Assembly (NCBI RefSeq): GCF_040938485.1
Contig: NW_027271282.1
Span: forward strand, 310,001-374,000
Source of the DNA: Diadema antillarum
Taxonomy: Eukaryota
DNA: 64,000 bases
Direction: 5' to 3'
Shown here: piece after piece, positions 1 to 64,000 of the stretch
How the letters are laid out: each line of letters begins with the position of its first letter
Position numbering within the stretch: position 1 is the stretch's first letter
Notes under the pieces: generated by a model
Told to the model about the DNA's origin: nothing
What the model saw: only the letters and a program-made list of their open reading frames with translations
The model's database searches: none
Position numbers and translations under genes: made by a program

Positions 1-424
1 CCATTCATTTAGTGTGTGAAGAACCATGTTTATGGGTATTTTGCATAATCATTGAAGTAAAATCAGTTGGAACTACACAAATACTGATCCAGATTGTCAA
101 GGAAATAGTATTCCTCAAATATTCACCATCATAGTCATATTCAATCATATTTTTATATTTTTATGACCAACCTGAGTATGCATGCCCTTTGTCCCCCATT
201 CGTTTAGTGTGTGAAGAACTATGTTTATGGGTATTTTGCAATTTAATAATTTTGCAAAATACCCATAAACAAATTTTTGCATAATCATTGAGGTGGAATC
301 AGTTGAAATTATTAAAATACTGATCCAGATTGTCAAGGGAGCAATATCCCCCAAATATTTACCATCATAATCATATTCAATCATATTCTATATTTTTTAT
401 GACCAACCTGAGTATGTATGCCCT
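1..424. repeat. Two tandem diverged copies of a ~195-230 bp unit; the second copy carries an internal inverted duplication
   Basis: ccattcatttagtgtgtgaagaac...gaccaacctgagtatg occurs at 1-180 and again at 196-420. Confidence 0.8.
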
Positions 425-749
425 ATTTTTATCAGGATAGTTACTACTAAAAAATTGAATAGTTTAAAGTGTTTACTTCCATTGATGAAGGGCAGTTTGC
501 CATTTAGTTCCAATAAAAAACAACTTGACACAAGAAATATTAATTTTAATAAATAAGCAATACCTGCTGCATGGAATTCCAGTAATCAAGCTGATGTATG
601 ATGTCTGTCTAGCAGTCAGGTCATTGATTTGAGTCACACCCTCAGTATGTATACCCATGAATTTTGTTATGGCTACTATTGAAAACTGAATAAGGACAAT
701 TTGTGTATCACTTGCAATTAAAAAAAAAATAATTCTACTTTATATATAT

Positions 750-901
750 ATTTTTTTTGATATCACAACCATTTCAAATTGGATCTCCATCAAATTAACT
801 TTGAATTCCTCTAGTCTAGTTCATATTATTGGTTTCCAGTCATCTCATAAAATGTTGAAAACTGAATCCCCATTTCCACAAAAACTATACCATCCCTTTA
901 A
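750..901 (+). mobile_element. Degenerate right end of the TTAA-flanked MITE family seen complete at 15795-16184
   Basis: gatatcacaaccatttcaaa...caaattaactttgaattcct...aaaactataccatccctttaa resembles the 3' half of the 15.8 kb element. Confidence 0.5.
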
Positions 902-1649
902 TGCTGATTTTCATTGTGTATTTTGCCATCTTCCCCTCCCCCTTTCTGAAAATTGTTCAGTCAAGTACATGTATTGTTTCAAGTGTCTTTAACTCAAAAA
1001 GTAGCTACAAAGTTGGGATGCTTTCTTCAGGATGATTGACCATTTGTGTACTGAGAGACCTTCCCAGCTAGCTACATGTATTCACATGTAATATATATGA
1101 GGATGTCCCATACGTAACGCATTTGTCCCATACGTAACATTATTTCAATGCCTAATAAAAGATATTTCTTTCACTTTTTTTTTCTTTTTCCTATGGTATT
1201 TAATTTCTCTAAACAATAAATTAGAACTTTCCAAAAGGGCATTTAAATGACCTTAGCAATTTCAGAAAAAACCTAAAAAAATGACCTCAATTTGTTACGT
1301 ATGGGACATCTCATGATAGGACACGAGCTAATTTGCATAATCATTTGCATAATCCCTAAATTTTCATACCAAGCTAAACTATTTGATGAACTTCTTATGT
1401 CCACATATTAATCAAATATAATTTGCTTTCCTTTGAATAAATATGAATTTTTATAAATGTCCCATACGTAACGCTGTGTTTTACATTTATGCAAATGAAG
1501 CCCTTGAAATTTGCATAAATTTACGTAATATCATTTTTTCCTCCATGGATATCAAAACTTCAACTCATAAGCTTCAAAATGATACCAAATATGTCAATAT
1601 TGAGCAAAGATGAAATTTTGCCTTCTGAGGGGACCTTATCTTGGACTTG

Positions 1650-1923
1650 CCCATTAATATACATCAGTGATAATTTGAAGAAGCGTGCACTTTATTCAAA
1701 AAGTGAAGTTTTGTGAAATTCCTTATTTTCCTTATCGCTGTACGCATGAGACATTATAATCTTCTCATCCAACAGTGACTGCGCAGATACATTGTACACT
1801 ACTTTAAAAATTCATAACTTTTGAACAAATTGTCTGATTTTCCCCAAATTTTCATTGATGTGTTCTACTAATATCGTTGCATTCACTCAATTCACATATT
1901 ATGAAGGTGAACTTGTCCTTTAA
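1650..1923 (-). mobile_element. Partial TTAA-flanked non-autonomous DNA transposon (Kolobok/piggyBac-like end)
   Basis: Ends in ggtgaacttgtcctttaa (TTAA|AGGACAAGTTCACC on -). The other end was not found. Confidence 0.5.
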
Positions 1924-2469
1924 AGGTCAAGGTTACCAACCTCTTGAATCAAAAGAATAACTACAACAAAGTAAAATGTCATTAAGCCCAATATGAAAAA
2001 ATACATTGTAGTTTGCAGGCAAAAAAAAAAAAGGTTTGAAAATGGACCACCCATCCATAATGAACTTGCTATAAAATACATCATTAAAAAGCATTCCCGA
2101 CTTTAATACCATGTAGAGTAAATTATATGATGTGGAACAAACATAAAATACAACTGTAGCATAAAAACATAGAAGTCAGCAGGTTTGTGAGCAGGTTACA
2201 TAGCTGTATGTATTTGTATACAACCAACTAAATCAAATGGTCTTACTTTTTTTTTTGTAAAATGGTTAATTTAAATACAAAATGTAAGATGTGGTAGCAA
2301 AATAACAATCAATTTATTGTAAACTCAGGTTTGTATCAAGTGTGTGTGGGTTTTTTTTTTTAATTGCTCTGAAACATGGATGTGGTCAAGCATAAAAACA
2401 AAGGGAAACATAAACCTGACAAACAGACACAATATTTGTGTATGCTTCATGAAAACATTAAAGGTTTTA

Positions 2470-2780
2470 CAGAGACTCCAACCCCAAGCACCATCTGATC
2501 TGGAGATTCTCCCGCCTGAAACCCTTAGCAAACGGGAGACTCCAACTTGATGTGTGCGAAGCGCTAAATTCCCAGGGTTCTAGATGCTCTCTGGTGCTAT
2601 CTAAGGCTTATTTTTTCAACATACCAAGGTACGATAGAAATAAGTAAGAAATTCTTTCCAACGGGAGACAAAGAGCCAGGGCGGGAGAAATTAAATCTCA
2701 AGCGGGAGAACGGGAGATTTTGCAAAAATGGGTTTTCGGCGGGAGATCTCCCGTCGAAAACGGGAGAGTTGGAGTCTCTG
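2470..2780. mobile_element. hAT-like MITE with 13-bp TIRs and repeated CGGGAGA subterminal motifs
   Basis: cagagactccaac (2470) and gttggagtctctg (ends 2780); flanked by direct repeat gtttta (2464-2469, 2781-2786). Confidence 0.8.
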
Positions 2781-2917
2781 GTTTTAACTTTTTTTTTTTT
2801 TGAAACAGTCTTACAACTGTACCTACTTAGACCAGGGAGGTGTCCCAATCCCTACTTGAGACTTTGGGCTAGACTTTACAGAAGGACCTACAGGCTACAC
2901 ACTGCACTCTACATTGA

Positions 2918-3181
2918 CATATCGTTGGTACCAGGGTGACAAAACCTCGTATCTCAATATTTGGTGAAAATGAGTTTTCTTCACAAATATTGAAGCTAGG
3001 AACCATTACTATGTAACTCCCAATCCTTATATGCCCATCTGCAAAAATAAGGTCACAAATGATAAATAAAAGTTGGCTGTTTCCATTGACTTACATGTTA
3101 TGGCAGCCATGTTTTTTAGCTCTCCTGAACATAAATTGACATTTTTGAGATACGAGGTTTTGTCACCCCACCAACGATATG
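2918..3181. mobile_element. MITE with ~35-bp imperfect TIRs
   Basis: catatcgttgg...gggtgacaaaacctcgtatctcaa versus ttgagatacgaggttttgtcacccc-accaacgatatg. Confidence 0.8.
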
Positions 3182-3749
3182 TATAATTGTACATATGTAC
3201 AAACTGGAGCACGCGTAGGATGATTGCCACATATAATACAATCTTACAGGCTCTTAGTAATACATGAAGTATCATTTCAATTGCATAATACAGGTACTGT
3301 TACGATGTACTCAGTGTTAGTGTCATGTTAGGGTTTTGTAAAACTAAAGTTCTGATCTCTCAATTCATATCCATCATCTTGCACTATTTTGCAGTTTTCT
3401 CAACTGCTAATGCTATAAACTCATTTAGTGCTGTGCACTGACAGTGACTTTGTAGTATAAATGCGGTGACGACCAAAATTTGTTGATCATTTTCACTTTA
3501 AGTGTCAAAGCTTTACATACTTAACAGAATCATCAGGGATCAAGGTGAATTGATAACACCAGAATAGTAGAATATAGCACGTTTTGTCAACTTACATGTC
3601 ATTTAATAATAAACGTTAATATTGGTGCCAAATTACCGTAAATATAAGTTACAATTGAGTAAGGTCATTGAGGATTAAATACATACGTACACATTGCATT
3701 TCTCTTTTTCTTACTTGACAGGAATTTTTACACAGTGTGGTAAACTTAC

Positions 3750-4208
3750 ATTTAATCCTGCACTGCAGTTTTCTGAGATCATTTCGACAGTAGCCGCGTG
3801 AAAATGTCGAGGGGACGGGGCCCATGATGACTTCCATATGAACGTCGTGTAGCGGTATGCTGCGATAGCACCAAGCAACTCGACCAGTATGGTAAGAATG
3901 CCTGCGACAGCCGTCAACTTCCCTCTCAGAATGTAATCAAGTACCGCTGCTGGATTGGCAAACCCTTCGAAAATCAGGGCATAGAGGATGGTGAGAATGA
4001 AGAGCACTGTAGCAAAAGGCAAGAGGCCAAGTCTGAGCACCATTCCATTCTCAAACAGGCAGCACACCAACTGAAACGTGTCTATCAGTTCTACAGCATA
4101 CTGGTAGGAAGGTCTCGGGAGAGTTCGGCGACAGACGGCGCGGAGTACGTGGCACAGTCCGAAGGTGGCCGCGTACCAACAGAGAGAAGTCCCTATTTCG
4201 GCATACAT
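3750..4208 (-). CDS. Unorthodox aquaporin (AQP11/AQP12-like), first coding exon; remaining exons not found in window
   Basis: MYAEIGTSLCWYAATFGLCHVLR...ELIDTFQLVCCLFE...GFANPAAVL...CSAGLN. The E-x-x-x-TFQL-x-C motif and ANP motif resemble AQP11/12. Donor AAT|GTAAGT at 3750/3749. Confidence 0.8.
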
Positions 4209-4642
4209 TGCAATGTCAGTTATCAATCAAACTGGACAGATAAACTACGGCATTCACTTCCTCGCTCAATGCTGAAACTGATGAGCTGATACAGACCACA
4301 TGACACTGAAGTAGGATGTATTTTAGTTTCCAGCAGCAGTCACTTTAAATAGCCTTGAGCGCGAGTACGGCGCGATCTACGTCTGCCTTTGGCTCAGTAA
4401 ACAATGTGCTGCGTCGACTCTGAATGCCGTACATACATGTATCCCATGCATGCAATGCACACCCACTCAGCAGCTTCGCGTACGTAAGCAAAGCTGAACA
4501 AGTGGCATGCAGTCACTGCATGCTGATAGTGATAGGCGGACCGTACCATTGCATCATCAATCGTGTGGGGTATCCCCAAACAGGGCAACCGTGATGTGTA
4601 CATTGATTTGTTGTTTCAAAAGTGTATAAAAGTACATGTAGT

Positions 4643-4855
4643 AGCAAAAGTATAGGTGGAGATGAAGATTGAGCTTTTAAACTTTTTGCGAGATACTAAG
4701 AAACCACTTATGAAATGTTACAGAGCATACCATTCTAAGAGGAATTCAAAGTTTATTGATGAAAATCGGTTTTGAAATGGCTGAGATATCCAAAATAAAG
4801 TAAAAGAAAGCCATCCTAATAAAGGGTGCATGGGTCCCACCTTTTATTATTATCT
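4643..4855 (-). mobile_element. Truncated copy of the TTAA-flanked palindromic MITE family (cf. 15795-16184)
   Basis: gatgaaaatcggttttgaaatggctgagatatccaaaa and catcctaataaagg...ccaccttttattat match the 15.8 kb element. Confidence 0.7.
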
Positions 4856-5421
4856 TTTATGGCAAATACGAAATCAAAATTGTTTATGAAAAATCATGAA
4901 ACTCTCCCTGAATTATTTTTCATTTAATCATCATGACAAAATGAAAAATATGACAAATTAAAAATTTAAAAATCAACATTGATTGGAAATCAATTTTACC
5001 ATTTAAATACTAGTCATGCTAGTAGGCCTACATCACGAATCCATCGAATAGAAAGCTATCGGATCAAGTCAAACTGTAAATCCAAAAAACAACAACTGGA
5101 CAACGGATCATGACGTAAAAAAATTATTATAATTATTCAGTAGTCTATAACAAATTGTCAAGCACAAATTCGATGCGGAAATATACAAACTCTATAGAAT
5201 TGGTAGAAATGCCTGTCGATTCATGACCCGCAATCGTTCTTAAAATTCTGCAAGATTTATTTTCTTAAATATAATCGTCTCTTTCTCTGTTTACTTCTTC
5301 ATCAGCGTTTTATTGTTATGCGTTACCATTTTAGGTCCTTAATGCTGTTGTTGATGTATTATCATTATCATTATCATAATCATTTTTTATATATACAGTA
5401 ATATACAAGTAGGAGTAGTTC

Positions 5422-5448
5422 TGTTGTTGTTGTTGTTGTTGTTGTTGT
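5422..5448. repeat. (TTG)n microsatellite
   Basis: Direct reading. Confidence 0.9.
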
Positions 5449-6893
5449 TATCATTATCATGACCAGTACCGTCATCACTATGACATCACTTAAACATCAG
5501 GTTTTGAATATGTAACTAAACTGTTTTTCATAGTAAACTATCCTCCATTAAAATACCTTTTGTAATTTCACTATACATCAGTGACCAAAGTGTTTCGATT
5601 GATTCCCAATCAAAAACATTGCTAACTGCATCATTTATTTCCAACAATACAAATATCATAGCTACATAAAATCAGCAGGCCTACAACATTGATCTAAAGC
5701 ACAGTAGGCCTAAAAATCTAAAATCTCCATCTCCATCTCCCAGTCCCTTGTATCTGTTTTCGTGCTGCCCCTCCTCCCCGCATTTTATACATCATAATAA
5801 TAGGTCTTACAAGCTAGCTTTATCTCTATACGTCTATCTTATTTTTCTCTCTTCTTCACTCTTCTTTATAAATACCCGTTTATATCTTCTGACCTATATA
5901 TAAATAAGCACCTCACCAAAACTGGACTGGGCATCCCCTTGTTACAATTCATTTCCTTCTTCATAAATTCTCGTCACGTATATACCAAGGAAATGTATAT
6001 TCCTTGTGTGGTTATTGATATTCGTTTTGTATGAATACTCTAATAGGTATTTCTGTCCCATTATTGTGCGATGTTGTCAAAGTCTGCTCATTAATGTACG
6101 AATATAATAGGCCTACTCCTCTTCGTGCCCATAGCCACTCTGCCCAATCGAGACACCAATAGCGTATAGTAATACCCGTAAAAGTTATACTTGAAAAGAA
6201 GGTTTCACAATTTTGTAATGTTTCCTTCGCCAATGAAAGAAAAATGCAATCCAAAAATGCGTTTTACATGCATGCATGACAGTTCAACACAAAAACAAGC
6301 AACCAAAGCCTGGTTGAACCATTGTCGTATTTACGTTGACTTTGATTAGATTGATGGGAAGCGTCCTGCAATCGTCAGGTTGCTAAAATCTGCCACACAA
6401 CGCATTGTCATCGATCGCTATCATTGGATTAGGCCCTAGTGTGCACCGCGACACCCGACTCTGAAATCTTAGCTTGTTTTGCAGTCTTTAAAAAAAGATC
6501 AATGACTTTGGTATGCTGATTATCTGTAATAAATTCCTCATTCGAGACTCTATGCTATTAAAGCTTCCGGGTATAGGCCTAATGTCTGAATGAGTTTATG
6601 TTAAAGAGATGATATATAATTGATTATTACAAGTCATAATGAATTATAGATCATGAGAAGAATAATCATAATACGAACCAGATAATGATGATGTTGCGGT
6701 AGACATTATGACATTTATAAAAAAAATGCATTCATGCAGCAAAAAAGTTCATCGGCTTTCTTCCACGTCGTTCAGATTTTAATTACGTCTTGCATCTATG
6801 CGACTGCTAACAAATTTAATGACATTGAAAACTGTACATGTATCAATAAGTTATTCATTTTTATCGATATTTTTATTCTTTACCATATTTTAA

Positions 6894-7150
6894 GGGGCGT
6901 TGCAAGAAAGTTGCAGTCACTTGCGAATCTCCCAAATTGATCGCATGCACTAAGTCTCAGAAATTCATTCCAAACTTAATTTGCATTCAATTGAAAGACT
7001 TGCAGTTGATTGCAAGACCTCATTGATTTCAGTTTTCTTCTTGTAACGGAAAGTTGCAATTGATTGTATTTGATCTATCAATATTGCATGGTATGCAATT
7101 GACATTTGCCATCGATTGCAACTCGACTTACATTGTACTTGCAAAGCCCC
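6894..7150. mobile_element. PIF/Harbinger-like MITE
   Basis: ggggcgttgcaag ... cttgcaaagcccc termini; internal ttgcaa/ttgcag repeats. Confidence 0.65.
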
Positions 7151-7164
7151 TATAATCTGGCTTC

Positions 7165-7410
7165 CAGGGCACCGTTGACCAGGTGGACAGGCCTGACAAG
7201 TTGTCAGTCTCTGACAATTATCACAGTAACGACCAAAGAGTATAGAAGCGCATGGCACGCCACTGCGTGCGCTTCTATACTCTTTGGTAACAACCACTGA
7301 CCAGAGCTTCACATCCATTCAAAACCAGGAATTTTACTGAACAACAATTGTCAGCGACTGACAACTTGTCAGGGTTGACATCTTTCATTGATGAAATGCT
7401 GCGGCCTTGG
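7165..7410. mobile_element. Degenerate Harbinger-like MITE related to 20103-20257, carrying a nested 53-bp palindromic element
   Basis: cctgacaagttgtcag...ctgacaatt and aattgtcag...ctgacaacttgtcagg arms; the core matches the reverse complement of 20160-20230. Confidence 0.65.
7234..7286. mobile_element. 53-bp micro-MITE, 19-bp perfect TIRs, 8-bp TSD (7/8 match)
   Basis: gtaacgac|caaagagtatagaagcgca...tgcgcttctatactctttg|gtaacaac. Confidence 0.75.
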
Positions 7411-8423
7411 CTTGTTTTTGCCTCCCAGAATATTAACGCCCTCTAACGACGAAAAAAAAGTAACAGGTTGAACTGTGTGATCATGCTTTCGGCGTCTCGA
7501 CGGCAACTTCCTTGCCGCGATGACAAGTTTTTTCGGGCATCAGGGACTACAATTGGCAAAGGGTCTGGAAAACAAAATAACATACTATTCAATCTACTTC
7601 ATACAATGTACTATGCGTGTAGATCAATGAGACACGCTAACACTGCAGACTAAGGACACTTTGGAATCTATATAATCATCCATTACTATACTATAAACAA
7701 ACTTTGCCAAAACGACAGACAAGTAAAACCAGACATCGGGATACGAAATTACAGATTACAGTACACCCTTGTCCTCTAAACATACCATACAGTTCCAATG
7801 CTTACTTTTGTAACGAAATGTAAATCATTACCACAGAACTGGGCTGACTGATTATAGTAGATTCGCAATTGCACAAGTCATGATTAAAAAAAAAAGTTGA
7901 TTGAATAGTCATGTAATCATAACGCAATATGTTATGCCCATTATCACCATCATCACAGACATTTCAAAGACAGACTGTCATGCATCATCAAGGTCCTTAA
8001 ACTCACTTTGATTAACAATCAAAATTAATATTCGTACAAAATGTAGGCCTGTAAGTGTTATGTGGTTACTAAAATTAGCACAAAGTGCGTGTGCAATAGT
8101 CAACCTCCCATAAAGACACGATTGGTTTTCATAGTAAACACCGGCGTTTCTACCAATAACATGACCATGCACCGAGGCCATTAATAGAAACTGAAAATTA
8201 CCATGCAGAATGTAAACAGCTTGTATCCGGGTTTTCAATATTTGTATAATTTATAATGATTATTTTGTTTCCTGAAACCGACTACATAATTATGTATTAC
8301 TAATGCTTATAGTGTACAATACTCCGAAAGAAGAGGAATACAGTATGTCCAAAAAATTACAATCGGACTTTCGCACTGATAACACCAAATATGATTAAAC
8401 TGTCCAAATGCTACTTCAGGGTC

Positions 8424-8703
8424 TTAAATAAAACATCTTAGCTCTATTTTGCAGAAAACCCCATTCAATTTGGTCAAGCGGTTACAGAGAAATGTGGATA
8501 GTTGTATAGAGCATGTCATGAGTCTGATTCTTCCAATTTCAGCACTTGGATGCTCTTGGAACTGCATATCAGTGTGTAAACACAATAGACAGAACTTGGA
8601 GGGAAGAGATTCCTGACATGTTCTACAAAATTCCTCATTCTCTTTGACCACTGAAGTAAATCGAATGGGGTTTTCTGTAAGATGTGGGCAATGAGTTATA
8701 GTT
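8424..8703. repeat. Dispersed repeat, related to 45965-46700
   Basis: The reverse complement of 8590-8700 aligns with 45968-46085 (cacatctt(a/g)cagaaaacc...acatgtcag(g/a)aatc(t/c)cttccctcca). Confidence 0.6.
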
Positions 8704-9531
8704 TAAAACCCTGAAATTGTATTTGGATTGATTCACTATTTTAAAAGTTATCATTGCGGAGGGTCCCGTTGTATTATTATTATTTTTTTTTTTGGGGGGG
8801 GGGGGGGGGCAAAAAATACGGTATAGCAGGGACCGCGTCTTTGCCCAACTAAAGCTGTGTTATCACAGCGTTATTTTTCACATTCCTTTTGCATAATTAT
8901 AATTATGTCTCCATTTTAGAGTATGGTAAGGTACCTTAACATCGGCACCCGGCGTGACATACATGTCATAGCTGTTAGCGTATAGAACGATAACGCAAGC
9001 GTAGGATTGAGTGTCACATATACTATTCTATAAGCTATGAAAATAACGAAGACACGAACAACAAACTCATAACAAAACTAACAAACTAAACTAAACTTGG
9101 TTCAGTTACACATACGCGCTTAGTAAGCTGCGAACACGACGCATGACTGATGTGAAATTCACGTTTATTATAATTATAATACCTATTGAGGGAGCCGGGA
9201 GTGTCGATGTGGAGGCACCCTTTTAAGCCGCGCAAAGAAAATGCACCGCACGCACTAAAATTTCACTACAGAGATTCAGAATCAAGAGGACGGTCACGAT
9301 ATTCGAAACTGCAGTATCTATGGCATATTTGAGGCAAAACTTAGGCGAATTTGTTCTATACTTTTGGAATAAAGCTGCAGATCCGCAGGGTGACGGTAGG
9401 TGGTACCCTCAATCATACAATTAAGTTTCTGCAGCAGGCGTATGAGAACAATGTTTTGCCTGTAGGCCTTTAAAATGTTGTGCGAGGAGCAAGTGTTACC
9501 ATGGTAACATGTCACTTAGTTCATGATTGCC

Positions 9532-12500
9532 TTACAACACGCGTGAGTCCAGCATTAACTTTAGGGTATTCAACGTCACAAGTTTCCGTGGTACTTTGTA
9601 CTGGTTAGCTGTAGCCGTGCTATTAGCTAGAATGTAGTCTTGCAAGCGACCGAATGTCCCGGGTTTGACGACATGAACGCGGGGTGGCGCTATGACATCT
9701 CTGTCGCGAAACGTGTGGTAGGGGAAAGAGAGGGCTCGAAGCTGTTCGTCAATCTGGAAAATAATCATAAATGATACGAAAACAACAACAACAGTTTAAA
9801 CATACAGCTTTACGAGATATTGATTAGGTCATGCCTTTAACCATTCCACAGTTAAGTTTGTTATACATGTACTGGCACACATTGACTGGAGTAGGCATCC
9901 GTTGTATGACGGAGAAGACAACACGAGTATAATTATAATTATGAACAGCGACACAGACACCAAGAATCACACAACGATGGCAAAATCAAAGGCGTTGACA
10001 CATACGCTGTATCCGAGCATGCTAAACATCCCATAAATATAGAAATCAACGGGGCATGATTATAATACGGGAGCGTCAAACGTGACATATAAATATTAAG
10101 AGGGAGTTTTACTTCTTTCTATTGTTAAAAAAAAAATGGTGGTAGATGTCGTTTCACTCTGACACACACCCAAAACATACACAAAGAACAAAATCTCTGC
10201 ATTGAATTTCAGTCTAACAGGTAATTTAGAAAGTGAATAATTACAACTATCCTTGAAAAAAAAATATGGAAATGTGCTGGTTGGCAACATAGCTCGGAGG
10301 TACATTTTAGAGTATGCGGCTCTTTATAGGACAAGAAGAAGAAAGTACACACCTTCATGAAATCCTCCTCGGCCAGGCAGCCGGGTTCGGGAAGTTGGTC
10401 TAGCTCCAGGAAGATCACGTAGAATGGACGATGCTCAACATGGATTGATTGGTCTTCTGGCTCATCTAACGGAGAACGAGATAATGACGAACGATTTTAG
10501 GTCTTCTGCTTGTTGCAAAACTTTTTGTGCATAGATTATCCTCAAAAGACCTCATGGCACTGTTTTATATTTCACATTCTACACAAAAGGATTTTTATTT
10601 CAGGTGTTTTATCTGGACAGTTTTGTCTCGAGTGTTTTGTCCCATCGAGCTTAAAGTGTATTTGACTCGTTGTCTTGGTAACGATTGTGACTGGGAACAT
10701 GACTTGTCTGAAAGGACACAATAAAACCAAAAAGGAAAAAAAATCCTCTGTAATTTTGCAACCACTAAAAGTGACATTACCATATATCATGACAACAAGT
10801 AGACAGGGAAGTAATAGGAGAGAGAGAGACAGCCCTCAGACAGGCAAACAGATTAACACAGTATAAACCAATATTCTTATAATCCGACGTTATGTTTAGG
10901 CCTACTATCTGAACATTCTACACTTTTTTCTGTGACGAGACAGCAACTGCCTATTCTGTCAAAAATGTACAATCCTTTCATTGAGAACCCGAGGCAATTT
11001 ACCAGCATCTGTTGTCATGGAGGAATACGCTTTAATTAAAGGGATATAATCTGTATGTATAAGTGAACCAGACTATTCGAAGTCCTACCTAACTGCTGCA
11101 GCAGTGAGCTCTCCGCGACGGCGTACTCCACGAGCTGGAACCCCGACCAAGATTTCAGTGCGCCCTCTATTGACTGTTGTACCGTAGCTTGGTCCAACTT
11201 TTCACTACTAACGTTTAGCATCTGTCCAGACCTGTTTCCATGGTAACGATCACAGATAAAATCATATTCTTCAAAAGAATTTACAAATATTGAAATGTTG
11301 AGTTTTTTTGGTACACTCCGACACAAATCATACTTTATCTTGCGCTAATTTAATGCATAATGAAAATGACAATGGAAATTTTTAACACAGTTTTAGAGCA
11401 AATTTCTTTATGCTTTGCAATATTACACTAGTGTAAGATTATGACGATTGAAATTAAAGTATTTTGCTTGTGTTTGATGATTATGAAAAACATCGACATG
11501 TTGTATTTTGTAACAATTAAGACAATTTCTTTGGGGTTACAGTAGGGCGCTTTAGATTTTCGTGACGCGGACGTTCAGAGGGAGAAAAACTTTTCTGAGC
11601 ATGAGCAAAATTGCTTATCAAAATCGATCTCGAGTAGTCTGAATTTTCACTACGCGTTTTGAGCCATTTTGGGGTCCGCTCAATTCAGAGAGCTACTTGA
11701 TGCACCGATCATAACGGGGACTCCATTATTATTTTTACTTTAAACAGGTTGCGTCTCTGCTAATTCTGTACGGTTACTTTGCAACATGACGCAGGGAGAG
11801 AGGAGAATGACCAACGCAATGAGAGTTTACTAAAAATTATAAGCTCTGCTTTTTAGCAGTTCCCTCCATTTTCAGCCATTTTTTTCTGTACTTGTCTTAA
11901 GATCACAAAATTGTATTATTGTTCATAGTTTTTTTTTCATTGCTTTGTCGTATCATTAGTATATGTGTCTTTATTAAAATGTTGTAATCATGATGTGTTG
12001 GAAATGAAATATAACGAAACGAAACAATCACGTCCGCGTCGCAAATCTGAAGCTCCATAATAACACATTTGGGGAGAGTGGTGACTTAGCAAATGTAGAG
12101 GCAATGAACATTTTAGAGAAGGATTTCTCTGTCATGACGTTCAATTCACATCTCTTTAATCATTGTCGTACCTGTACATAAACTCGACCACAGGAGTGTT
12201 ATGATGAAATCGAGTCACACGCACGACGTCCCCGTATCTGAAGCGATAGATGCCAAAGATCTGAGTGACCACTACTTCGTAGGTGCCTCCTACTCGCAAT
12301 TCGTCGATAAAGTACGTTTCTGGTTCATCCTCATGCCTAATGAAATGATGTCATATCCGAAATGGGTTTGTTAACGATCACATATCCTTAGATAATGAAA
12401 ATGACCTTTAAAATGAAATCTGACATTCCAGTCGTTAAAAAAAGAAGAAAACAAAATGAAAAACAAACAAACGTGCACTTTTCTATATAGACTTCAAAGA

Positions 12501-25769: not shown

Positions 25770-26013
25770 AAAATTCTCACTTTTGATCCTTGATAGTTAA
25801 AAAAATTATTTATCTGATAACACTGACATTGATATGAGCAATAGCTGAGTAGTGTACAATCTTGTTGGAGGTAGTTTGAAAATGATAGCATAAATCAGTT
25901 TCATTAAATAGTCGAGACTCCTGAAGGTGGAGGCCACCGAAAATGCGAGCCTAATAAACTAATTCTTTATTGGCAATATAATGCATTAATAGTTCTTGAT
26001 TCTTCGTTATATA

Positions 26014-26050
<37 letters not shown>

Positions 26051-26051
<1 letters not shown>

Positions 26052-26281
26052 ACGAAGAATAAACCGGTAATGCAATATTTCGCCAATATAGAGTTTATTG
26101 AGCAACTCAAATTTTCGGTGGCTTCCATCCACCTTCTTCAGGAGTCTCGACGCGGAATGAGACTCCTGAAGAAGGTGAATGGAAGCCACCGAAAATTTGA
26201 GTTGCTCAATAAACTCTATATTGGCGAAATATTGCATTACCGGTTTATTCTTCGTTAAATTGGAGCCAATACGTGAATTCG

Positions 26282-26286
<5 letters not shown>
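26051..26286. mobile_element. Near-perfect palindrome (~98-bp arms, 10-bp loop) plus a 30-bp tail, embedded in (TA)n
   Basis: aacgaagaataaaccggtaatgc...caggagtctc|gacgcggaat|gagactcctg...gcattaccggtttattcttcgtt; one mismatch seen. Confidence 0.85.
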
Positions 26287-26360
<74 letters not shown>

Positions 26361-27274
26361 TCGGCACGCCGTACACCGGGGTACCGTTGTAACCCGGGGT
26401 ACCGCGTTGTACAGCGCCATCTCATGCCCATTATTTTATAATGCGTATCCGAATTCAGATACGCCGATTCCGAATTCGGATACGGCAAAGTCGTAGCAAT
26501 GAACTAGCACCATAGGTGTTTTTCGAAGTACACTTGCATGCATTAATTGTTGCATAATCACAAATAAGAAAACATTTTTGTGCATAATAATACTAAAACA
26601 TATTTTGACACATTTTTTGGTAAGCCAGGGTACAGCGCTGAAAAAAAAAATTAATTCAACATAATATATAAATAATTAATTCAACAAAATGGCGAATTTT
26701 CATTTAGTACCCCAGGGTACCAAATATTGCATCATATATGTAACGACAACAATGATGAGCCGGGACTCGCTATGTTGGTTACGATGTTCTTTTTAATTCG
26801 CAGGTTCTGATCGTCAAAACCGAACCCCCTGCCAGAGACGAAGATAGCTGACTCCCGATCACTCGCTCTGCTTCACAATATCTTGATGCTTCCTCGTTGT
26901 CCAAGATTCCAATATGAAGTGAGGAGAGGAAAACTTCTCTATTTATTGGGTTTAGGACCCTTCCCAAAGATATATTTTAACTTTAAATTCCAATCCACCG
27001 ACGCACAGTTCTACGTCACTGTTACTGCCACTTTGTTTGGGTGGAGGGCTATATCTGATGGCTATGAGGTCTAGCTTGACCCAAGGAGGGCAGAGAGTGG
27101 ACATTATGCCCAAATTTGGCAAGTAAAAGTGGAGAATGTGAGCGGAAAGATTGGACTTCCTGAATGACGCAGGGTGACTCATTTGTCAAAAAAATGTATA
27201 TTTACGTTACTTTTGTTTTAATGTTGATTCTCAAAAATCTTTCTTTCTCTTTGTTTTGGCAAAATCCACAATGT

Positions 27275-27319
<45 letters not shown>

Positions 27320-28862
27320 GTGTTACAAAAAAAAACATTTTTCACTTTTGATCCTTGATAGTTAAAAAACTATTATTATATCTGATAACACTGACATTGA
27401 CATGAGCAATAGCTGAATAGTGTACAACTTTGTTGGAGGCAATTTGAAAATGATAGCATAGGCCTAAATCAGTTTCATTAACATGATTAAATTCAAGATC
27501 TATTTTTCAGTTAGATTTCAGATTTTGCTCTGTTTTCAACCCTCTGAACAAAATTTTAGTTTTGCACAGGGATCAATAATTGGTGTGTATGCCAGTATGT
27601 GGTTAACACCCTGACAATGGTCCTGAACAAATGGCCAGGATTGGAATGCTCTATTACATGTCAATGAGAAATCCCACTACCTCAGCTTTAGTCTTTATTC
27701 ATCCTGAAATGTAGTGTATGCAAGCATATGGAAACATATGCGTATTTTTTCATACTCATTCATTTTACCCTTTACCATGAATTCAGACTAGCGGTGCCTG
27801 CATGGGGCAATCCATCATGAATGATTAATAAAGCATTCATTGTATGCCTTGGAGCAAGAGTCCAGCTAGCAGAGCTCTTAAAAAGGTGGTATATTTTGTG
27901 GTATTCACGTCTATTGTCCAGGGTCATTGTAAGCACACACTCACATACACATCATTGAATCTTGTGTAAAGTTCAAGTTTGTACTGATGGTTGAAATTTA
28001 ACTAAAAATCTGAAACTTAACTTTAAAAGTAATCATGGATTTAACGTAACTGATTCATGCTCTCATACTCAAATCGCCTCCAACTAAATAGTACACTATC
28101 TTTAAACTATTACTCATGTCGATGACAATGTTATCCGATACACAGTTTTCGAATTATCAAAAGTGGAAAATGTTTTTACCTAGATTTATGGTTCAACATC
28201 AAAACAGCATGGCTTTGATGCAAGACTCTCCAGAACAGTTATGACAGCCTTAACGTTCCTCAGAGTGCTACCATCTGTTGAGCATTTAAAATGTATTAAC
28301 TGTTTAGGTAGACATTGTTGATCGTATATCTGGTCTGCAGTCACATTCTTATACCTCAAGGTTTTCACTGTGGAAGTCTGATCGGTCCATTCTGTTTGCA
28401 TACACAATGCTCTTAATCATAATAATCGTGACATCCAACGATGCAATAGACCGCTCTATCTATACTTGCACACTCTGGTGACGCAAACATTTACGTGATA
28501 TCTTTCACTTTCAGGTAGTTTCAATTATGATGTTTAACCTATAAATGAATGATACTAGATGGTATCATAAACGTAGTATCTTCTAGAAATCTTAATGTTT
28601 CTATGATAGTACTATAGAGCAAAATAGTGTCATCGTCTTGTTACGCAATATTGTTAAGCTTATTTTTACAATTCCGTGATTGATGAATGACTGTTATGTT
28701 TTACTGCATGTCTCATGCTCAGTTATGAAGTATACAGAAAATTAATAAAGATACTGTCTTATGTTTCATCTTACTATCTACTTCATGACTGAAATTTCTT
28801 TCTAATTTTTCTCCATTGCAAGACGCTTACAGCTTAGAAACGTTGTAATAAGCGCTTTATAA

Positions 28863-29039
28863 NNNNNNNNNNNNNNNNNNNNNNNNNNNNNNNNNNNNNN
28901 NNNNNNNNNNNNNNNNNNNNNNNNNNNNNNNNNNNNNNNNNNNNNNNNNNNNNNNNNNNNNNNNNNNNNNNNNNNNNNNNNNNNNNNNNNNNNNNNNNNN
29001 NNNNNNNNNNNNNNNNNNNNNNNNNNNNNNNNNNNNNNN
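28863..29039. other. Assembly gap (N run)
   Basis: Direct reading. Confidence 1.
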
Positions 29040-29904
29040 TTTTCAAAAGTGTGGGGGCCCACTTTCGGGTTTCATGGGCTAACAAGCAAAAAAAAAAAGA
29101 AAAGAAAAGAAAAAAAAAAGGTCTTCAGTGGAAAACATTACCTTATCGCGCTCATACTACAGGATCTCTGTATATTTCTATTCAGTGCCACTTACGTACT
29201 TCCGGACGCAAAAAAAAAGTGTGGGGGTCAAAGTGATGACACCTTATCACCTTATGTACTGTATTCCTTTGCATGGTGCACAAAAAGTGTGAGGGCCCGA
29301 GCCCCCATGTGTCATGGCCCCCACGGTTCCGCCGGCCATGATTATTATTATTAAAGTCTTGACTCTTGTCAAATTCTGTTGCACACGAGGATGGGTTGAA
29401 ATAAGTGTGAACAACTTCAGTCGTTGCATCGACGTTGTTTTTCATACCACTCTGATGTCTGAAATACTGAAATATCCACATTTGAAATCTTTTCAATGAA
29501 TATAAAAAATCAGCAAATGATGAAAAAGCATTAAGCATTGGTACCGATCAACCAAGTTAAGTATTGACTTAGTTTTGATATGACTCCCTTTCCTTCGTCA
29601 GGGGTACTGTCTAACACCCCAATATTGGGCCAACTGGACAGAGGGTCCGTCGATGTTTGGGGCCTTAGAATATAATTTGCTTTCAAGGCCTTGCTCTTGA
29701 ATGATTTGGAGACCTGCAGCGAAAAATAATTCCACTTCGACAGTTCTCGCTCTTTCTTTGTCTTTTTTTCTTTTTATATAATCGGCACTTCACCCATTTA
29801 TAGCTTTGTGTGTCTCTTTGATCATTTACTTTATTGATCAACTCAATATCTATGATTTGAATTTGAATTTGAATTTTCATTAATACATACAGTCATTCAT
29901 TTCT

Positions 29905-30267
29905 GGGGGGCATTTCATGAAGCATTTTGTCCAACAAAGTTGTCAGACAAAGTTGCTCTCAGCCATTCAGATGCAAGGATTTCAGTAGCTTGCAACAGTT
30001 TGTCAGAAAAATATCCGACCAAACTGCTTCATGAAATGCCCCCCCCCCCCCCCCCCCCAGCTCTGCCCCTGCCCTGGGCCCCGTCTTTGTGATTGATTAA
30101 AATTAATCACAACTTTACAATTGAATGCAAATTCATCTTATAAAATAGTTATGATTGAAATTAAGACAGAGAACTGCCATCAATCAATCACAGGTTGCGA
30201 TTGATTGAAGCTTTCAAGAGATTTGTGATTGATTGATTTCTATCACAAGTTTTATAAGACAGGGCCC
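29905..30267. mobile_element. Two adjacent Harbinger-like MITEs (~29905-30057 and 30076-30267) just upstream of PSMC5
   Basis: ggggggcatttcatgaagca / tgcttcatgaaatgcccccc and gggccccgtctt / aagacagggccc termini. Confidence 0.75.
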
Positions 30268-30373
30268 ATCCAACCTGCAGCACACTTACATTTAGGCAGA
30301 CAGGTTTGATGCGCTCTGAAGGCTGCCCTCAACGTCACATTTCATTCAGGGGATCTTTCTTTACATGCCGAAA

Positions 30374-42708
<12,335 letters not shown>

Positions 42709-44675
42709 ATTTTCAGAAGAGGAAGTATGACACGTGCTAGATGCAAATTCTAAGAAATGTTAGACTGCTTGTACAGGACTTCTGGAGTTAATCCTGAAAG
42801 AGTCTACTTGTTCATATGTAGGAGAGTTGTGTGTGTAATAAGGGAGAGAGCGGGAGAGAGAGATATAGAGAGAGGGAGAGAAAAAGAGATGGAGAGAAAA
42901 TACATTTGTAAGAAATAGTAGTAGAAAACAAAATTGCAACTACATTTTACAGAATATGTAAATGACATATGAAGACTTCTCATTTGTGACAAGGACCTCT
43001 TTACTGTGTACACCATTTATGGAGCGAGTCTAATTTTTTGTGAATCGGAACTTCCTGACAATTTCACATGTAAAACTTGCAATTGTGGAGTACAGAAGTG
43101 AACAGAGAAATATATGCATAAATCACTGCATGTTTGCAATTCACATGTGGATTAGAGTTCGTTCGTTTTTTGTTTTTTTTTTTCTTTTTGGTGTTAGATT
43201 TGCAAGTAGCATCTGACTTGCCAAATTTGTGAAAATGAAAACTGTCAAACATGTGTGACGTATACATTATATGTCTACATGTTATTGCTTGAAAGTCATT
43301 AATTGTGACAAATGAGAAGAGAATGGGTAGGTCAGGTCCTCAATTTTATGATGACTAACACATTTTTAAACAAGGAATTCCATACCTTGTGCCACTTACA
43401 TGTTGGTTGCAAGTCCAGCTGTTATGAGCTATTAAAATTTACTGTCATATGCTCAAATTGCAGAGTATGTGACCGCAACACTTACTACACTTTTTTTTGG
43501 TTGTCATTGTGGAGCATTTCAGTTTAAGATTTTAATGTTGAGTACCTGCATTCTTGCTGAAAATAAGACTCCTTATCTCATGGAGACTTGCTAAGGACAA
43601 GGAGACACTGGTCAAATTGATTAAAGCAGTGAAGAAGACAGTGGAATGAATGGAAGAATTCAAATCTTGTATAATTGTTCATTCTGTGCTTCAGAGAGAG
43701 TACCAGTTAAATACAATAGCTCCGTGGCGATAATACTTTAAAAATACCTTTTGGATTTGAAGAATGCAAAGTTAAACTGGATGGTTCTGGTGTATGATCT
43801 TCATCTTAGATCGCCATGCTTGTGACAAGCTGTGGTACACTGAAATTTGATAACCATATTGATGTTGTCAGGAATGAGATAGATTGAGTTGTTACGTGGG
43901 TAAATTCCTGAAATCACGTCCCCTGCAGGGTAGAACATTGACTGGTATTCAATATAAATGCATCATATGTTATGTGTAATGCATGTTCATGAAGTCTTTG
44001 ATGTCCAAAGGCTGTCCCTGAGCAAAACATGTTACTGCTTTCACTTCTGGTATTTTTTTCTTCATTTTTTTAAATATTTTTTTTATAGGTGTCTTTGTGG
44101 CTGACAAAATATGTCCCGATCTTACAAGGTTTTGTCATGTGTATTGTCAGAATTTGTAACAAGCCGATGATATTTGAGTGATGTCCAAATAATTTCATTT
44201 CAACTTCAATCATTCTGAGCAGAAAAATATAATAAATGGATTCAACATGTTACTGGTGATTGTGTTGTGTCCGAGTTCATTTTATGATAACCAGTGTAAT
44301 GGCATCACCAGATGAGAGGCAATTAGCTCATAGCCTCACACACTCAGCTGACGTAAAGCCATTTAGGGCTTCTTTTACACATATCTAAAGCAATGTAGGT
44401 GTAACGCATAAAGATAGATTGCATGTTGGTCAGAGACAGTCACACAGCAAGCTAGAAAAGTTAAGCGAGAGAGACAGAGAATGTTACAAAAAGACTAAAA
44501 ATACAAATAACAAAAAATGCAGCATGTATGGATCAGTCTTTGTGGGGTTTTAGTTGCTCTGTGTTTTCTGAGAAGATGGCTTTGTGCATTTGTGCTTGCA
44601 AGAATCAGCATGCATAGATTTTGCTTGTTGTATCAGAGGTGGTGCATACAAGCTCTCCCACCTGACTGATTCTTT

Positions 44676-44793
44676 GAAAGATGAAATTTTTGATCCATTC
44701 AACTTGGCTGGGTCTCATTGAATGTATCATTTCATCTCTCATCTCATTAAATATTCTGTCCATTGAACTCATAAACATTCATTATTTGTATAC
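44676..44793. repeat. Partial copy of the palindromic family at 46897-47287 and 47672-48170
   Basis: gaaagatgaaatttttgatccattcaac...ttgaatgtatcatttcatct...aaatattctgtccattg. Confidence 0.7.
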
Positions 44794-44919
44794 CATCATA
44801 CTGCACCAATACATGTACACTACACTACACACAGACTAAATGATTGTTGTCATTCATGTTGACATCTACATGAATATGCCTTTAAGTCTCCTATCGTACT
44901 ATATTTCATCCCCCCCCCC

Positions 44920-44951
<32 letters not shown>

Positions 44952-45385
44952 ACTATGTTACTCCTGTCCTGTTCTTAACTGGTCACTCATCCGACAAATC
45001 TACTTTAATTTTTTCCCAATTCAACTCACATGCATTTCAGTTTGGCCCTTCGCATGGGCACCTTTGAAACCCCTTCATACATACAGTAGGTAAGAATAAG
45101 CAAGTTAAATCACAGCCCTACAACATGCTTTATACAGTATGAAGCTTACAGAAGTTATTGCGATATTGCTAACCCCTATGTCTTATCCCCATGATTCTCG
45201 ACCCTTTTTCAACCCGAGGCCCATTTTGACACCTACATTTTTTTTTAAAGGCCCAGTTGGATCACATATCTTTTTATTTTTCATTTTGGCCAACATCGCG
45301 GCCCACCTGTGAGAGCTTTGGGGCCCGCTAGTGGAGAAGTGCAGTCTTATCCAATAGCAGTATATTTTTATCTCCAGTACTCTTA

Positions 45386-45712
45386 AGGCCACCGCACACT
45401 ACACGATCCGACTGGTCTTAAAGTCTTAAGCCAAGCTGGGTCTTAAGACCAGTCGTACGACCGGACACCGCACACTATACGACCCGACTGTAAAGCGCGC
45501 GCAGTGCGCACTACGCTTGCTTGCATTTTACTGCGTTGTGAATGGCTGAAAGCTCACGACTGGTCGTAGAAATTCAACATGTCAAATCTCTACGACTGGC
45601 GCTAAGACCCAGTCGTACGACCAGAAACTGGCAAGACTGTGACGTCACACTTCTAGTCTTAAGGTCTTAAGACCGGTGAATCGGGGCAAAATCGTGTAGT
45701 GTGCGGCGGGCT
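45386..45712. mobile_element. PIF/Harbinger MITE with TTA target duplication
   Basis: tta|aggccaccgcacactacacgat ... atcgtgtagtgtgcggcgggct|tta. Confidence 0.85.
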
Positions 45713-45964
45713 TTACTGAACTACCTGATGCCTCCTACCGTGTGTGTGTTGTTTTTGTTCTTGTTTTTTTATGTATACTTACATGTCCTCATGTGTGGTA
45801 TGGTTGAGTGGGAATTGTTTCTTTATCTGGTCATCCCTGTACTGTTATTGCCACCCCCCTCTCCAAAAAACGAAAACAAAAACAAAACGACAACAACAAC
45901 AAACTGACTTTCTGCAACAAGAACTTTAAAAATACCTAATCTATCAAAATGCAAATTTAGACTA

Positions 45965-46700
45965 CGAAACTGTAACTCAATCCTCACATCTTGCAGAAAA
46001 ACCCTGTTTGATTTGATTTGATTCAGTGGGCATGGAAAAATAGGGATCTTTGTGAAACATGTCAGAAATCCCTTCCCTCCAAAGTTTGCAAGGAGACATG
46101 CTGCCCATTATGTTCACACCATACAAAGTTGTTCATTGTGTTTGTGCATAGATATATATATCTTGAAAAAGTCACTGCTTGTTGCTTTTCATTTCAAACT
46201 ACTCGGTATTCAAATGAAATGAATAATCATCATCAAGAAGGAAGCACATTTCTGAGTTTTACAAATGTTGGTAAGATGTGAAAATGAATGATTAATGAAA
46301 GGTATTTATGATCATCTCATGGAAGACTGGAAGAAGCTCTTCCTCCGATAGCTTTTTGTTTTCTGCGTCAGTTGTCTTTTTCCTCTACAGTGTATTTTTT
46401 TTTGTGGTCAAGATGATCATAAGCAACAATATTTACATATTGTACCTATTTGTATACAGTTGTGTACTTACAATATTGATATGTTATGCACATAATTTGA
46501 ATTTATTTGTTAATTGCTACATGTTCAATTCATGTCAGTTGTGAGCAAAATATTTTCATTCAAATGGATGTCACTACCATCCAAGAGCCAAACTTAGAAG
46601 AAACGGACCCATTGCATGCCTTACGAAGATCCACATTTTGCCCTGTGACAACTGAACCAAATTAAGTGGGATTTTCTGCAAGATGTAGTTAACAAACTAC
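45965..46700. repeat. Longer relative of the 8424-8703 repeat
   Basis: Both ends align with the two halves of the 8.4-8.7 kb copy. Confidence 0.5.
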
Positions 46701-46896
46701 AGTTTTATACCCTGAATAAACATTTAGGTTTATTTGATTATTTTGAGAGTTATTAATGAGGAAAGTCTGAAAGTAAGTTTTGGTGGGACATACTGTATTA
46801 AACTACTCTGCACCTCAATCTCCGGTATAAAATTTATTGATTCACTCTTGTAAAGGCCAACACTGCAGGAACACTTGAAAGGGTTAGCAGATTGGA

Positions 46897-48170
46897 TATT
46901 ATGCAAATAATAATGTTCATGAATGCAATGTACAGAATATTTCACGAGGTGAAAGATGAAAGTATCCATTCAATGAGACGCAGCCGAGTTGAATGGATTG
47001 AACATTTCATCTTTTACCGAATAAATACTCTGTCCATTGCAGAAATCAAAAACATTTATTATTTGTTTTATATAACGCCTACAATGATCATTGTCATTTG
47101 ATGTTCTATTAATTTGGAAATAAGAGAGAATCTGAGATCATGAGTGCTCATGCATACACAAGTGCTTTACATGCGTAATGTGACGGGCTCTCAGCCAGTG
47201 TGCAATGGAGCAAATGGTATAGACCCAAAGTGACCTCTGTCAAACGACAAATCAAATGACAAGGATCTCTTCAGGCGTTATATAATACTGGATACTACAT
47301 GTACTTACGGAAGTACAAAATGTATGTGTCGCTTAGTTGAACTGTACATTCAGGATACACACCTTTTAAAATAGTGATAGTCAGCAATTCCACTGCAAGC
47401 AGTAACTTCATCCAGTAATTGTTTCTTGACGTACTGGGACATTGCTTTCATAAACTGTATTCCAGTGTTTCATGTGTTGTACATGTACACACATCAGTGC
47501 ACACTGCTTTAATACCCTACATGTGCATGTTATTCTTGACATGATGTTTCAAAGTAGGCAGCTGAATACATGCTTCAACTGATATGAAATGTTAAATGGA
47601 AGTCTATTATGATTGACACATAATTTTGAGCATGATGGCAGAATAATCTACAGCAGTATAAACTTTGATTTATATTTATATAACGCCTGAAGAGATCCTT
47701 GTAATTTGATTGGTTGTTTGACATTGATTATTCGGCCCATTTCACTATGACGTCATTATCCGTGCAATTGTGGTTCCATTTACCTTGCAATTTTGGATCT
47801 ATACGATTTGCTCCATTGCACGCTCACTGAGAGCCCGGCATACTACGCGTATACGCTTGTGTTTTGCAGTGTACAGTATGCAACAGCGGGCTACCTAGCG
47901 TAAAGCGCTAAGTGAACACTCTCGCGATCTCAGATTCTCTGTTGTTTCTAAATAAATAAAACATGAAAGGACAAGGATCTCTTTCAGGCGTTATATAAAA
48001 CAAATAATAAATGTTTTTCATTCGTGCAATGGACAGAATATTTCATTCTGTGAAAGATGAAATGTTTGATCCATTCAACGAGGCTGCGCCTCGTTGAATG
48101 GATCATTTCATCTTTCACCTCATGAAATATTCTGTCCATTGCACTAATAAACATTCATTATTTGTATAAT
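46897..48170. mobile_element. Two inverted copies (46897-47287 and 47672-48170) of one palindrome-containing element
   Basis: Shared gagaatctgagatc, gggctctcag, gtgcaatggagcaaat and acaaggatctcttcaggcgttatataa in opposite orientation; central palindrome atccattcaacgaggc-tgc-gcctcgttgaatggat at ~48069-48103. Confidence 0.75.
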
Positions 48171-49078
48171 AACATATGAGCTAAATACTAATAAAGTGAT
48201 ACCTCATTCAATGCAACATTATGTTTTGACTAATCACAGGAATTGTAGATGCATGGAAAATAAGAATTCAAAGCAAAGTAACTTCATTCCAATGGATAAG
48301 TTTAATGGAATACAGTATTTTACAATCTCTATTTACATCAAACAGTACATTCATAGAAACACTAATTGCTAAATATGAGTTTCCCATGTATATGAATGGA
48401 ATTCAGTTGTTTCAATTAAAGGAAACAACATAATAATTATGTTAACATTTCATCTCAAGCACAGATAATATTCGTGTTTTTGATATTTGCTTGTTTTATT
48501 TTGTTTCGACAAATTTGAAAAATAGGCAATGTGAAAAAAGAAGACATAGATATCGCAAAACTGAATGAATTTAGTGAATACATCTAGTGCCAAGATGGGT
48601 TGGTCTCATTTACATTTTTATATGCTAGCATTTTTCCCCAAGGGAATCTGCCACTTAATAGTAATCAGGTATACATGTAATTGTGTGACCATGTTCAGTA
48701 AGTTTCATGCTATTTTCTCTCCATTTACACCTGAAAATGAAATATGATCACACAAGAGCAGAGTATACATAATTATGCTCCCTACGTGATACATGTACAT
48801 AAATGCACATGTCCAAATGGTCCACATGTGCAAAAAGGAATTTGACTTTTCCGCCCAGAAACAGCTTCTTCAGTTAGTGTGCAATGCATCTCTGTAGTCT
48901 TGATGCATTGCAGTGTTCCACCACAGGAAGTTACTGGTAAGCCCACATCTTATACAACAGCTCCAACATGTGCACACATAAAACACAGCCACCCGATATG
49001 GCTTCATCAACAGCGTGCCCCTGGCAAACAGTGTTTATAGAGTTATTGTCATATGAGTCAGTGTGCAGGAAGACCTTT

Positions 49079-62191: not shown

Positions 62192-64000
62192 CTGCAGAGA
62201 TTGGGGGTGATAGGGCGGGAGGGGGTAGAATCCAGATTAGATCATGGGATCACCGCTTACAGAAAACATAGGGTTTTAATGGCAGAGGTAAAGGAATGTT
62301 GGTAACAACCAAAAAAAAAAAACTACTTAAAGCACATTAATGTTAATCTACAAGATATTTCTTTTTTAATTTTTACTCTTTAACATAGCATGATTCCAAG
62401 GCATAATTCCGGTAAATCGGAAATAATTAGATGATCAAATAAGAAGCAAAATAAGACTCACGTATCTCTACATGATTTAGATAAATAAGCAGATTTTTTT
62501 TTTTTTTTGAAATGACACAAACCTTTTTCATTTGAAGGTACATGTAGTATGAAACATTAATGAATCCCCTAATGAAGTGGACCCCAGGCTAAGAAAGACT
62601 TTTGTTTATCTATTACGATCATGTGCGATTATGTACGATTATTCTAGGGGGGAAAAGGTCTTTAAAAGTCAATTCAATTTAATCTAACTTATTTTCATAT
62701 CATTCTCCATAATGCAACAGAATCGATTTGAATATAATGTCATAATAGAATATACAAATAAAACACTGACTAAATTGAACAATCAACGGTTATTAAAAAA
62801 AAAAAAACATTCAAGAAATCGTTGGAAAATGCAACAGAAATATGAAGGGACCGACATAAAAGCAACCTTGTCGAGCGTAGGTCCCGGTAAAATAAGTGGC
62901 TCTTGAAAATGATACGGAGCACGGATGAAATGTGTGACCAAACTTACGGGAAAAATAATGATGATCACACAGGGATAGAAAATTACAATACATCATCAAC
63001 CAAAACATAATTTTCATTGTTATTATTATTATTTTCATATGCCCAAACCAATGGGATATATACCTAGGGATGGGAAATATACCTAGGGATGGGTCAATGA
63101 CTTCATCACTCCAGCTAATTCGAATGTATCATGTGTATTGTGCGGTTTCGATCACGATTGCACTATTTGGTGAAATTATGTGAACCTGAATAGGCATTTC
63201 CTTGTTTTGATCTTTAATCGTAAGTCCTTTGATGAAACTTCAACCATTATTATTGTTCATCTTATACATGCTGTCGAATACAGTTGTAAATTATCAGTGT
63301 AAATAAAACTTAATAAAGACCCTTAATGGGTAACGTCCACGCGGGGATAGGAGTTTTGTTGTTGTTTTTTGGTTTTGTTTTTAGCGACGGCAGCATTCCA
63401 ATTGATACAATTACGATGGGAAATGATTTCGTTTCTGAAATGTTGCAAGTACAAAATAATGTTTTATTTTCCACTTTTATGTGAATTGCGGATGATAAAC
63501 TGCAATAGTACAACATTGTACGAATACTGCCGTAAGAAAATTTTATAACTTTGAACACTGTAATCATTGTCGTATTCTTTATCATGCTTATTTTGACTGT
63601 TTATCACAGTGAACTTGTTTATCACAGTGAACTTTACCAAATCTTCAGGTACTAGCACTACTTTCTCTGCTACAGAAATTGCTACTATTTATACTCTTCT
63701 CCGGTACTTCTACATTAAACATTTCTGCCTTCCTTATGCTATATAATATACTATACACTTATATTTACAAAAGAATGATACATGAAGAGGGTATGACAAA
63801 TTTTTTTTCATTGCTCCAATCTTATGAGTGGAGCCACCTGGAAAATATTCCAGACATCAATGAGAAATACTCTGTTTTTATATCTCATTTTATGACCCTG
63901 TACGATGAGTGCTTTCCTATAAAGAAACTTGATAAAAAAAAATATGAGAAAAAACAAACTTGGTTTAACAGCCATCTGAAGAAGTTGTGTAAAAAGAAAT

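Follow-up and report, generated by a model that had tools for sequence, protein, structure and literature searches.

The window analysed here is a 64,000-nucleotide stretch of the Diadema antillarum genome (contig NW_027271282.1, positions 310,001 to 374,000). It was aligned with C66, a colinear contig representing the second haplotype (54,535 columns, 1.8% substitutions). Two octamers, TAGGCCTA and TACATGTA, are scattered along the window, as are several transposable elements flanked by TA. The octamer sites are given below, by their starts where several are grouped; those that lie in repeats, or at which one haplotype has a plain TA, are given further on.

5023-5030: TAGGCCTA, common to C66
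5705-5712: TAGGCCTA, common to C66
6108-6115: TAGGCCTA, common to C66, where 5 additional bases (ATATA) adjoin
6574-6581: TAGGCCTA, common to C66, where an additional TA adjoins
10897-10904: TAGGCCTA, common to C66
15252-15259: TAGGCCTA, common to C66
32634-32641: TAGGCCTA, common to C66
40939-40946: TAGGCCTA, common to C66
50878-50885: TAGGCCTA, common to C66; a 4-bp indel (CGTT) adjoins
51028-51035: TAGGCCTA, common to C66
51712-51719: TAGGCCTA, common to C66
58859-58866: TAGGCCTA, common to C66
61126-61133: TAGGCCTA, common to C66
4633-4640: TACATGTA, common to C66, the first of about 15 such sites
6835, 9864, 23561, 32562, 33630, 34897, 42572, 47296: further TACATGTA common to C66
49601, 49851, 50749, 53791, 54402, 58025, 62539: further TACATGTA common to C66
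966, 1073, 25126, 40042: TACATGTA without C66 alignment
4434, 47480, 50734: TACATGTA; C66 differs by 10-, 4- and 2-bp indels, respectively
48672, 48790: TACATGTA; C66 reads TACGTGTA

Exactly 15 copies of TAGGCCTA were found in the window, at the same coordinates as in the original prediction, together with 27 of TACATGTA, for which about 25 had been given. The accompanying estimates of less than one and about two expected copies also held: dinucleotide shuffles gave means of 0.45 and 2.03, and in neither case did any of 100 shuffles reach the observed number. Expectations under an order-3 Markov model were 0.48 and 3.65. Four of the TAGGCCTA copies lie inside 1.55 kb, a clustering that is not significant (p = 0.054). 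Two relatives that retain a third letter, TACAGTGTA (11 copies versus 0.82 expected) and TAGGGCCTA (4 versus 0.14), referred to below as 3+2 variants, are also overrepresented in the window, and the 7-mers TACAGTA and TACTGTA are weakly enriched (23 versus 13.9 expected). A genome-wide count, which had been proposed as a check, found both octamers in excess of control words. There are 128,068 copies of TAGGCCTA, compared with 25,268 of ATGGCCAT and 11,461 of ATCCGGAT, and 304,942 copies of TACATGTA, compared with 154,757 of its reversed control ATGTACAT, an excess of just 2-fold. The surplus over controls thus amounts to roughly 10^5 for TAGGCCTA and more than 10^5 for TACATGTA. Density in the window exceeds the genome average by about 3-fold and 2.4-fold, respectively.

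Insertion of the octamers at TA

The direction of change can be read from a repeat that is present twice in the window.

25770-25905, plus strand: MITE arm copy 1, beginning at a run of N
25891-25892: TA without a scar, ancestral for the family, in MITE arm copy 1
27335-27520, plus strand: MITE arm copy 2, with 89% identity to copy 1 and 80-83% to other copies
27459-27466: TAGGCCTA scar in MITE arm copy 2

The original prediction correctly read this 135-bp segment as gatagca-TA-aatcag at 25891 and gatagca-TAGGCCTA-aatcag at 27459. The segment is part of the inverted-repeat arm, about 190 bp long, of an approximately 850-bp MITE family with more than 1,600 candidate copies and ends of the form TA-CTAGGTGTTAC. 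As about 80 of 93 genomic copies matched by their flanks read TA at the site homologous to 27459, the TAGGCCTA found there is a derived 6-bp insertion, as had been supposed; the two copies are, however, an unscarred and a scarred site and not the empty and filled pair that they had been called. TAGGCCTA is the rare state at this position (1 of the 93 copies), and the only other length variants are TACATGTA, TGTA (two copies) and TAAATTTTA (two copies); one further copy of the MITE carries TACTGTA at the homologous TA. C66 has a 118-bp deletion at the scar site. The MITE itself was considered as a GGCC donor and rejected, since its ends read TA-CTAGG, so that it is a target and not the source of the insertion.

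A second line of evidence comes from the two haplotypes, which differ at the following sites.

18921-18922: plain TA; C66 has TACAGTA, a 3-nt scar type
21273-21274: plain TA; the C66 allele (C66:801711) is TAGGCCTA
32809-32816: TACATGTA; C66 has a plain TA, a clean 6-bp indel
42185-42191: 7-bp insertion giving TACCAGGTA (CCA..TGG, a mariner-like scar); C66 has a plain TA
44810-44817: TACATGTA; C66 has a plain TA, a clean 6-bp indel
44883-44884: plain TA; the C66 allele (C66:826285) is TACATGTA
48186-48187: plain TA; the C66 allele (C66:830510) is TACATGTA

Alignment of haplotypes, another of the checks suggested beforehand, thus gave five clean 6-bp indels in which an octamer alternates with a single TA (four for TACATGTA and one for TAGGCCTA), or about one per 11 kb. 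Other TA-bounded indels gave TACAGTA, TACCGTA, TATAGTA, TATGTA and TACCAGGTA. The form TA-X-TA was present in 16 of the 118 indels of 3 to 9 bp, compared with 1.7% under a random-insertion null, and in 7 of the 18 indels of exactly 6 bp (39%); of all indels that separate the haplotypes, about 5% are of scar form. The octamers, therefore, originate as insertions of 6 bp at a TA that was already present, and they are still polymorphic. The polymorphic site at 21273 is situated 52 bp past the stop codon of a rhodopsin-type GPCR open reading frame. Contigs of the sister species, about 93-94% alike over the region compared (46100-52000), retain the A at 48675 and gave no usable resolution of the octamers, and nothing further came from pairwise comparison of other locus pairs that are nearly identical.

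TA-flanked elements and the probable origin of the octamers

Several elements in the window end next to a TA.

11543-12059: copy of a MITE with TA-GGG..CCC-TA ends (GGGAGCTTTAGATTT), TA flanks at 11543-11544 and 12058-12059 and an internal insertion of about 210 bp; candidate TAGGCCTA donor type
55038-56518: young, non-autonomous DNA transposon of 1.48 kb, reading TA-TAGG..CCTA-TA and rich in subterminal repeats
55801-55808: TAGGCCTA within the 1.48-kb element, inherited
56695-57228: MITE with TA-CACTG..CAGTG-TA ends (CA..TG donor type)
58387-58430, plus strand: left end of a TA-CAGTGCAACCCC element, for which a matching right end was not recognised
59208-60183: element with TA-CACTCAG..CTGAGTG-TA ends (CA..TG donor type)

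Elements with CA..TG ends had been predicted at 56697, 58388 and 59210; the first and last were borne out, while that at 58388 has just one recognisable end. C66 carries a related TA-CAGTGGAAAC element (C66:820532) that the window lacks. The predicted TA-duplicating family with GG..CC ends also exists, as a MITE whose termini begin with GGGAGC. Its termini form an inverted repeat of about 32 bp, it duplicates a 2-bp TA target, and it has at least 2,157 candidate copies, in which BLAST matches stop at the TA. Exact termini number 2,620; of the first 100 listed, about 90 follow a TA and the sequence beyond it varies, and the paired termini listed are all 150 to 350 bp apart. Three independent flanks were seen (L014:872-1196, window 11543-12059 and L051:2431-2757). 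A strict, gap-free scan for TAGGG inverted repeats found none, and the family was detected by a looser TAGG scan and inspection. A TAGG..CCTA pair at 24649-25953 was also considered as an element of this kind and was rejected as a foldback, in which the palindrome extends well past TAGG. TA-flanked families with both types of end are, therefore, resident and numerous.

Our results suggest, with high confidence, that the octamers are scars left at the donor site by DNA transposons of the cut-and-paste type with TA as their target, as the original prediction proposed; the polarity of the change, the polymorphism and the presence of resident donors with matching ends all favour this view. Insertion would duplicate the target TA. 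On excision, the transposase is expected to cut the transferred strand at the end of the element and its partner 2 nt further into the element, and this staggered cut would leave each flank with a TA and a 2-nt overhang from the element. End joining of the flanks would then produce TA+CA+TG+TA from elements with CA..TG ends and TA+GG+CC+TA from those with GG(G)..(C)CC ends, while rarer 3+2 products would give TACAGTGTA and TAGGGCCTA. Both the stagger and repair by end joining are presumed. The letters between the TAs are indeed the two terminal letter pairs of resident TA-flanked elements (CA..TG and GGG..CCC), and minor products also occur as indels (TACAGTA, TATGTA, TGTA and TACTGTA). The families with these two types of end probably belong to the Tc1/mariner superfamily.

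Which family made the TAGGCCTA scars is a separate question. The GGGAGC-ended MITE was the sole TA-GG family with homology ending at the TA in about 250 kb scanned, and it, and not another GG-ended family, is probably responsible for most of them. It is unlikely, although a real prospect, that the scars derive mainly from the 1.48-kb TATAGG family or from a different family that targets TA and has ends of GG or GGC. There are roughly 30-60 scars for every GGGAGC element with intact ends, and TAGGCCCTA could be explained equally well by GGC..GCC ends. Moreover, G stands directly before the scar TA in 40% of the flanks of TAGGCCTA, compared with a background of 22%, whereas extant GGGAGC insertions mostly have A or T in that position; there may therefore be a contribution from further families with GG ends, or from some different source. 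The 1.48-kb family, with at least 1,287 candidates at 96-98% identity, is young and abundant, and the original prediction had assigned the element at 55038-56518 a TA-GG boundary and the role of GGCC donor. The GG and CC near its TA ends were confirmed, but the boundary and the role were not, as TATAGG..CCTATA is common to all independent copies and the bases beyond it vary. This constancy makes the border between duplication and terminus ambiguous; a TA duplication with a TAGG terminus is the more likely arrangement. With a TATA duplication and GG ends, excision would be expected to leave TATAGGCCTATA, which is absent from the window; TA abuts TAGGCCTA on only 4 of 30 sides, about the level of chance, and on both sides at no site in the window. 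Among 30 copies of the family, there was one footprint-like indel, TACAGTGTA in a subfamily.

The remaining explanations dispense with excision. One is that the octamers were copied inside dispersed repeats and do not represent independent events. The TAGGCCTA at 55801, which had been listed along with the others, is in the consensus of the 1.48-kb family (29 of 30 copies, at the same position), so some of the 128,068 genomic copies are such hitch-hikers. As a general account, however, this is very improbable: in the window, 14 of 15 TAGGCCTA and 27 of 27 TACATGTA copies have mutually unrelated contexts, the octamer is rare in the MITE arm and clean allelic indels occur in unique sequence. We are equally sceptical of a process independent of any element, such as a nuclease cut at TA followed by templated palindromic fill-in, that adds 6 bp. 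A filled allele was seen at no scarred site, and the pairing of a full GG..CC element on one allele with a scar on the other, which the original prediction had suggested searching for, was not found in the 55 kb of haplotype alignment. Nevertheless, hairpin-type additions would copy the variable flanks and not a constant CA/TG or GG/CC, and these constant letters are those found at the ends of resident TA-flanked families, as is the third letter that the 3+2 variants retain. Least probable of all is selection for protein-binding palindromes, such as transcription factor sites: both octamers are perfect palindromes and one polymorphic copy is that near the GPCR reading frame, but they arise through insertion at TA and not by substitution, show presence/absence polymorphism, are found within decaying transposon copies and have graded relatives of 4 to 7 bp (TGTA, TACAGTA and TACAGTGTA) that fit repair products and not a binding motif.

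Relation to known footprints and significance

The canonical footprints of Sleeping Beauty are TACAGTA and TACTGTA, which reflect a 3-nt stagger. The same logic applies here, with a polymorphic TACAGTA at 18921 and, in one copy of the MITE, TACTGTA. In the window, however, the 8-mers dominate over the 7-mers, pointing to a stagger of 2 nt, and not 3 nt, for most events. Footprints of Tc1/mariner elements are known to retain 2 to 4 terminal nucleotides between two TAs (PMC6943129), and cleavage 2 nt inside the 5' end has been described for a member of this family (PMC2170065). The scars described here resemble the Tc1/Tc3 type in the duplicated TA target and in having two TAs around two letters from each element end, and TACATGTA is the form expected from CA..TG ends. 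They differ in coming from a wild genome, where they number on the order of 10^5, instead of from an excision assay, and in the second scar type from GG(G)-ended elements; no description of such elements leaving these scars was found in the literature searched. Searches by motif and topic likewise found no paper on either octamer or on excision scars in sea urchins. A comparison of rice genomes (Oryza sativa and O. glaberrima) found a clean footprint in 8 of 94 excisions, most of the others having deletions or filler DNA (PMC4423477). That study, similarly, inferred excisions from aligned genomes and identified excision as a source of small indels. In contrast to rice, clean canonical scars are common enough here to distort the word counts of the genome, suggesting unusually faithful end joining at these breaks, a point of relevance to work with Tc1/mariner vectors in echinoderms.

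In summary, we describe a known mechanism at unusual density, with more than 100,000 scars in D. antillarum and differences that persist between the two chromosome copies. Cut-and-paste transposition leaves a legible, datable record in this genome and accounts for a visible share of small-indel polymorphism. We tentatively suggest that excision scars may be a major type of germ-line mutation in this sea urchin, and one that can be counted. If so, a census of words would provide a family-by-family record of cleavage stagger, target choice and past activity, including that of families in which the elements have almost vanished. Scars that fall within genes or close to them offer a ready supply of natural variants for population and annotation work, and scar counts for each type of end could be used to estimate the lifetime activity of a family and the cleavage geometry of its transposase without biochemistry.

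Abundance of the TA-bounded octamers

The window holds 15 copies of the GG/CC-core octamer, TAGGCCTA, against a mean of 0.45 in dinucleotide-preserving shuffles, and 27 of the CA/TG-core octamer, TACATGTA, for which the shuffle mean is 2.03; for neither did any of 100 shuffles reach the observed count. An order-3 Markov model predicts 0.48 and 3.65, respectively. Our recount reproduced the original prediction exactly for TAGGCCTA, in number and in every coordinate, and replaced its figure of about 25 for TACATGTA. Simple repeats excepted, these two are the most over-represented in the window among both TA-NNNN-TA octamers and palindromic octamers. The flanking contexts of the 42 occurrences are mutually unrelated, so a single repeat has not been counted repeatedly. 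Compared with the assembly counts below, density in the window is about 3-fold higher for TAGGCCTA and 2.4-fold higher for TACATGTA.

Occurrences in the whole 1.75-Gb assembly
TAGGCCTA: 128,068
ATCCGGAT, which is TAGGCCTA read backwards: 11,461
ATGGCCAT, the core of TAGGCCTA with flanks swapped and no CpG: 25,268
TACATGTA: 304,942
ATGTACAT, which is TACATGTA read backwards: 154,757

Related forms are also enriched. TACAGTGTA and its complement number 11 in the window against 0.82 expected, at least one of them (57220) being the end of a resident MITE, and TAGGGCCTA and its complement number 4 against 0.14. Read as three letters of one element end plus two of the other, these forms point to putative CAG or CAC ends and GGG or GGC ends. 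TACAGTA and TACTGTA together are weakly enriched (23 versus 13.9), which argues that the 2+2 form is the dominant product. Genome-wide, TACCGGTA occurs 37,587 times, exceeding ATCCGGAT and ATGGCCAT despite its CpG; together with polymorphic indels reading TACCAGGTA and TACCGTA, it may represent a third class of scar, left by mariner-like ends of the form CC(A)..(T)GG (window sites 37603, 42185 and 3636). Separately, runs of at least eight G or C are strongly over-represented in the window (55 G8 and 38 C8, against about 2 and 0.6 expected; e.g., 50757-50775) and differ in length between haplotypes.

Ancestral state and haplotype polymorphism

The two copies of the 135-bp segment, with a plain TA at 25891 and TAGGCCTA at 27459, are as first described. 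The segment is no private duplication, having over 1,600 candidate matches across the genome; it belongs to the inverted-repeat arm (~190 bp) of a MITE family of ~850 bp, with ends that read TA followed by CTAGGTGTTAC. A genome search with the 10 and 12 bases flanking the critical TA, allowing 0 to 14 letters between them, recovered 93 copies. About 80 have a plain TA and a few have substituted states (TG, TC, AA, CA); the sole length variants are TAGGCCTA in the window, TACATGTA on another contig (C127), TGTA in two copies on contig C59 and TAAATTTTA in two copies. TACTGTA stands in one further copy, whose flank has a mismatch. The predominance of TA among these paralogous copies indicates that TA is ancestral and the octamer a derived 6-bp insertion, which rules out the alternative, named at the outset, of a deletion in the first copy. 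The comparison also shows that one and the same TA was scarred in different MITE copies by both end types.

Contig C66 of the same assembly (~780.4-846.2 kb; G000:C66:780436-846157) is colinear with the whole window in blocks 95-99% identical, and the chained alignment spans 54,535 columns with 1.8% substitutions and 299 indels. Many other genomic loci that we compared likewise form near-identical pairs on different contigs, which, with the 1.75-Gb size, suggests that the assembly holds two uncollapsed haplotypes; the argument would hold just as well for a very recent segmental duplication. Thirteen of 14 alignable window TAGGCCTA sites are common to C66. Among the TACATGTA sites, 16 are unchanged in C66, two read TACGTGTA, three are changed by 2-, 4- or 10-bp indels and two are cleanly absent. 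The 6-bp TA/octamer indels predicted between haplotypes were found in five clean cases.

Clean TA/octamer differences between the window and C66
32809: window TACATGTA, C66 TA
44810: window TACATGTA, C66 TA
44883: window TA, C66 TACATGTA
48186: window TA, C66 TACATGTA
21273: window TA, C66 TAGGCCTA; 52 bp beyond the GPCR stop codon

Host coding sequence nearby
21328-22491, minus strand: intronless rhodopsin-family GPCR open reading frame
13533-14669, minus strand: GH3-domain exon
49079-49561, minus strand: enkurin-domain exon

Further TA-bounded indels between the two have other cores (TACAGTA, TACCGTA, TATAGTA, TATGTA, TACCAGGTA and TACATTTGTA). The form TA-X-TA, with a core not solely A/T, accounts for 16 of 118 indels of 3-9 bp, against 1.7% under a random-insertion null; among 6-bp indels, 7 of 18 have the TA-X-TA form. 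Short indels adjoin three shared TAGGCCTA sites (6108, 6574 and 50878) and could reflect imprecise repair or re-use of the new TAs. Abutting scars lie in the window at 42572, 33630 and 49844-49858 (TACATGTACATG, TACATGTAACATGTA and TACAGTGTACATGTA), as would be expected if a scar's TA serves as a new target.

No allelic pair of element versus scar was seen in the alignment of the window with C66. At C66:788920-789026, opposite 9182/9183, a TACATGTA scar lies 8 bp from a ~97-bp MITE with GCCGGGTTCACAC inverted repeats; the window has neither, so these are two events side by side on one haplotype. The window also carries a 310-bp insertion (2470-2779) that C66 lacks, a polymorphic, possibly hAT-like MITE; its ends read CAGAGACTCC..GGAGTCTCTG and its duplication is 7 bp long (GGTTTTA).

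Candidate donor elements

The original prediction placed CA..TG elements at 56697, 58388 and 59210. Two have both ends; at 58388 only a left end is recognisable. C66 carries a related TA-CAGTGG element that the window lacks.

CA-type elements in the window
56695-57228: TA-CA..TG-TA element
59208-60183: TA-CA..TG-TA element
58387: left end of a CA-type element

The element at 55038-56518, proposed as a TA-GG..CC-TA donor, belongs to a young family of 1.48 kb (at least 1,287 candidates, 96-98% identity). The letters are present, but all independent copies read TATAGG..CCTATA with variable bases outside, so two readings of the terminus fit, TAGG next to a duplicated TA or GG next to a fixed TATA; among the window's scars none has the form TATAGGCCTATA. 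This element also carries the TAGGCCTA at 55801, which 29 of 30 family copies share; some of the genome-wide total has thus been inherited with the family. At least 13 occurrences of one 1.48-kb insertion share the same flanks (98-99.9% identity across 3.3 kb; L032-L047; contigs C2179, C182, C2293, C1559, C251 and others), so that insertion sits within a larger multi-copy unit. Nested 1.48-kb copies occur in a (TAA)n tract at another locus (L059).

A scan of ~250 kb of genome sequence for TAGG..CCTA inverted repeats matched a 325-bp MITE (L014:872-1196) with ~32-bp inverted repeats that start GGGAGCTTTAGATTT directly after TA. Two more independent copies of this GGGAGC family, at 11543-12059 (common to C66) and L051:2431-2757, differ in their flanks and keep the TA-GGG boundary. 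Genome-wide there are at least 2,157 candidates (76-81% identity), whose alignments typically end at TA, and 2,620 exact 15-nt termini, the pattern admitting three quarters of termini; TA precedes about 90 of the first 100 termini listed, and sequence farther out is variable. The footprint reading of TAGGCCTA needs a TA-duplicating family with GG..CC ends, and these copies and counts establish a numerous one, ending GGG..CCC, which we provisionally regard as the donor. At 24585-24790 and 26050-26250, beside (TA)n microsatellites, lie two long foldbacks (hairpin elements) from a single family; their TA-GG end is a mimic only, the palindrome continuing through an internal TAGG.

Some features fit poorly. 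Across all TAGGCCTA and TACATGTA flanks examined, a purine precedes the scar's TA in 72-76%, above background, and G stands there at 0.40 and 0.33, respectively, versus 0.22 (~1.5-1.8-fold); extant insertions of the GGGAGC family differ, with mostly A or T at that position. With ATGGCCAT as background, the excess of TAGGCCTA is ~100,000, against ~1,750-2,200 recognisable GGGAGC-family elements. A cut-and-paste element could produce such an excess, as every jump may leave a scar behind while the number of copies stays the same; the excess also allows for further donors.

Mechanism and standing

The scar mechanism itself is textbook. In Tc1/mariner transposition, cleavage of the non-transferred strand falls a few nucleotides within the element, and end joining leaves as a footprint 2-4 nucleotides from the start or end of the element between two TAs, such as TACAGTA and TACTGTA for Sleeping Beauty (PMC6943129). 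For ISY100, a family member, cleavage falls precisely at the 3' ends and 2 nt within the 5' ends (PMC2170065). A 2-nt stagger at the element ends fits our data; joining the flanks without loss would then yield TA-CA-TG-TA and TA-GG-CC-TA, and 3+2 and shorter products would be less frequent. Insertional origin at TA, polymorphism and matching resident ends are shown; we infer a 2-nt stagger, repair by end joining, membership of the superfamily and the identity of the GG-ended family behind most scars. One study in rice found clean footprints in just 8 of 94 excisions (PMC4423477), which makes the abundance of canonical scars here unusual. The literature searched gave no account of these octamers or of excision scars in sea urchins, which does not prove that none exists.

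In summary, we contribute a polarity test at 93 paralogous sites, a comparison of the two haplotypes with counts, the 3+2 variants, a specific TA family with GGG ends and a correction concerning 55038-56518 and 55801. The octamer excess is a real feature of this genome, of known mechanism and unusual density.
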